Program-made: the position numbers and the translations under genes
Shown here: positions 1-64,000 of the stretch, one piece after another
Layout: every line of letters starts with the position of its first letter
Numbering within the stretch: position 1 is the stretch's first letter
Notes under the pieces: model-generated
The model's database searches: none
Told to the model about the DNA's origin: nothing
What the model saw: the letters and a program-made list of their open reading frames with translations, nothing else
DNA from: Marinicella sp.
GTDB taxonomy: Bacteria; Pseudomonadota; Gammaproteobacteria; Xanthomonadales; Marinicellaceae
Assembly: GCA_965230295.1 (NCBI GenBank)
Contig: OZ246001.1
Span: 224,001-288,000, forward strand
Length of the DNA: 64,000 nucleotides
Reading direction: 5' to 3'

Positions 1-4
1 ACAA

Positions 5-508
5 TTGGACCACCTGCCACAAGTGGTGTTTGTCACTGCCTATGACCAATATGCGATCAGGGCTTTTGAGCACAATGCTTTGGATTATTTACAAAAGCCG
101 ATTGAACCAGGTGATTTACATCGAGCTGTTGAGCGCATCAGCAAAACAGACGCACAACCCACCAAAGAGCGATTACTCAGCAGGGGAGATTCAGTGTTTG
201 TTAAAGATGGCGAACAATGCTGGTTTGTTGATGTGGCTGACATCAGACTGTTGGAAGTGGATGGCAATTACACCACCCTATATTTTGCAGAACATCGCCC
301 TATGCTGCCTAAAACCTTGAATCATCTGGCCTCTCGTTTGGATCCAGAGTTGTTTTTTCGTGCCAATCGCAATCAAATGTTCAACCTCAAGCACATCCAA
401 TCGGTTGAACCCTGGGTGCAAGGCATTCGGGTGGTTTTGTCTGGCGGGGAGAAAATAGAGCTGTCCAGGCGGCAAACGCAAAAGTTCAAGGAAATGATGA
501 GTTTGTGA
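5..508 (+). CDS. LytTR-family response regulator (5' end truncated by window edge)
   Basis: Receiver C-terminal half (VVFVTAYDQYAIRAF, DYLQKP) followed by LytTR domain (FFRANR, LSRR). Confidence 0.9.
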   Translation: MDHLPQVVFVTAYDQYAIRAFEHNALDYLQKPIEPGDLHRAVERISKTDAQPTKERLLSRGDSVFVKDGEQCWFVDVADIRLLEVDGNYTTLYFAEHRPMLPKTLNHLASRLDPELFFRANRNQMFNLKHIQSVEPWVQGIRVVLSGGEKIELSRRQTQKFKEMMSL

Positions 509-552
509 TGATGTATATTGTGTGCATGTTTGATTTACTTGCCATGCTCGAC

Positions 553-733
553 GTTCACTGAGCGCAGTCGAAGTGAACTCAATAAATGGTTTAAAGGCTC
601 ATTTTGTATGGGCTATGGCTCCGCTCAGCCCGCGATCCATTGGCTGAGCGGAGCCGAAGCCCTCCTAAGAAGAAATATTAAACTGTTCAAGATGCTCACC
701 ACGACAGGCTCAGTACAGGCTGGAGTCGAAACC
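553..733. repeat. REP-like palindrome cluster (GTTCACTGAGCGYAGTCGAAGTGAAC / GGCTGAGCGGAGYCGAAGCC family)
   Basis: Units at 553-578, 611-630, 642-661 and 702-733; the same family recurs at 36769-36939 and 61317-61423. Confidence 0.85.
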
Positions 734-737
734 AGCG

Positions 738-1193
738 TCATAAATCCAAACTCATAAACACATTATTCGGATCTTTGACATAATCACCAAATGGTTCACA
801 GTAGGTGAATCCATATCGACTGTAAAACTGTCGGGCCGGCTCAAAATAAGCCATAGAGCCGGTTTCAAGTTTCAATTGTTGATAGCCCCTTTGGTTCGCT
901 TCTGTTAATACATGATTGAGTAATCGCTTTCCAACACCTTTGCGGGTATGCGCCGGGGCGGTCTTCATGGATTTGATTTCGCCAAAATCTGCATCCCAAT
1001 GTTTCAAAGCGACACAACCGAGTAATTCATCTTGATCCCACAATGACCAAAAGGTGATTTCAGGTTGTTGCAAAGCTTCCACATCCAGCACATGACGGCT
1101 TTCTGGCGGTGAATGTTCGGCCATGCGGTCTTGGTGCTCATTCAACAAAGCCAAAACCGCTGGATGTCCTAAGCCGCCCACTTTGATTTTCAT
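738..1193 (-). CDS. GNAT N-acetyltransferase (YsnE/YedL-like)
   Basis: SPPES, GEIKSMKT, RKGVGKRLL, LETGS and FYSRYGF motifs; ATG at 1193 chosen as start. Confidence 0.85.
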   Translation of the reverse strand: MKIKVGGLGHPAVLALLNEHQDRMAEHSPPESRHVLDVEALQQPEITFWSLWDQDELLGCVALKHWDADFGEIKSMKTAPAHTRKGVGKRLLNHVLTEANQRGYQQLKLETGSMAYFEPARQFYSRYGFTYCEPFGDYVKDPNNVFMSLDL

Positions 1194-1200
1194 AGACGCT

Positions 1201-2643
1201 TCAGTCAAAATCATCAACAAAAATCAAATCACAACTGATGTCACCGCAGAATTCATAGGCGCCAATGTCCATGGTATCGGTAGCCGGCCTGCTCTGCATG
1301 ATTTGGTGTTTGATGTATTGTTGGGTCACTGCATGGTCTGGCAACAAACTGGCGACTGGAGCCATGCCATTATTGATCAGAACAGAGGTAGCTAGCAGCT
1401 TCCAATTTTCATTGGCCACACTGGTAAAACCAGGATCTGAACCGGTTAAATTACTGCCTAAGTCTGAAATGGTTCCAGTTGGCGTACAATGGCAGTCTTG
1501 CCAGCCGGTCTTGAACCAGTTGTGTTCCATATCCACCTGACCTGAACCACCTATCAAAGCCAATAAGTTACCACTGCCAGTTCCATAGTACACATTATTG
1601 AACACATGGGCCGTCTCGTCATTGGTCGATAATCTCATCAAGGTGGTGTTACCAGTGCGGGTACTGATGACGGTGTTGTTATAAAAATACAAGGTACCTT
1701 TGCGGTAATCACTGGTGGTACCACTGTCTCCGCCGTAATGCACCATTTGTGAATTCCCTTGCCCATCAGACTCCATCAGGACATTGCCATAGACATGGGT
1801 GGTTGTATAGCTGGGATGATTCACCAACACACTGGAGTCTTCGGCATCAACCAGATCAAGCTGCCGGTTGCCATCCTGGATCCAGTTATAGCGGACCACC
1901 AACCCTGCCGACCGGTCCTTCAGGTTATTGCCTAAGGCACCCGTGCGCAAGGGGCCAAAATGATTACCCTCATAAATGATGCCAATGGCTGCTGTGTAGG
2001 TGTTGTGTTCAAAAATCCGCCCTTCTATGCCGTTGTCATAAATGTGGTTTTTCTGAATCAGAATGTCTTGTGTTTGCCCACCATTGGCGCCAATAAAAAT
2101 GCCGTTACCGGAATCACGAATGGTGTTGTTGCGGATGGTGATGTTTTGGCCAATTTCGACATAAACGCTGGCGGCATTGTTGGAATAAGTTTCTGTGCCA
2201 CCGCTGTCATTGGTGAATTGAAAGGGTGGCCGTGCTGAACGGAGGTCCAGATTCTCGATGATGATGTGCTCCGGTATGTCATTATCGGGTGTGTTTGAAC
2301 CACCAATTTTAATCAAACCTCGACGCTCATTCCAAAAATTAACCCCCGGGACTGTGGTTGCACCATTGCCATCGATGATCGGTTGTTGACCTTGTGGACC
2401 ATTGACTCCAATCACCTGAATTGGGTTTTGTTCCGTGCCCACACCATTGATCACCCATTTTTCTTTATAGGGAGTAGCCCGCCAATGAATAAATACCCGA
2501 TCACCGGCCTGGATATTGGCCCATGGAACATCTCCAATGTTTTGGTACGGTGGGTTAGAATCCACATGATAATCAATAGCTTGGCCAACGGTGCTGATAA
2601 ACAGCAATACAAGCCCCAATTGAAATGTTCTGATGGTTAACAT
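1201..2643 (-). CDS. Secreted right-handed beta-helix (pectin lyase-like) protein with C-terminal DLIFVDDFD motif
   Basis: Signal peptide, repeated N-x-I-x-x-N beta-helix rungs, DIGAYEF tail. Confidence 0.75.
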   Translation of the reverse strand: MLTIRTFQLGLVLLFISTVGQAIDYHVDSNPPYQNIGDVPWANIQAGDRVFIHWRATPYKEKWVINGVGTEQNPIQVIGVNGPQGQQPIIDGNGATTVPGVNFWNERRGLIKIGGSNTPDNDIPEHIIIENLDLRSARPPFQFTNDSGGTETYSNNAASVYVEIGQNITIRNNTIRDSGNGIFIGANGGQTQDILIQKNHIYDNGIEGRIFEHNTYTAAIGIIYEGNHFGPLRTGALGNNLKDRSAGLVVRYNWIQDGNRQLDLVDAEDSSVLVNHPSYTTTHVYGNVLMESDGQGNSQMVHYGGDSGTTSDYRKGTLYFYNNTVISTRTGNTTLMRLSTNDETAHVFNNVYYGTGSGNLLALIGGSGQVDMEHNWFKTGWQDCHCTPTGTISDLGSNLTGSDPGFTSVANENWKLLATSVLINNGMAPVASLLPDHAVTQQYIKHQIMQSRPATDTMDIGAYEFCGDISCDLIFVDDFD

Positions 2644-2756
2644 AACTCGATACAAATTCAAGAAGCCTTAAATTGTATATGTTATCCGGTTCAATAACTG
2701 TTAATTGGGTCCTGTTTTTACCTCTGTAGTAAAATAATTACTTTCAATAACCGGAA

Positions 2757-3122
2757 GTGACAATGCGCGTATATAACCCGAACAAGGCAGTCAATCAACT
2801 GAGTGAAATGGAGTTTCAAGAATTGAGCACATTCAATGAAGGCAGCAGCGGGGTTTTCTGGGGTGAGGCCAGCGACTGGTCACCTTGGGAAATGCATCCT
2901 GATTGTGATGAATTGTTGCATGTGATAGATGGCGCCATCAAACTTGAAGTGCTGCCCTTTGAAGGTGAGGACATCACTGTCGTGTCTTTAAAAACTGGTG
3001 ACTTTTCTCACATCCCTCGTGGCCAATGGCACCGTCAAAAACTTCTGGTCAAAACCAAGGAGTTTTACCTGACCCCGGGACCCACCCTGCATTCACACAG
3101 TTTGGATCCCAGAAAAGATTAA
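2757..3122 (+). CDS. Cupin domain protein
   Basis: WEMHPDCDELLHVIDG and IPRGQWH cupin motifs. Confidence 0.85.
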   Translation: MTMRVYNPNKAVNQLSEMEFQELSTFNEGSSGVFWGEASDWSPWEMHPDCDELLHVIDGAIKLEVLPFEGEDITVVSLKTGDFSHIPRGQWHRQKLLVKTKEFYLTPGPTLHSHSLDPRKD

Positions 3123-3131
3123 ACCAATCGA

Positions 3132-4523
3132 TCAAAACTGTGAACAAAGATTACCGTCAAAGTCATTGGCAAAAATGGTGTCAGCTGGGTACTGCTGTAT
3201 ATCCACAGGTGCATCCAAGAACGGTGTGTATTGAATCACTCCTTGGGCACCTCCAATGGCATCATCAAGACTGTCTGATATGCGGTCACCACTGCCACCC
3301 AAGTTGTTGATGTGCGTGGGGCCACTGATGTGATTCCACCAATTATTGCTTGCATCCACTGCATTGTTATTCACTCCAGCATGTACAGCTGCAGTCACAT
3401 GGTTAACAAAATTATTGTTGTTGATTAGATAATTGGCCGAGGGCTCTGCACCATTACTGAAAAAAATCCCCACATCATTACTGGCAAAGGAAGAACAGTT
3501 CACTTCGAATCTGGTCAATTCATTGCCTACCAAATTGGTTGGAAGTACTTCAATGCCAGCGGCGCCATTGCCATTGAGCAAGGTTCTGGTAACTGAGAAT
3601 TCACCGGCACTGATCACAAAAATACCAGAGAAAAATTCAATCACGGCATTGTTGTTGAAGGTTGAATCCGAAATCTCTGTGTTGACCATATCAATCACTG
3701 CCAAACCTGGCCCCCGGTTGTTGTTCCCGACCAGGTTTTTGACAGTCAAACTACCGGCTGCACCCACCACAGTTCCGGCAGAGTCATTGCTGTCATCTCC
3801 ATTGGCAGAGGCTTCTGAGTCAAGTATGGTTACGGTGATGTCATCGGTTTGCGTGGCTGAGGATACATCGATGCCTTCACTGATGTTTCCGTTTGCCATG
3901 ACATTCATTACGGTGATCTGGGTACCGGCTGGACCATCTAGATTCAAACCACTGCTTTGGTTGTTGTTGGCAATTGAGTGCAACACTTCGATGGTGTGGT
4001 TACCGACCGACACTTCCACATCTATTCCATCGTTGTTGTTGCCATTGGCAGTTACATGGCTGATGATGATGTCTCCATTGACCAAGTCCAAATCAATGCC
4101 ATCATCATCGACCGCTGTTACCAGCATACCGCTGATCGAAACATTCCCAACAAAGAAGCTGTTACTGTGTACAAACGCGGCACCTGTGGCTGGAGAAATC
4201 TGAACAGTACCAACCGCTTGTGTGTTGTTACCATCAACGGCTATAAAACTGATGTTACCATCGGTTGCTGTGCCCAAGCCGCTGCCCATCATAGACAAGT
4301 CCACCGACTCGGTATAAGTACCAGGAAACACCCTGATTTCATCATCAGCTGCTGCTTGATTCAAAGCTTGTTGAATGGTGCTGTAACAATTGGTTAAGCC
4401 ATTACAGTTGCCGACATTATCGACATGATGAGTCTCCGCATGAACCAGAGTGCCTAACGACAGTAAGCCAATGCTCTGCAAAATGAGTTTCAGTGTTTTG
4501 TAATTATTTATTAATGGTTTCAT
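3132..4523 (-). CDS. Secreted beta-helix repeat protein with C-terminal DTIFANDFD motif
   Basis: Signal peptide; TIQQAL, PGTYTE, repeated ANGN..DGI; DASNNWW. Confidence 0.7.
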   Translation of the reverse strand: MKPLINNYKTLKLILQSIGLLSLGTLVHAETHHVDNVGNCNGLTNCYSTIQQALNQAAADDEIRVFPGTYTESVDLSMMGSGLGTATDGNISFIAVDGNNTQAVGTVQISPATGAAFVHSNSFFVGNVSISGMLVTAVDDDGIDLDLVNGDIIISHVTANGNNNDGIDVEVSVGNHTIEVLHSIANNNQSSGLNLDGPAGTQITVMNVMANGNISEGIDVSSATQTDDITVTILDSEASANGDDSNDSAGTVVGAAGSLTVKNLVGNNNRGPGLAVIDMVNTEISDSTFNNNAVIEFFSGIFVISAGEFSVTRTLLNGNGAAGIEVLPTNLVGNELTRFEVNCSSFASNDVGIFFSNGAEPSANYLINNNNFVNHVTAAVHAGVNNNAVDASNNWWNHISGPTHINNLGGSGDRISDSLDDAIGGAQGVIQYTPFLDAPVDIQQYPADTIFANDFDGNLCSQF

Positions 4524-4549
4524 ATTTTTTGTGGTTGTATCAATGGTGT

Positions 4550-5122
4550 TTAATGGGATTTTTTGACATATTCAGTCAGTATGACAATGCGTTGGCTTTC
4601 AACTTTTCCTTCAATTTGATTTGGGTTGTCATGAACCAGCGCAATGTTTCTGACCGCAGTGCCTTGTTTGGCCGTGAAGCCACCGCCTTTGACCTTCAGA
4701 TCTTTGACCAAAGTCACGGTATCACCGGCTTCCAATGGTGCGCCATGACAATCGCTGTGAACCACCCGTTCTTGGCCTTCACCGGTGGCTTGGGCCCATT
4801 TCATTTGGTCCTCTTCCAGGTACATCATGTCCAATAAATCTCGGGGCCAACCCTCAGGTGACAACCGGGTCAACATCCGCCAGGCCAATACCTTGATGCC
4901 CGTCACTTCACTCCACATGCTGTCATTCAAACAACGCCAGTGGTTGACTTCTGTTTGGTCAGGATCGTCAATTTGGCTGCGGCAAGCAATACACAGGTAT
5001 ACGCAAGAATCAACATCAACTTGTTCAATCGGTTGCACTTGATAAACGGCCAGTTGATCGGTTGACTGACACAATTCACAATGGTCACCAGATCGTTCTT
5101 TAAGGATTGCTTCAATATTCAT
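4550..5122 (-). CDS. PhnA/YjdM-domain protein with N-terminal Zn-finger
   Basis: CELC...CIAC; C-terminal DCHGAPLEAGDTVTLVKDLKVKG...KQGT PhnA motif. Confidence 0.85.
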   Translation of the reverse strand: MNIEAILKERSGDHCELCQSTDQLAVYQVQPIEQVDVDSCVYLCIACRSQIDDPDQTEVNHWRCLNDSMWSEVTGIKVLAWRMLTRLSPEGWPRDLLDMMYLEEDQMKWAQATGEGQERVVHSDCHGAPLEAGDTVTLVKDLKVKGGGFTAKQGTAVRNIALVHDNPNQIEGKVESQRIVILTEYVKKSH

Positions 5123-5266
5123 GCGGCGCATTATAAAGGAATGCTTATGGGTCTTCATTCATTTTGATCCAGATAATTTTTAGTTTTGACCCATTCGTTG
5201 CTTAATCCTGAGCAAAGGCCTGCATCCAGATCCTGTCCTTCCACGGGCTGAAGTCCACGCACCAAA

Positions 5267-5453
5267 TGTCATTGCGAGGAGCGCAGCGACGTGGCAATCT
5301 CGAGTCTGTTAACACTCAATGAATGGTATTAATTCGTTACGTCATCCTGCGGCTTGACCGCAGGATCCAGGTTTGCTGAGCTAAAATGCTTCAGAAGTTC
5401 TCTGATATCAAGTAATTTACTCAGCTTAGGCCCGAATCAAGTCCGGGATGACG
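5267..5453. repeat. CGTC/TGTC-tagged REP-like palindromes
   Basis: TGTCATTGCGAGGAGCGCAGCGACGTGGCAATCTC (5267-5301); CGTCATCCTGCGGCTTGACCGCAGGATCC (5340-5368) and inverted partner ending GGGATGACG (5453). Confidence 0.8.
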
Positions 5454-5620
5454 GTAGTGATAATTTTCAGTATTTATCAGCCACTTGTGGGCCTTCTGAA
5501 AAAGTTCTCCACAATATACAGCATACTCAACAACCGTGTGGCTTCACTGAGTTAATTTATGGGTGACATTTGACAACAAGCTTGGCACAATAAATCTCTG
5601 TTTTGACCAACGAGGGACAC

Positions 5621-8038
5621 ATGAAACATTTGAGCTCACTTTTAATTATTATCATGATCAGTACGTTGGCTGTGGCCAATGACAAGGCGAGTAAAGACAT
5701 TGCCGGATTTACAACAGGCATGGAACTTCACGAAGGATTTCTGGATTTTTATTGGGATGAAAAAACCGGCAAGATTTTTTTAAAAGTTGATCAATTTGAT
5801 CAAGATTTACTGTATGTGTATTACCTACAATCAGGTGTGGGGTCCAATGACATTGGTTTAGACCGGGGCCAAATCGGTGGCAACGCTTTGGTTCACTTCA
5901 AGAGGATGGGCCATAAAGTCTTGATGGTCGAACCCAATCAATCCTATCGAGCTTATTCTGACAATGCCGCTGAGCGATTGGCGGTGGCAGACGGTTTCGC
6001 CCAATCGGTTTTATTTGGTGGTGAAATTGTGGCGCAAAGCGACGGTGCTGTGCTGGTTGATTGGACTGGGTTTTTGTTGCGTGACTCACAAGGCATAGCC
6101 AACCGTCTAGCGCAAATGAAAGAAGGCCAATTCAGTGTTGACCAAAACCGCTCTGCCATTTTCATGGCCAACAGCAAGAACTTTCCAAACAACACCGAAT
6201 TTGAATCATTGATAACCTTACAAGGGAAAGATCCAGGGCCACACATACGCTCAGTGGCACCTGCACAAGACATCATCAGCATCAGGACCCACCATTCTTT
6301 GATTAAATTACCTGACCAACCCTACAAAACACGTGATTTTGATCCTCGCTCAGGCGCCATACCCATCAGTTTCAAAGACTATGCAGCACCGCTTGGACAG
6401 CGCATGAATAAACAGTGGGTGGTCCGTCACCGCCTCGAAAAAAAAGACCCGTCAGCTGACATCAGCGATCCCATAGAACCCATCGTTTACTTCCTTGATC
6501 CTGGAACACCCGAACCCGTTCGATCGGCTTTGTTGGATGGGGCCAAATGGTGGTCAGAGGCGTTTGAAGCGGCAGGTTTCAGCAATGCCTTCCAAGTCAA
6601 ACTTTTGCCAGAAGGTGCGGATCCACTTGATGTTCGTTACAACACCATTCAATGGGTCCACCGGTCAACCAGAGGTTGGTCATATGGGGCCAGTGTTGTG
6701 GATCCAAGAAGTGGTGAAATTCTGAAAGGACATGTCACGCTGGGTTCGTTGCGGGTCAGGCAAGACATGTTGATCGCACAAAGCCTGTTATCACCCTATG
6801 ATGGTAAACAAGATGCCGAGCAGCTTGAAAAAGATGTTCAAAACATGGCTTTGGCCAGGTTACGTCAACTGTCAGCACATGAAGTTGGACACACTTTAGG
6901 TCTGATCCATAATTTTTATGCGAGCAGCAATAACCGGGCTTCGGTGATGGACTATCCGCATCCGCTGGTAAAAATAACTGAAGCAGGGAATTTAAGCCTT
7001 ACAGATGCCTATGATGTGGGCATCGGCGACTGGGATAAAGTCTCCTTACGATACCTATATCAAGATTTTGCTCAACAAGATGAAAACACTGCTTTGGATC
7101 AACTGCTGGACCAAGCCCGAAACCAGGGCCATGTGTTCATTGCTGACCGAGATGCCAGAACCCAGGGTGGTTCTCATCCTTTTGCACACCTGTGGGACAA
7201 TGGCAAAGATGCGGCCCAAGGGTTGATGGATGTCTTGGCTGTCAGGAAAAAAGCCCTCAACGAATTTGGCTTAGACACCATCAAAATGGGCCAACCCGTT
7301 GCTGAACTTGAACGCCACTTGGCTCCTGTTTACCTGTTCCACCGATACCAGACAGAAGCCGCTGTTAAACTGATAGCTGGGGTCAATTACCGATATGCCA
7401 TCAAAGGAGAACCCGATGTTGAGGCAACGATCGTGGACCCAACTACACAAGCTTCGGCCCTTAAGGCCATCATGGCCACTTTGTCTGCTGAAACATTGGC
7501 CATACCCAAAGATTTGTTGCCTATTTTGTTACCACCAGCTCAAGGCAGTTACCGTGACCGGGAGCATTTTAAACACCGCACCGGGTTGAATTTTGATGCC
7601 CTTGGCGTGGCTGAAACTGCAGCCAAACATTCTTTAAAACTGCTGCTGAATGTAGAACGAGTCAATCGCCTGGTGGAACACCATGCCCGAAACCAGCAAT
7701 ACCCAAGTCTGAACTCAGTCCTTAAGCATTTATGGCAACACACATGGCAGACCCGATACAAAGACCTATACATGCAATCAATTCAGCATGGCATCAACTG
7801 GGTCACGTTATTACAACTGATGGATCTGGCCGCTGATGATAAAGCTGCACCGGCCACCCAATCTCATGTGTTAAATTTCTTGCGAAAACAACAAAAAGCT
7901 TTGGCCAAAAACCGGCAGCACAAAGCATTCAACCTGATGGCGGTAACGGCCATCAGGCAGTTCTTGGAGAGTCCAGAACGCAAAATGTTACCCACCCATC
8001 AACCCATACCGCCTGGTTCCCCAATCGGTATGCATTGA
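5621..8038 (+). CDS. Secreted zinc-dependent metalloprotease (DUF5117/DUF4953, EcxA-like)
   Basis: HEVGHTLGLIHN zincin motif, SVMDY Met-turn, signal peptide, PPGSPIG tail. Confidence 0.9.
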   Translation: MKHLSSLLIIIMISTLAVANDKASKDIAGFTTGMELHEGFLDFYWDEKTGKIFLKVDQFDQDLLYVYYLQSGVGSNDIGLDRGQIGGNALVHFKRMGHKVLMVEPNQSYRAYSDNAAERLAVADGFAQSVLFGGEIVAQSDGAVLVDWTGFLLRDSQGIANRLAQMKEGQFSVDQNRSAIFMANSKNFPNNTEFESLITLQGKDPGPHIRSVAPAQDIISIRTHHSLIKLPDQPYKTRDFDPRSGAIPISFKDYAAPLGQRMNKQWVVRHRLEKKDPSADISDPIEPIVYFLDPGTPEPVRSALLDGAKWWSEAFEAAGFSNAFQVKLLPEGADPLDVRYNTIQWVHRSTRGWSYGASVVDPRSGEILKGHVTLGSLRVRQDMLIAQSLLSPYDGKQDAEQLEKDVQNMALARLRQLSAHEVGHTLGLIHNFYASSNNRASVMDYPHPLVKITEAGNLSLTDAYDVGIGDWDKVSLRYLYQDFAQQDENTALDQLLDQARNQGHVFIADRDARTQGGSHPFAHLWDNGKDAAQGLMDVLAVRKKALNEFGLDTIKMGQPVAELERHLAPVYLFHRYQTEAAVKLIAGVNYRYAIKGEPDVEATIVDPTTQASALKAIMATLSAETLAIPKDLLPILLPPAQGSYRDREHFKHRTGLNFDALGVAETAAKHSLKLLLNVERVNRLVEHHARNQQYPSLNSVLKHLWQHTWQTRYKDLYMQSIQHGINWVTLLQLMDLAADDKAAPATQSHVLNFLRKQQKALAKNRQHKAFNLMAVTAIRQFLESPERKMLPTHQPIPPGSPIGMH

Positions 8039-8058
8039 TGGATGAGGTTCAAGGGAGT

Positions 8059-9552
8059 TTAGCGGTTGGCCAAATCAAAACTGCTTTTAAAGATGATCTC
8101 ATGATCTAAATCATCTGCTCCTTTGTGTGTTGCCAATGGCAAGCGGGTTTGCCCATCCACATCAAAAATGGTTCCAGCAGTGGCAACCACCCATAAGTCT
8201 GGATCATTGTATTGACCTGGTGCCAAGTGGAGATCACCATTGAACATGTCAACAAAATTAACAGCCAGGTCCAATGAAGCACTGTCAATACCACTGGCCA
8301 ACTGGTAATCACCAAGGGTGGCATAGGCGATGCCATCAAACACATAGGGATCATTAGACAGGCCATGGTAGATGTTGTTCTCTGCCATTTGCAATGCATT
8401 GCCGCCAGAATAGCTGATGACGGCTGCCTGCGGGTGTGTCATGGTGCTGTGTATGAGGTTATTCTGAATATCGATCTGGGCCCCTGAAGTGGTGGTTACT
8501 TGTAAACCATATGATATGAAAGATCCCATCGTGCCATGAGACACAATTGAATTGTGGTGAACATTGACCCTTTGACTCAAGTTATCTAGTACCAAGCCTT
8601 TGTGGCTGGCCAGAATGAAATTATTGGTGATCAGGGTGTGGGTGATACCATCTCCGTTTAAGCTTGACAAGCGCATCCCGATGCCTCCGTTTCCAGCACC
8701 TAACATGCTGATTTGGTTGGCATTGATGGTGGCTCCATCGGATTGATTCACACGCAGACCTTTGCCATTGCTGGTGATGTTGTTGATGATGTTTTGACTG
8801 AATACAAAATCATTGACGTAATTCAACAAAACCACATTGAAGGAACCGATCGCATCCTGATCATTGAAACGATTCTCTGAAATGGTGATGTTTTGCATTT
8901 GAATGGACGGAAGCCCATATAAGTATATGGCCATGTTACCCCCCTCAAAAGCATTGTTTGTGATTTCAATGTCTGACAATTCAGAAGGTGAGATGGTCAA
9001 TAAAGAAGATCCGTCCTGTTCATCAGACTGCGGATTGATGTCATAGCTTATAAACTGATTCTCAGAGATGGTGATGTGCTGGCTGCCATTTTCAAGCGCC
9101 AACAAACTGGCAAAATCAGCTGTACCCGTGGCCTCAAAAATCAGGTTTTTAACTTCAACGTATGTCACAGCTTCCAGTTTCAGGATCCAGTTGTCACTGG
9201 CAGAAGCTGCATCATGTTGTAGCACAGCTGGATTCATCTCATCTTGAGATTGAATGATCAAGGAGTCATCAGCTTGGTCCAAGTGGGAAAATTCCCCCAA
9301 AGTTGCATGCACTTGATGAACACCAGGAACGACATTTAAAGTGACTGGGCCGCTGATACCATCGGTTGTAATGACGTCAAAAGCCGTGTTCAAATCTTCA
9401 AAATCTGAAAATGCATCACCCACTGTATATGAACCGCTCAAGCCCACTCCCAATTGGCCCGAAGATCCACTCACTGATTCAGAGGCACCAGAAAGGTTTA
9501 TACCCAAAATTGAGCTTAATAAAAGAAAAGCAAACAGTTGATATTTATTCAT
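8059..9552 (-). CDS. Secreted beta-helix repeat protein with C-terminal EIIFKSSFD motif
   Basis: Signal peptide; LSGSYTVG, GISGPVT; I-x-x-N rungs; DLHL..DVDG..R..GADD tail. Confidence 0.7.
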   Translation of the reverse strand: MNKYQLFAFLLLSSILGINLSGASESVSGSSGQLGVGLSGSYTVGDAFSDFEDLNTAFDVITTDGISGPVTLNVVPGVHQVHATLGEFSHLDQADDSLIIQSQDEMNPAVLQHDAASASDNWILKLEAVTYVEVKNLIFEATGTADFASLLALENGSQHITISENQFISYDINPQSDEQDGSSLLTISPSELSDIEITNNAFEGGNMAIYLYGLPSIQMQNITISENRFNDQDAIGSFNVVLLNYVNDFVFSQNIINNITSNGKGLRVNQSDGATINANQISMLGAGNGGIGMRLSSLNGDGITHTLITNNFILASHKGLVLDNLSQRVNVHHNSIVSHGTMGSFISYGLQVTTTSGAQIDIQNNLIHSTMTHPQAAVISYSGGNALQMAENNIYHGLSNDPYVFDGIAYATLGDYQLASGIDSASLDLAVNFVDMFNGDLHLAPGQYNDPDLWVVATAGTIFDVDGQTRLPLATHKGADDLDHEIIFKSSFDLANR

Positions 9553-9750
9553 GACAGGCTCCTGATTAAATATCCACTAAGTTACTGTTGGGTGAAAATT
9601 TATACCTGAAAAATAAACTAAATCAACATGAAATTTTGTAACCAAATGTTGTCTTCTTGCATCAAAATGTAGCATTTGTGCAGACATAACAATTTATTAA
9701 CTTTTCAAATGTATACTTTTTGACAACTAACAAGGACAGTCATTGCAATT

Positions 9751-11193
9751 ATGAAAACCATCATTCAACTGTGCTATTTCATTTTTTTAGCTTCATCAAC
9801 AACATCTTTTGCAGCGGTTAGCCTCAGTCAAAACCAAACCGGACAAGCCGTGGTGGTCCCTTACTACACTGTTGCCAATAACTTAAACACTTTGGTTTCG
9901 ATCAATAACACCCAGAACCAACCTAAAGCCATCAAGGTTCATATCAAAGACGGGCGCCAAGGCGCTGCCATGATCAGCTTTAATTTGTATTTAGATGCCA
10001 ACGATGTTTTTACTTTCGCCATGGGCGAAGGTGTCTACAGCCCCAATGTCTATAGCAATGACACGTCTTGCACCCTCAACCTTGAAAACATTCCCTTAGG
10101 GATACCTGTCCCTCCTAATGAAAATTGGAACATATTGACAGGCACCATTGAAATCATTGAAATGGGTAATGTATTGACTGAATCGAATGACTTTTTCGGT
10201 GGGATCAGTCAGCAAGAAAATTGTGATCGACTCAGCGACGCCTGGTATGCCAATGGGCCCAACAGTTTTTGGCAAGCAGAATCAACCGCCGAATTGAGTC
10301 CAGTTTCAGGAGGCCTGACAGCTGATGTCAGTGTGATTGATGTGACCGATGGCTTCGCCTTCAAAGTTCCTACTCTGGCCTTTGAAAACTTCTTTCCAGC
10401 TGACACGATTTTTAACCGACTTCCAGAATCGGACGAACCCAATCTGGCCAGCGGCACCCAAAACAGTCTTCTCCTTCATCAAGGCCAAGTCTTTCAAACC
10501 ACTTGGCCCACTGGTTATGAAGCGATCAGTGCCCTGTTCATGAAAAGCACTGTAGAGAATGAATACGATGTTGAAGCGGGAGCCGCGGGCGTTACCGAAT
10601 GGGTCCTGAGTTTTCCAACCATGCCATATCACAAGGCCAGTTCCGTAACCCAAACACCTTTCATTTTTGAGGATGAACAATGGTTTCGGTTTCCGGGCAC
10701 GCCCAGTAATGATTACCATATGTATAACAGAGAGGGTGCCGGTAGCTTTGGCATTTGGGCTTGTGTTCTACCTCCACCCGGAGTCTACTGCCCGCCCATC
10801 AATTTCCTCAATCATGTAGTCTCTACTTACGTGGTTGATCCGAGATTCATTGAAACCCCTGTTTCAGTGATTTCTGGAGGCGGAACAGACAGCGTCAGAC
10901 CATTGAACATCGATGGTTCCGGTCTTAATCCCAATCAATTCCTCTCTGGGAAAGCCAAACTATTGGTCAAATCTGATACTCAGGATGAAGGATTTGGGCA
11001 AGTTTATGCCATAACCAACAACCGCGGCGTCAACAGCTCGACTGCTGCCGCACAAAACTATTTAGGCTTACCAGTCACTGGCTTTTCGGTACAAATGTAC
11101 CGCAATGGCAATGCACAACCTGGTTTGTTGGCCACTTACGCAACCGCAAAAATGCATTATGGCGAACGCATAATCATCGAAGCTGACGATTAA
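9751..11193 (+). CDS. Secreted hypothetical (putative cell-surface) protein
   Basis: Signal peptide; GQAVVVPYYTV, FNLYL, TEWVLSFPT and GLPVTGF blocks; 480-aa ORF followed by a terminator. Confidence 0.65.
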   Translation: MKTIIQLCYFIFLASSTTSFAAVSLSQNQTGQAVVVPYYTVANNLNTLVSINNTQNQPKAIKVHIKDGRQGAAMISFNLYLDANDVFTFAMGEGVYSPNVYSNDTSCTLNLENIPLGIPVPPNENWNILTGTIEIIEMGNVLTESNDFFGGISQQENCDRLSDAWYANGPNSFWQAESTAELSPVSGGLTADVSVIDVTDGFAFKVPTLAFENFFPADTIFNRLPESDEPNLASGTQNSLLLHQGQVFQTTWPTGYEAISALFMKSTVENEYDVEAGAAGVTEWVLSFPTMPYHKASSVTQTPFIFEDEQWFRFPGTPSNDYHMYNREGAGSFGIWACVLPPPGVYCPPINFLNHVVSTYVVDPRFIETPVSVISGGGTDSVRPLNIDGSGLNPNQFLSGKAKLLVKSDTQDEGFGQVYAITNNRGVNSSTAAAQNYLGLPVTGFSVQMYRNGNAQPGLLATYATAKMHYGERIIIEADD

Positions 11194-11222
11194 AAAAAGC
11201 ACCCGTTTTTGGGTGCTTCTTG
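11192..11222. terminator. Bidirectional intrinsic terminator
   Basis: AAGCACCC-GTTTTT-GGGTGCTT hairpin with A/T tails between convergent genes. Confidence 0.7.
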
Positions 11223-11245
11223 ATGGCTGTTTGTTGATGGCGGAA

Positions 11246-11728
11246 TTATGCCGCCAAAGCTTTCTCGATGTACTTTTTCAAATCCTTGGGTTTGGTTGTT
11301 GGTGCAAATCGTTTGATTGGCTGACCGTCTTTACCCACCAAGAATTTGGTGAAATTCCATTTGATGTTTTTACCTAAAGTACCGGGTAACTCGTCTTTCA
11401 AATATTCAAATACAGGATGGGTGTCATCACCGTTGACATCTATTTTGCCAAACATGGGAAAACTGACGCCGTAATTAATTTCACAAAACTCACTGATTTG
11501 ATCGGCGTTTCCTGGCTCCTGTTTACCAAATTGATTGCAAGGAAAACCCAATATTTCCAAGCCCTGATCTTTGTATTCTTCATACAAGGCTTGTAAGCCC
11601 TCATACTGTGGGGTCAATCCACATTTACTGGCTGTGTTGACCACCAACACCACTTTACCTTTGTAGGCGGCCAATTCTTGTTCTTTGCCAGTCAAGGTCT
11701 CTGCTTTGAAATCGAATAATTCTGTCAT
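11246..11728 (-). CDS. Glutathione peroxidase
   Basis: VNTASKCGLT, GFPCNQF, IKWNFTKFL. Confidence 0.95.
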   Translation of the reverse strand: MTELFDFKAETLTGKEQELAAYKGKVVLVVNTASKCGLTPQYEGLQALYEEYKDQGLEILGFPCNQFGKQEPGNADQISEFCEINYGVSFPMFGKIDVNGDDTHPVFEYLKDELPGTLGKNIKWNFTKFLVGKDGQPIKRFAPTTKPKDLKKYIEKALAA

Positions 11729-11862
11729 GATTGTCTCTGATGGATAATTCTCCTCATTATGGTGGCACAGGCGTGAAAATTAAAGCGATGCAGAAAATAA
11801 AAACACTTGAATTTTGAACGACAGACCATTAGCCTTATCTGTTTTTTAATAGAAAGTAAATC

Positions 11863-12453
11863 ATGCCTTTAATCAAACCCTTAGACCAATTTGCCAATCC
11901 AGAAGTTGAACGACTGGTTAAATTTTTCAACGAAACCTTGGGGTTTTGCCCCAACAGTGTACTTACCATGCAGCGACGCCCAGCCATAGCTGAAGCCTTC
12001 GTCAATCTCAACATGGCAGTCATGGCCAACGAAGGTCGTGTGACCGCAGAACAAAAACGCCTGGTCGGTTATCTGACCAGTGCCCAAACAGGGTGTCGTT
12101 ATTGCCAAGCTCACACCATTCTGGCCGCTGAACGCTATGGTGGCTCTCAAGAGCGTTTGGACAACATATGGGAGTTCCGCAACAGTGATTTGTTCACTGA
12201 GGCTGAAAAAGCCATGTTTGAGTTTGCCTTGGCTGCCTCCAGCGTACCCAATGCCGTCGATGAAAGCATTGAAACAGAACTCAAGAAACACTGGGATGAT
12301 GGTGAAGTGGTAGAAATCTTAGGAGTGATTGCCCTGTTCGGCTACCTCAACCGCTGGAATGACTCCATGGGAACCAGCCTGGAAAGTGGCGCAGAAGATG
12401 CAGGTATGAAATATTTTGGCGATCAAGGCTGGGACAAAGGCAAACACCAGTAA
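11863..12453 (+). CDS. AhpD-like / carboxymuconolactone decarboxylase family protein
   Basis: GCRYCQAH motif. Confidence 0.85.
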   Translation: MPLIKPLDQFANPEVERLVKFFNETLGFCPNSVLTMQRRPAIAEAFVNLNMAVMANEGRVTAEQKRLVGYLTSAQTGCRYCQAHTILAAERYGGSQERLDNIWEFRNSDLFTEAEKAMFEFALAASSVPNAVDESIETELKKHWDDGEVVEILGVIALFGYLNRWNDSMGTSLESGAEDAGMKYFGDQGWDKGKHQ

Positions 12454-12455
12454 AC

Positions 12456-13385
12456 ATGGACCACCACCATCACAAACATGACCATGATCATGGGCACCAC
12501 GACCACAGTGTCGCGGTAAACCAAGACAATAAATCTCGAGTCTTGTGGGCCATGATGCTGACCTTTGGCTTCATGTTTGCCGAAGTCATTGGTGGACTGA
12601 TCTCAGGCTCACTGTCCCTATTGGCCGATGCCGGCCACATGTTCAGTGATGGTTTGGCCTTGTTACTGTCATGGTTGGCTTTCAAATACAGTGACAAAGG
12701 GGCTGATCAAGCCCGCAGCTTTGGCTGGCACCGTTTCCAAATTCTGGCTGCTTTTGTCAATGGACTCAGTTTATTGGTCATTGCTGTGTGGATTGTGGTT
12801 GAGGCTGTGAGCCGATTTTGGGCGCCCGTTCAGGTCATGGCGACACCGATGATGGTGATTGCCACCCTGGGTTTAATCGTCAACTTGGTGGTGTTCAAAA
12901 TACTCAGCGGTGGAGACCATGATAACTTGAACCTGCAGTCGGCGATGATCCATGTGCTGGGTGATTTGTTGGGTTCAGTGGCGGCCATCTTGGCTGCATT
13001 GCTTATTCTGTTTTTTGATTGGTATTTGGCCGACCCCATTTTGTCGATTCTGGTTGCACTGCTGATCATGAAATCCGGCTTGGCGGTGGTCAAAAAATCG
13101 GCACATATCTTGGTTGAAGGCAGCCCCGACTCAGTTGATGAAGCAGTCGTTAAATCCCTATTGGTGGCTGAAGTTGATTCTGTGGTTGATGTCCACCACA
13201 TCCATGTGTGGTCATTGACCAACGACATCAATCTCATGACCTTGCATGTGCAGGTTGATGAGATTCAGCATGACTCTGATGTGTTGAAAGCAATTAAATC
13301 TTTGTTAAAAGAACACTTTGATGTGCGTCACACCACCATTCAGGTTGAACACTTGCCCTGCCCTGACGATGATTGCGACATGTGA
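12456..13385 (+). CDS. Cation diffusion facilitator (ZitB/CzcD-like Zn/Co/Cd exporter)
   Basis: His-rich N-terminus; LLADAGHMFSD, HVLGDLLGS, HTTIQVE. Confidence 0.93.
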   Translation: MDHHHHKHDHDHGHHDHSVAVNQDNKSRVLWAMMLTFGFMFAEVIGGLISGSLSLLADAGHMFSDGLALLLSWLAFKYSDKGADQARSFGWHRFQILAAFVNGLSLLVIAVWIVVEAVSRFWAPVQVMATPMMVIATLGLIVNLVVFKILSGGDHDNLNLQSAMIHVLGDLLGSVAAILAALLILFFDWYLADPILSILVALLIMKSGLAVVKKSAHILVEGSPDSVDEAVVKSLLVAEVDSVVDVHHIHVWSLTNDINLMTLHVQVDEIQHDSDVLKAIKSLLKEHFDVRHTTIQVEHLPCPDDDCDM

Positions 13386-13543
13386 CATCAAATTTCAAAC
13401 ACCCTTTGTCCATTGGCTTGAACTCACGGCTTTTTGAAAAGTCATTGAATCGTTTGATCATGTCACTCATTCGCGTCTGAATGTGTTGTGGTCTCTTTTC
13501 TGTGCTATCAATGGTGTTTTAAATCCATTACACAGGAGGAGTC

Positions 13544-14746
13544 ATGAAAATCAGAATCATATTTCTGGCATTTTTATTAACCGGATGCCAATACCACAAC
13601 ATGCAAAAAGAATCGTTGGATAAAATCCACCCTGAGGACGCCGTTCCCAACCCCATAGTACTTCGCCCCGCGGACAACAATAATTTGGCCGTCAATTGCG
13701 TTGCAAACCCATGTATGACAGTAAAGATTATAGATGTAGGCCAGGGGTCAACAGGGTTGGCTTTGTTACCTGATGGGACCAGTATCCTAATCGATGCCGG
13801 CGGTTCTGGTTCGAGCTGGGCAAGCAATGTCAACACCCAAATTACCAGCCTCGGAATCACCCAAATTGATTACTTGATACTGAGTCATTCTGATAATGAT
13901 CACATCAACTTAATCAACGACATCACGGCTTTAGACTTATCGACCTTAACGGCCATTCATTTGTCAGGAGAGCCCTCGGATTACTACTACCAAAATACTG
14001 CTGGTAGGATTTTCATGTCAAAAATTTACACCAACCCATCATCACAAAGGTCTATTGCTCAATGTAATCAAAACAAAAAACCTGGTGTGAATGCAACCAT
14101 TTATTGCTATGGCAATGCCACATATGGCGCTGCCCTCAATCAAATCGGCTTTCCGAATGACCCCACAATAGGCTTATATACCTATTTATTGGCGGTCAAT
14201 GTAGGCAGCACCACTGCGCCTCCAACATCAAGTAACGCGGCCTCTTTGGTGTTTGGTATTACTTACAACAATGAAAAACTCATTTTTCCGGGGGATGCCG
14301 AAGGCAGCACACAAATTGGGATGACAGCCAATTCCCTCGCTGCCATGTATCAGGACGTGACGGTTTACCCACTGGCTCATCATGGCGCCACAACCAATGG
14401 ATCCAACAGCACTGCCTGGCTCACAGAAGTTCAAGCAAATGCTTATGTTTCATCAAGTTCCTGGCACACTGGATGGTATCATCCGAGCGGCCAACTCATT
14501 CATAACATCAGAAGCAACGGCAACCTGAATACCAGATTGATGAACTTCACCCAACATTATGTTTTCAGTTCAAGTAAAACAACCCTACCCGCATACTGTT
14601 ATTGTGATTTTCAATCCTCAATCATGAGTACTTACACCAATGGAACAGGTACATTCATCAGTGACGGAGTGACCTGGGAATATACCAGTGCAGAAAATGC
14701 TAAATATGGGTTAAGCGCATGCCCATTAACCGCTAATTACTGTTAA
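13544..14746 (+). CDS. Stand-alone ComEC/Rec2-type metallo-beta-lactamase-fold lipoprotein
   Basis: Lipobox LLTGC; DVGQG, LIDAG, SHSDNDH, GDAE, AHHG, HPS. Confidence 0.8.
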   Translation: MKIRIIFLAFLLTGCQYHNMQKESLDKIHPEDAVPNPIVLRPADNNNLAVNCVANPCMTVKIIDVGQGSTGLALLPDGTSILIDAGGSGSSWASNVNTQITSLGITQIDYLILSHSDNDHINLINDITALDLSTLTAIHLSGEPSDYYYQNTAGRIFMSKIYTNPSSQRSIAQCNQNKKPGVNATIYCYGNATYGAALNQIGFPNDPTIGLYTYLLAVNVGSTTAPPTSSNAASLVFGITYNNEKLIFPGDAEGSTQIGMTANSLAAMYQDVTVYPLAHHGATTNGSNSTAWLTEVQANAYVSSSSWHTGWYHPSGQLIHNIRSNGNLNTRLMNFTQHYVFSSSKTTLPAYCYCDFQSSIMSTYTNGTGTFISDGVTWEYTSAENAKYGLSACPLTANYC

Positions 14747-14946
14747 AAATATTGTGATTAAAACCCGGCCAACCATTGTGACTTAGCACCTCACGGGTTG
14801 GCCGGGCAGGCGTATTGATGGCAAGATATCAGTGCCGGCAACCATGGCCCCGGCATCAATGCATTGATCGATCATTACCACACATCTCGAAAGTAATCAT
14901 GGTATCGTGTTAACATTTATCTACCCTTAGAAATAGCTTGCTGATC

Positions 14947-15507
14947 ATGACAGATTTTCAAATTACTTCAGCCAAAACAGAGCAAGACATATCAGACATC
15001 CTGAAACTGCAAAAACAGAATTTAGCGAAAAGTCTTTCATCGGAAGAAGCAAACTCACAAGGGTTTGTTACAGTAGACCACGATTTTGACATTTTGCGAG
15101 CGATGAACAGTCCACACCCTCACGTCATCGCTAAGGATCAGGATCAAGTGGTGGCCTATGCGCTGGTTATGTTGCGTAAATTTTCTTCAGAAATTCCTGT
15201 TCTCACTCCCATGTTCAATCGGATTGAAAGATTAAAATATCAGGATCAATTAATCACCCCAGACCAATATTTCATCATGGGACAGGTGTGTGTGGCCAAA
15301 CCATACCGGTCATTGGGGGTGTTTGCTGGCCTGTATGCACACATGCGTGAGCAGATGAAGGCACATTTTAAATACATCATCACAGAAATAGCTGATACCA
15401 ACACACGCTCAATCAGAGCCCATGAAAAAGTGGGCTTCACCACCATTGATACCTATACAAGCGATGAGACTGTTTGGCACATAGTGCTGCTGGATTTATC
15501 CGGTTAG
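14947..15507 (+). CDS. GNAT N-acetyltransferase
   Basis: GQVCVAKPYRSLG; NTRSIRAHEKVGF. Confidence 0.85.
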   Translation: MTDFQITSAKTEQDISDILKLQKQNLAKSLSSEEANSQGFVTVDHDFDILRAMNSPHPHVIAKDQDQVVAYALVMLRKFSSEIPVLTPMFNRIERLKYQDQLITPDQYFIMGQVCVAKPYRSLGVFAGLYAHMREQMKAHFKYIITEIADTNTRSIRAHEKVGFTTIDTYTSDETVWHIVLLDLSG

Positions 15508-15577
15508 GGTACGTCCAGACATGGCCCAAACAACTCGGGTTGTGTTATCATAATTACTTTCAAATGCACCACCATAA

Positions 15578-16693
<1,116 letters not shown>

Positions 16694-16706
16694 GCAGGAG
16701 TCATTG

Positions 16707-17537
16707 ATGGAGTTGAAAAGTAAAACCAAGATGCACGGTGGAAAATTGGCCTATTACCAGCATCAATCCACTGCCAATCAGGCACCCATGGGCTTTGCGG
16801 TGTACTTACCTCCTCAGGCGTCAGAGAAACCTGTACCTGTCCTCTATTTTCTTTCAGGTCTGACCTGTACAGAAGAAAATTTCATGATCAAATCCGGAGC
16901 ACAACGATTTGCTGCCAATCATGGCATCGCTTTAATCACCATGGATACCAGCCCTCGAAACTTAGGTATCGAAGGGGAAGATGACAGTTATGATTTTGGC
17001 TCAGGGGCTGGTTTTTACCTCAATGCCACCGCAGTACCTTGGGCAAAAAATTACCAAATGTATGATTATGTGGTGCATGAATTACCGGCGCTGATTGAAC
17101 AGCATTTTCCAGTGACCAACAAACGATCCATTTTCGGCCACTCAATGGGAGGGCATGGAGCCTTAACCATTGCCTTAAAAAACCCTGACCGTTATTGCTC
17201 GGTCAGTGCTTTTTCCCCAATAGTAGCGCCCACCCAAAACCCATGGGGTGTCAAAGCATTTACCGGCTATTTAGGCGATGATCGAAGCCAATGGCAACCA
17301 TATGACACCGTAGAACTGGTTAAGCAAGGGGCTGAAAAAGTGCCTTTATTCATCGATCAAGGCAGTGATGATGAGTTTTTATCCGAGTACTTACAACCAG
17401 AAAAACTACAAGCTGTGTGTGAGCAATTCAGCCACCCGCTTAACCTCCGCATGCACAGTGGTTATGACCACAGCTATTATTTCATCGCCAGTTTCATCGA
17501 GGATCACATCGCTTACCATGCCAAGCACCTGCTCTGA
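16707..17537 (+). CDS. fghA: S-formylglutathione hydrolase
   Basis: LSGLTC, GHSMGGHG, GYDHSYYF; directly downstream of frmA. Confidence 0.95.
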   Translation: MELKSKTKMHGGKLAYYQHQSTANQAPMGFAVYLPPQASEKPVPVLYFLSGLTCTEENFMIKSGAQRFAANHGIALITMDTSPRNLGIEGEDDSYDFGSGAGFYLNATAVPWAKNYQMYDYVVHELPALIEQHFPVTNKRSIFGHSMGGHGALTIALKNPDRYCSVSAFSPIVAPTQNPWGVKAFTGYLGDDRSQWQPYDTVELVKQGAEKVPLFIDQGSDDEFLSEYLQPEKLQAVCEQFSHPLNLRMHSGYDHSYYFIASFIEDHIAYHAKHLL

Positions 17538-17549
17538 AACACAATCAGT

Positions 17550-18047
17550 CTATGACCTGTTAACAGGCCCTAGTTCCAACTGATAAAAAACATTATCCAC
17601 GGCTATCAAAGGAAATGAACCGGGCAATTGAGATTGGCTGATGGCTTGGTAGCCGTTTTTTTCATAAAACCGCATGGCAGCATGATAAACATCAATGGTT
17701 CCCAAATAAATGTTTCTCACACCTTGTACCCGAGCCCAATCATGACAGGCATTCAACAAGGCTTTGGCCACCCCTTTCTTTGCCCCCCTGTAATCAGGTG
17801 ACACAAACATTTTGCGCAAAGCCACTGCTTGCATTCCAATATCTATCAGAGCAATGGTACCAATGACTGCACCTGCATCAACTGCGACCCAAAAATTACC
17901 AGTCCCTTGCTGATAAAAATGTTCGATGTCATGCAAATCCGGTTGGTCTTCGGCAGTTATGCTCACCCCAAACTCCTGTTGCTGGATGCTCAGTATCAAA
18001 TCAATCACGGCAGATTGATCACTGTCAAGGTAAGTTCTGATGTTCAT
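17550..18047 (-). CDS. GNAT N-acetyltransferase
   Basis: IQQQEF, QPDL, LRKMFV..YRG, FYEKNGY. Confidence 0.85.
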   Translation of the reverse strand: MNIRTYLDSDQSAVIDLILSIQQQEFGVSITAEDQPDLHDIEHFYQQGTGNFWVAVDAGAVIGTIALIDIGMQAVALRKMFVSPDYRGAKKGVAKALLNACHDWARVQGVRNIYLGTIDVYHAAMRFYEKNGYQAISQSQLPGSFPLIAVDNVFYQLELGPVNRS

Positions 18048-18102
18048 GAAAGAGTAAAATGTGATGTCATTTTCTAAGGGTTGAATTGAATCGGCAGAAA
18101 AC

Positions 18103-18786
18103 TCATTTCCACATGGCAATGGTCAGTAAAGTCTTTTCATTGATCTCACTGTCAATGTTGACCAGTTTCCAATTTCCTTGCTGTTTAAACTCCAACGTGA
18201 TCATTTCTTTGCCGGCATCATTCACAAATACTGCATGTTTCTCAGTGGCCGAAATGCTACTCATACACAAAGTGTAGTCGTCTTTGCCAGCCACAACCGT
18301 TGCATCACATGGAACCAGCGCTCCCAATTCGTGCTTTTTCTTAAGGTAGGCTCTGGTGTAATCTGCCAAATGTCTGGGAATCAAAAACAGCACCGCCTTT
18401 TCAGACAACTGTGCTGTGGTTTCATCATCCATCGCGGTGGGATCAGACTCTGCAATTGCAGCTTTGATTCGGTTTCGCATGCCCTCATTCAAAGCATTGA
18501 AATCAATATAGTTCCCCAAATCAGCTTCCCATTTTTTGCGATCTCGTTTGGGCAATTTGCGATCATCACTGATCAAGTAATGAATCCCGATGCCTCGCAT
18601 CACTTGGTCAATTTGTTCTGCATCATTGAGTTTATGAGCCGAAAGTGACCCACATACAAGCAATAACAGAAGGCAATTGAGAACAGTGGATCCCAAACGT
18701 AATATACACAATGGGTTGCGCTGCTTGACTTTGAATTTTGACCACATCATTTCTTGCTCACCCATCTTAAGAACGTGATATTTCAA
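18103..18786 (-). CDS. Hypothetical protein, possibly exported (start uncertain)
   Basis: 227-aa ORF with an internal signal-like segment LLLLVCGSLSA. Confidence 0.55.
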   Translation of the reverse strand: MKYHVLKMGEQEMMWSKFKVKQRNPLCILRLGSTVLNCLLLLLVCGSLSAHKLNDAEQIDQVMRGIGIHYLISDDRKLPKRDRKKWEADLGNYIDFNALNEGMRNRIKAAIAESDPTAMDDETTAQLSEKAVLFLIPRHLADYTRAYLKKKHELGALVPCDATVVAGKDDYTLCMSSISATEKHAVFVNDAGKEMITLEFKQQGNWKLVNIDSEINEKTLLTIAMWK

Positions 18787-19099
18787 TGCTGAGTACCACT
18801 TCTAATACCCAGGCACTGAGATTGGGGAAAAACCAACCAAAGGCAGCCAACAATGCACCACCTGCACCCGCCCAAGGCAGGTATTGCCACAACAAATGCT
18901 GCCAATCAATGAATTCGGTAGGTAAAGCAAATAACCGAATAACTACACCCATGATTAAACCTGGGATCAACCACATCAGCGCCATAAAAACTTTGGTGCC
19001 CAGTGTGAACTGGTCTTTGGCCTGTAGTTCTGCTTGTTCTGGTGTTGGCATGGTAATCATCCATTGATATGCACTCATAACCCATTGTACTGAGCTCAT
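18767..19099 (-). CDS. Hypothetical small membrane protein
   Basis: Two hydrophobic helices; overlaps the next ORF as in an operon. Confidence 0.5.
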   Translation of the reverse strand: MSSVQWVMSAYQWMITMPTPEQAELQAKDQFTLGTKVFMALMWLIPGLIMGVVIRLFALPTEFIDWQHLLWQYLPWAGAGGALLAAFGWFFPNLSAWVLEVVLSIEISRS

Positions 19100-19172
19100 A
19101 ACATATTTTCACTTTAATTCATCGACACAGGCCATATAATCGAGATATTGACCACGTATTAGAGGAAACCCT

Positions 19173-19673
19173 ATGACCACAGAACGAGCAGTATTGGCAG
19201 GCGGATGCTTTTGGGGCATGCAAGACCTGATCAGAAAAATGGACGGTGTTACTGACACCCGTGTTGGCTACACCGGTGGTGAAGTAGCAAACGCCACATA
19301 CCGCAACCATGCTGGACATGCAGAAGCGATAGAAATTATTTTTGATAACGAAGTGATTACATACCGAGATATTCTGGCCTTCTTTTTCCAGATTCATGAC
19401 CCCACCACAGTGGATCGCCAAGGTAATGATATGGGTGACTCATACCGTTCGGAGATTTTTTACACCAGCGAAGCGCAAAAAGACATGGCCATAAAAACCA
19501 TCAAGGATGTTGACGCCTCCGGGCTGTGGCCAGGCAAGGCGGTCACCAAAATTTCTGCTGTCAGTGATTTCTGGGAAGCTGAGCCTGAACACCAAGACTA
19601 TTTAGAAAGGATACCGAATGGTTACACCTGCCACTTTGCAAGGCCTGATTGGGTGCTGCCTGAAGCAGAATAA
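19173..19673 (+). CDS. msrA: Peptide-methionine (S)-S-oxide reductase
   Basis: [24 protein letters not shown]. Confidence 0.96.
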
Positions 19674-19680
19674 ACAACCA

Positions 19681-19710
19681 AAAAAGGCCGCATCATGCGG
19701 CCTTTTTTAT
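19681..19710. terminator. Bidirectional intrinsic terminator
   Basis: AAAAAGGCCGCA-TCA-TGCGGCCTTTTT. Confidence 0.85.
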
Positions 19711-19726
19711 AAACTCTCAGTGAGCT

Positions 19727-21355
19727 TTACCCCAAAAACGGATAGCGGTAATCCGTAGGTGGTACAAAAGTCTCCTTGATGGTTCTGGGAGACAACCACC
19801 TATACAAATTCAATGCGGACCCAGCCTTGTCATTCGTACCGGAAGCACGACCACCACCAAAGGGTTGTTGACCCACCACAGCACCAGTTGGTTTGTCGTT
19901 GATGTAGAAGTTACCTGCTGCATTTCTTAAACGGTCACTCATGTGGTTGATCATGTATCGATCTTGGGCAAATATGGCACCGGTTAAGGCATAAATTGAA
20001 CCGCGGTTACACAGATCGAGAGTCTCTTCGAAATTGGCTTCATCATAAACATAGATGGTCAAAACAGGTCCGAATATTTCTTCCTGCATGGTTTTGAAAT
20101 TTGGATTGCTGGTTACGATGACGGTCGGTTCAATGAAGTAACCAGTCGATTTATCGCAGCCACCACCCACAATGATTTTTGCATCATTGGCTTCTGCTGC
20201 GAAGTCTACATAAGACTTGATCTTATCGAAAGATCGTTCATCGATAACGGCATTGATGAAGTTACTGAAATCTCGCGTAGAACCCATCTTGAAGGACTTG
20301 ACGTCTTCTATCAACTGCTCTTTTACACCTGACCATAATGATAATGGGATGTAAGCCCTGGAAGCTGCTGAACACTTCTGTCCTTGGAACTCAAAGGCGC
20401 CTCTCGACAAGGTCGTAGCCACTGCGATTGGATTGGCTGACTCATGGGCAAAGACAAAATCTTTACCACCTGTCTCACCCACCAATCTGGGGTATGAATG
20501 ATAACGGCCTATGTTTCCACCCACCTCGGCAAAGATGTGTTGGAATGTGGGGGTTGAACCAGTGAAATGCACACCTGCAAGTTCGGGACGAGGTAACAAA
20601 GCGGCACCTGCCACCGGGCCATCTGCAGCCACCATATTGATCACCCCGTCAGGCAAACCCGCCGCTTTGAAAACTTCCATGATCACATAGGCAGACAGCA
20701 TTTGTGTCCCTGAGGGCTTCCACACCACCGTGTTGCCCAACATCGCAGGCGTGGCTGGCAAGTTACCAGCAATGGCGGTGAAATTGAATGGCGTAATGGC
20801 CATCACAAAACCTTCTAAAGGGCGCCAATCCAATTGATTCCAAACACCTGGAGATGACACGGGTTGTTGCTCCATGATTTGCTCATAAAAATAGGCATTG
20901 AAGCGTAAGAAGTCGATCAATTCACAGGCCGAATCAATTTCGGCTTGAAAGCAATTTTTAGATTGCCCGTGCATGGTGGCTGCATTGATGATGTTGCGAT
21001 AAGGTCCAGCGATCAAATCAGCGGCTTTCAAGAACACAGCAGCACGGGATTGCCAAGGTAAACTGGCCCATTCTGCTTGTGCATTGATCGCAGCATCTGC
21101 TGCTGCATTCAATTCCTTGGCACCTCCGGCATGTGCTTGGCCCAAGATGTGTTGATGGTCATGGGGCATCACCACATTTTCAGTCACTCCTGTTCGAACT
21201 TCTTCTCCACCGATGTAACAGGGTATATCAACCTGCTCTGAGGACATCTTGTCCATTGCTTGTTGTAAAGCGATGGTTTCAGCCGTACCTGGTCGGTATT
21301 CACTGATGGGTTCGTTGGTTACAGCTGGTGTTTGCGGGATGTTGGCACTGATCAT
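19727..21355 (-). CDS. pruA: L-glutamate gamma-semialdehyde (P5C) dehydrogenase
   Basis: PFNFTAIAGNL, GETGGKDF, GQKCSAAS, QQPFGGGRASGTNDKAG. Confidence 0.93.
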   Translation of the reverse strand: MISANIPQTPAVTNEPISEYRPGTAETIALQQAMDKMSSEQVDIPCYIGGEEVRTGVTENVVMPHDHQHILGQAHAGGAKELNAAADAAINAQAEWASLPWQSRAAVFLKAADLIAGPYRNIINAATMHGQSKNCFQAEIDSACELIDFLRFNAYFYEQIMEQQPVSSPGVWNQLDWRPLEGFVMAITPFNFTAIAGNLPATPAMLGNTVVWKPSGTQMLSAYVIMEVFKAAGLPDGVINMVAADGPVAGAALLPRPELAGVHFTGSTPTFQHIFAEVGGNIGRYHSYPRLVGETGGKDFVFAHESANPIAVATTLSRGAFEFQGQKCSAASRAYIPLSLWSGVKEQLIEDVKSFKMGSTRDFSNFINAVIDERSFDKIKSYVDFAAEANDAKIIVGGGCDKSTGYFIEPTVIVTSNPNFKTMQEEIFGPVLTIYVYDEANFEETLDLCNRGSIYALTGAIFAQDRYMINHMSDRLRNAAGNFYINDKPTGAVVGQQPFGGGRASGTNDKAGSALNLYRWLSPRTIKETFVPPTDYRYPFLG

Positions 21356-21433
21356 GGAACAAATCTCGTAAAAAAAAAGTGAATTATACGGATTTATTGT
21401 CAAAGGAGCAAAAGCAGTCGACCAAAGGCGTGC

Positions 21434-22540
21434 TTATTCCGCCACACTGAGAGAAAAAGATGAATCATGTTTAGCTGTGAACATGGCCAAGTCTGCAGCT
21501 CTTTTTAAATCTGAAAATTTATTCCCGTGGGTTTTATAGTAAGCCACACCGGCACTGGCATTGACTTTTAACTGCTGTCCTTTGAACATAAAAGGCTTTT
21601 GAATGGCCTTAAGCACATTTTGTACTTTTGCATTCACCTTTTGATCGTCTCTGATTTGTGGAATCAGAATCAAAAACTCATCGCCTCCCAAACGGCAGGC
21701 AAAGTCTCTGAAATCAATGGATTTACTGATGGCATTGGCTGTATGGATCAAACCAATGTCACCTGCATCATGCCCATAGTTGTCATTGATGTTCTTCAAG
21801 TGATCTAAATCCAGATACACCAGTGCCATGTTATGTTCTTCAACCGTTAAACTGTTACTGATGGATTCAAACTTTCCTATCATCAATTGAATCAAAGGTA
21901 AGCCAGTTAAATAGTCATGATCAACCAGGTGTTTGATGGCATTTTTCTGTTCATTGATTGCTATCAACAATTGGTGCATTCGACCCCGGTACTTGATGAT
22001 GGCAAATGAAACAAATAACAGCAAAATGGTGAAACTGGCAATATACAAAAACCAATGCTCTGTGCTGACAAACAATTGGCCTGCGTCAACACTTAGACTT
22101 AAAATTCCGGTTTGGAAAGCGTAACCTGAGATGGTCACAAACAACAAAACCATCAATGAGAAAACCACAACCACATTTTGTTTGAAAAACAACGCCAACA
22201 GCACACCAATCAATGGAAACAATAAGATGGCTGGCGCCATAAAACCAAACGACAAGACGCCGATGACCCCAACCAATAACTGAAACACGATAAACAGAAT
22301 GGCTTTGCGGTATGGGGAAATTTGATTCCTGAATAAACCCACAAAAACAATCAAAACAAATGAACCCATGTGAACGTATTCACGGAATCCCAATCCGACC
22401 AATTCACTCCTTTGTAAAGAAAACCAAAGTGCAAAGGAACTCAAAAACAACCACAACAAAATCATGATGTTGACTATTTGATCAATCAACCTGGTTTCTT
22501 CATCAATGATTCTTTGGGTTGTCACCTGGAAAAATATCAA
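21434..22540 (-). CDS. Membrane-anchored diguanylate cyclase (GGDEF)
   Basis: Multiple TM helices; HDYLTGL, DLDHLKNINDNYGH, RLGGDEF. Confidence 0.9.
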   Translation of the reverse strand: MIFFQVTTQRIIDEETRLIDQIVNIMILLWLFLSSFALWFSLQRSELVGLGFREYVHMGSFVLIVFVGLFRNQISPYRKAILFIVFQLLVGVIGVLSFGFMAPAILLFPLIGVLLALFFKQNVVVVFSLMVLLFVTISGYAFQTGILSLSVDAGQLFVSTEHWFLYIASFTILLLFVSFAIIKYRGRMHQLLIAINEQKNAIKHLVDHDYLTGLPLIQLMIGKFESISNSLTVEEHNMALVYLDLDHLKNINDNYGHDAGDIGLIHTANAISKSIDFRDFACRLGGDEFLILIPQIRDDQKVNAKVQNVLKAIQKPFMFKGQQLKVNASAGVAYYKTHGNKFSDLKRAADLAMFTAKHDSSFSLSVAE

Positions 22541-22649
22541 TCAGTAAAACCATTATCATAAGACTCACAGTGACAACAATTCAATTCTTTTTTGCACAAA
22601 AAAGCCACTGACGTACAGTGGCTTTCAATTTTTAATGAAACTTTAAGCT

Positions 22650-23624
22650 TCAGAACAAGTGTTCTACAGCTGCGCGTTCCTCACGTAATTCAGCCTCTGT
22701 GGCATCAATCCGACTTTGTGAAAATTCACTGACGGGCAAATCTTGAACGATGCTGTATTCACCATTCGCACAAGTCACCGGGTAAGAAAAAATGATGCCC
22801 GGTGCCACGCCATAGCTGCCATCACTGGGAATGGCCATTGAGACCCAATCATCTCCTTCGGTACCCAAAGACCAATTCCTCATGTGATCAATGGCCGATG
22901 AAGCGGCTGAAGCTGCACTTGATGCACCACGGGCTTTGATGATGGCTGCACCACGCTGCTGCACAGTCGGAATGAAATCTTCAACATACCAGTCCTGGTC
23001 AACATCACTGAGGGCAGCGCCGTTGATGGTGACTTGCGAAACATCTGGGTATTGGGTTGACGAATGATTGCCCCAAATGGTCATGCGATTGATTTCTCCG
23101 GTTTGAACATCATACTTACCAGCCAATTGAGCCAAGGCACGGTTGTGATCTAATCTTGTCATGGCAGTGAATTGTGCAGGATTGATGTCTGGTGCATTTT
23201 GTTGGGCAATCAATGCATTGGTGTTGGCCGGGTTTCCAACCACCAAAACTTTGATGTCTCTGGCTGCGTGGTCATTCATGGCTTTACCTTGAACTGAAAA
23301 AATCTTGGCGTTGGCTTGCAGCAAATCACTGCGTTCCATACCAGGTCCACGAGGCATGGCACCCACCAACAAAGCATAATTGGCATCTTTGAAAGCAACA
23401 TTGGCATCATCTGTTGCAACCACACCATGCAGCAATGGGAAAGCACAGTCCTCTAACTCCATGACCACACCTTGAACTGCATTCATGGCAGGTGGGATTT
23501 CAAGTAAATGCAAAATGACGGGTTGGTCTGGGCCCAGCATATTGCCAGCGGCAATTCTGAACAAAAGTTGATAGCCAATTTGACCGGCGGCGCCGGTAAC
23601 AACGACTCTGACTGGTTGTTTCAT
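22650..23624 (-). CDS. mdh: Malate dehydrogenase
   Basis: [34 protein letters not shown]. Confidence 0.96.
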
Positions 23625-23799
23625 TGAAGTCTCCAATTAGTGGTTTTGATAAAGCCTCAAAATCAATTTGCTGTCGCATAAACGCTTGAGGATTAATAAC
23701 TGGCGCGATTATAGCAACACAGTCGTGTTTTTTAAATGTAATTCAGTCAAAAGGCCATGATGAAACCAGATTTTTATTCATGCATCATTTCACTGACAA

Positions 23800-24038
23800 A
23801 AAGGAATGTTCTTGGGGCTCCATTCTGGTTCATGGTCTGACAGGTCTTCATATTTGCTGCGCAAATAAACCGACCTTTACAGACTATTGTCTGAGCAGTT
23901 GCTTCGCACTGCATGTCTGTTTCAGACAAAAGTGAAAGCGTCCACTGCGAACATAACTTGCTACCTCGGGCTCTTCACCTCTGATTCGCAAAGCTCACCA
24001 ACCGGCTCTGCGGGTCAAGCTGCTCAGCAGCTTTCCTA
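23800..24038 (-). mobile_element. MITE-like element, short copy A (~240 bp)
   Basis: Reverse complement is colinear with 24787-25339, including ~115 identical nt; short terminal repeats AGGAAAG...CATTCCT; non-coding and hairpin-rich. Confidence 0.8.
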
Positions 24039-24350
24039 GGGTCAGCTGTCTACAATCCTGTTGTGTTTACAATAACCTTGGCACATTAATTTTAATAGAA
24101 CATTTTCTGCACCAACCAAGGTGAATGACTGATCTGCTTGCCAATCAGGGTGGCATGGTGAATGCAACCAAACCAGGTTGATATGCATAAGGAAACTAGC
24201 ATGGGCTCAGAACATACTTGAAAGAAGTCTCAATAACATGTCTTTTTGTTATGAACTTGTCAGGATATTGTCATGATTACCTGCCGTTCATTGCTACTTT
24301 GTTCTCGGTGTGCTCAAATTTTCAAGATTAAACCACTACCAGGTGACATC

Positions 24351-24704
24351 ATGGATAAAGCCAAAGTCCTTAATACCACCACATGGGCATTTTCTGTCCT
24401 TATTGCAGCGATGTTTTTGTTATCTGGCATCCCCAAGTTTTTTGATCCTGGCTGGGTCAGTAGATTTGCAAAATGGAGTTACTCAGTTGAGTTTTTATAC
24501 TTGATAGCTGTACTGGAGTGTTTAGGTGCAATTGGTATTTTGATCCCGAAACTCAGCTTTTATGCGGCCATTGGATTAATCATCATCATGATAGGTGCCA
24601 TGTATACACACCTGTCTCATGACCAAAGTATCATTGCCAATTTGATTTATATCGTACTGCTGCTTTTCATTGCCATGATGAGAAGGCAACAGCGTATTTT
24701 TTAA
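24351..24704 (+). CDS. DoxX-family small membrane protein
   Basis: MFLLSGIPKF, IAVLECLGAIGILIP, IGAMYTHL; AGGTGA RBS. Confidence 0.85.
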   Translation: MDKAKVLNTTTWAFSVLIAAMFLLSGIPKFFDPGWVSRFAKWSYSVEFLYLIAVLECLGAIGILIPKLSFYAAIGLIIIMIGAMYTHLSHDQSIIANLIYIVLLLFIAMMRRQQRIF

Positions 24705-24786
24705 ACTCCAAAATCAAAGTGATTTTGTTATTAAGACCAAACTTGATTGGTTCTGAAGTCAGCCAGTCATGAATCAATGCCTTCCG

Positions 24787-25339
24787 TAGGAAAGCTGCTG
24801 AGCAGCTTGACCCGCCGAGCCGGTTAGGCAGTGAGTGGAATAAAGGTGGTTTTGCGAAGCAAAGAAACCTTTATGCAATGAGCGATAAGCCGTGAGCTAT
24901 TGATGTTGCGGCCGCTATCGCTCCTTGCTATCGCGGCAGACCTACATCCATGTAGGCCAATCAGAGGCGAAGAGAATAGCCAATGAGCATATGGCGATTT
25001 GACGAAGTCAAGAAGCCTTATGTGAATGGCGTTATAGCACAGGCAATGAAAGTTGGGCGGTTTTATCGAAGATAAAGAAGCCCGATTTGAATGCCGCAGT
25101 GCGTGCGAGGTAGCAAGTCATGTTCGCCGGTTAGGAAATGATTCGTTACGATTTTGCCAATGGCAAAGAAGTAACGGATGAATGCCGTAAACCGTGGTCG
25201 TTTTCACTTTTGTCTGAAACAGACATGCAGTGCGAAGCAACTGCTCAGACAATAGTCTGTAAAGGTCGGTTTATTTGCGCAGCAAATATGAAGACCTGTC
25301 AGACCATGAACCAGAATGAAGCCCAAAGAACATTCCTTT
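24787..25339 (+). mobile_element. MITE-like element, expanded copy B with internal hairpin modules
   Basis: Same backbone as copy A with extra blocks at 24826-24891, 24899-24958, 24975-25105 and 25128-25193. Confidence 0.8.
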
Positions 25340-25598
25340 ATATCATTCAGCCAAATCAGACAGCAAAGTTAGGGTTAAATACCCAGGACGATCGTTGAAA
25401 AATCACAACTTTTAAGCTGAAATGTTAAAAAATCCTGGGTCCGACAAAAACGCTAACCACCAAACACAACTTTTGATGATGTCATTCTTATTCGTATTTT
25501 GACCTATGTTCAATCTATGACCTCAATACTGCTGTCGAACCCAGAAACCTTCACACACTTATACACACACATTTTGCTTTTTTGTAGATTTATTCACA

Positions 25599-25649
25599 TT
25601 GTCCTTTGTTCTTTTTTGAATTACAATACTCTGTAAGTATTTTTACAGA
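25599..25649 (+). promoter_or_regulatory. Putative sigma70 promoter with downstream operator-like inverted repeat
   Basis: TTGTCC-N17-TACAAT (25599-25627) followed by TCTGTAA-N6-TTACAGA (25630-25649). Confidence 0.5.
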
Positions 25650-25655
25650 CCACTA

Positions 25656-26414
25656 ATGAGGGATAACCCAACTGTCAACACCTTATCTGAATTGTTGTAC
25701 GGCATCAGCCGCATGGCCTTCACAGGCAACATCAAAGTTCAAGACATAGAGAATCAACTCAGATTCAGTTTGGTCCAAGCTGCTCATGAAGTTTACCCAA
25801 ACAAAAATGTTTCTGAACTTCGTGAACTGACAGGAATTCCCAGAGCAAAAATAAAAAAATACCTTGATGGTGAAGTTCCAAAATTCAAACAAGATAAATT
25901 GGCGACTTTACTGAATGAGCTGACCAAGCTCATGGATCAGGAAAACTTATTGCCAAGAAGGGGAAAAAACTCCTTCACCTCAGCTGCTTACGACATCATA
26001 AACAGTTCATTTTCTCCAGACATTGCTCTCAATTCATTGATTAAATTAGGTGCCGTAGAATTATCTGGTGACAACATCAGGGTACTTACCACACGGTTAA
26101 CCGTTTCTAATGACCTTTTACTGTCATTCAAAGAAATCAGTAAAACAACACTGCTATTGATTGAATCTGGCTTACACAATGTCAACGAAAGAACACCTGA
26201 TGCACGCTTGTTCCAGCGAACCATTGCATCGACACAAATTCCACATTCAAGTTTGAAAGAACTTCATAAAGAAATCATGAGTTTGCTTAAAGCCATGAAA
26301 ATTGAGCTCAAAACGATCATTGATTCATATGAAGCCGAAGTCGAACCTGATAGTTATGGAGTGTACGGAGTGTCTCTTTTTGAGTTCTCTGATTATTTAA
26401 ACAACATCAAATAA
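25656..26414 (+). CDS. DUF6502-like protein (N-terminal HTH-like SELRELTGIPRAKI)
   Basis: Colinear with the 35965-36720 paralog (TGIPR/TGIDR, STQIPHS/SSKIPHS, YEAEVEPDSY/HETNVPEGTY, GVSLFEF/GFSQFQF). Confidence 0.65.
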   Translation: MRDNPTVNTLSELLYGISRMAFTGNIKVQDIENQLRFSLVQAAHEVYPNKNVSELRELTGIPRAKIKKYLDGEVPKFKQDKLATLLNELTKLMDQENLLPRRGKNSFTSAAYDIINSSFSPDIALNSLIKLGAVELSGDNIRVLTTRLTVSNDLLLSFKEISKTTLLLIESGLHNVNERTPDARLFQRTIASTQIPHSSLKELHKEIMSLLKAMKIELKTIIDSYEAEVEPDSYGVYGVSLFEFSDYLNNIK

Positions 26415-26424
26415 AGGTAATATT

Positions 26425-26745
26425 ATGAATAAGTTAATGATCGTATTAGCGGCATTGTGCTGTCTCGTTTCTGTTTCTTTCGCTTCAACAGACACAGGTA
26501 CTGGTGGCAATAAATCTACTGACACGGGAACGGGTGGTAAACCAGGGTTTTATCCCATTGAATTTTGTCAGTCCATAGCCAGCTTGGCAATGAGCAGGTC
26601 TACTGACACAGGAACGGGTGGAGGTAAATCAACCGATACCGGAACCGGTGGCGGCAAATCAACCGATACTGGAACCGGTGGTGGTATTAATGCGCTGCTT
26701 TTTGAATACAATGCATGTCTCAGTAACGAATTTAATGTCAAATAA
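26425..26745 (+). CDS. Secreted small protein with five STDTGTGG repeats
   Basis: AAAGGT RBS; signal peptide ending SFA|S; repeats identical in amino acids but synonymously diverged; hairpins downstream. Confidence 0.8.
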   Translation: MNKLMIVLAALCCLVSVSFASTDTGTGGNKSTDTGTGGKPGFYPIEFCQSIASLAMSRSTDTGTGGGKSTDTGTGGGKSTDTGTGGGINALLFEYNACLSNEFNVK

Positions 26746-26762
26746 GCTGAAGAAAAGCACAT

Positions 26763-26835
26763 CCCGGTAGCTTGAAACTACCGGGTTGTTGCTGATCAAT
26801 CAGCAACATCTCAATAGCCCTTCGGGACTTTTTTT
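26763..26835 (+). terminator. Hairpins / terminator after the DUF6502-peptide operon
   Basis: CCCGGTAG-CTTGAAA-CTACCGGG, then AGCCC-TTC-GGGACT followed by a T-run. Confidence 0.55.
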
Positions 26836-26973
26836 GAACCACAATGACAGGTGTATTCTGTCATTGTTAAGTCGTTGTTATTTAAAAAAAAGATGCCAAT
26901 GTCGCTGTGCAACGTGCGGTTTTGAATCGATGTGTGAGTTTTTGGTAAGAACGAACATTCTGTCTTAATGTAC

Positions 26974-27007
26974 GTTATTGGTCGGAACTAAAGGGTTTGA
27001 ACCTCTC
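26974..27007 (-). other. Degenerate duplicate of the tRNA-Pro 3' end (att-like scar)
   Basis: GTTATTGGTCGGAACTAAAGGGTTTGAACCTC versus GTTATTGGTCGGAGCGAGAGGATTTGAACCTC starting at 27366. Confidence 0.7.
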
Positions 27008-27020
27008 GTTACACCTTTCT

Positions 27021-27049
27021 CCAGAATGAAGCCCCAAGAACATTCCTTT
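27021..27049 (+). mobile_element. Isolated terminal fragment of the A/B MITE family
   Basis: CCAGAATGAAGCCCCAAGAACATTCCTTT matches the end of copy B (25311-25339). Confidence 0.75.
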
Positions 27050-27204
27050 CATGTGGAAACAAATAGAAAATATTGGCAACAAGTCACAATTTTGTAGAAT
27101 AAATTGAGTTTTTTAGGAGTTTCAGTTGAGCCAAATTTTTTACTGACCTATGATGATGCCCAAGGGATAAGCAATCCCTTTGTTTAATTTATAGGAGAAT
27201 TACT

Positions 27205-27348
27205 GTGTCAAATTCAACGGAAAAAAATACCAACAACGCCAAAACCAAAAATGCTGATGAAAAGCACGACCAAGCAGCCAGTGAATCCAAAGATGACAAA
27301 TCTAATGGCAGCTCAACCGAAGGGAAGGATGGAAAAGATTACTTTTAA
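27205..27348 (+). CDS. Putative 47-aa hydrophilic small protein (below the ORF-track cutoff)
   Basis: AGGAGA RBS, GTG start; MSNSTEKNTNNAKTKNADEKHDQAASESKDDKSNGSSTEGKDGKDYF. Confidence 0.45.
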   Translation: MSNSTEKNTNNAKTKNADEKHDQAASESKDDKSNGSSTEGKDGKDYF

Positions 27349-27370
27349 TCAGAATTAAAAGCTAAGTTAT

Positions 27371-27447
27371 TGGTCGGAGCGAGAGGATTTGAACCTCCGA
27401 CCCCCACAACCCCATTGTGGTGCGCTACCAAGCTGCGCTACGCTCCG
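27371..27447 (-). tRNA. tRNA-Pro(GGG)
   Basis: CGGAGCGTAGCGCAGCTTGGTAGCGCACCACAAT-GGG-GTTGTGGGGGTCGGAGGTTCAAATCCTCTCGCTCCGACCA; usual position after ihfA-merR. Confidence 0.97.
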
Positions 27448-27530
27448 AAATAACCCGCGTATTCTATCACAAAGAAATGTAATAAGAAGTGCTAATACAG
27501 TGAATTTTAATGCGAGGATGAATTTAAATT

Positions 27531-27884
27531 TTACTTCAATAAATCGAGGATTTCTTCAAGCTCAACACGGGTTTGCTGAATCACTTGATAGGACTTACTG
27601 GCTTCTTTTTCCGAGACTTTTCCATTGAGTTTTTGCCTGGCACCAGAAATGGTGTAGCCATGATCATACAACAAACTGCGGATCTGCCTGATCATCATCA
27701 CATCATTGCGTTGATAATAACGGCGGTTGCCCCTTCTTTTAACCGGGTTTAAATTGTCAAACTCGTTCTCCCAATAGCGCAACACGTGTTGCTTTACATC
27801 ACACAATGTTGACACTTCACCGATGGTGAAATATCGTTTTGCGGGGATGGGAGGCAGGGACTTATTGTGGCCTTGATCCAGCAT
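27531..27884 (-). CDS. MerR-family transcriptional regulator
   Basis: [19 protein letters not shown]; conserved position after ihfA. Confidence 0.93.
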
Positions 27885-28170
27885 ATGTTTCTATCGTATT
27901 CCTCAACTTTTGACCCGGCTTAAATGCCACCACCCTTCTGGCTGAGATCGGGATCTCTTCCAGGGTTTTAGGATTTCTGCCTGGCCTTGACTTTTTGTCA
28001 CGTAACTCAAAGTTACCAAATCCAGATAATTTCACCCCATGACCGTCTAGCAGTTGAGCTTTGATGGTTTCAAAGAACACACTTACAAACTCGCTGGCTT
28101 CACGCTTATTCAAGCCAACTTCCATATATAATATCTCTGCTAAGTCAGTTTTGGTGACTGTCTCTGTCAT
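27862..28170 (-). CDS. ihfA: Integration host factor subunit alpha
   Basis: [17 protein letters not shown]; follows pheT. Confidence 0.97.
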
Positions 28171-30542
28171 GATCTAATTTCTGCGTTAAATTGTTCTGCT
28201 AAAAAGGATACCGCTTTTGATACCAGTTTGTCTACTTCTTTATCCTCTAAAGTTCGATTTTTTTCCTGAAAAATCATAGCCATGGCGAGACTTTTGTATC
28301 CTTTTTCAATATTATCACCCTTATACACATCAAACAAACAAAGGTTGTTAAGCAGGTCGTGATCTACGCCCAGGCTTGATTTAACGCCTTTTTCAACATC
28401 TGACCAGGTGACATCATCCGAGATAACTACTGATAAATCACGACGAACATGTGGAAACCTGGAAACCACTTGCCATTGTGGCAGTCGAGCCGTCTGAATC
28501 AGTTGCATGTCAAATTCTGCCACATAAACTTCCTGTTTTATCTTCATTTTTTGACAAATTGAGGGATGAACTTGCCCCAAATGTCCCATTTTTTGACCAT
28601 TGATGCTGACTGATGCTTGTCGACCGGGGTGTAAATAATCAAGTTTTGAAGCTGTAAATTCAAGCGTGCCACCTACTCCAGACAACAGCGCTTCCACATC
28701 ACCTTTCACAGTGAAAAAGTCTACTTTCTGACCACTGACTCCCCATTGCTCAGGCGATTCCAATCCAGTTTTTGCCAGCATTAACACATCATTTTGCTGA
28801 ATTTCGCTGCCTTTACTGAATATTTTACCCAATTCAAACAAAGCAAGATCTTGGGCCTGTCTGGCCAAATTGGCTTTGATGTTAGATAAAACACCAGCCA
28901 ACAGGTGAGTTCGCATCACAGCCATTTCCTTGTTCAGTGGATTGGCTAAGGCAAACACATCTTGGTCTAAACCCAATTCTGTCAGTTGCTTTTCGCCCAC
29001 AAAAGAATAGTTAATCACTTCCTGGTAGGAAAGATCACTCAACTGCTGCTTGACCAGACGCAACTGTCTGATTTCTTCTGGGATCACACGTATCGCATCG
29101 GTTGACACCAATCGGTGTGAAGGCATTTGGTCATAGCCCACGACCCTGACCACTTCTTCGATCAGATCTTCTGCAATGGCCAAGTCAAATCGCCAAGATG
29201 GTGACTTAACTTGCCATATACCACCTGAAAAGCTGTTTTCCAAACCCAAGTCAGTAAAAATCTGGGTTACTTGCTCATCAGCAACCGTGAAACCCAATAC
29301 CTGTTTCAAATGTTCGCTGGTTAATGTGATGTTTTGTTGTTTGGGAATATCAGCTGTTTCACGAGCGACTTTGATGGGTGCCACTTGGCCACCACATATT
29401 TCAGTGATCAAAGCCGTTGCTCGTTGTAAAGCCACTTCTTGCAGATCCCAATCCACCCCACGTTCAAAACGCAAGCCAGATTCAGTGTGGACGCCTAATT
29501 TTCTGGATTTACCCATGATCGTTGCCGGATCAAAATAGGCAGATTCTAAAATAATGTCTTGCGTGACGGCGCTCACACCACTGTCTAAACCACCAATCAC
29601 ACCAGCAACTGCCAATGCTTTGCTTTCATCCGCAATCACTAAAAATTCTGGCGTTAATTTAACCTCGGATTCATCCAACAACTGTAATTCTTCGCCGTCA
29701 TTGGCCATACGCACCACAACAGAGCCATCGATTTTATGCAAATCGAAAGCATGCATGGGTTGCCCCAATTCCAGCATCACGTAATTGGTTACATCAACCA
29801 CCGGGTGTATAGATCTGATGCCACTGCGACGCAATTTTTCTTTCATCCACAAGGGTGTAACTTGGGTGTTATCAATGCCTTTGATGATGCGACTACCATA
29901 GATGGGACATTGTGCTGGTGCTTGCATGTCGATTCCAATGATGTCATCAATGGTTGGCTCAATGGCTTTGACTTCAGGGGCAACGACACTTAATTGATTC
30001 AATGTAGCCACTTCTCTGGCCACCCCGCGCATACAAAAGCAATCGGCTCGATTCGGAGTCAAATCAATGTCGATGATTTGATCTTCAAGACCTAAATACT
30101 GTCGCACATCAGTACCTACAGGTGCGTCGGCACCCAGTTCGATGATGCCATCTGATTCTTGACTGATACCCAGTTCAACTTCTGAACACAACATACCATG
30201 CGACTCAACACCGCGAAGCTTCGATTTCTTGATTTTAAAATTACCTGGTAAAACCGCACCAATTTTCGACAAAGCAGTCTTTAAGCCCACCCGAGCATTG
30301 GGTGCACCGCAGACAATTTGTAAGGTTTCATCACCTGCATTCACTTCACAGACCTGTAACTTATCGGCATCTGGGTGTTTACTGCATGCTGTGATTTCAG
30401 CCACCACCACACCAGTAAAGTCACCTGCTGCTGACTCAACACCATCCACTTCCAAACCCAACATGGTGAGTTGTGCCATGATTTCCTCAGTTGATCCTTG
30501 ATAATCAACCCACTCTTTCAACCATTGTTCACTGAATTTCAT
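28167..30542 (-). CDS. pheT: Phenylalanine-tRNA ligase beta subunit
   Basis: [28 protein letters not shown]. Confidence 0.98.
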
Positions 30543-30554
30543 ACGGGTATCTCC

Positions 30555-31553
30555 TTATGATTGAAACTGGCTCAAGAAGGCCATGTCATTTTCAAAAAAG
30601 TTTCTTAAGTCTTGTACGCCATAACGCAACATGGCAAATCGCTCAACACCTAACCCAAACGCAAAGCCAGTGTATTTTTCGGGATCAATACCACCAGAAC
30701 GCAATACATTTGGATGCACCATACCGCAACCCAACACCTCCAGCCAATCAATGCTGCCATCGTCTTTCTTCCACTCCACATCCACTTCAGCAGAAGGTTC
30801 TGTGAATGGAAAATAGGAAGGCCTTAACCTGATTTGCAAATCATCTTCAAAAAATGCGTTAACAAATTGATTTAAAACCCCTTTAAGTGATGTAAACGTG
30901 ACATCCTCACCAATCACCAAGCCTTCCACTTGATGAAACATGGGGGTGTGGGTTTGGTCTGAATCACTGCGATAAACTTTACCAGGAGCAATGATTTTTA
31001 TCGGTGGTTTCATGGTTTTCATGGCCCTGATTTGTACCGGTGAAGTGTGTGTGCGAAGCAAGTGTCCATCGGGAAAATAAAAGGTATCATGCATGGCCCT
31101 GGCTGGGTGGTGTGCTGGAAAGTTCAAAGCCTCAAAATTATGAAAATCATCTTCGATTTCGGGACCGGTCACCACATCAAAACCCACTTGGGAGAACAAA
31201 TCAATGATGCGTTGCATGGTTCGAGTAACTGGGTGCACCCCACCTTTGGCTGTGGTGCGGCCAGGTAAGGTCACATCCACTGCCTCTGCCATTAACTTTT
31301 GATTAAGCTCCGCTTGCATCAAAGTGGTCTTCTTGCTCTGGATGGCTGTGAACAGTTGTTGTTTCACCTGATTGATGGCTTGTCCGGCTTGCTTCCTGTC
31401 TTCAGGGGCCAGTTGTCCCAATTGTTTTAATTGGGTGGTAACCGTGCCTTTTTGTCCGAGGAAATGGACCCGCACATCATCCAATGCTTGGACCGTGTCT
31501 GCTGTATCAATTTGGCTTAATCCATCTGTTAAGATTTGTTTCAAATCACTCAC
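30555..31553 (-). CDS. pheS: Phenylalanine-tRNA ligase alpha subunit
   Basis: [30 protein letters not shown]. Confidence 0.98.
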
Positions 31554-31676
31554 TTTATTTCTCTGTTTGGTACTTTAATGGTGTTAATTTTCACCTGAAC
31601 ACAAAAAAAGGAATCAGCGATCCCACTGATTCCTCTTTCAATCCAGACTTGACTGTGCCCTTGCGGGCGACAGGCT

Positions 31677-32033
31677 TTATGCCAGTGCTGCTTTGGCTTG
31701 CTCAACAACAGCAGCGAAACCTGCTTTGTCGTGTACAGCCATGTCAGCAAGAACTTTACGATCTAAAGAGATATCAGCTTTTTTCAAACCGTTGATAAAT
31801 CGTGAATAGCTCATGCCGTTGTTACGCGCACCTGCATTGATGCGAGTAATCCACAAAGCACGGAATGCTCTTTTTCTGGTTTTGCGGTCACGGTAAGCAT
31901 ATTGACCTGCTTTGATGACTGCTTGTTTGGCGACGCGGTAAATTTTACGACGTGCGTTGTAATAGCCCTTAGCTAATTTAAGGACTTTCTTATGTCTTTT
32001 GCGTGCTTGGACGCCTCTTTTAACTCTTGCCAT
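31677..32033 (-). CDS. rplT: 50S ribosomal protein L20
   Basis: [19 protein letters not shown]. Confidence 0.98.
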
Positions 32034-32049
32034 GATGTGTCTCCTTTAA

Positions 32050-32244
32050 TTATGCGTAAGGTAATAATCTTTTCACTGATGCTTCATCAGCTTCGTGTAC
32101 CATGCTGGTACCACGCAAGTTACGTTTACGTTTGGTAGACATCTTGGTCAAGATGTGACTTCTGAATGCGTGCTTTCTTTTAAAGCCGGACGCAGTCTTT
32201 CTGAAGCGCTTGGCAGCGCCCTTTTTGGTTTTCATTTTAGGCAT
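32050..32244 (-). CDS. rpmI: 50S ribosomal protein L35
   Basis: [14 protein letters not shown]...HILTK. Confidence 0.97.
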
Positions 32245-32359
32245 GATGCCCTCCTGTATTTTATTTATATACTCCAGCAAGTAGACCTCATAAGGTCTTT
32301 TTTCATACTTGACTCACTGGTCAGCTAATATTTTTAAGGAATTTAAACCTGTTTTTTGA

Positions 32360-32884
32360 TTATTTTGCTGGTTTTGGAGCCAACAACATAATCATAAACC
32401 GACCTTCCATTTTCGCTGGTCGTTGTTCAACAACCACTTCATCCACTAAATCTTCTTCTAATCGGTCCAACATATCAGAACCGATGTCTCTGTGGGCCAA
32501 TTCACGTCCTCTGAACATGATGGTCACTTTGACCTTGTTACCTTGGCCAATAAATTTTCTTAAATTTCTGAGCTTGACTTGATAATCCGCTTCTTCAGTA
32601 TTCGGTCTGAATTTAACTTCCTTCAACTGAACTTTCTTTTGTTTCTTTTTCGCTAATTGATTTTTTTTGGCCTGTTCAAACTTAAACTTGCCGTAATCCA
32701 TGATTTTGCAGACTGGTGGTTGTGCCTTGGGTGAGATTTCAACCAAATCAAGACCTGCGCCTCTGGCCCTGTCTTGTGCTTCTGCAGTTGTTACCACACC
32801 AACCTGTTCTCCATGTTGGTCAATTAGTCTTACTTCAGGAACCCTAATTTGATTGTTCCTGCGTACTCTGTCATTTTTAGCGAT
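32360..32884 (-). CDS. infC: Translation initiation factor IF-3 (non-canonical ATC start)
   Basis: Frame extends 29 codons upstream of the track ORF ([22 protein letters not shown]) to ATC, 7 nt after GGAGGA; in-frame TGA just upstream. Confidence 0.93.
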
Positions 32885-32903
32885 TAGTCAATCCTCCTAA
32901 TAA

Positions 32904-34823
32904 TTACTTCTTATCGTTAATTTGCTGATTCATCAATTGTATCAGTTCTTCAACGTGCATTGAACCCATGTCTTTACCATCGTGTGATCTCACAGTGATG
33001 GTCTCACTTTCCAGTTCATTGTTACCCACAATGACCAAGTAATTGGTCTTGTTCAATGTGTGCTGGCGAATTTTATAGCCGATCTTTTCGTTTCTCAAGT
33101 CATAAATGGCTCTAAAGCCCTGATTTTTCAACTTTTTGCCCACTTTTTCGGCATATTCGGATTGTTGGCCAGTAATATTCAACACAGCAACCTGAGTTGG
33201 GGCCAACCAAAGTGGCATATTTCCGGCATGATGCTCCAGTAAAATTCCGATAAAACGTTCAAACGAACCCAAAATGGCACGGTGTAACATCACAGGTACG
33301 ACCCGTTCACCGTGTTCATCAATATAAGTGGCTTCCAAACGATTAGGCATGGAAAAATCAACTTGGATGGTGCCACATTGCCAAACTCGGCCTAAGCAAT
33401 CTTTCAATGAAAATTCTATTTTTGGCCCATAAAAAGCCCCTTCACCAGGTAACTCTTCCCAAGCTATGCCTTTGGCATCCAAGGCATCGGCCAAAGCTTT
33501 TTCTGATTTATCCCACACTTCATCACTGCCCACCCTTTTTTCTGGGCGGGTTGAAATGCGGTATATGATGTCATCAAAACCGAAATCGGCATACACCTCA
33601 TGCAAGAAATCGATGAACTCTGACACTTCCCCACTGACTTGATTCTCTTGACAGAAAATATGTGCATCGTCCTGTACAAAGCCACGAACCCGCATCAACC
33701 CGTGCAGTGCACCTGAGGGCTCATTTCGATGGCAAGAACCAAATTCTGCCAATCTGATTGGCAGGTCGCGGTATGATTTCAAACCCTGGTTATAGACTTG
33801 AACATGACAAGGGCAGTTCATCGGTTTGACAGCAAACTGACGGTTTTCAGATTCTACACTGAACATGTCATCACCAAATTTATCAGCATGACCAGACTTT
33901 TCCCACAAAGTGTATTCAACCACAGATGGTGTGTTGATTTCCTTGTAGTCTCTGGCATTGAGCTTTTTCCGCATGTATTGCTGAATTGATTGGTAAATAG
34001 ACCAACCACGGTCATGCCAAAACACCATGCCAGGTGCCTCTTCCTGGAAATGGAACAAATCCATTTTCTTGCCCAGTTTGCGGTGATCGCGTTTTTCGGC
34101 TTCCTCAAGCAAGTGTAAATAAGCTTTCAAGTCCTTCTTGTCATTCCAGGCGGTACCATAAACCCGTTGCAACATTTCATTGTTGCTGTCACCACGCCAA
34201 TAGGCCCCTGCAATGCTCATCAGCTTAAAGACTTTGAGTTTGCCGGTGTTAGGCACATGAGGGCCACGGCATAAATCGGTGAATTCTCCTTGACGGTACA
34301 AAGACAACACTTCATCTTCAGGGATGTCCCTGATGATTTCAGCTTTGTATTTTTCGCCTTTGGACTCAAAAAAATCAATCGCCTCATTGCGCGACATTTC
34401 AAACCGCTCAACCGGTAATTTTTCCTTAACGATTTTCTTCATTTCAGTAGTGATTTTAGCCAAATCATCTTCATGAAAGGGTTCTTCAGCAGCAAAATCA
34501 TAATAAAAACCATTTTCAATCACCGGTCCAATGGTGACTTCAACTTTCGGAAAAATTCTCTGTACAGCCTGAGCCATGAGGTGTGCACTGGAATGCCTGA
34601 TCACCTCTAAACCATCATCACTGTTACCCGTCACAATGGTTAAATCCGTATCATTTTCAATCAAATAAGACAAATCAACCATCTCGCCATTAACGCGAGC
34701 AGCCAAAGCCGCATTGGCCAGGCCTGGACCTATGTCTGCGGCAATATCTGCCACTGACAATGCTTGGTCGTATGTACGCTGACTGCCGTCAGCTAAAGTT
34801 ACAGTAATCATGTTGTTTTCCAT
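32904..34823 (-). CDS. thrS: Threonine-tRNA ligase
   Basis: [29 protein letters not shown]. Confidence 0.98.
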
Positions 34824-34900
34824 CTGTCAGGCGTTCTTCCTAACAGTACAATGTTGTTGGTATTTAAAAGGCGGCAGATTATAACACCTTTACGACCTGA

Positions 34901-35626
34901 TTAAGCGCAAATTTTCAGGTATCTTTTGATCACTTCTGCCACACCGTATTCCAAAGATTCTACAGTTAAAGCGTGACCAATGGAAACTTCCAATACATCA
35001 GAAATGGTTAAGAATGTCGTTAGATTATTGAGGTCCAAATCATGGCCGGCATTAACACCCAAACCCAGTGTTTGAGCCAGTTGAGCTGATTTGTTATAGG
35101 TCTCTAAGGTGCGGTCATATTCACCCAGTGCGTAGGCCTCGGCATAAGATTCTGTGTATAACTCAATTCGATCGGCTCCAGTTTTAGCAGCCAACCTGAT
35201 TTGCGCATCAACCGGATCAATAAACAGAGAACTCCTGACACCCAAACGATTCAATTGCCCACATAAATCACAGACCCAATCAAAGTGATGCTCAAGATCC
35301 CAACCATGGTCAGAAGTGATCTGATCAGGGGCATCCGGCACCAAGGTACATTGGTCAGGCCTGGTTTCAGCAATCAGTTGCATAAAATCAGCGGATGGGT
35401 AACCTTCTACATTGAACTCAACTTGAGGATGTTGCTTGCACAAAGCCGCCAAATCTCGTGTATCTTGCCTGGTGGCATGTCTTTCATCTTGTCTGGGATG
35501 AACTGTTATACCATGAACGCCCATTGAAATTAACTTCCGTGCATAGGCCAGCACATTGGGATAATCCCTGCCTCTGGAGTTCCTGAGTAAAGCTATTTTA
35601 TTTAAATTGACACTGAGGGCAGTCAT
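34901..35626 (-). CDS. pdxJ: Pyridoxine 5'-phosphate synthase
   Basis: LSVNLNKIALLRN, HPRQDERH, NAGHDL, EVSIGH. Confidence 0.95.
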   Translation of the reverse strand: MTALSVNLNKIALLRNSRGRDYPNVLAYARKLISMGVHGITVHPRQDERHATRQDTRDLAALCKQHPQVEFNVEGYPSADFMQLIAETRPDQCTLVPDAPDQITSDHGWDLEHHFDWVCDLCGQLNRLGVRSSLFIDPVDAQIRLAAKTGADRIELYTESYAEAYALGEYDRTLETYNKSAQLAQTLGLGVNAGHDLDLNNLTTFLTISDVLEVSIGHALTVESLEYGVAEVIKRYLKICA

Positions 35627-35964
35627 GCAAAATTCATGTGTATAAAAAAAGTTGATTTTACATGAAGCTTAAGAGCAAGAATATGCTTTTTAGTTATAGA
35701 TTTATACAGTACAGAGGTGGAAAGTGGGGGTTAGAAAGCAAGGACAATACAGAGAGAAAACGTCAACCCACAAAACTCTGTATTGCCTCGCTGGTGCAGG
35801 TTAAATAAATAACCCACTATTTGGAGATAAATTTGACCTCCCCCTGTTCGTTTCACATGTTGCGAAATGAGATAAAACTGATGTGTCCACGGACAGGTTG
35901 AATTGAATTGTACATCAATCACATGACGTGATAATATTGCGTACAAATATGCGCGCAAAATTTT

Positions 35965-36720
35965 ATGAATAGTGAAAAAAGACATTTAGTACAGCTACAA
36001 AAGGCACTGATTCCAGTGAGTAAAATGGTGATTAAATTTGGTTTACAATGCCAAGAATTCAAAGCCAACATTCAAAAAGCATACATCAAAGCCGCTGAAG
36101 AACTGTTGGAGGAAGCCCAAATCAAGCCCACCAGACAAGCCATTGCGGTCAAAACAGGCATCGACCGACGGGTCATTGCTGAATTCTACAATGACAAAGA
36201 TTTCAGCAAAGAAGTGATGAACAAAATGGATTTGGTGATCATAGCCTTACAAAAAGCGAAAAGAATCAGCAAAAAGTTAACCCATGCCAACCTCACCACT
36301 TTAATTGATAAAATTTACGGCAATCACATCAGAGCCAGGGCTGTGATTACTGAATTGGTCAGCAATCAGATGATCGTTAAGCGAGGAAACTACTATTACA
36401 TTGCTAAATCATTGAACCAGCAGTTGATCAAACAAGCCGCATTGGCAGAAGAAGTGGACATCACAACCAAGCGCCTGTTTCAGACTTTTTACAAGAAGAT
36501 GTTTGCCACCAATCAGCAACAGAATCTCAATCAAGCCTCCATATTTTCCAGTAAGATTCCTCACAGTCGGCATGAGGAAATCAATAAAATCATCGACATC
36601 AAAATGCGCACCTTTCAAAAAGAAATGGCGGAATTGATTCAACACCACGAAACCAATGTACCGGAAGGGACTTACGCCAACATTGGGTTTTCCCAGTTTC
36701 AGTTTGATTCAACGGAGTAG
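35965..36720 (+). CDS. DUF6502-like protein
   Basis: ALIPVSKMVIKFG..EF..KAYIKAA..PTRQAIAVKTGIDRR resembles the DUF6502 N-terminal pattern as I recall it. Confidence 0.7.
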   Translation: MNSEKRHLVQLQKALIPVSKMVIKFGLQCQEFKANIQKAYIKAAEELLEEAQIKPTRQAIAVKTGIDRRVIAEFYNDKDFSKEVMNKMDLVIIALQKAKRISKKLTHANLTTLIDKIYGNHIRARAVITELVSNQMIVKRGNYYYIAKSLNQQLIKQAALAEEVDITTKRLFQTFYKKMFATNQQQNLNQASIFSSKIPHSRHEEINKIIDIKMRTFQKEMAELIQHHETNVPEGTYANIGFSQFQFDSTE

Positions 36721-36768
36721 TGAAATCTTATAGTCTCGATTAATTGATTGTAGGATGAAAACAATTCC

Positions 36769-36939
36769 GTTCACTGAGCCCTTCGACAGGCTCAGGATTG
36801 GCTCAAATCGAAGTGAACCTGTGAACTGCAATCATCACGTTCACTGAGCGTAGTCGAAGTGAACTTTCTGATGTATATCGAGTAAAAATGAAGCAGGCTT
36901 CGACTCCAGCCAGCCCTGAGTCAGTCGAAGGGCTCAGCC
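36769..36939. repeat. REP cluster with nested REP-in-REP units
   Basis: Nested unit 36769-36818, simple unit 36839-36864, nested unit 36896-36939. Confidence 0.85.
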
Positions 36940-36958
36940 AGCGTCCAAAGAATTTGGA

Positions 36959-37630
36959 TCAAATCGATCGACTCAGCCCCATCCAAATCAGCTTCAACCT
37001 TTTTTCAACCTGATCCTGTTGCAAAACCTCCTGCATGAATTCTGGCTCGAATTTAAAATAGTTAAATAATTGAAAGCTGAATGCTTCTGCGTTCAGATTT
37101 TGCCAATCATCTTGTTGTAAGATGGCATACAATGCAGGTGAGGCCTTTTTACTGATGGCACTGATCACCATCTGGAGCTCGACCAACAAGTCATCAATCT
37201 TTGATTGATCCATAGTGGGCTTGCGGTCGTTATAAAGCTCACACCGAACCGTTTGAAAGGGCACCTCTTGCAGGTGGTTTAGTTTTCGCAAACGGTGCTT
37301 AAAGTGAACATCAATATGCATCCTGCCATCTTCGGTGGTCTCGACCAGTTTACATTGCCCCGCTGAGAACACATCTTGTGACTCATAACTTTGTAAGTTG
37401 CTGTTCAAGTCAGGTTGATCACCAGATAACTTCTTCAATGGATTGACTGGTCTGGTCTCTAAGGCTTTCTTGATGTGACTGACAGCCAACATCATGTCAT
37501 GTTCCAAGCAATGTTTCACCATGGCACGGTATCTGGGCTCAAACACATGCAAAGGTGCTTTGGTACCCGGAAAAGTGACCATGCCTGGAATCGGAAACAA
37601 TGCCACATCAACTGTTTTGGTTTGATCCAT
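36959..37630 (-). CDS. LON peptidase substrate-binding domain protein
   Basis: LFPIPGMVTFPGTKAPLHVFEPRYRAMV. Confidence 0.88.
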   Translation of the reverse strand: MDQTKTVDVALFPIPGMVTFPGTKAPLHVFEPRYRAMVKHCLEHDMMLAVSHIKKALETRPVNPLKKLSGDQPDLNSNLQSYESQDVFSAGQCKLVETTEDGRMHIDVHFKHRLRKLNHLQEVPFQTVRCELYNDRKPTMDQSKIDDLLVELQMVISAISKKASPALYAILQQDDWQNLNAEAFSFQLFNYFKFEPEFMQEVLQQDQVEKRLKLIWMGLSRSI

Positions 37631-37706
37631 GCCTTTATTCAAAGGATTAATCTAGCCATTATAATGGACTGTGTGCTAATTTTTGTGAAACCGGCCGCTT
37701 ATAGAC

Positions 37707-38555
37707 TCATAACTCTGTGCGCAATCGCAGTAACTCAGGAAAAAAGGTTAAGTCCAAGGCTTTTTTCAAAAAACTAACGCCAGATGAACCACCAGTACCT
37801 TGTTTAAAGCCGATGATGCGTTCAACGGTTTTCATGTGTCTGAATCGCCATTGCTGAAAAGACTGTTCGACATCAACCAACTGCTCACACAGGGCATACA
37901 TGGCCCAGTGTTGATCTGGTCGCTGATAGATCACCACCAACACATCCATAAGTTGTTGATTAAACACATGGGGTTGGCGCAGGTCGCGATTAACCAAATC
38001 CTCCGGCACACTATAACCTTCATCATATAGGTGCTTGATGAACACATCGTATATGCTTGGCGATTCCAAAACAGTTTCCAAGGTCTTTCTTGACTCTGAC
38101 CCTTCTGGGAATACTTTGGTTAATTTTTCATTTTTATTACCCAACAAAAATTCAACCTGCCGGTAATGAACCGACTGGAAACCAGAAGCATTACCTAATA
38201 CGTGCCTGAATTGCATGTATTCACTGGGAGTCAATGTTTCTAAAACTGCCCATTGTTCAAACAATTGTTTTTGAATCTGTTTGATACGTGCCAATATTTT
38301 TGAAGCACGACCCAAACGCTTGATTTGTACACAGCGGATGGCTTCATTCAACTCATGGATAATTAACTTCATCCACAATTCAGAGGTCTGATGCTGAATG
38401 ATGAACAACATTTCGTCATGATGTTCAGGATCACTGATGGGTTTTTGTGCTGAAAACAAGGTATCCAGGCACAGATAACCACCATAATTCTTACGTTCTG
38501 ACAGGTCTAACTTGATCCCCTCTTCAAGGTTCCTGATGTTTTTTTTATTGCTCAT
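37707..38555 (-). CDS. kynA: Tryptophan 2,3-dioxygenase
   Basis: HDEMLFIIQHQTSELW, ASGFQS, ERIIGFKQGTGGSSG. Confidence 0.96.
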   Translation of the reverse strand: MSNKKNIRNLEEGIKLDLSERKNYGGYLCLDTLFSAQKPISDPEHHDEMLFIIQHQTSELWMKLIIHELNEAIRCVQIKRLGRASKILARIKQIQKQLFEQWAVLETLTPSEYMQFRHVLGNASGFQSVHYRQVEFLLGNKNEKLTKVFPEGSESRKTLETVLESPSIYDVFIKHLYDEGYSVPEDLVNRDLRQPHVFNQQLMDVLVVIYQRPDQHWAMYALCEQLVDVEQSFQQWRFRHMKTVERIIGFKQGTGGSSGVSFLKKALDLTFFPELLRLRTEL

Positions 38556-38879
38556 TTATTATTCTTATGATCTGTCTTCTTCGGCATTTTACCCTCAACA
38601 GACACCAGTCCGAGAAAATAACCGAATAATATGTGCTTACTGGCATTTATTAAAAAGCCACATTCCTATATAATACGGGCCGCTTTACTTACGTATGGCA
38701 AGCATTATAATGATTGAAGTTTTGGTGGCGAGCAGTTATTCATTTTATTTATGCATAATCACTGGTACCAGGATCCTTCCATCTTCATGACAATCAGTAA
38801 AAGATAATTTTTCGGGAATCAACTTTCTCATATTTATTCTGGTTGCATGACTGACACCCTTTGCTAACATTTTCGGAGA

Positions 38880-39968
38880 GTGAAATTGACCACAGTTGCA
38901 TCATTTAATATTGATTATCTGCAATACCTGACCCCCAATGGTGAATTGGTTGGAGATAAGAAACCAACCATAGCCACTGATTTTGAAAAACTCAAATCCA
39001 TCTATGAGCTGATGGTATTAACCAGAACTTTTGACGCCAAAGCCGTGGCCTTACAAAGAACCGGTAAACTCGGCACTTATGCATCCAGCTTAGGTCATGA
39101 AGCCGTACATATAGGCATTGGATCAGCCATGGCAGAGGCCGATGTTTTTGCCCCCATGTACCGTGAATACGGCGCACAATTTTACCGTGGTGTCAAACTC
39201 TCCGAAGTCCTGCTTTATTGGGGTGGTGATGAAAGGGGCAGCGATTTCTCTGGCCCCAAACATGATTTCCCTTGGTGCGTGCCGATTGCCACTCAATGTA
39301 CGCATGCAGCCGGGGCTGCCTTGGCATTTAAATTACGAGGCGAAAAAAGAGCAGCCGTTTCTGTAGTTGGAGACGGCGGCAGCTCCAAAGGTGACTTCTT
39401 GGAAGCCATCAACGCAGCCAGTGCCTTTAAACTGCCAATGGTGCTGATGATCGTTAATAACCAATGGGCCATTTCAGTACCGCGTAAAAAACAAAGCCAA
39501 GGCCGAACCTTGGCACAAAAAGGTTTGGCCGGCGGCCTGCCTTCAATACAAGTTGATGGCAATGATTACATTGCGGTTTACACCGCAGTTAAAGCCGCCT
39601 TGAAACGCGCCTATGAAGGCAAAGGTGCATCGGTCATTGAGGCCATTACATACCGCTTAAGTGATCACACCACAGCTGACGATGCTTCCAGATACCGCCC
39701 AGATGATGAGGTTGAAAATGCCAAGCAGTTTGAACCCATCAAGCGCATGCGTAAGTACCTGACCAGCCAAGGCCAATGGAATGAACAACTAGAGAATCAA
39801 TTACTGAATACCTGTAAAGTTGAAGTTGATGCAGCGGTTGAAGAGTACCAAAGTGCATCTCAACTGTCTGTGGATGACATGTTTGACCACATGTACGATG
39901 ACATCCCACACGATTTGGCAGAACAAAAAGCTTACGCCCAAGCAATGGAGGAGAAGTCAAATGGCTAA
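38880..39968 (+). CDS. pdhA: 2-oxoacid (pyruvate/branched-chain) dehydrogenase E1 alpha
   Basis: GDGGSSKGDF, NNQWAIS, HTTADD; GTG start. Confidence 0.9.
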   Translation: MKLTTVASFNIDYLQYLTPNGELVGDKKPTIATDFEKLKSIYELMVLTRTFDAKAVALQRTGKLGTYASSLGHEAVHIGIGSAMAEADVFAPMYREYGAQFYRGVKLSEVLLYWGGDERGSDFSGPKHDFPWCVPIATQCTHAAGAALAFKLRGEKRAAVSVVGDGGSSKGDFLEAINAASAFKLPMVLMIVNNQWAISVPRKKQSQGRTLAQKGLAGGLPSIQVDGNDYIAVYTAVKAALKRAYEGKGASVIEAITYRLSDHTTADDASRYRPDDEVENAKQFEPIKRMRKYLTSQGQWNEQLENQLLNTCKVEVDAAVEEYQSASQLSVDDMFDHMYDDIPHDLAEQKAYAQAMEEKSNG

Positions 39969-40941
39969 AGTGACTATGGTAGATGCTGTAACTATGGCAT
40001 TGGCACACGAACTGGAACATGACAAAGACGTGGTTATCCTGGGCGAAGACGTTGGTATCAACGGCGGCGTATTCAGGGCCACCAGTGGTCTGGCACAAAA
40101 ATACGGTGAAGACCGTGTGATTGACACCCCTTTGGCCGAAGCCATGATTGCTGGCATGACTGTTGGCATGGCTACCCAAGGCATGCGACCAGTGGCAGAA
40201 GCCCAGTTCATGGGGTTTATCTTCCCCATGTTCGAACACATAGTGTGTCATGCTGCCCGCATGCGCAACCGGACCCGAGGTCGATTAACCTGTCCATTGG
40301 TGATCCGAGCTCCTTATGGTGGTGGCATCCATGCTCCTGAGCATCATTCTGAAAGTATTGAAGCGATGTTTGCCCATACACCTGGCATCAAAGTGGTAAT
40401 CCCTTCCTCACCTTCAAGGGCCTATGGCCTGTTGTTGGCAGCCATCCGCAGCCCGGATCCGGTGTTGTTCTTTGAGCCCAAGCGGGTTTATCACTTGAAT
40501 AAAGAAGAAGTGGAAGACGATGGCGAAGAGTACCCATTGGACATGTGTTTTGTTATTCGGGAAGGGACTGATGTAACTCTGGTCACCTGGGGTGCGATGA
40601 TGAAAGAAACTCTGGAAGCTGCTGATGCATTGGCGCAACAGGGCATTTCAGCTGAAGTCATAGATGTGGCGACGATCAGCCCGCTGGATATGGACACCAT
40701 CCATGAATCAGTGGCCAAAACGGGTCGTTGTGTGATCATTCAAGAAGCGGCCAAGCATTGTTCACTGTCATCTGAAATTGCAGCCAATTTGGCTGACCAG
40801 GGTTTATACAACCTCAATGCACCCGTTAAACGAGTAACCGGTTATGATGTGGTCATGCCGTTGTTTAAGTTGGAAAAGAAATACATGCCAACAGTAGACA
40901 GAATATTAGATAAAGTTCATCAAGTTTTGGAGGTTTCATGA
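39961..40941 (+). CDS. pdhB: 2-oxoacid dehydrogenase E1 beta
   Basis: GEDVG..GGVFRAT, DTPLAE, EHHSES. Confidence 0.9.
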   Translation: MAKVTMVDAVTMALAHELEHDKDVVILGEDVGINGGVFRATSGLAQKYGEDRVIDTPLAEAMIAGMTVGMATQGMRPVAEAQFMGFIFPMFEHIVCHAARMRNRTRGRLTCPLVIRAPYGGGIHAPEHHSESIEAMFAHTPGIKVVIPSSPSRAYGLLLAAIRSPDPVLFFEPKRVYHLNKEEVEDDGEEYPLDMCFVIREGTDVTLVTWGAMMKETLEAADALAQQGISAEVIDVATISPLDMDTIHESVAKTGRCVIIQEAAKHCSLSSEIAANLADQGLYNLNAPVKRVTGYDVVMPLFKLEKKYMPTVDRILDKVHQVLEVS

Positions 40942-42254
40942 GCATTTTTAAATTACCAGATTTAGGCGAAGGCTTACCTGATGCAGAAATTGTCGAATGG
41001 CATGTCAAGGTCGGTGACAAGGTTGAAGTGGATCAGCCTATGGTCTCTATGGAAACAGCCAAAGCCGTGGTAGATGTACCCGTTCCAATGGCCGGCGTTG
41101 TCACCAAGTTACATGGAGAGCCAGGAGATGTGATTGACACAGGTTCACCCTTGATTGAGTTCGATACCGGTGATGGGTCAGCTGCTGAAGAAGCTGTCAC
41201 TGGCGATGTAGACACCCCTGCCAAATTGCGTGCTGAAGCTGAACAAGTTTTGATGGACTTGGATCAGGATGGCGATGCACAACCTGCAGATAAAGAAGAA
41301 GCCGTTGGGACTGTTGTTGGTCAAATGGAAACTTCTGACAAAGTGGTTGATAGCATGACTGACTTTGGTGGCAAAAAAGCCGCCCCTGCAGTGCGTGCTT
41401 TGGCCAAAAAACTGGGGGTGGATCTGAGCACAGTGGAAGCAACCGGCTCAGGTGGTGTCATCAGACCTTCAGACGTCAAAGCTGCAGCTGCCAACCCACA
41501 AGCCAAAGCCGCTCCAGCTAAACCGGCAGCCCCTCAACAACCCGCAGCCAAAACAGCACCTGCTCAACCGGCAACGCCTGCGCAAACAGCACCCACACCA
41601 AGCAAAGTTGTGGTCGATGACCAGTGGCAACAAGTCAAAGGTTCAAGACGCACCATGGCCCGTGTCATGCAAAACGCCCATGCCAATGTGGTACCCACCA
41701 CCATCATGGACGATGCCGACATCAATAACTGGCAACCCGGTGAAGACATCACAGCTCGCCTGATTCGCTCACTGGTGGTGGCTGCCAAAGCAGAACCCAC
41801 TTTGAATGCCTGGTTTGATGGCGATAAATTGTCTCGCAGATTGATCAATCATGTCGATGTTGGCATAGCCGTTGATACTGAAGATGGATTATTCGTTCCC
41901 ACCATGAGAAACTGTGATGCCATGACACCTGATCAGGTTCGTGCTGCCATGAACAACATCAAAGGCCAAGTGAAATCACGCAGCATTCCCCCAGAAGACA
42001 TGAAAGATTACACCATCATGTTATCCAATTTTGGGGTTTACGCGGGTCGCTATGCCACACCAGTGATCACTCCGCCGTGTGTTTCAATCATAGCTGCCGG
42101 TAAGTTAAGACACGATGTGGTTCCTGTCTTGGGTGGCATGGAAGCTCACCGGATCATTCCTTTATCATTAACTTTTGACCACCGTGCAGTCACCGGTGGT
42201 GAAGCAGCTCGATTCTTGGCTGCCATGATCAATGATTTATCAAAAAGTAGATAA
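40938..42254 (+). CDS. Dihydrolipoamide acyltransferase E2
   Basis: Lipoyl domain ETAKA, Ala/Pro linker, FDHRAVTG. Confidence 0.92.
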   Translation: MSIFKLPDLGEGLPDAEIVEWHVKVGDKVEVDQPMVSMETAKAVVDVPVPMAGVVTKLHGEPGDVIDTGSPLIEFDTGDGSAAEEAVTGDVDTPAKLRAEAEQVLMDLDQDGDAQPADKEEAVGTVVGQMETSDKVVDSMTDFGGKKAAPAVRALAKKLGVDLSTVEATGSGGVIRPSDVKAAAANPQAKAAPAKPAAPQQPAAKTAPAQPATPAQTAPTPSKVVVDDQWQQVKGSRRTMARVMQNAHANVVPTTIMDDADINNWQPGEDITARLIRSLVVAAKAEPTLNAWFDGDKLSRRLINHVDVGIAVDTEDGLFVPTMRNCDAMTPDQVRAAMNNIKGQVKSRSIPPEDMKDYTIMLSNFGVYAGRYATPVITPPCVSIIAAGKLRHDVVPVLGGMEAHRIIPLSLTFDHRAVTGGEAARFLAAMINDLSKSR

Positions 42255-42489
42255 TGTCTGAACACCATTAAAAGTTAAAATTTCATTAACGCCACGTGAA
42301 AACGCTCAGTATGAAAATATTGAGCGTTTTTTTTGTGATAAATTTTCTTGGCTGTGGTCATATCTCTGTGCTTATAATAAACAGCGAAATAAGTTGTATG
42401 TATTATTGCATTAATCCAATAAAACAACTCACAACTGTTTTGAAAGCTAAAGATAAATTTATTAATTCATTCCCTCGGAGGAAACGTTT

Positions 42490-43095
42490 ATGAAAAATTT
42501 TAAATTAAAACCTGTCAATGCAGCCATTGCAGCAGCCGTAACAGTCGTTGGAGCTGGTGCTTTAATGAGTGGCACGGATAACCCATTTGGTCAAACAGAT
42601 TTGAGCGATGGTTACCAAAATGCTGATGGTCGCATTGCTAAAGCCGATGGGTCTGGAGAAGGCAAATGCGGTGAAGGTAAATGTGGCGGCGACGATAAAA
42701 AAGCCGAAGGCAAGTGCGGTGAAGGCAAATGCGGTGGCGACAAAAAAGCCGAAGGCAAATGTGGTGAAGGCAAATGCGGCGGCGACAAAAAAGGCAAAAA
42801 AGCCGAAGGCAAATGCGGTGAAGGCAAATGCGGCGGCGACAAAAAAGGCAAAAAAGCCGAAGGCAAATGCGGTGAAGGCAAATGCGGTGGCGATAAAAAA
42901 GGCAAAAAAGCCGAAGGCAAATGCGGTGAAGGCAAATGCGGCGGCGACAAAAAAGCCGAAGGCAAGTGCGGTGAAGGCAAATGCGGCGGCGACAAGAAAG
43001 CCGAAGGCAAGTGCGGTGAAGGCAAATGCGGCGGTGATAAAAAAGCCGACAAAGCCGAAGGTAAATGCGGCGAAGGTAAATGCGGCGGCCAATAA
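42490..43095 (+). CDS. hvfA: HvfA-family (oxazolin/bufferin-like) RiPP precursor with 9 x EGKCGEGKCGG
   Basis: Signal-like N-terminus, NPF..LSDGY leader motif, 18 EGKCG units; upstream of the DUF692 gene. Confidence 0.9.
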   Translation: MKNFKLKPVNAAIAAAVTVVGAGALMSGTDNPFGQTDLSDGYQNADGRIAKADGSGEGKCGEGKCGGDDKKAEGKCGEGKCGGDKKAEGKCGEGKCGGDKKGKKAEGKCGEGKCGGDKKGKKAEGKCGEGKCGGDKKGKKAEGKCGEGKCGGDKKAEGKCGEGKCGGDKKAEGKCGEGKCGGDKKADKAEGKCGEGKCGGQ

Positions 43096-43109
43096 CTGGA
43101 TAAACTGAA

Positions 43110-43964
43110 ATGAAAAAATTAGACATTTCAGGCGCCGGTATCGGTTTGAGACGGGGACTTGTGTCCCCGTTTCAGTCTCATGGTGACCTCAATCCAGTCA
43201 AGTTCATGGAAGTGGCACCAGAAAACTGGATGACTGTGGGCGGTAAAGCCCAACATGACTTCAGGGCTTTTGCTGAGCAATACCCCATGATTTTGCATGG
43301 ATTATCGCTTTCTATAGGTGGGCCTGATGAACTTAATGTGGCTTTTCTCAAAGCTTTAAAAAAATTCAAAGAATCCATCAAGGCACCCATTTATTCAGAA
43401 CACCTCTCCTATTGCACTGATGGCGGTCAATTGTATGATTTGATGCCCATTCCATTCACCCTGGAGGCGGCCGATTACGTGGCGGATCGAGTCTTACAGG
43501 TGCAAGACATCTTAGGTGAACGCATGGCACTGGAAAATGTGTCATATTACTTACGCCAGCCCAACTCGGAAATGACTGAGATTGAATTCATCAACCATGT
43601 CATCAAGAAAGCTGATTGTTATTTACATCTGGATGTCAACAACATCCATGTCAATAGCGTTAATCACCGTTATGACCCCTATGAATTTCTCAACCAGTTA
43701 CCCACTGACAGGATTGCATATATTCACATTGCCGGCCACTATAACGAAGCCGATGATTTGATCGTTGATACCCATGGTGCAGCTGTGATTGAAAAGGTGT
43801 GGCAAATCTTAGAATACACATACCAAAATCATGGCGTTTATCCAACACTTTTGGAACGTGATTTTAATTACCCGCCTGTCGTAGAATTATTGCGTGAAGT
43901 GTCGCGCATAGATGCCTTACAAGAAAAATACAGTGCCAGTCATGACCAGCAAGCCATCCTTTAA
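43110..43964 (+). CDS. hvfB: Multinuclear non-heme iron oxidative enzyme (DUF692/MNIO, HvfB-like)
   Basis: GIGLR, EVAPENW, HGLSLSIG, SEHLS, ENVSYY, LDVNN, HIAGH, DTHG, LLERD. Confidence 0.93.
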   Translation: MKKLDISGAGIGLRRGLVSPFQSHGDLNPVKFMEVAPENWMTVGGKAQHDFRAFAEQYPMILHGLSLSIGGPDELNVAFLKALKKFKESIKAPIYSEHLSYCTDGGQLYDLMPIPFTLEAADYVADRVLQVQDILGERMALENVSYYLRQPNSEMTEIEFINHVIKKADCYLHLDVNNIHVNSVNHRYDPYEFLNQLPTDRIAYIHIAGHYNEADDLIVDTHGAAVIEKVWQILEYTYQNHGVYPTLLERDFNYPPVVELLREVSRIDALQEKYSASHDQQAIL

Positions 43965-44700
43965 ACAAGTTCAAGTCGACTTCGCAGCTCACATCAGGGA
44001 TCCAGAATCAAACCTCATTCCTGATCACATCGAAGAGCGGCGCATGGACATCTATCGAAACTTGTTCATTAACAGCATCAGTGGCTTACTGAGCGGCTCA
44101 TTTCCAGTCATGAGGTCCCTATTCAGCGATACTGCCTGGGAAAAGCTGGTCAGACAGTTTTTTAAGAAAGAACACAACAAAACCCCTCACTTCCCGGAAA
44201 TACCACGTGAATTTGTGGAATTCCTGAAACAGCATGAAGTGGATCCCAAAAGACCATTTTTATATGAACTGGCCCATTATGAGTGGATTGAGTTGCACTT
44301 AGAAAAACACTCTGTAGAAATCAATAAAAACCATTCAACCCAAGAGCAACAATTGCTGGATCAAATACCTGTGGTTTCTCCGCTGGCCAAAATCCAGGCT
44401 TACCAGTACCCAGTGCACCAAATTAAATCTGATTACCAACCCACTGAACCGTCAGCACAGCCATTGTTTATGCTGATATGGCGAGATGCTGATTACCAAG
44501 TTCAGTTTGCAGAATTGAATCCGTTCTCTGCCATGTTGTTAGAAACATTGGTCAATAACAACAACCAAACCGGCGAACAGATACTGCGTGTACTGGCAGA
44601 ACAAAACAACCAACCAAATACTGACCAATTCATAGTATTCGGCCACCAAGCCATGACCAAATGGCTTCATCAAGACATCATATTAACTACAGAAAAATAA
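43942..44700 (+). CDS. hvfC: DUF2063 RiPP-recognition partner protein (HvfC-like)
   Basis: FAAHIRDP, RRMDIYRNL, FPV, TPHFPEI, ELAHYEW. Confidence 0.9.
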   Translation: MTSKPSFKQVQVDFAAHIRDPESNLIPDHIEERRMDIYRNLFINSISGLLSGSFPVMRSLFSDTAWEKLVRQFFKKEHNKTPHFPEIPREFVEFLKQHEVDPKRPFLYELAHYEWIELHLEKHSVEINKNHSTQEQQLLDQIPVVSPLAKIQAYQYPVHQIKSDYQPTEPSAQPLFMLIWRDADYQVQFAELNPFSAMLLETLVNNNNQTGEQILRVLAEQNNQPNTDQFIVFGHQAMTKWLHQDIILTTEK

Positions 44701-44714
44701 CAAAGGAGACAAAC

Positions 44715-45380
44715 ATGTCATTACATGCTGCACAAAATTTGTGGGTCAATCTCACCAGCCGTTTGAATTCAGTGGGCCAATGGGTGCCACCATTTTTAAT
44801 TCGTTTGATCCTGTTTTGGGAGTTTTACGAGGCAGGCACACAGAAAATCAATGGTGAAAATTGGTTTGCAGGCATTCAAAGCAACTTCCCTTTCCCGTTC
44901 AATCACATTCCAGCAGACGTCTCCTGGTTTATGGCAGCCTGGGGCGAATATTTATTCGCCATCCTGTTGTTACTGGGTTTATTCACCCGATTTGCTGCCG
45001 TTTCATTATTGGTGATCACAGCAGTAGCCACAGCAGCCGTTCACTGGCCTGAAAGTTATTCATCATTAGGTCAATTGTGGGAAGGCTATGCGATATCCAA
45101 CAAAGGCGCTGGTAACTTTAAACTGCCATTGTTGTTTGTGATCCTGCTGTTGCCATTGATCTTCTCTGGCGGTGGTAAATTCAGTCTGGATCATGTATTG
45201 ACAAAATTTACAGGCGGTGATGGCACCCACCCCATCACTTCTGATTTCGTTTCGAAAGGTTTGGGTCTGATCGTGATCGGCTTGCCTTTGTTCTTTGTCA
45301 CTGATTATGTGGGCATCGGATTGATCGTGTTGGGCATTGTATTGGCCATTGCTGATCGATTCATCACACCAAAGGGGTAA
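44715..45380 (+). CDS. DoxX-family membrane protein of the MNIO RiPP operon
   Basis: RLILFWEFYEAG, FPFPF, LLGLFTR, VHW, GNFKLPL, GGKFSLD. Confidence 0.88.
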   Translation: MSLHAAQNLWVNLTSRLNSVGQWVPPFLIRLILFWEFYEAGTQKINGENWFAGIQSNFPFPFNHIPADVSWFMAAWGEYLFAILLLLGLFTRFAAVSLLVITAVATAAVHWPESYSSLGQLWEGYAISNKGAGNFKLPLLFVILLLPLIFSGGGKFSLDHVLTKFTGGDGTHPITSDFVSKGLGLIVIGLPLFFVTDYVGIGLIVLGIVLAIADRFITPKG

Positions 45381-45397
45381 ACTTAAGAATCAACTTT

Positions 45398-45427
45398 AAA
45401 AAAGGCCGTATTTTGCGGCCTTTTTTA
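45398..45427 (+). terminator. Intrinsic terminator
   Basis: AAAGGCCGTA-TTT-TGCGGCCTTTTTT. Confidence 0.8.
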
Positions 45428-45523
45428 TGCTTCTGACCACAAACTTAATTTATTCGACACAGTTTTACCCAAATCACAACGATTATGAGTACAATGTTCC
45501 GTCCAAAAAAGACGGAACAATCA

Positions 45524-47710
45524 ATGAAGCAATGTTTAATTCTGTTGTTGTGTGTGGGCACAGCAATACCAGCCCAAGCGGGTCTTGAAGACCTGCTCAT
45601 CAGCGAAATCAACATCATCCCTAACAGCGATGAATTCATAGAAATTCATAACAAAGGCGTTGATGTCATCGACTTATCTGATGTTTATCTGACTGATGCC
45701 ACATTCTCGAACGGCAATGTCTTCTATTACCAGTTGGTAACCGGCGGCGGTGGCGGTGGCGGTTTCAGTGACTTCTACGCCAGATTTCCAGCTGGAGCCA
45801 GCATCACCCCAGGAGAATACCAAACAGTTTCACTCAGCGGTTCCATTGACTTTTTCAACGCTTACGGTGAACAGCCAACCTATGAGTTGTTTGAAGATGC
45901 CGTTTCAGCCGACGGTGTACCTGACATGCGAGAGGCTGTAACCGGCTCCATCAACGACCAGGGATCCTTAACTGACGACAGTGGCGAAGTGGTGGTTTTG
46001 TTGTATTGGGATGGCGCCACAGATCTGGTACAAGATTTGGATTATGTGGTTTGGGGTGACAAAGTTGAAGCCATTGACAAAAGCGGTGTGGCCATAGATG
46101 GCCCTGATGGAGGTGCCGATACCACCACGTACCTGGCAGACACAGCCATAGCTGCACAAACCGCCATTGCCACATCCGCTCATGCCAGTGGTAACAGTTG
46201 GCAACGCATTGACATGACTGAAGGTGCAGAGTCACAATCCGGTGGCAATGGTGTAGCCGGCAGCGATGAAATGTCAGAAAACACAGACTTCACCTTTGGC
46301 GAAGGCGTTCCCACCCCCAATGCAGCCACCAACATCGCACCACCCGTGGCTCAATTTGTGATCAATGAAATTGATGCCGTCAGCAACAATGCTGACTTCA
46401 TTGAATTGTTTGGCAATGCCAACACCAGTACCGATGGATATACAGTGGTCTTGTATGATGGCCTTAATGATGAAGCCACTGCTGTGATCAGTCTGGATGG
46501 CATGAGTACAGATGCCAATGGTTATTTATTGCTGAATAATGCCCTGGAAGACGGTGCTGATGCCGTGGCCTTGTATGCTGCAGATTCAATGAACTTTAAC
46601 ATGGGCGACCCGATCACCTTGACTGACCTCATGGATGCCATAGTTTACGACTCTGGACAACCCGATGATGCTGAATTATTGGGCCTGATCAATGTGGGTC
46701 AGCCACAAGTCAACGAAAATGCCAACGGCAATGCAATGAATGAATCACTGATCCGTTGCACCAATGGATCTGGCGGACAGTTGAACACCAGTTCATTCAA
46801 AGCCTTTACCCCATCACCAGGCGCAGCCAACCTTAATTGCATCACCTTTGATGGTTATTATGACAGTGCAGATGATACCAATTCAGATACATTGCGGCTG
46901 TCATTGCACCAAATAATTGATGACCATGTTTCATACCCCTACACTTCAGGTTCAACAGATACTTGGGATGTGTTGAGTTTCGCAGATGAAGATCCTAACC
47001 CCGCTGTAGATATCAACCCTTCAATTTCAGAAAAAGTATGGATGGTCTATCGAAATATTTCATTTGATACCGAAACTGGTGGCAACAGTAATTACAACAG
47101 AGAGCATACTTGGCCACAATCTTATGGATTTGCTGATGATGTTTTGGGAGATGACAACACAGCCCGAACCGATGCACACCATTTGATGTTGTCAGACATC
47201 AATTACAATTCAAGCCGTGGAAATAAATATTTTGATTATTGCGACACTGGTTGTAACGAGTTGGTCACAGTAGATTATAATGGACAAGGCGGTGGCTCTG
47301 GAGCATATCCAGGCAATTCAAATTGGACCAACGGAACTGTTTTTGAGGTATGGAATGCCAGAAAAGGAGACATCGCCCGTGCCATGTTTTATATGGATGT
47401 CAGATATGATGACCTTCCAGGTGACCCAAGTGGCATACCCATCGGAGAAGTTGATCTTATTTTGACTGATGACCCAAATGACATAAATAATGACCAACCT
47501 TACATGGGTTTATTATCGGTGCTGTTAGCGTGGCATGATTTTGACCCTGTTGATGAAATCGAATTACTAAGGAATGATGAAGTGTTTGCGCTCCAAGAAA
47601 ATCGCAATCCATTCGTTGATCACCCGGAATGGGTTGAATGTATCTTTGTTGCTGGAGGCAAATGCACCACCAACATTGATGACCTCATCTTTGCCGATGA
47701 TTTTGAGTAA
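45524..47710 (+). CDS. Secreted endonuclease I-family nuclease with N-terminal lamin-tail-like domains and C-terminal DLIFADDFE motif
   Basis: LLISEI..EFIEIHN, VINEI..DFIEL; NREHTWPQS, TDAHHL, NSSRGN, KGDIARAMFYM, NRNPFVDHPE. Confidence 0.88.
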   Translation: MKQCLILLLCVGTAIPAQAGLEDLLISEINIIPNSDEFIEIHNKGVDVIDLSDVYLTDATFSNGNVFYYQLVTGGGGGGGFSDFYARFPAGASITPGEYQTVSLSGSIDFFNAYGEQPTYELFEDAVSADGVPDMREAVTGSINDQGSLTDDSGEVVVLLYWDGATDLVQDLDYVVWGDKVEAIDKSGVAIDGPDGGADTTTYLADTAIAAQTAIATSAHASGNSWQRIDMTEGAESQSGGNGVAGSDEMSENTDFTFGEGVPTPNAATNIAPPVAQFVINEIDAVSNNADFIELFGNANTSTDGYTVVLYDGLNDEATAVISLDGMSTDANGYLLLNNALEDGADAVALYAADSMNFNMGDPITLTDLMDAIVYDSGQPDDAELLGLINVGQPQVNENANGNAMNESLIRCTNGSGGQLNTSSFKAFTPSPGAANLNCITFDGYYDSADDTNSDTLRLSLHQIIDDHVSYPYTSGSTDTWDVLSFADEDPNPAVDINPSISEKVWMVYRNISFDTETGGNSNYNREHTWPQSYGFADDVLGDDNTARTDAHHLMLSDINYNSSRGNKYFDYCDTGCNELVTVDYNGQGGGSGAYPGNSNWTNGTVFEVWNARKGDIARAMFYMDVRYDDLPGDPSGIPIGEVDLILTDDPNDINNDQPYMGLLSVLLAWHDFDPVDEIELLRNDEVFALQENRNPFVDHPEWVECIFVAGGKCTTNIDDLIFADDFE

Positions 47711-47779
47711 TTCAATGGCATAAGCAGCTCAAAAGGCAAGTCCATGACTTGCCTTTTTTATGTCCAGAGTAACAACCGA

Positions 47780-49270
47780 TCAGTCGGCCACAGTCAACAA
47801 CTTATACTCATCCAAGGCGCTGTGATCGGTCATGGCGCTGATGTGATCCTGAACCAGGCGGCAGCGGTAATAAAATTCCCACAATTCAGGGTCAGAACTG
47901 TGTTGGTCGATGCTTTTGCTGTAGGCTTTGGTGATTTTTTTATCCACCCGGTTCAACAACAATGCCTCGTAGGACATACCTTGATGGTCCCCTGCAGTCA
48001 GTGCTTGGAATTGGGCACCTGATAATTTCAACAAGGCCCAATAAATATCCAACAATCCAGTGATGATGCGATGTCCTTGCAGTTCTAAGTCTTGAACTTC
48101 CTGGTGGTTAAAAACATGCTCAAAACCTACCTTTTTGAAAGTCTTGATGATGTGGTTGGCCACACTGCCATCTTCCAGCAATGCTTGATTGAATTCGCCA
48201 CCATACACAGCAGATAAATGATCGATAAACCGCTGACTGGCATGGTTAACCAAGTGGTGAATCAAATTCACCCTTAACTTAACAAAATACTCATGGTTGT
48301 GGTTGATGGTGTCCTTACGGCCTGCTTCACTGGCCATTTCCAAAATTTCACTGAAGCTGTTACGTCGTCCATTAAAAGACAAAATATCAGCAGCATCAAG
48401 CTCCCCGCCAAATGCTGCATAAGTAGATGACAACAAGCGCGTCAGTTCATCCAATCCTAAAATCCCTTTTTCAACGGCATCTTCCAAATCAGCCAGACAG
48501 TAAGCGATGTCATCAGCGGCTTCCATGACATAGGTAAAGGGATGCCGGTGACCCGGTTGAATTTGTAATTGTGCCAACATCTCTTTGACAAACGGCTTTT
48601 CCGACAAATAATAGCCAGGCTTTTTTTGTAAGTAACTCAATGGGTCTGATGGGTCAGGTTTGGCATGATATGCAGCACGGGTGTATTTAAGTATGCTGGC
48701 AGATTGTGCATAGGTCAGGTTCATTTGTTGTAAGGAAAATGTCAACCGGATGGCTTGGGCATTGCCCTCAAACTGCATCAAATCTTGTTGCATGTTCATG
48801 CTCAACGTCAGGTTATCAGCACCCTGGAACACTTTGAACTCATTCAGGTGGCGTGTAAACCATTCAGATATGGCCACTTCACCAAAATGACCAAATGGCG
48901 GGTTACCAATGTCATGCATCAAACAAGCCATTTCCACCAAAGATTCAACTGCTGGCTGTAATTCTGCCAATCCTAAGTCAGAAGTTTTATCTGCCAGTTT
49001 CTTGTAAATGGTTTTGACGATGAACCGGCCATTTTGTTGCACCTCCATCGAGTGTGTCAGCCTGGATCTCACCGCAGCATTGCGCTCCAGTGGAAAGACT
49101 TGGGTTTTTTGTTGTAACCGCCGCACAGATGCCGAGTTGATGATGCGGCCCCGATCACTCTCCAAGGCATATTCGATGCGTTTAGGGTCATCTACCGGCT
49201 GTTTATTGCGGTCGTATGGTCGATTGACAATCAGCTTGTTTTTAAAGTTGATGGGTGATTTGAAATCCAT
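47780..49270 (-). CDS. dgt: Deoxyguanosinetriphosphate triphosphohydrolase
   Basis: RRLQQKTQVFPL, RSRLTHS, HDIGNPPFGH, EAADDIAY. Confidence 0.93.
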   Translation of the reverse strand: MDFKSPINFKNKLIVNRPYDRNKQPVDDPKRIEYALESDRGRIINSASVRRLQQKTQVFPLERNAAVRSRLTHSMEVQQNGRFIVKTIYKKLADKTSDLGLAELQPAVESLVEMACLMHDIGNPPFGHFGEVAISEWFTRHLNEFKVFQGADNLTLSMNMQQDLMQFEGNAQAIRLTFSLQQMNLTYAQSASILKYTRAAYHAKPDPSDPLSYLQKKPGYYLSEKPFVKEMLAQLQIQPGHRHPFTYVMEAADDIAYCLADLEDAVEKGILGLDELTRLLSSTYAAFGGELDAADILSFNGRRNSFSEILEMASEAGRKDTINHNHEYFVKLRVNLIHHLVNHASQRFIDHLSAVYGGEFNQALLEDGSVANHIIKTFKKVGFEHVFNHQEVQDLELQGHRIITGLLDIYWALLKLSGAQFQALTAGDHQGMSYEALLLNRVDKKITKAYSKSIDQHSSDPELWEFYYRCRLVQDHISAMTDHSALDEYKLLTVAD

Positions 49271-49415
49271 GGTCGTATTTTAATCGAGGGCCAAATCAAA
49301 TACTGAACTAATTTTTGCTATCAACCAAGAGTCCACTCTATTGATAGGCAAAAAAAAGGGCCACCCCGAATTCTATTCACGGGGTAGCCCTTTTTAATCT
49401 TTCTTGAAAATCAGC

Positions 49416-51503
49416 TTACTTGGCTTCTTTTCTGGCTTTGGCCGCTGCAATCACTTCTTCAGAGATGGCGTTTGGACATGCACTGTAATGCGAGAACTCC
49501 ATAGAGAACTGACCACGACCTGAAGTCATGGTACGCAATGAACCAATGTAACCAAACATTTCTGACAAAGGTACATCCGCTTTGATGCGCACAGCAGTGG
49601 CGGTTGGGTCTTGCGACTTGATCATGCCACGTCTTCGGTTCAAATCACCAATCACATCACCCACATGATCGTCTGGCGTGAACACATCAACTTTCATGAT
49701 CGGCTCCATGATTTGTGGCGAACACTTCTTCACAGACTGACGGTAAGCACCTTTGGCCGCTGCTTCAAACGCCATGGTTGAAGAGTCAACCGCGTGATAA
49801 GCACCGTCTTGCAAAGTGAATTTCAAGTCTTGTAACGGATAGCCAGCCAGTGGGCCTTCTTCCATCATCATCTCAAAACCTTTTTCAATCGCAGACCAAT
49901 ACTCTTTAGGCACATTACCACCGGTTACGGTTGATTCGAACTCATAGCCTGATCCCACTTCGCCCGGCTCAATGGTGAAGTCAATTTTACCAAACTGACC
50001 AGAACCACCTGATTGTTTCTTATGCGTGTAAGAATCTTCAACTGAGCTGGTGATTGACTCACGGTAGGCCACTTGCGGTGCACCCACTTCCAACTCAACG
50101 CCAAAAGTACGTGACAAGATGTCCACTTTGATGTCCAAGTGCAATTCACCCATACCTTTCAAAATAGTCTCACCTGAATCTTCATCAGTTTCCACTTGGA
50201 AAGATGGATCTTCGGCAACCATTTTACCCAAGGCGTTACCCATTTTCTCAGAACCGCCTTTGTCTTTTGGTGAAACAGCAATAGAAATCACTGGATCAGG
50301 GAAGATCATCGGCTCCAAAGTACAAGGGTGTTTCTGATCACATAAAGTGTGGCCAGTTTGTACGTTCTTCATACCTACAACAGCCAAAATGTCACCGGCT
50401 TGAGCTGAGTCCAGCTCGTTGCGGTCATCGGCGTGCATTTCTACCATACGACCCACACGTTCTGTTTTACCAGTGGCCGAATTCAAGATGGTGTCACCTT
50501 TGTTGATTTTACCTGAGTAAATTCTGACGAAGGTCAAAGCACCAAATCGGTCATCCATAATTTTGAACGCCAAGGCACGGAATGGTTCGTCAACAGAAAC
50601 AATGGCTTTCTCACCAGTAGGCTCGCCAGTTTCTTCATCAGTTAAATCCTGAGGATCCACTTCTACAGGGCTTGGTAAGTAATCTACAACTGCATCCAAG
50701 ATTAATTGCATGCCTTTGTTTTTAAACGCCGAACCACAGTAAGTTGGGAAGAAGGCCAAATCACGGGTACCTTTGCGGATACACTTTTTGATGTCTTCCA
50801 TAGAAACGTCTTCACCTTCCATGTAAGCCATCATCAAGTCATCATCTTGCTCAACAGCTGTTTCGATCAATTGCTCATGGTATTTTTCAACTTTATCAAC
50901 CATGTCAGCAGGCACATCCTGAACCTCAAAGTTTTCAGGTTGGCCCGTGTCGTCCCAAACATAGGCTTTCTTAGACAACACATCAACCACACCAACGAAG
51001 TCATCTTCGATACCAATCGGCAAGGTCATGACCAATGGGTTGGCACCCAGCACGTCTTCAACCTGCTTGACGACTCGGTAAAAATCAGCGCCCATGCGGT
51101 CCAATTTATTTACGAAGATCAAACGTGCAACGCCTGATTCATTGGCATAACGCCAGTTGGTTTCAGACTGAGGCTCAACACCACCAGATCCACAGAACAC
51201 ACCAACACCACCATCCAATACTTTCAACGAACGGTAAACTTCAACAGTGAAGTCAACGTGGCCCGGGGTATCGATGATATTGAAACGGTGATCTTTCCAG
51301 AAACATGTGGTCGCAGCTGATTGAATGGTGATACCACGTTCAGCTTCTTGATCCATGAAATCCATGGTTGATTCACCATCGTGAACCTCGCCCAACTTGT
51401 GGATTTTACCGGTTAACTTAAGAATCCGCTCGGTGGTGGTGGTTTTTCCCGCATCCACGTGAGCAAAGATACCAATATTTCTGTATTTTGCTAAATCTGT
51501 CAT
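49416..51503 (-). CDS. fusA: Elongation factor G (stand-alone copy)
   Basis: [30 protein letters not shown]; no rpsL/rpsG/tuf adjacent. Confidence 0.97.
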
Positions 51504-51548
51504 GTCGTTAATCTGTCGTTATTTATCGCAGGGATAAAGTTAAAAATC

Positions 51549-51680
51549 AGGTCTACTTACGTTAAAGAGACCTTTGGCTAAATTGCTGAACAGGTTCGAT
51601 TTTTTTTCGATCTTGGGGTCCAACGTTTTAGACAAAAGTCTCTCAGTCACTTCACGAAACCATAAAGTGCGCGCATCATA
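51549..51680 (-). promoter_or_regulatory. fusA promoter (-10 TATGAT plus GC-rich discriminator) and structured 5' leader
   Basis: Minus-strand TATGAT-GCGCGC at 51680-51669; long hairpin 51567-51642. Confidence 0.5.
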
Positions 51681-51814
51681 CTATAAAAGTGCGCTGAGGT
51701 TAAGGAATTCGTGAGATATTGGGGTATTTTTTTGAAATTCAAATAAAAAAAGTAAGGGCCCATTAAACCAGGCCCTTACTTTTGTCTCGATACTTCTTAA
51801 AGGTAAGTCTGTGG

Positions 51815-52456
51815 TTACAGGTATACCACCAAAGCAACCATAGCCACAGTCAGTGCCAGAGACAAATGAATCACACCTTTGACACTGGCCATGGGGCCCA
51901 TTTTGCCAAACAGCGCATTCAGCTCAATCAATACTGTTAAACCCAATGCTGCCCACAGACCATTGGACATACTGGTGGTAATTGGAACCATGCCTTCCAT
52001 AACGGCTGCCCCATGTTTTGATGCGAACATGCAAAACAACATAGGTGCTGACAATAAGGTGTTGGTTCTTGAAGCCAAACCAGCTTTGGCGGCACTTGAT
52101 GCCACATCACCACTGGCTAAACCCAACACCACTTTCTGATTGGGCCAGATGATCAACCACACATTCAACATCATGAAGGTGCCCATCAATGCACCGAGCA
52201 ATATCCAACCAGTTGTAGCAGTGCCCAAAACGCCCAATAAGACCACACCAGTAAGGAACGTCATCATGGCACCCCATCGGAACCACCAAAGTGCTCTGGT
52301 GGCCAATTTGGCTTTGACATCTGGCAATGCTTCCTGAGAAGCCTCTTTGAAATACTCACCTTGTACGAAATTGAAGTAATACAACAAGCCGATCCAAGTG
52401 ATACCAAACAACCCATGACCCCAACGAGCCAATAAATCTACCCAAACATTGTCCAT
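51815..52456 (-). CDS. Urate_ox_N / PuuD-like membrane protein
   Basis: RWGH..GITWIGLLYYFN, ALWWFRW, NVWLIIWPNQK, SRTNT. Confidence 0.82.
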   Translation of the reverse strand: MDNVWVDLLARWGHGLFGITWIGLLYYFNFVQGEYFKEASQEALPDVKAKLATRALWWFRWGAMMTFLTGVVLLGVLGTATTGWILLGALMGTFMMLNVWLIIWPNQKVVLGLASGDVASSAAKAGLASRTNTLLSAPMLFCMFASKHGAAVMEGMVPITTSMSNGLWAALGLTVLIELNALFGKMGPMASVKGVIHLSLALTVAMVALVVYL

Positions 52457-52763
52457 AGTGCCTCCTCTTGACATTAAAATTACGTTAATAGCATTGTATG
52501 GAAGAAGGATTCAACCGTCAATTAATAGATTGATTGATAAGGATTTTTTTAAAGTTAACGCCATGCTGCATGATGGCACGATTGATGTTTTCCAATGTTT
52601 TTATTTTTTATAATTCTATCCGCCGATGCATGACTTTATGTCCAGGATTGTTTTGTATTTATTTGTTAAAATGTTTTACATATGTCTGACAATGTGGGTT
52701 TTCACTTGACAATACGCATGCGTATGGTGAAAATATTTCATTCCGTTTTTAACAAGCAAACTT

Positions 52764-54059
52764 ATGATATTCAAAGATTCAAAAGTGGCAGTGATTGATG
52801 GCTTAAGAACGCCCTTCATGAAAGCCCCGACTGGTCAAGCCCAGGACTTAAAAGCTTATGATTTGGCCAGAGAAGCCATCAACAACCTCAAACACCGATA
52901 CCCGTTCTTACAGGATGATTGTGATTTGGTCACCATGGGCAGCGTGATACAAAACGCAGCCACTTCAAACATCGCTCGTGAAGCCATGATTGGCGCAGGC
53001 TTGAATCTGAACACCACTGCACAATCGGTCACCATGGCTTGTATATCTGCCAACCTGGCCATAACAAACTCGGCCAATGCCATCCAATTGGGCGCTGCTA
53101 AAGTAGCGATTGCCGGTGGCGTTGAGTCATCTTCTGATGCACCGGTTCGAATCACCCATAAGTTGAAGAAAACACTGTTGCAAGCACAGAAAGCCAAAGG
53201 CATCAAAGGCATGTGGCAGGTGTTTAAAGACTTTAAATTCAAATCACTGGCACCTGAAGCACCAGCCATAGCAGAGTTTTCAACCGGCCTGACCATGGGA
53301 GCCGATGCCGATCAACTGGCTGCAAAATTTGGCGTGAGTAGACAACAACAAGACGAATTTGCATTGCGTTCACACCAAATGGCTGCCGAAGCTTGGAAAG
53401 CCGGTGTGTTTGAAACCGAAGTTTGTCCTTTGGCCATTCCACCTAAATTTTCCTTGGTTGAACAAGACGACACTTTTTATGCCAACTCTTCACTGGAAAA
53501 ACTCAGCCAGCTGAGACCGGCTTTTGTCAGGCCCCATGGCACCATCACTGCAGGTAACGCCTCTCCCATCACCGATGGCGCAGCAGTGAGTTTATTGATG
53601 GATCTGGATGAAGCCAAAAAACGTAAATTAAAACCACAAGTGGTGATTGAGGGTTATGCCTTTTCTGGACAAAACCCACATGGTGAATTGTTGCTGGGTC
53701 CAGCCTACACCATGCCAAAACTGTTGAATGAGGCAGGCCTAAAAATCAGCGACATCGATGTGTATGAAATACATGAAGCCTTTGCTGGACAAGTGCTGGC
53801 TAATCTGGCTGCTTTGCAAGATGCAGATTTCTGTAAAAACAGCCTTGGTCTGAAAGGTGCATTTGGTGAAATTCCCATGGAAAAAATCAACACACAGGGC
53901 GGTTCTTTGTCTCTGGGACATCCTTTTGGAGCCACCGGCTCGAGGCTGTTGACCTCAGCCACCAGACGCCTGATAGAGGGCAAAGGTAAATATGCCCTGA
54001 TCAGTGCCTGTGCCGCAGGAGGATTGGGTTCTTCGATACTACTGAAACGAATAGGATAA
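52764..54059 (+). CDS. fadI: Acetyl-CoA C-acyltransferase (beta-oxidation thiolase)
   Basis: MACIS, HEAFAGQ, GSLSLGHPFGATG, CAAGGLG. Confidence 0.92.
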   Translation: MIFKDSKVAVIDGLRTPFMKAPTGQAQDLKAYDLAREAINNLKHRYPFLQDDCDLVTMGSVIQNAATSNIAREAMIGAGLNLNTTAQSVTMACISANLAITNSANAIQLGAAKVAIAGGVESSSDAPVRITHKLKKTLLQAQKAKGIKGMWQVFKDFKFKSLAPEAPAIAEFSTGLTMGADADQLAAKFGVSRQQQDEFALRSHQMAAEAWKAGVFETEVCPLAIPPKFSLVEQDDTFYANSSLEKLSQLRPAFVRPHGTITAGNASPITDGAAVSLLMDLDEAKKRKLKPQVVIEGYAFSGQNPHGELLLGPAYTMPKLLNEAGLKISDIDVYEIHEAFAGQVLANLAALQDADFCKNSLGLKGAFGEIPMEKINTQGGSLSLGHPFGATGSRLLTSATRRLIEGKGKYALISACAAGGLGSSILLKRIG

Positions 54060-54064
54060 ACATC

Positions 54065-56167
54065 ATGGCCAATTTTAAACTCACCAAAGACAATGAAATA
54101 GCCACCATCTGGATGGATCAAGCTGGCGCCGAAGTGAACACTTTGTCAGTCAAAATGCTGGATGATTTCAGTGGACTGTTAGATAAAATAGAACAGGACG
54201 ATGAAATCAAAGCCGCTGTCCTGATCTCGAAAAAGGATAACTGTTTCATCGCTGGCGCTGACATCAAAGACTTGATGGCCATTGATGATTCAAAAGAAGT
54301 GGAACACCTGTCACGAGAAGGCAATAAAATACTGACGCGCCTTTCCAAACTCAAAAAACCCGTGGTCGCCGCGATTAACGGCGCCTGTTTAGGCGGTGGT
54401 CTTGAAGTCGCCATGGCTTGTCATTACCGCATAGCCACCACCGACAAAAAGACCGTCTTTGGTTTACCTGAAATCAAGTTGGGTTTGTTACCTGGTGGTG
54501 GCGGTACTCAAAGGCTGATCAAACTGACCAACCTGCGGTATGGATTGGATGCCTTGCTAACCGGTAAAAACATCTACCCGTTCAGTGCCAGGAAAGCGGG
54601 GTTGGTTGATAGCCTGGTTCATAAAGAAGGCTTATACCAAGCCGCTTTAAGTGTGGCCGCAAAACCCATCAAACGCAAAGCCAAAAAGACCGGCCTGGTT
54701 GACAAAGCATTGAACACTTCTGCTGGAAGAAACTATGTTTTGAAGAAAGCCCGAGAAACCGTACAAAGAAAAACCAGGGGTAACTACCCGGCTCCACTGA
54801 AAATCCTGGACTGTGTTGAAACGGGTTTGGAACATGGCATGTCAGCTGGTTTAGAAGCCGAAGCCATGGGATTTGCTGAACTCCATGCCAGCAGTGCCTC
54901 AAAGAACCTGATTGGTTTGTTTTTAGCCATGCAGGACAACAAAAAACTAAAAAACAACACCAAAACAGAAAATGTCTCGTCACTGTCGATGATCGGCGCT
55001 GGCTTTATGGGGGCAGGCATCACAGAGGTGTCGATCAAGAACGGATATGATGTGATCCTGAAGGACATATCCAATGAAGGATTGGCCAGTGCCATGAAAA
55101 CGATCTGGTCTGATTTCAGCAAAATGGTGAAGAAAAAAGCCATGGGCGCTGTGGAACGCGATCGACTGATGGCCAAAGTAAAAACCACCACCAATGACGA
55201 TGACCTGAATGGTTCAGATTTGGTGATTGAGGCGGTGTTTGAAGACATTGATCTGAAACAGAAAATACTGGCAGATGTAGAGAGTAGGTGCAAAAAGTCG
55301 ACCATTTTTGCCACCAACACCTCATCATTGCCTCTGGCCAACATTGCTGCCAAAGCCGCCAATCCGCAAAACGTGGTTGGTATGCATTATTTCTCTCCAG
55401 TCCCCAAAATGCCTTTGTTGGAACTGATTGTCACCGATAAAACTTCAAAGAAAGCCCGTCAAATGGCCACCAATGTGGGTATCAAGCAAGGTAAAACTGT
55501 GGTTGTGGTGAAAGATGGACCAGGCTTTTATACCACACGTGTACTATCAGCATTGACACATGAAGCCATTAAGGTATTGCATGATGGTGCCAAAATTGAA
55601 GATGTGGATGCTGCCATGAAAGATTGGGGCTTCCCGGTTGGGCCACTGGCCTTGATGGATGAAGTGGGCATTGATGTGGGAGCTCACATAGCACGTGGTG
55701 CATTGGGTGAAATGTTTGTCAATCGTGGCATTGAACAGGATGACACCGTGCAGAAACTGGCTGATGCCAAATTGTATGGCCGCAAAGCGGGTAAAGGCTT
55801 TTATACGTATCCAAAGAAAGGACGCAAATCTGTCAATACCGACATTTATCAATACTTCGGTGGCGAGGAACGCAAAGAGTTTTCAAAAACCGACATCCAA
55901 AATCGCATTGGGCTGATTTTTGTCAACGAGTGTGTGCATTGTTTAGAAGAAGGCATTTTGTTTGCAGCCAAAGACGGCGACTTGGCAGCCATTTTAGGTT
56001 TGGGCTTTCCACCATTCACTGGCGGCCCATTCAGCTACATTGATGCGCAAGGTGCTGATCAGGTTCTTGAAACATTGACTGCCCTAGAGGAACAGCACGG
56101 TTCAAGGTTCAAGCCAGCCAAGTTATTGGCCAAACACGCCAAGAACAACAAAGCTTTTGTTGATTAA
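54065..56167 (+). CDS. fadJ: Fatty acid oxidation complex alpha subunit
   Basis: FIAGADI, GGGLE, GAGFMG, TNTSSL, GMHYFSPV, GFPPFTGGPF. Confidence 0.92.
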   Translation: MANFKLTKDNEIATIWMDQAGAEVNTLSVKMLDDFSGLLDKIEQDDEIKAAVLISKKDNCFIAGADIKDLMAIDDSKEVEHLSREGNKILTRLSKLKKPVVAAINGACLGGGLEVAMACHYRIATTDKKTVFGLPEIKLGLLPGGGGTQRLIKLTNLRYGLDALLTGKNIYPFSARKAGLVDSLVHKEGLYQAALSVAAKPIKRKAKKTGLVDKALNTSAGRNYVLKKARETVQRKTRGNYPAPLKILDCVETGLEHGMSAGLEAEAMGFAELHASSASKNLIGLFLAMQDNKKLKNNTKTENVSSLSMIGAGFMGAGITEVSIKNGYDVILKDISNEGLASAMKTIWSDFSKMVKKKAMGAVERDRLMAKVKTTTNDDDLNGSDLVIEAVFEDIDLKQKILADVESRCKKSTIFATNTSSLPLANIAAKAANPQNVVGMHYFSPVPKMPLLELIVTDKTSKKARQMATNVGIKQGKTVVVVKDGPGFYTTRVLSALTHEAIKVLHDGAKIEDVDAAMKDWGFPVGPLALMDEVGIDVGAHIARGALGEMFVNRGIEQDDTVQKLADAKLYGRKAGKGFYTYPKKGRKSVNTDIYQYFGGEERKEFSKTDIQNRIGLIFVNECVHCLEEGILFAAKDGDLAAILGLGFPPFTGGPFSYIDAQGADQVLETLTALEEQHGSRFKPAKLLAKHAKNNKAFVD

Positions 56168-56197
56168 TCTCAGTGATGTAAATTAACGACCAGAAGA

Positions 56198-57247
56198 TCA
56201 AGCCGAAATGGATTGGTCTTCTTTTTGTTGGTTTGACTGACTACCGTGGCTGATGTCCTTGTAGTCAGCCACCACTGCAACATTTTTACCACTTTGTTTG
56301 GCTTTATAAAGCGCATTATCTGCACGCACCAAGGTTTCTTTACTGATTGATTCACCAGCCACCCATTGAGCGACCCCAATACTGACAGTGAGTTTCAAAT
56401 CAATGATGTTACTGATGTTGAACTCCGTTTCAGATATCTTCTTGACCAATTTATTGGCCACTTGATTGGCTTCAAATAGCCCCGTCACTGGTAGTAAAAC
56501 CACAAACTCTTCACCACCCCAGCGATAGACACTGTCGGATTTTCTGACATAAGCTTTGATGAATTGACTGACGCCTTTGAGAACTTCATCACCCACTGCA
56601 TGACCAAATTCGTCGTTGATCAGTTTGAAATCATCAAGATCTAAAATCAACACAGACAGATCGCTGTTCGAAGACATACAAAACTCACGTTCTTTGACTG
56701 CATTACTGGCAAAGGCGCGACGATTGAACAGTTGCGTGAGTTCATCTGTGATCAGTTCATGTTTCAGTAATGCTTTTGATTCACGATGAATTTTTGCCCA
56801 CTTGGTGATGCCATATGTGCCAAACAGGTAACTGGCTACCATCAACAACCCTGCAGCATACCAAGATAAATTCGAAGGCGTGGAAAATAAAAATGACATG
56901 ATCAGCACAGTCAAAGCCAAATGGCCGGAAAGAAAGCCCAGTGCCATGGCTCTGCCCTTCAGATGTTTGGCATAAATGTCATTGATGACAAAAACATAAA
57001 ACGAAAACAAGGACAACACCGAGTAAATGCCTACCAGAACCCAATCAACACTGTCTTGAAACCCGTACATTTCGTAACACACGTAACCCAACAACAGGTT
57101 AAATATGACAAACACCACTGCATATGCCAAAGAGCGCAGCCATGGATTGGTTTTAGATTTTGAGCTGTTTTCTGACACCCTGAACAATACAAAAAAATAC
57201 AATTCACACCATTTTAACAACTGACCACCCCGGATACTGTGAAACAC
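56198..57247 (-). CDS. Membrane diguanylate cyclase (GGEEF); start uncertain
   Basis: TM helices; TDELTQLFNRR, DLDDFKLINDEFGH, RWGGEEF. Confidence 0.9.
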   Translation of the reverse strand: MFHSIRGGQLLKWCELYFFVLFRVSENSSKSKTNPWLRSLAYAVVFVIFNLLLGYVCYEMYGFQDSVDWVLVGIYSVLSLFSFYVFVINDIYAKHLKGRAMALGFLSGHLALTVLIMSFLFSTPSNLSWYAAGLLMVASYLFGTYGITKWAKIHRESKALLKHELITDELTQLFNRRAFASNAVKEREFCMSSNSDLSVLILDLDDFKLINDEFGHAVGDEVLKGVSQFIKAYVRKSDSVYRWGGEEFVVLLPVTGLFEANQVANKLVKKISETEFNISNIIDLKLTVSIGVAQWVAGESISKETLVRADNALYKAKQSGKNVAVVADYKDISHGSQSNQQKEDQSISA

Positions 57248-57342
57248 TTCTCATCCAGCTCCTAAAACGGCACCACACAAAGCTTTCAGGCACAAAAAAG
57301 GCCGGTAAACCGGCCTTCTTGAATGATGCTTGAAAGTAAGTA

Positions 57343-57735
57343 TCAACGTTTCGAGAACTGCACTGAACGACGTGCTTTTCGTAAACCGACTTTCTTTCTT
57401 TCCACTTTTCTGGCATCACGAGTCAAGAAAGAGTGTTCTTTCAACTGTGAACGCAAAGTATCGTCTGATTCCAACAAGGCGCGAGACAGGCCCAATCTGA
57501 TTGCACCAGCCTGACCAGTGGTACCACCACCGACAACTGTTGCTTTGATATCAAACTGATCTTCCATGCCCAACTTCTCTAAAGGCTGCTTAACCACCAT
57601 TCTGGCAGTTTCGCGGCTGAAGTATTCACTGATGTCTTTATCGTTAACGATGATTTTTCCAGAACCAGGTGTTAAGAATACACGTGCAGAAGAAGATTTT
57701 CTTCTACCAGTTCCATAATATTGTTGAGTTGCCAT
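57343..57735 (-). CDS. rpsI: 30S ribosomal protein S9
   Basis: [19 protein letters not shown]. Confidence 0.98.
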
Positions 57736-57755
57736 AATATTCTTATACCTCGTAA

Positions 57756-58184
57756 TTATATTTCTAAAGCTTTGGGTTCTTGTGCTTCATGTGGGTGTGA
57801 AGGACCTGCATATACTTTTAACTTGCGGTACATTTGACGACCCAATGTATTTTTAGGCAACATACCCTTAACTGCTTTCTCAATCACTCGCTCAGGATGC
57901 TTGTCTAACAAATCTTTCAATTTAATAGATTTCAAATTTCCCACATACCCGGTGTGGTGGTGATAAATTTTATCATTCAACTTGTTACCGGTTACTGCCA
58001 CTTTATCAGCGTTAACAACAACAATGTAATCACCTGTGTCCACATGAGGTGTAAATTCTGGTTTGTGCTTACCACGAAGCCTTAAAGCAATTTCAGAGGC
58101 CATGCGACCCAAAGTTTTACCTTCGGCATCAATCAAAAACCACTCGCGATTGATTTCTTCTGCTTTTGCACTAAATGTTTTCAT
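57756..58184 (-). CDS. rplM: 50S ribosomal protein L13
   Basis: [23 protein letters not shown]. Confidence 0.98.
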
Positions 58185-58311
58185 ATTATTCTACGTTTCT
58201 GTTTAATTATTGGGCTTGATTTGGAACATTGAAATGCACACTCAGACCACGCCATTCACAAAGAGCGGGAATAGTACTTAAATACGTGCCTGGTTGCAAG
58301 TATTTTGTTGA

Positions 58312-58857
58312 TTAATTTATGCTGTCTGAAGGAACACCCACAGCATTCATTTCTGCAAACAACACCATCACTCCGGTGCGAACATATTCGGTGATTTCCA
58401 TAAAGTCCAATTCTTCACCTTCTACATCGTCCGAATCGTTCTCGATTCTGGCTATTTGGCCCATGTCGTGTAGGAATTCCTGCCCTTCCTTAGATAGGTG
58501 TGATTCTGTCATACCTGCGGTTCCCATGGCAGACAAATAGGTGGAAACCCACTCAGCCAAAACCGCCACTCGATCTGCCAATGAACTGTTGTCTTCTGGT
58601 AACAACAACTGGTAAGAATAATCGTCCTTTTGCAACTGCTCTTTGGCATAATCAAAAACCGCTGACATGACCATTTTAAAATTGGCATCCTGCGGATTTT
58701 CCACACAGTATTCATGGACCATCTGATTCAGCCAAAATTCAAAAGATGTGGCTTGATTGACACACAAGACGGCAGAGGCTTGTGCATGTAATTCAGAGGG
58801 CGATGCCAATACACCGATTGACTTTAAATGGTCAGCAAATGGCTGATATGGAATCAT
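58312..58857 (-). CDS. UPF0149 (YgfB/YecA) family protein
   Basis: SPSELH, QLLLPED, EYVR; divergent from zapA as usual. Confidence 0.85.
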   Translation of the reverse strand: MIPYQPFADHLKSIGVLASPSELHAQASAVLCVNQATSFEFWLNQMVHEYCVENPQDANFKMVMSAVFDYAKEQLQKDDYSYQLLLPEDNSSLADRVAVLAEWVSTYLSAMGTAGMTESHLSKEGQEFLHDMGQIARIENDSDDVEGEELDFMEITEYVRTGVMVLFAEMNAVGVPSDSIN

Positions 58858-59031
58858 TTTTCTATTTCTGTTCTAAATAGTGACGTATTTTATGATATTT
58901 TTCATAAACTTGTGTTAATTTTCTCATATGTTTGTTGACCTTTAAGGGTGAACAAACTATATTTATTCAGTGAGCGTGAATCGGCGGTTGTCGATCATGC
59001 CCGAATTTTGATCACTTACTTGGCCTTGAAG

Positions 59032-59235
59032 ATGGATGACATTAGAGTATTAGAACGAACAACAGATCAATTGATTGATTTATTGAATAAGATCAAAGCT
59101 GAAAACAAAGCTTTGCGCAATAAATTAGATGAATTAAGCACTGAAAAATCCTTATTGATGCAAAAGAATGACCAAGCCAAAACCCGTCTTGAGTCCATGA
59201 TTTCCCGCCTTAAAACACTGGAGCAAACGGCATGA
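59032..59235 (+). CDS. TIGR02449-type / ZapB-like coiled-coil protein
   Basis: KNDQAKTRLESMISRLKTLEQ; overlaps the zapA start. Confidence 0.85.
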   Translation: MDDIRVLERTTDQLIDLLNKIKAENKALRNKLDELSTEKSLLMQKNDQAKTRLESMISRLKTLEQTA

Positions 59236-59525
59236 GCCAAACCAAAATCTCTGTCCGCATCCTGAACCGCAATTACCAATTTGCCTGCCAGGAAGATGAA
59301 CGCACATCATTGTTATCTGCTGCAGATCATTTAGACAAAACCATGCATGAGATCAAAGATTCCAACAGCACCATGTCAAGTGACAAGATTGCCCTGATGG
59401 CAGCATTGAACATCTCGCATGAACTCATCAAATCACAGTCCATCAATCAACACTACGACACAGAAGTTTTATCCACAGTCAAAAAACTCAACGATAAACT
59501 TGAACAAGCCTTGGCTAGCGACTAA
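59232..59525 (+). CDS. zapA: Cell division protein ZapA
   Basis: ILNRNYQFAC, MAALNI. Confidence 0.93.
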   Translation: MSQTKISVRILNRNYQFACQEDERTSLLSAADHLDKTMHEIKDSNSTMSSDKIALMAALNISHELIKSQSINQHYDTEVLSTVKKLNDKLEQALASD

Positions 59526-59537
59526 AATTTGCTTAAT

Positions 59538-59727
59538 GGTGTTGACTGCCGTGTTCGAGGTATATAAGCATATGCCTTGGCCCTAATTAATATTTACAGG
59601 AATTTTTATCGGCTTGTCAGTGTGCATGCTCACCTTGTAGTGAGAAGCCTTAGACAGTAGAGGAATTTCCGCCTTGTACCTTTGGTACCAAGGACGCCAG
59701 TATACAACGGCACAAGTGGTCAACATC
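59538..59727 (+). ncRNA. ssrS: 6S RNA
   Basis: ~190 nt between zapA and ygfA; terminal pairing GGTGTTGACTGCCGTGT / ACAACGGCACAAGTGGTCAACATC. Confidence 0.88.
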
Positions 59728-59798
59728 TCCATCCTTTTCAACGCCCCCAGTTGTTTGTTAAACTGAGCACAACCGTTTCCAAAGTTCTTGAATCAACC

Positions 59799-60341
59799 AT
59801 GAACAAACAAGACATCAGGTCTGAACTGGTGGCCAAAAGAAAATCTTTGACCACCAATGAAATCAAGCAAAACAGCCAACGTGTGCTTGACCGCATCATC
59901 CACTCTGATGTTTGGTTCAATGCCCGGCATGTTGGCATCTATTTACCATTCAACGGAGAAATAGATTTATCCATGTTATTGGATGAAAGCACCAAGGACA
60001 TCTACATACCTGCGATCATGGGTCAATCCATGCAGTTTCATAGACACCATGCCAATTTGATCATCAGACCACACCGTTATGGCATCCTGCAGCCAAACTT
60101 CATTCCGGAATTAGAACCTGCTGCTTTGGACCTGTGTCTAACACCATTGGTGGGTTTTGATATGAATGGCAACCGATTGGGTATGGGAGGGGGCTATTAC
60201 GACCGTTATTTTGCTGGTAACCAACAAACCATTCTGGCTGGTGTGGCCCATCAATTTCAGCAAGTCAGCCAATTGCCCGCCGACCCCTGGGATGTTAAAC
60301 TGCAGCACATCTTCACTGACCAAGGGCACATTACACCATGA
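59799..60341 (+). CDS. ygfA: 5-formyltetrahydrofolate cyclo-ligase
   Basis: [24 protein letters not shown]. Confidence 0.94.
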
Positions 60342-60997
60342 ATTCTGAACAACTCAAAGCTCAAGTGGCCAAAGCCGCCCTCACCTACATCAATGACTAT
60401 GACATGGTGGTGGGTATTGGCACCGGTTCTACCGTTAATCACTTGATTGATTTGTTACCAGAAGTCAAAAACCGCATTGAGGCCGTGGTCTCCAGCTCGG
60501 AAGCGTCAACCCGACGACTGGAAGTCTTGGGCTTCAATGTCAAAGAACTGAATCAGACCGGTGATTTGTCCTTGTACATTGATGGTGCCGATGAATGCGA
60601 TCCCCACAACCGTCTGGTCAAAGGTGGCGGCGGCGCTTTAACCCGAGAAAAAATCATCGCTGGTGCCAGCAAACAGTTTGTTTGTATCGTTGATGAAAGT
60701 AAATGTATTGACCTGTTAGGTGGTTTCCCTTTACCGATAGAAGTGATCCCCATGGCACGCAGTTTTGTGGCCCGACAAATGGTCAAACTCGGCGGCCAAC
60801 CCATTTATCGAGAAGGCTTTGTCACCGACAATGGCAACCAGATCATTGATATTCACAACCTCAAAATCCTGGATCCCGTTGAGTTAGAAGCCAAAGTTAA
60901 CCAAATTCCTGGTGTGGTTACCAATGGTTTGTTCGCTGACCGCAAAGCCGATGTGACGTTGATCGCGCAAGCGGATGGTCAGATCAGGAAACAGTAA
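60338..60997 (+). CDS. rpiA: Ribose-5-phosphate isomerase A
   Basis: [23 protein letters not shown]. Confidence 0.97.
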
Positions 60998-61003
60998 ATC
61001 CAT

Positions 61004-61423
61004 TGTCATCCTGAGCGAGTAACGCGAGTCGAAGGACCTCCCAAAAACCCGGCTGTGTTTTCATACTTAAAGGTGACCCAAAGAAATTAACCAGATTAAG
61101 GGGATTCCTCCACTCACTTCGTTCGGTCGGAATGACCACAGAGTCAAGGCTTTTAAATCTTCAGTTTGATTGAGTTCTTATATAACTTTTGATATCGCGC
61201 ACCTGGATACCGGCCTTCGCCGGTATGACGGTTGTATGTCATCCTGAGCAAGCAATGCGAAAACTTTTCTAACCTACACTCCAGCAATTACTGTACTGCC
61301 CTTGAGGTCAGCCGCTGGCTGAGCGGAGTCGAAGCCAGTAAAAGTTTAATTGCTGACATAATGACCAATAACTGTTCACTTAGACTCCAGCCTGTCCTGA
61401 GCCAGTCGAAGGGCTCAGTGAAC
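61004..61423. repeat. Mixed REP cluster (CGTC/TGTC-tagged and GCTGAGCGGAGTCGAAG types)
   Basis: TGTCATCCTGAGCG..GAAGGA (61004), ..GGAATGAC (~61136), GGATACCGGCCTTCGCCGGTATGACG (61205-61230), 61317-61336, nested unit 61374-61423. Confidence 0.85.
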
Positions 61424-61485
61424 GGGAATGGTTCAGGTATGTGATGACAAACAATTAAATACTTAAAAGCATATTGACGCCCTAT

Positions 61486-62721
61486 TCAGTCCCCTATCTC
61501 CACCAAAATAATCCGATTGGTGGCGCTTTGGTGAATCAACAGATCACCGTCTTTGGTGGGTCTGATGTGGCGGGCGATGCCGCCATAAAAGGGGCCAGAC
61601 GGGATCGGCCAGCTTTGGAAGGTTTCGGTTTTGGGGTCAAAACGGACCAATGGATCAGGACGCATGCCCGACTCGTTGTACCAGATGACATCATTGATCA
61701 CCGCGATCGCATAAGGGTGCGATTTGGAGCCACTGGGCGACGGCCATTCTTTGATGGCGCCACCTTTGGGATCATAGACGCCTAATCGGCCTCGGCCCGA
61801 ATTGACATACCAGATTCGTCCTTCACTGTCGATATCGAGGCGACGTACATGGGTGTCCTCATGCGGCAACTTGATTTCAGTGATCGCCATACTATCAGGG
61901 TCTAACTTAACCAAACAATTACTGCCATTACAGGCCACATAAATATCGCCATTGGCGGCCACTTTGATGCCATACGGCCTGGAGCGTTCAGTGGGCATGG
62001 TGACCAAATCAATCTCCTCAGTGTTTCGGTTTAATCGGCCTACCATGTTCGAGTGTTGCAGGGTAAACCAGAGCATACCTGTGGCATCAAACACCGCGGT
62101 GTGCGGATCTTTGGCTGCAGGATCTGGCATCTTGAATGCCTTGATGGCACCTGTTGTTGGATTAAGCAAACCCATGGTGGCGTTTTTGTTGCCGGTGTAC
62201 CACACAGATCCATCTGGACCGATGGTTACCGAATGCGGCTTGGCGCCCGCTGGCAATGGATACTCTTTCATTTCATCGGTTTTGGGGTCTATCCAACCGA
62301 TGATGTCACCCCACTGTCCAACCCACCAAATTTTTCCATCAGGGGCCTCTACCGGGTCACGAGAACGTTGGCCCAAAGTAGGCACCACCCACTCTTTAAA
62401 GTTGATTTTAACTTCGCCATCAGGCAAAACAGGTTTTCTGCGCCCATTGGGTGAGAAATGTTCAGCCAAATAATCAATCAGCTGTTGTCTTTGTTCAGGC
62501 ACCGCAGATAAATCGATCATGGATTCAGTGACTGCCAACCAATTGGCAGCATCATAACCCAAACCATATGTGATGCGATTGACCGCATGACAAGAAGTGC
62601 AGTAATTACTAACCCACTGCTTTCCTTCACCGTCTGGTAAGTCCGCAGCCATTGAGAGTGAAGAGTATGAACCAATGAACAAAGCGAAAGCTAAGAAGTT
62701 AAAAGGGTTGTAAGATTTCAT
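61486..62721 (-). CDS. Exported protein: N-terminal c-type cytochrome fused to Vgb (virginiamycin B lyase)-like beta-propeller
   Basis: Signal peptide; LPDGEGK..CTSCH; repeated P-H/Y-x-I..DG.VW propeller blades. Confidence 0.82.
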   Translation of the reverse strand: MKSYNPFNFLAFALFIGSYSSLSMAADLPDGEGKQWVSNYCTSCHAVNRITYGLGYDAANWLAVTESMIDLSAVPEQRQQLIDYLAEHFSPNGRRKPVLPDGEVKINFKEWVVPTLGQRSRDPVEAPDGKIWWVGQWGDIIGWIDPKTDEMKEYPLPAGAKPHSVTIGPDGSVWYTGNKNATMGLLNPTTGAIKAFKMPDPAAKDPHTAVFDATGMLWFTLQHSNMVGRLNRNTEEIDLVTMPTERSRPYGIKVAANGDIYVACNGSNCLVKLDPDSMAITEIKLPHEDTHVRRLDIDSEGRIWYVNSGRGRLGVYDPKGGAIKEWPSPSGSKSHPYAIAVINDVIWYNESGMRPDPLVRFDPKTETFQSWPIPSGPFYGGIARHIRPTKDGDLLIHQSATNRIILVEIGD

Positions 62722-62811
62722 GATGTAACCAAGGAAATGTATTGCTCGTTATCAGTATAACAGCTCAACCAATAATTGACGTGAATTGAGGCCCCTTATC
62801 GATGATCTCCA

Positions 62812-63273
62812 TCATTTGTCAAATTCATAGGTGTATCCGATAAACTTTTCTACTTCAGCTGGATGTAAGGACTGATAAAGTGCCTGGGCGGGCACGTTAT
62901 CCGTCTCAGTGCCTAACCACAGTTCTTGACAACCTGAGTTCCGAGCCAGTTTGATCATTTCAAGCATGAGGGCTTTACCAGCTCCTTTTTGACGTTGATC
63001 TGCGCACACATCCACCTCGTCAACATACAACCATTGTTGACGTTGATAAGGCTTGACCTCAATTCGTCCTGATGCCATGCCTAGTAAGACTTTTTGCTGG
63101 CCAATTTTTTCATAACAAACCAAAAAAACAGTGCCTTGATTTTCCAGGTATGATTGCAAGGAACCTAAGTCATATTCAGGCAGGTCATTGTCTTCATCCC
63201 ATGATGCGTTGTTGATCTCATCAACCAATTGTTGCAGGCTGGTTTCAGTTGAAATTAAATCAACAGTGATCAT
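62812..63273 (-). CDS. GNAT N-acetyltransferase
   Basis: LYVDEVDV..QRQKGAG, LWLGTETDN.PAQALY. Confidence 0.85.
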   Translation of the reverse strand: MITVDLISTETSLQQLVDEINNASWDEDNDLPEYDLGSLQSYLENQGTVFLVCYEKIGQQKVLLGMASGRIEVKPYQRQQWLYVDEVDVCADQRQKGAGKALMLEMIKLARNSGCQELWLGTETDNVPAQALYQSLHPAEVEKFIGYTYEFDK

Positions 63274-63299
63274 TGTTTGGTCTCTTATTTGCAAAATGG

Positions 63300-63826
63300 T
63301 CAAACTTCATAAATATAAAGCCCCATCAATTCATCTTCGCCGTTGAACCTAAGCTCCTTGTAAATGCGCTCCGTTTTGAACTGCAGCGGATTCAGTTCAC
63401 TCATTTGCATGTCGCGATCAATCACATAAGAAACCACAATAGACAAGTCAGCTTCCTCTGTATTTTTTTCGAATTGCTCTACCCTGAATTCTAGGGCCTG
63501 TTAGCACTCAATGAGTGACGACTGTTATGACTGAAAACATCACAATCAAGGCGCGAATCGCGTGATTTGGTGTGCCAATTGAGTGATGAGCAACGCAGGG
63601 TGTGGTGTTTTCAGCCTTAACCCATCGGGCTGGACCGTATTTTCCACCCAACAACGCACCAATCGTTCATGTGGGATGACCACATATCACGATTGGTGCG
63701 TTGTTGGCTGAAAAATACGGTTTCAGCAGTGGTCACTCATTGAGTACTAACAGGCCCAAGTATCGTGTTGTTTTCAATCTGTTCAATTGCAGTTTTGGCT
63801 TGCTCCAACATGTCTTTAATTTTCAT
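63300..63826 (-). pseudogene. 86-aa hypothetical protein gene interrupted by a MITE
   Basis: Removing the MITE and one target-site copy gives one stop-free frame MKIKDMLEQA...NTIL|EFRVEQ...LYIYEV*. Confidence 0.7.
63495..63756. mobile_element. MITE (262 bp), 25-bp TIRs, CTAG/CAAG target-site duplication
   Basis: GGCCTGTTAGCACTCAATGAGTGAC ... GTCACTCATTGAGTACTAACAGGCC (24/25 match); two long internal hairpins; no transposase. Confidence 0.88.
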
Positions 63827-63909
63827 CAACTATCTCACTACTCTATAAGTCACAACTTAAGATATAAAGGCCTGATGATTAAATTAAAAGGGCGAAGTCT
63901 AAAAGTCCC

Positions 63910-64000
63910 TTAACTTCCAGCCTGTTTCAGCAACCAAGATTTGATGGGTTTGATCTGATTCAAACCATTCATACCCAAGGCCCGCAATTTTTTAATCGGT
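63910..64000 (-). CDS. C-terminus of a probable UbiH/UbiF/VisC-family FAD hydroxylase (truncated by window edge)
   Basis: PIKKLRALGMNGLNQIKPIKSWLLKQAGS* resembles the family C-terminal helix. Confidence 0.55.
   Translation of the reverse strand, partial: PIKKLRALGMNGLNQIKPIKSWLLKQAGS

Follow-up and report, generated by a model that had tools for sequence, protein, structure and literature searches.

A modular, non-coding element of Marinicella with a conserved one-strand fold, exact empty sites and optional hairpin modules

Two copies of a repeat lie close together in the 64,000-nt stretch of Marinicella sp. DNA analyzed here (the window), and the longer copy contains blocks of about 65 nt, each of which can fold into a hairpin. 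The locus raises the question of what it is that moves, the repeat as a whole or the hairpins within it, and whether their fold serves in DNA or in RNA. A first-pass annotation had proposed that the hairpins themselves are tiny single-stranded DNA elements, recognized by shape, which enter and leave a host MITE through the action of an enzyme, possibly of the HUH type.

Copy B (24789..25338, + strand) is a complete element of 550 nt that starts with GGAAAG and ends with CCTT; its limits come from an alignment of 11 long copies and from the pairing of left ends with right ends. Copy A (23801..24036, - strand) consists of 236 nt, namely the core and a right-hand 87-nt module, and the core alone (149 nt) is the minimal form of the element. 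The adjoining genes are ordinary ones (malate dehydrogenase and a DoxX-like protein). A lone right-end fragment of repeat family D4 is found at 27008..27049 (+ strand), with no left end nearby.

Read along the + strand, copy B is a core interrupted by modules. Core helix 2 forms a left subterminal hairpin (24792..24808; 7 bp and a 3-nt loop), and all 7 of its pairs show compensatory changes across the genus. Slot 1 (24826..24891, net +65 nt) holds a hairpin module, unit 1, and is filled by covarying sequences in five other species. The slot-2 module (24898..24955, net +55 nt) takes the place of a 3-nt loop, that of the core hairpin with the tandem G.A mismatches; a 48-nt homologue sits in the same loop in the related genomes G002, G001, and G014. 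A purine-rich conserved core segment follows (24956..24974), which provides the 3' arms of core helices 3-5 and is nearly invariant in A1, A2 and A4. Slot 3 (24975..25105, net +129 nt) contains two tandem hairpin modules, units 2 and 3, and in G034 and G014 it has modules with other stems. The next core segment (25106..25127) contributes its 3' part to a long-range helix with the right end, helix 6, in which 5 of 6 pairs have compensatory changes and which RNAalifold finds de novo in an unfitted alignment. Slot 4 (25128..25193, net +65 nt) holds unit 4 here and a different module of ~100 nt in other copies. The right-hand 87-nt module (25227..25313), present in copy A as well and missing in 19 of 60 copies, comprises three small hairpins, one of which is of the G(G/A)T...GAA type. 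Finally, the right end (25314..25338) takes part in two helices, helix 6 with 25120-25125 and helix 1 with the element's first three bases, and its last four bases are CCTT. Direct reading of the sequence places the extra blocks at 24826-24891, 24975-25105, and 25128-25193 exactly where the first-pass annotation had put them, but the total gain implied there was too small: copy B exceeds copy A by 314 nt rather than 259, the block at 24898-24955 having been missed. A pairwise MAFFT alignment of the two copies collapsed to one gap and served for lengths only.

The four ~65-nt units are built to one plan, as had been claimed: an outer stem, G(G/A)T, a T-rich inner stem, a 3-nt loop, the second arm of the inner stem, GAA, and the second arm of the outer stem. 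The loop is GAA closed by a C-G pair in three units and AAT in the fourth. The statement that the stems covary fully is nearly right, if slightly overstated, since in unit 2 a T.T mismatch leaves the outer stem paired at 8 of 9 positions. Each unit is more stable on the + strand than on the - strand, whether folded as DNA (units 1-4: -8.9, -9.7, -9.4, and -9.5 vs. -7.7, -7.6, -7.0, and -8.4 kcal/mol) or as RNA (-17.6, -21.1, -23.6, and -22.8 vs. -14.2, -16.6, -14.9, and -16.9 kcal/mol), in agreement with the proposed one-strand folding. When the whole genome was scanned for this plan under strict structural rules, 48 matches (27 + 21) with 22 distinct sequences were returned; the same scan gave 0 + 0 on the reversed genome and 1 + 1 after shuffling in 500-nt blocks. 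The architecture is therefore above chance, and the hairpins can be regarded as a class defined by structure, flexible in sequence, and folding on one strand.

Near-identical strains differ by the presence of whole elements, with exact ends. In contigs of a single run (X1) from a near-identical strain, the empty site of copy A appears as a 7552-nt contig in which 23800 is followed by 24040, without a mismatch over 450 flank bases, and that of copy B as a contig in which 24781 is followed by 25339, with 3 mismatches over 526; most joints arose from cross-mapping between paralogous copies, and these were left out. Copy A is also missing between the same two genes in the genomes G006 and G003. 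The repeat is thus a real mobile, modular, non-coding element, as first supposed, and it has several features of a classical MITE, being small, non-coding, present in many copies, and polymorphic for insertion. Terminal inverted repeats were not found, the left end (GGAAAGCTG...) and the right end (...ACATTCCTT) having a common complement of only 3-4 nt. Nor was a target-site duplication found: the two empty-site contigs have no duplicated bases, and the flanks of 60 copies have no common repeat. The absence of both, together with the subterminal hairpins, corresponds to elements of the IS200/IS605 type. The 5' flank has one conserved base, a C at position -4, in 46 of 60 copies of this genome and in 19 of 26 copies from other species, with positions -3 to -1 being A/T-rich and variable. 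For copy B this target-side C lies at 24785 (+ strand), four bases ahead of the first base of the element, and the empty-site contig has it too. At its right end the element itself reads C-C-T-T. An excess of structure at the target was not detected (mean of reconstituted empty sites, -8.2 kcal/mol vs. -9.2 for random intergenic DNA; p = 0.21).

In this genome, blastn detects pieces of the element at 97 loci, and 60 complete copies of 151-635 nt were counted. The core was found in 20 of the 24 genomes of the genus, with 0-83 copies per genome (34-83 in G000, G034, G032, and G031, among them 75 in G034 and 61 in G032, and 0 in G003, G018, G013, and G010) and a length of 148-151 nt across species. 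Genomes with few copies have no conserved "master" locus, as 8 such loci were without flanking similarity. No autonomous copy, with left and right ends around a gene within 30 kb, was detected, and the 550-nt copy had no match in the plasmid and phage collections. An ORF of 100-130 amino acids that recurs 11-16 times in the long copies was rejected as spurious, for it leaves the element by different lengths.

The 60 complete copies fall into 28 architectures by gap pattern, or 24 patterns by module occupancy, and in 20 of 28 module pairs all four combinations of presence and absence occur. The modules thus assort independently, as had been predicted, and the family does not consist of two fixed forms only. 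If the hairpins were themselves tiny mobile elements that are recognized by shape and pass as single-stranded DNA into and out of the host repeat and other sites, such assortment would be expected. The units are also self-contained, and the common module insertions and deletions have clean boundaries at the hairpin base and a junction microhomology of 0-2 nt, which simple slippage does not explain. The same hairpin type occurs in at least four different slots and extends beyond this repeat, in line with the original suggestion, to a second repeat family, to diverged subfamilies, to about five solitary hairpins in unique intergenic DNA, and to genomes that have no core (10 model matches in G018, 2 in G013, and 4 in G010). 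Several observations speak against independent mobility of the hairpins. Covarying hairpins of the same kinds, with compensatory changes, occupy the same slots in G034, G001, G002, G031, G032, and G014, so that in at least five other species they look like old, heritable parts rather than recent insertions. Seven copies of 635 nt at separate loci differ from one another at 12-43 positions, and composite copies therefore propagate whole. No identical unit was found at a new site. Where recent events can be reconstructed, they are recombination between units. These are rare indels, with deletions of 54-148 nt whose junctions show 6-10 nt of microhomology at motifs common to the units, and they are the product of unequal recombination between such motifs of different units. 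A relaxed scan gave 61 matches with unique flanks vs. 43 in the control, which is not clearly above it, and most of these matches lie in ORFs. An integron-type integrase was not found in this genome either, and the core motif order at the base of unit 4 is the reverse of that of attC. The notion of hairpins that move by themselves, the central claim of the first-pass annotation, thus appears very improbable.

The 149-nt core folds into seven helices with strong covariation, and its two ends pair with each other. In a model-fitted alignment of 29 distinct sequences, 94.1% of the cells pair, compared with 37-45% when the partners are slid, and both-side changes occur in 32 of 46 pairs, a number that was reached by none of 500 shuffles. 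RNAalifold predicts the same helices from an unfitted MAFFT alignment of 21 sequences, in which 22 of 40 pairs are compensated. Of 1291 cells, 111 are G.T and 17 are A.C, an excess which indicates that one strand folds. Selection acts on the fold of one DNA strand.

Such a fold could be that of an RNA, in which case the copies would be genes or modules for structured non-coding RNA (for example a ribozyme, a stable small RNA, or a scaffold like that of a guide RNA), multiplied as DNA, with the optional hairpins as expansion segments. The seven helices, with a closing and a long-range helix and covariation over the whole body, are what this interpretation predicts, as are the conserved G.U positions behind the excess just given, the purine-rich internal loops, the near-constant core length across species, z-scores of -5.9 to -6.6 when the whole element is folded as RNA, and optional helices at fixed slots, which many large RNAs have. 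Other observations are less easily reconciled with it. Rfam has no family match to the element at gathering thresholds; at E-values up to 10 the only hits were snoR14 (at the end of copy A) and Plastid-psbA-2 (inside copy B), both far below gathering thresholds and chance-like. A consensus scan for internal promoters and terminators found no excess over shuffles (6 vs. 5.0 and 2 vs. 1.8, respectively), and as the fold begins at the first base, a promoter would have to sit in the variable flank. Three-nucleotide hairpin loops are unusual in RNA and typical of stable DNA mini-hairpins, and in copy B, counted on sequence and fold, 8 of ~10 loops have 3 nt. The low-copy genomes are without a conserved locus, and an RVT_1 reverse transcriptase, which could copy RNA into DNA, was not found in this genome. 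An RNA function is accordingly regarded as unlikely, though as a serious contender, and the orientation of the copies weighs further against it.

The folding strand is the lagging strand in 44 and the leading strand in 16 of the 60 copies (binomial p = 4e-4). The bias is kept in each gene context (10:2 among lagging-strand genes, 16:5 among leading-strand genes, and 13:5 between convergent genes), and orientation therefore tracks replication rather than transcription: 16 of the 21 copies between co-directional leading-strand genes are antisense to those genes. In G032, judged by the GC skew of 5-kb flanks, the C-rich strand holds 17 of 20 copies (p = 0.003). With flanks of 1.5 kb, no skew bias was seen in 26 copies drawn from 16 genomes (12:14). 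In this genome and in G032, then, there is an asymmetry at the level of DNA that is linked to replication, whatever the direction of the neighboring genes, in keeping with the single-strand hypothesis. The bias may reflect a strand chosen at insertion, or better survival of copies whose stably folding strand is kept off the lagging-strand template. According to the sections consulted on the IS200/IS605 family, the active strand of those elements is on the lagging-strand template (PMC5027513); here the folding strand and the target lie on the opposite strand, and agreement with that rule would require the complement, which folds poorly, to be the active strand.

The second of these possibilities connects with a view in which there is no dedicated mobility at all, the copies being relics that were spread and reshaped by general recombination, gene conversion and slippage, and the bias the result of faster loss of hairpins from the lagging-strand template. 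The observed orientation is indeed that expected for the survival of hairpin-forming DNA, with attC arrays as the closest parallel in the part of the source consulted (PMC5371416). Short repeats are present at the deletions and at one duplication, no enzyme has been found, and identical copies are lacking (smallest difference 2, medians 3.6-6.7%), which also means that there was no very recent burst. Nevertheless, an insertion process is needed to account for 83 copies that sit at unrelated intergenic positions, have exact ends, and share a conserved base in the flank. Copy number ranges from 0 to 83 among species, exact empty sites exist, reconstituted sites are no more structured than random intergenic DNA, and the flanks have no homology. 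An origin by general recombination alone is consequently very unlikely.

The search for the enzyme gave no support to the HUH type that had been suggested. The only Y1 HUH gene of this genome is flanked by a different, shorter hairpin repeat, one decamer of which occurs 41 times. Genes of this kind (PF01797) are not co-distributed with the element: they are lacking in G034 and G032, in spite of 75 and 61 copies, and occur in G003, G018, and G010, where the element has no copy. A RAYT as the mobilizer is rejected on these same flanks and on this distribution. The genome had no match for TnpB (searched with the Pfam family of its zinc-ribbon domain), the IS110 DEDD domain, or Transposase_31, and no integron integrase above the cut-off (best TIGR02249 score, 74 bits vs. 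265). It encodes one resolvase and several Xer-like or island tyrosine recombinases that have no link to the element, and it has no multicopy protein genes and thus no IS elements. Around the 60 copies of this genome and 48 copies of relatives, four of the recurrent clusters of neighboring genes were checked by Pfam and proved to be protein kinases, ABC ATPases, RND pumps, and metallopeptidases, all of them large families of paralogues. Several small clusters of ORFs of ~93-125 amino acids were also noted at loci of this genome only, the largest of which falls inside elements.

The reading that we tentatively prefer, as quite possible rather than probable, is that of a lineage-restricted, small, non-coding, non-autonomous mobile element that acts as single-stranded DNA and whose hairpins are old, heritable, optional helices. 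A trans-acting enzyme would excise and reinsert such an element in single-stranded form, cutting 3' of C-N-N-N both in the left flank and at the right end, CCTT. This would follow the "peel and paste" logic of IS200/IS605, with an enzyme other than the Y1 transposase of that family. The ~65-nt hairpins would be self-contained helices in five fixed slots of the core, kept paired over long times by compensatory substitution and reshuffled both by recombination between elements and by unequal recombination between motifs that the units share. They are probably tolerated or multiplied because a self-folding hairpin leaves the fold of the core undisturbed. Several points stand against this proposal. 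An enzyme was looked for and not found, no two copies are identical, both empty sites come from contigs of one run, the sample with 1.5-kb flanks was without bias, and the common module indels are without junction microhomology. A DNA transposon normally needs only its ends, whereas a functional RNA would be expected to covary throughout its body, to conserve G.U positions, and to have a closing helix, as is seen here. The IS200/IS605 strand rule, finally, is opposite to the folding strand that carries the C-N3 site.

A bolder version, which we consider improbable, would make the repeat a new class of single-strand element. A non-Y1 enzyme would read the whole 149-nt seven-helix DNA fold and insert it 3' of C-N3 so that the folded strand ends up as nascent lagging strand, and a shape-specific reaction at helix junctions would add and remove self-folding hairpin cassettes of ~65 nt, in an attC-like fashion but without an integron.

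For most interspersed, structured repeats of the REP, BOX, or ERIC kind, which are common, neither the enzyme that mobilizes them nor whether they act through a fold of DNA or of RNA has been established. The Marinicella family is an unusually clean case, as it occurs in up to 83 copies and in a complete genome without IS elements or reverse transcriptase, and combines exact empty sites, a one-base target signature, a fold backed by covariation in more than 20 species, and a strand bias that is repeated in a second species. Since the sequenced relatives range from 0 to 83 copies, the missing enzyme could be traced by phylogenetic profiling. How a structured element can grow by the addition of self-contained helices is also illustrated by the optional hairpins. 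Among the papers listed by literature searches on Marinicella repeats and on mosaic or modular repeats, no description of this family was found, and BOX was the only relevant system.

ERIC (IRU) repeats are interspersed and structured, and their longer forms carry blocks of ~70 bp at discrete internal sites. The Marinicella element resembles them in architecture, through extra internal blocks in its longer forms, but ERIC is one long imperfect palindrome of enterobacteria. The core order at the base of an attC hairpin is RYYYAAC ... GTTRRRY, and the base of unit 4, the unit compared, reads in the reverse order (5'-GGTTAGG...CCTAACC-3'). Identity with attC is rejected on this motif order and on the lack of an integrase; unlike integrons, the system has no cassettes and no integrase above the cut-off. 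The likeness to attC sites lies in hairpins of ~60 nt and up that are recognized by their fold and have one active strand; attC arrays are, in the sections consulted, larger or stabilized when the folding strand is on the leading-strand template (PMC5371416). With REP/BIME and REPIN-RAYT systems, as far as the part of their source that was consulted describes them, the element shares high-copy intergenic hairpin repeats in mosaics and a single-copy domesticated Y1 gene (PMC3333891). Unlike in REPIN-RAYT, the Y1 gene here is flanked by a hairpin repeat other than the element, and unlike REP, the element is at least 149 nt long, is no simple palindrome, and is present in genomes without Y1.

The IS200/IS605 elements, in the portion of the source used here, are similar in having no inverted repeats, no duplication, subterminal hairpins, strand specificity, a short motif in the flank, similar to the right end of the element itself, 3' of which insertion takes place, and an orientation linked to replication (PMC5027513). 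Their target is a fixed tetra- or pentanucleotide, which may set them apart from the present element with its single conserved C at -4, and the orientation found here is opposite to their published rule; moreover, in Marinicella the Y1 transposase is not co-distributed and the whole body, rather than the ends alone, is under structural selection. The BOX elements of Streptococcus pneumoniae and S. suis have the composition boxA-boxB(n)-boxC, with further box modules (PMC3049150). The background description in the same source, in the part consulted, treats them among MITE-type repeats, with terminal inverted repeats and target duplications, and likens their inverted repeats to those of an IS element (PMC3049150), neither of which, inverted repeats or target duplication, is a feature of the Marinicella element. 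Compared by architecture only, BOX modules form a single tandem array, whereas those of Marinicella are set at five slots of a seven-helix core. The mobilizing enzyme is uncertain for each, and both are interspersed, non-coding, highly base-paired, composite elements, in which fixed end modules enclose self-folding internal modules that may be absent or repeated (PMC3049150).

Copy B is a complete element of 550 nt (24789-25338, +) that starts with GGAAAG and ends with CCTT, and copy A (236 nt; 23801-24036, -) is the same repeat. Four hairpins of one shared plan, claimed for copy B in the first-pass annotation, are seen directly at the positions proposed: unit 1 at 24826-24891, unit 2 at 24975-25040, unit 3 at 25041-25105 and unit 4 at 25128-25193, all on the + strand. 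Each unit nests a T-rich inner stem (5-6 bp), capped by a 3-nt loop, within an outer stem of 8-9 bp; G(G/A)T separates the two stems on the 5' side and GAA on the 3' side. The loop is a GAA closed by C-G in three of the four units, and GCGAAGC-type DNA mini-hairpins are exceptionally stable. The annotation was correct about positions and plan, but not about perfect pairing, as the outer stem of unit 2 has one T.T mismatch, and its list of blocks missed a fifth, at 24898-24955 (+), which adds a net 55 nt in place of a 3-nt hairpin loop. The extras of copy B then come to 65 + 55 + 129 + 65 = 314 nt, which equals 550 - 236. Units 1-4 fold better on the + strand than on the other, both as DNA and as RNA. 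A strict scan of the genome carrying the window for this architecture returned 48 sites (22 distinct sequences), compared with none in the reversed genome and two in a block-shuffled one.

This genome is a single contig of 4.008 Mb (44% G+C), in which pieces of copy B occur at 97 loci (blastn) and the pairing of left ends with right ends yields 60 complete copies. Their lengths recur at 151 nt (n=13), 238 (n=7), 358 (n=4), 422 (n=3) and 635 (n=7), next to many lengths seen once. Multiple alignment gives 28 gap-pattern architectures, scoring by coordinates gives 24 patterns of module occupancy, and all four presence/absence combinations are found in 20 of 28 module pairs. The copies are thus clearly not confined to two fixed forms, and the modules assort independently, as had been proposed. 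The minimal element is 149 nt long, and everything else is housed in five slots of this core: within the 5' arm of a core helix (slot 1), in the 3-nt loop of a core hairpin with tandem G.A mismatches (slot 2), 3' of a conserved purine-rich stretch (slot 3), ahead of the 3' domain (slot 4) and in the last hairpin of the core (slot 5). Four solitary, near-perfect palindromes of 23-37 bp (at ~902120, 1199639, 2221880 and 2341476 of the same genome) consist of the element's left hairpin prolonged by right-end bases; each may be an element in its minimal form or what a deletion between the ends left behind.

Seven helices are predicted for the core (RNAalifold, 16 copies of this genome), including a 3-bp end-to-end helix and a long-range helix from the middle of the element to its right end. 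By a covariance model built on this 16-copy alignment, 20 of the genus's 24 genomes contain the element, with 83 hits in the genome carrying the window, 75 in G034, 61 in G032 and 34 in G031, and no core copies in G003, G018, G013 and G010. Nearly all full-length matches measure 148-151 nt. In an alignment fitted to the model (29 distinct sequences from 19 genomes), standard pairs fill 94.1% of cells, vs. 37-45% once the partners are shifted by 1-3 columns. Both sides have changed in 32 of 46 pairs, and none of 500 shuffles matched the observed pairing values. A MAFFT alignment not fitted to the model, using 21 of the 31 matched sequences, recovered the same helices de novo and showed compensation in 22 of 40 pairs; the sequences set aside were two diverged copies of the window's genome, exact duplicates, and several matches that were weak or of irregular length. 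Because G.T far exceeds A.C (111 vs. 17 cells) and two G.U positions are nearly invariant, the folding strand is the + strand of the element. An order-wide sample gave matches in 8 of 81 genomes, including all five sampled from Marinicella; one genome of another genus in the same family has two weak matches, and G027, of another family in the order, has 11 (best E-value 1e-12). These eleven copies (e.g., L148-L150) are 150-151 nt long with many compensatory changes; their presence outside the family could be due to old ancestry, horizontal transfer or contamination, which is rated at 2% for this genome (89% complete). A left-end scan of species-representative genomes matched only a Marinicella sp. 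MAG.

The hairpin type extends beyond the element to four further settings in the same genome: (i) a second repeat family, for instance 2.4 tandem 112-nt units at L098 1279-1548 (genome 1890322-1890591), each unit joining a G(G/A)T...GAA hairpin to a tandem-G.A hairpin that resembles the core's; (ii) two diverged subfamilies; (iii) about five solitary intergenic hairpins whose flanks are unique; and (iv) repeated contexts, which account for 111 of the 172 matches of a relaxed scan. The other 61, with unique flanks, are mostly noise, since a control gave 43. Tandem arrays like the second family, with periods of 106-169 nt, are present in G008, G015 and G016. A model of 19 distinct units matches in 23 of 24 genus genomes, among them three without the core (G018, 10; G010, 4; G013, 2).

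The hairpins did not, however, arrive recently, as the same slots hold same-plan, covarying hairpins in several relatives. Slot 1 carries such a hairpin with different covarying stems in G034, G001, G002, G031 and G032. For slot 2, G002, G001 and G014 have a homologous block of 48 nt, and for slot 3, G034 and G014 have hairpins of the same plan. Length increments of 48 and 65-68 nt are seen repeatedly. The seven 635-nt copies differ at 12-43 positions and sit at separate loci, so composite copies spread whole. In slot 1 of the window's genome, inner and outer stems occur in varied combinations, which indicates exchange between units. Rare indels, each found in 1-4 copies, delete 54-148 nt, with junctions in motifs common to different units and 6-10 nt of microhomology, sometimes leaving chimeric, mismatched hairpins; these are products of unequal recombination or slippage. 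The common kind concerns blocks that 6-58 copies lack: each event takes out one self-contained hairpin and nothing more, breaking at its base, and microhomology is limited to 0-2 nt. By our reading of the junctions, one such block, of 51 nt in slot 2, is flanked by imperfect direct repeats of ~17 nt. Such clean module boundaries keep alive the idea of independently mobile hairpins, but no finding requires it. Overall, the modules behave as old optional helices reshuffled through recombination.

The element itself is, or recently was, mobile by a non-classical route. In contigs of X1, a sequencing run of a near-identical strain, position 23800 is followed by three other bases and then by 24040 (7552-nt contig; 0 mismatches in 450 flank bases), and 24781 is joined to 25339 (570-nt contig; 3 mismatches in 526). 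Comparison of these empty sites with the window gives exact boundaries, GGAAAG...CCTT, and no duplicated target for either copy. Copy A is also absent from G006 and G003, as its two flanking genes are 387 and 454 nt closer together there. Comparison of the two ends gave no terminal inverted repeats. Position -4 of the 5' flank is C in 46 of 60 copies of the window's genome and in 19 of 26 copies of other species; positions -3 to -1 vary, and the 3' flank is merely A/T-rich. Since the element's final four bases, C-C-T-T, resemble this flank, we infer that both cuts would follow one rule, C-N-N-N and then the cut. Rebuilt empty sites are not more structured than random intergenic DNA. At L055 (G002:C2), an element is directly followed by a second, inverted one, tail against tail, so that its 3' flank is a right end in reverse complement.

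GC skew places the origin of the window's genome at ~1.71 Mb and the terminus at ~3.82 Mb; of the 60 copies, 44 have their folding strand on the lagging strand (p = 4e-4). This bias is not transcriptional, because it is kept beside lagging-strand genes (10:2), leading-strand genes (16:5) and convergent genes (13:5), and sense and antisense placements are near equal (15 vs. 18). Among 20 of the listed covariance-model copies of G032, 17 lie on the C-rich strand (p = 0.003; 5-kb flank each side), or 15:1 where absolute skew exceeds 0.03. A mixed sample of 26 copies with 1.5-kb flanks only gave 12:14, which counts against the bias and was judged too noisy. The asymmetry follows replication rather than transcription and therefore points to action at the level of DNA itself. 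On the other hand, the fold may belong to an RNA, as covariation over the whole body and conserved wobble pairs would fit; against a reverse-transcribed or self-transcribed RNA, the genome contains neither a reverse transcriptase nor multicopy protein genes, consensus scans find promoters and terminators no commoner than in shuffles, and no Rfam family matches.

The suggestion of an HUH-type enzyme fails on distribution. The genome's one Y1 (HUH; IS200-like) gene (187 aa; 1669262-1669950, L013 1250-1950) lies outside the window. Shorter hairpins of another repeat family border it, with one of their decamers present 41 times genome-wide, and we read the gene as RAYT-like, with REPs of its own. 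No Y1 gene occurs in G034 (75 copies, 94% complete) or G032 (61 copies, 99% complete), and Y1 genes are present in G003, G018 and G010, all with zero copies; as Y1 does not track the element across the genus, it is rejected as the mobiliser. Searches of the window's genome for TnpB (by the Pfam family of its zinc-ribbon domain), IS110 DEDD and Transposase_31 gave no match, and none for an integron integrase above the cut-off. One resolvase and Xer-like and island tyrosine recombinases are present without link to the element; no copy was found to enclose a gene, and no recombinase recurs beside copies. Three adjacent tyrosine-recombinase-like frames (3777434-3780145), one with an internal TAG stop, and the resolvase (3724525-3724947) probably mark a genomic island.

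The window also holds an ordinary 6S RNA (59540-59726, +; 87.6 bits) and an ordinary tRNA gene (27374-27447, -). A long coding-type tandem repeat (42658-43098; periods 15, 39, 45 and 54 nt) would give, in frame, a Gly/Cys/Lys-rich low-complexity protein, and 40-nt copies of another short repeat, 90% alike and with an internal inverted repeat, lie at 36898-36937 and 61379-61418.

From the earlier interpretation, a shape-defined hairpin class, a modular mobile host and a single-strand, DNA-level signature stand, but separate hairpin mobility and the HUH enzyme are not supported. Like IS200/IS605 derivatives, the element lacks inverted repeats and target duplications. In IS200/IS605, as described in PMC5027513, the active top strand is excised and inserted on the lagging-strand template, whereas the better-folding, C-N3-bearing strand of the Marinicella element lies on the opposite strand. 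The mechanism may thus be unlike that of IS200/IS605, the active strand may be the poorly folding complement, or the bias may come from survival rather than insertion. The last has a published parallel in chromosomal integron arrays, which PMC5371416 describes as larger when the attC folding strand is on the leading-strand template, limiting excision; that account also has 60-bp cassettes lost without integrase, probably through slippage. The element fails defining tests of a classical MITE, an IS200/IS605 derivative, a REPIN-RAYT system and attC alike. We class it among the structured interspersed repeats of bacteria, where it resembles BOX elements, as portrayed in PMC3049150, in its modularity, and where the comparison with BOX and ERIC concerns architecture.

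Follow-up and report, generated by a model that had tools for sequence, protein, structure and literature searches.

The window, a stretch of 64,000 nucleotides from the genome of a Marinicella sp., contains a compact pair of genes encoding a putative transcription factor (gene 1) and a small protein with predicted export that consists largely of a repeated peptide motif (gene 2; Table 1). The original prediction described a two-gene unit followed by hairpins, and ORF coordinates and folding agree with it: the gap between the two genes is 10 nt, and hairpins at 26763-26785 and 26787-26808 follow the gene 2 stop codon in an 81-nt stretch (z = -4.3) that 0/200 shuffles matched in folding energy. 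Antisense ORFs over the array (e.g. 26568-26762, minus strand, with PPVPVSVDL repeats) were discarded as mirror images of the repeats rather than genes. The module is flanked by a doxX-like gene on one side and tRNA-Pro on the other, its region differs between Marinicella genomes, and MITE-like repeats and a partial tRNA 3'-end duplicate are found near it. A mobile-island origin of the module was considered and dropped; no integrase was seen nearby.

Table 1. Features of the two-gene module and its flanks (window coordinates).
Feature	Position	Strand	Description	Basis
Promoter candidate	25599..25627	+	sigma-70-like: -35 TTGTCC, 17-nt spacer, -10 TACAAT	9/12 positions match
Operator-like palindrome	25630..25649	.	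TCTGTAA-N6-TTACAGA	ends 6 nt 5' of gene 1 ATG
Gene 1	25656..26414	+	252-aa DUF6502-superfamily protein, putative HTH / winged-helix transcription factor	ORF list and PF20112 homology
HTH segment	25806..25916	+	gene 1 residues 51-87	HTH_26 match, E = 0.025
Gene 2	26425..26745	+	106-aa exported motif-array protein (export predicted)	ORF list
Signal peptide	26425..26484	+	Sec-type, residues 1-20, predicted cleavage SFA|S	by eye
Units 1-2	26485..26544	+	STDTGTGG-NK, STDTGTGG-KP	DNA repeat family D1
Cys48 codon	26566..26568	+		ORF translation
Units 3-5	26599..26688	+	STDTGTGGG x3, plus K, K, I	DNA repeat family D1
Cys98 codon	26716..26718	+		ORF translation
Terminator region	26763..26836	+	two strong hairpins, then short T-run stem	folding, -28.7 kcal/mol

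Gene 1 has no match to DUF6502 (PF20112) at E <= 1 in Pfam, and it is not among the genes of this genome that exceed the PF20112 cut-off (gathering score 27 bits), of which there are three others. Its relationship to the family is nevertheless apparent from its relatives: PF20112 is matched by 9 of 48 phmmer homologues of gene 1 (best E = 2.1e-30), and in hhalign the gene 1 family (A1) aligns with canonical DUF6502 over 254 columns (99.9%, E = 2e-34) and, with only the nine closest gene 1 relatives, over 240 columns (98.4%, E = 9.5e-15). By these profile alignments gene 1 is a full-length remote DUF6502 homologue, as had been supposed. With gene 1 as the query, 67 representatives among 1.84 billion were found at E <= 1e-3, together with three paralogues in its own genome; one homologue is 74% identical. 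The HTH-like segment proposed earlier is supported by the weak HTH_26 match and by HipB/Xre-type HTH matches in a PDB profile search (E about 0.02, profile positions 39-95), all of them sub-threshold, and G60 and R63 (TGIxR) of this segment are nearly invariant across the family. Pfam finds no TPR in gene 1, and the 14 families that it reports across the 48 homologues include none either; the regulators have no match in PADLOC or NCBIfam.

The product of gene 2 begins with MNKLMIVLAALCCLVSVSFA|S..., the bar marking the predicted cleavage; both the signal peptide and the cleavage site were assigned by eye, using the -3/-1 rule and the n-, h- and c-regions. This site immediately precedes the first copy of the motif, a layout that recurs in many partners of related regulators. 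The translation contains what the original prediction had read from it: five exact copies of STDTGTGG (residues 21-28, 31-38, 59-66, 69-76 and 79-86), with K, R, K and K directly before units 2-5 and with Cys48 and Cys98 bracketing units 3-5. At the DNA level the five 30-nt copies (family D1) are 73-77% identical to the reference copy, and pairwise comparison of five 7-residue windows gives 43 synonymous and 0 non-synonymous codon differences. Because the codons differ and the residues do not, the identity of the units is kept at the protein level, which bears out the proposed purifying selection and rules out both recent slippage as the source of the units and a role of the units as repeated intragenic DNA operator sites. 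In the orthologues P0069 (79% identity), P0070 and P0071 the units are likewise kept and the spacers have diverged. Gene 2 matches no family, repeat families included, in Pfam, and none in NCBIfam or PADLOC; Pfam finds in it no DUF5666 (PF18914) domain, and the array part alone is present.

Among canonical members of the family, PF20112 occurs in 73 of 301 sampled genomes of the Gammaproteobacteria and in 0/14 control genomes. The statement in the original prediction that exported proteins bearing a GIGGTG-like motif (DUF5666) are often encoded next to DUF6502 genes proved accurate: at 23 of the 30 top canonical loci such a protein is encoded by the next gene downstream (22/29 without L134, from the unpublished genome G354), and 11/11 full-length large partners tested are Pfam DUF5666 proteins. 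The canonical motif, G-I-G-G-T-G, lies near the mature N-terminus and is often in tandem, and diverged canonical loci carry G[ILF][GD]GTG in 2-16 tandem copies, the 16-copy array having 419 synonymous and 0 non-synonymous differences. Gene 2 encodes a minimal version of the N-terminal motif array found in these canonical partners, which are DUF5666 lipoproteins or secreted proteins, in keeping with the earlier view of a partner reduced to the motif alone. In PDB searches a DUF5666 partner had no match, and canonical DUF6502 matched designed helical repeats only. Literature searches for DUF6502 or for the regulator/motif-protein pair found no publication and broader searches nothing relevant; in the portion of the literature available to us DUF5666 figures as a table entry.

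Within the taxonomic family of the Marinicella genome, the gene 1 family is present in 33 of 36 related genomes. Homologous regulators are linked to repeat peptides, a point on which the original prediction depended: a motif-array ORF lies within 700 bp at 42 of the 73 fetched loci around gene 1 homologues, and these 42 loci come from 21 genomes and all 5 genera sampled. Among the 31 loci without an array ORF is a conserved clade of 13 members, one of them the second paralogue in the window (35995-36708). The general form of the array motif is x-[D/E/G]-G-[T/S]-G, and a basic residue often comes after it (K or R within 3 residues after 96/166 cores, or 58%, versus 21% expected), with a core spacing of 9 residues in 74/127 cases. 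The two-Cys bracket is found in 33 of 39 arrays and a Cys inside the array in none. Pooled over 36 partners, flanks included, codon differences are 683 synonymous versus 258 non-synonymous. A second type of partner, of intermediate size, has 2-4 motif copies before a hydrophobic signal or anchor segment, i.e. on the cytoplasmic side (4/4 cases); in the L166 partner these copies differ by 24 synonymous and 0 non-synonymous changes. One mid-size partner lies at 2553845-2554561 of the genome. At 43 module loci we found no conserved third gene within about 1.5 kb and no linked protease, transporter or maturase. A related-locus search with gene 1 in genome contigs and metagenome contigs gave no relative, and tblastn gave no match in plasmids and phages.

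Modules that share a genome appear to be individualized. In the six genomes with at least three array modules unit sequences are never shared between loci, and the modules of one genome differ in motif variant and in palindrome. The genome studied here has seven loci with such short-period peptide repeats, three of which adjoin DUF6502-superfamily genes. Across clades the unit does co-vary with the regulator clade, as the survey suggested earlier was expected to reveal, but co-inheritance alone would yield the same pattern.

The upstream region of gene 1 has a promoter candidate, then a palindrome, then the start codon, an order consistent with the layout in the AEDGTGQ clade. An AEDGTGQ module, with the unit AEDGTGQNK, lies at 3169839-3170859 of the genome. 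The promoter is a candidate only, because shuffles yield matches of this kind just as often (6.0 expected versus 6 found). The palindrome occurs once in the 4.0-Mb genome, the palindrome upstream of the L004 regulator also occurs once in the genome, and the TCTGTAA/TTACAGA half-sites and their spacing recur upstream of the closest paralogue-type regulator, L005_1495, of another genome. Clade-specific palindromes lie 5' of the regulator in six clades, and palindromes are found at 16/74 regulators versus 98/1200 control ORFs, kin not being independent. Given palindromes 5' of regulators and the uniqueness in its genome of the one in the window, our data suggest that the operon is autoregulated through the palindrome by the gene 1 product. 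Alternatively, the palindromes could act as 5'-UTR RNA hairpins instead of operators; as RNA, that of the window folds weakly (-8.1 kcal/mol, z = -1.2) and that of L116 folds with -19.7 kcal/mol (z = -5.2).

We are confident of the descriptive layer of this picture, i.e. the homology, the pairing, the selection on the motif, the Cys bracket, the lack of a third gene, the palindromes and the module-specific motifs. To account for it, we put forward, as the best explanation but with less than even confidence, the view that the two genes form a self-contained module within the DUF6502 superfamily, in which gene 1 is an autoregulator, gene 2 a minimal exported motif array and the motif a cue. In this model, (i) gene 1 would encode a cytoplasmic HTH / winged-helix transcription factor that, probably as a dimer, binds the palindrome specific to its module, which lies between its start codon and the promoter, and in that way controls the operon, (ii) the gene 2 product would leave the cytoplasm via Sec as a protein that is nearly all tandem motif and closed by one disulfide, and (iii) the cognate regulator would read the motif, whether within the precursor or on a fragment released from it, to give a private feedback or signalling loop. 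We propose this last element, the motif as the cue, more tentatively than the model as a whole. A wider claim would be that DUF6502 regulators in general serve as cytoplasmic receptors for the G-T-G motif carried by their exported partners, and that the Marinicellaceae have reduced the partner to a disulfide-closed polypeptide of cue units and multiplied it into several orthogonal, privately autoregulated cassettes per genome; we regard this as a real possibility, though less likely than not.

Several observations count against this explanation. The canonical motif is attached to a large lipoprotein and is no obvious diffusible signal; peptide transporters and proteases are not linked to the modules, and 42% of the cores have no basic residue nearby. 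In addition, gene 1 is below the Pfam threshold for DUF6502, its HTH matches are sub-threshold, the promoter match is at chance level and not all loci of the family have an array ORF. The further proposal of the original prediction, that cleavage would free short peptides for RRNPP-like sensing by the regulator or that the precursor would be modified in trans, meets with no linked protease, transporter or maturase, no TPR in the regulator and a K or R after the motif in only 58% of the cores.

In a different reading, the array acts only outside the cytoplasm and the regulator answers an unrelated cue and never contacts the motif. The array could, for instance, be a multivalent ion, polysaccharide or surface binder, or a flexible tether or display element. 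The ancestral place of the motif within large exported DUF5666 proteins fits this reading, as do the absence of a linked transporter or protease and the Cys-bracketed, predicted disulfide-closed arrays, which would suit a stable periplasmic or extracellular product. Moreover, many Marinicellaceae units look like acidic D-x-D-G-[ST]-G turns, which we take to resemble Ca-binding loops; however, the canonical units (GIGGTG, VGGGGTG) are without acidic residues, and a shared ion-binding role is therefore unlikely. An array that acts only outside the cytoplasm also leaves unexplained why each tiny array has a private regulator and a private palindrome and why the mid-size partners have motif copies on the cytoplasmic side. 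We regard this reading as a serious possibility, if short of a probable one.

The same cytoplasmic-side copies, present in all four mid-size partners and under purifying selection, speak for sensing or sequestration before export, as does the placement, in many small partners, of the first motif copy right where signal peptidase is predicted to cut. Here the regulator would bind the motif in the unexported precursor or in the mid-size cytoplasmic tail, no peptide would be released or re-imported, and transcription would be coupled to export or partner stability in an anti-sigma-factor-like manner. We consider this improbable: nothing of a canonical or small partner stays in the cytoplasm after export, and neither the 3-16 exported copies nor the Cys bracket is accounted for. 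Least probable is a RiPP-like precursor in which the units would serve as core peptides for modifying enzymes encoded elsewhere, with the regulator merely controlling the precursor: the repeated cores do contain T/S, D/E and K, and HvfA in the same window (42490-43095) indicates that the organism makes Sec-signal tandem-repeat RiPP precursors, but HvfA adjoins its maturases (HvfB, HvfC and HvfX) whereas 0/43 module loci have a conserved third gene, NCBIfam searches gave no RiPP family match, and a classical cleavable Sec signal would take the precursor away from cytoplasmic enzymes. Graspetide-like cross-linking and a sortase-like LPxTG relation were set aside for lack of a linked enzyme.

The module is a pared-down version of a gene pair that is widespread but has received no study. 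Two functionally uncharacterised Pfam families come together in one conserved module with two constant parts, a transcription factor and an exported motif of six residues. The Marinicella form has these two elements and nothing else attached, and therefore offers the simplest setting for finding out what the motif does. If the regulator does read the motif as its cue, the module would represent peptide-based feedback or communication in Gram-negative bacteria with no described counterpart, and if the receptor reading is true for the family, which is present in about a quarter of the sampled Gammaproteobacteria, it would be a widespread and so far unrecognised peptide-cue system. If the motif is not the cue, the arrays would still constitute a new class: small repeat proteins, periplasmic or secreted, that are closed by a disulfide and each paired with a private regulator.

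The closest known counterparts are the DUF6502 + DUF5666 pairs of Gammaproteobacteria, both families being uncharacterised. They share with the module the gene order, the tight or overlapping junctions, a regulator homologous over its full length and an exported partner with a G-T-G motif near the mature N-terminus, the motif frequently being in tandem and frequently enclosed by two Cys. The module differs in that gene 1 falls short of the family threshold and gene 2, unlike DUF5666 partners, has only a signal peptide, the array and short Cys-flanked spacers; in addition, its units carry D/E where the canonical units carry I/L/F or G, and there are several paralogues per genome. RTX proteins have the nonapeptide consensus GGxGxDxUx and EF-hand-like loops the pattern DxDxDG. 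By eye the 9-residue period fits and D-S-D-G-[ST]-G can be read in some units, but Ca-binding of either type was dropped as the common function given the composition of the canonical units.

HvfA/bufferin-type Sec-signal RiPP precursors are likewise small exported proteins made of tandem short units with conserved residues; MNIO maturase genes flank HvfA and are absent from the module, whose units have no internal Cys. In fungal alpha-factor and other Kex2-processed proteins a secreted polyprotein contains identical short units between basic residues. The module also encodes a secreted array of identical short units with basic residues, but in a prokaryote, with basic residues that are single and follow only 58% of the cores, and with no linked protease. 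Finally, in the Rap-Phr / RRNPP systems of Firmicutes the regulator gene is followed within a few nucleotides by a small gene for a Sec-exported pro-peptide, and many paralogous cassettes each have a distinct peptide. The module resembles them in the small gene of exported pro-peptide type next to the regulator and in the distinct peptides across paralogues, and differs in a regulator without TPR, a Gram-negative host and a peptide in the form of a Cys-bracketed tandem array. Should the receptor reading be true, the Marinicellaceae cassettes would be functionally analogous to Rap-Phr.

The predicted layout of two ORFs, five identical repeat units, a bracketing cysteine pair and downstream hairpins is fully recovered in the sequence, and the observation of two genes and a repeat unit is confirmed far beyond chance. 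Gene 1 encodes the putative regulator and gene 2, 10 nt away, the predicted exported motif-array protein. Read by eye, the gene 2 product starts with a short basic n-region, a hydrophobic core and a c-region SFA/S, as is typical of a Sec signal. It carries five exact STDTGTGG units, of which units 2-5 are preceded by K, R, K and K, and Cys48 and Cys98 flank units 3-5. The five DNA copies (30 nt each) are 73-77% identical to the reference copy and, as predicted, codons vary where residues are constant: pairwise comparison over five 7-residue windows gives 43 synonymous versus 0 non-synonymous differences. Orthologues of gene 2 at 79%, 50% and 45% identity retain the units and have diverged in the spacers. 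Two strong hairpins and then a short stem with a T-run lie 3' of the stop codon.

Features of the window, with positions in window coordinates
Feature	Position	Strand	Description
MITE-like repeat	23794-23945
MITE-like repeat	25194-25345
Palindrome TCTGTAA-N6-TTACAGA	25630-25649		6 nt before gene 1 ATG, just after promoter-like site
Gene 1	25656-26414	same as gene 2	ORF, 252 aa
Gene 2	26425-26745	same as gene 1	ORF, 106 aa
tRNA-Pro(GGG) 3' end, partial direct duplicate	26971-27005 versus 27363-27397		86%; 392 nt from the tRNA gene
MITE-like repeat, partial copy	27008-27049
Gene 1 paralogue	35995-36708		22% identity, no motif partner
HvfA-HvfB-HvfC-HvfX cluster	42490-45380		complete; all over NCBIfam cut-offs
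6S RNA	59540-59726		Rfam RF00013, 87.6 bits

The pheT gene of the window shares 71-79% identity with its counterparts in Marinicella strains and MAGs, which identifies the source of the genome, a single contig of 4.008 Mb, as a Marinicella, a non-pathogenic marine bacterium. On one side of the module is a doxX-like gene, and on the other are tRNA-Pro, merR-like, ihfA and pheT genes. Because doxX directly adjoins merR without the module in one Marinicella MAG, and gene 1 homologues occupy the doxX-merR site in another, the site is variable; the interval from doxX to tRNA-Pro also varies between Marinicella genomes. The doxX-like gene that closely precedes the module sits between two inverted copies of a MITE-like element, which is about 145-152 nt long and occurs at least 40 times in the genome at 94-100% identity. 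The partial tRNA-Pro(GGG) duplicate looks like an att-like remnant.

A Pfam search of gene 1 gave no DUF6502 match and only sub-threshold HTH matches, an NCBIfam search gave no match, and phmmer against 1.84 billion representatives found 67 proteins at E <= 1e-3 and no more. Among 48 aligned gene 1 homologues, nine match PF20112 (DUF6502; best E = 2.1e-30), and in profile-profile comparison the gene 1 family matches 15 canonical DUF6502 proteins at 99.9% (E = 2e-34), or at 98.4% (E = 9.5e-15, 240 columns) with just the nine closest relatives. From these profile matches we conclude that gene 1, proposed at the outset to be DUF6502-like, is by sequence a divergent full-length member of that superfamily. 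Near-invariant residues of its family are G60 and R63 in a TGIxR segment, L128 and N175. Searches of the PDB found no solved structure for DUF6502 or DUF5666, and gave weak profile matches at positions 39-95 (Xre/HipB-type HTH) and 103-183 (MarR-type winged helix). The genome holds seven superfamily genes, including the window paralogue, which belongs to a 13-member clade found in conserved synteny beside a pdxJ-like gene (named from its translation) in many Marinicella genomes.

The original prediction also stated that DUF6502 genes often neighbour exported DUF5666 proteins bearing GIGGTG-like motifs. Of 301 genomes sampled from the class, 73 contain PF20112; none of the 14 control genomes does. 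At 23 of the 30 best loci (a count that takes in L134, from the unpublished genome G354), the next gene downstream on the same strand codes for a protein with a signal or lipobox; one further locus leaves no room for a downstream gene. These partners have a Gly-rich linker, then G-I-G-G-T-G (or GISGSG, GIDGTG or similar), then the FGS(I/V)xVNG start of the DUF5666 domain, which Pfam assigns to 6/6 large partners in one set and 5/5 full-length partners in a second. Tandem copies of the motif are common among 20 more diverged loci, with 16 of AGIDGTG at L170 and 3-6 each at L171, L172, L173, L175, L176, L179, L184 and L185; synonymous differences outnumber non-synonymous ones by 419 to 0 at L170 and 52 to 0 at L179, and five of the arrays sit between an N-terminal-proximal Cys and the Cys of FGSICVNG. 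The statement is therefore correct, and the motif is itself a unit under selection.

Of 36 genomes in the taxonomic family of gene 1, 33 contain relatives of it, and a single genome can have up to six or more. Among 73 loci (33 returned by searches and 40 additionally retrieved), 42 have a tandem array ORF of this motif type within 700 bp of the regulator. These 42 loci are spread over 21 genomes and all five genera sampled; in 39 the partner is small, roughly 76-146 aa long (partly masked in one case), and in three it is of the mid-size type. The unit varies by module (STDTGTGG, AEDGTGQ, AQDGTGN, VVGDGSN, VGGDGTG, VGGGGTG, VENSGSG, VEGEGTG, IDSDGSG, TESDGSG, SESEGTG, GNGDGSG, VEQEGTD and others) around a common pattern x-[DEG]-G-[TS]-[GDN]. 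Spacing between successive cores is exactly 9 residues in 74/127 cases, K or R follows within 3 residues after 96/166 cores (expectation 21%), and 33 of 39 arrays are flanked on either side by a single Cys, with Cys absent from the interior of all of them. The 31 loci lacking an array include a few truncated by contig ends, and 13 of them form the conserved clade of the window paralogue. Gene arrangement also varies: L007 (G031) and L009 (G029), from one genus, have an array gene followed by tandem regulators A and B; at L005 (G021) two regulators converge on a single array gene, and no separate array accompanies the regulator that most resembles gene 1; and at L112 (G036) tandem array genes (664-978 and 1003-1323), each with five SESEGTG units, precede one regulator.

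In a tree of 84 regulators, made by a quick method with several long branches flagged and rooted on the canonical GIGGTG-partnered ones, a Marinicella QGGTG/DUF5666-partnered pair comes first, followed by a mid-size-partnered clade and finally by a 71-row radiation that holds all small-array modules. Unit types track regulator clades, which is expected from co-inheritance and by itself is no demonstration of co-evolution; no unit sequence is shared between loci in the six genomes that have at least three array modules. Motif partners accompany five of the seven superfamily genes of the window's genome: a DUF5666 protein with two QGGTG copies in two cases, a mid-size protein in one and a small array in two. 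Just seven loci of that genome have short-period repeats (at least three tandem exact 5-mers, period 7-14, frames up to 300 aa); three of them adjoin genes of the DUF6502 superfamily, and HvfA is another. Two further loci outside the window carry short-period repeats in a coding frame, one of 12 copies with units containing LSAGL (G000:C1:2773834-2774632) and one of nine copies with SNCSA (G000:C1:3975462-3975872).

The four regulators of the AEDGTGQ/ANDGTGQ clade have a TGCATA-N4/5-TATGCA palindrome upstream, placed after a -35/-10-like pair and ahead of the start codon; no other non-coding element there is strongly conserved. Half-sites and spacing of the window palindrome are identical at the closest regulator in another genome, and four more clades each have their own: GTGTCCA..TGGACAC, TATCGTAA-AAAG-TTACGATA, TTGTGCA..TGCACAA and TGTACAA-NN-TTGTACA. 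By one fixed criterion, 16/74 family members versus 98/1200 control ORFs have a palindrome (odds ratio 3.1, with kin non-independent), and those of the window and of the L004 regulator occur once each in the 4-Mb genome. We read these elements as putative private operators for autoregulation. On the rival reading they are 5'-UTR RNA hairpins; the window palindrome folds weakly as RNA (z = -1.2), but that of L116 folds strongly (z = -5.2).

Each of the four mid-size partners, which are 216-266 aa long, has 2-4 copies of the motif ahead of a hydrophobic signal/anchor segment and more behind it. The four N-terminal AETEGTG units at L166 differ by 24 synonymous versus 0 non-synonymous changes, so these units are translated and selected. 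As a clue, copies before the segment would face the cytoplasm, where the regulator is. We tentatively favor a feedback loop in which the motif would be the cue of its regulator, read either from the precursor or from a proteolytic fragment, because (i) regulator and motif are the constants across the superfamily, (ii) the pairing survives the loss of DUF5666 domains, and (iii) each small array has retained a regulator and a palindrome that are private to it. About equally likely is a role for the array that is confined to the outside of the cell, with the regulator responding to another cue. Less likely are sequestration before export and a RiPP reading of the arrays. An all-against-all comparison of flanking ORFs at 43 loci found no third conserved gene.

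Our literature search found no paper mentioning DUF6502, and DUF5666 is a table entry in the portion of the literature covered. The window module is a new, minimal form of a widespread but unstudied module, and would count as a system of a new kind should the motif prove to be the cue. Its closest family is the uncharacterised DUF6502-DUF5666 pair. It is alike in logic to Rap-Phr cassettes, but lacks the TPR receptor that defines them. The Hvf cluster of the window, of known type, stands as a contrast: its precursor HvfA, of the oxazolone/thioamide RiPP metallophore kind, has a signal peptide as well as EGKCG repeats, and the other genes encode a MNIO maturase, a partner protein and a Cu-binding maturation protein.
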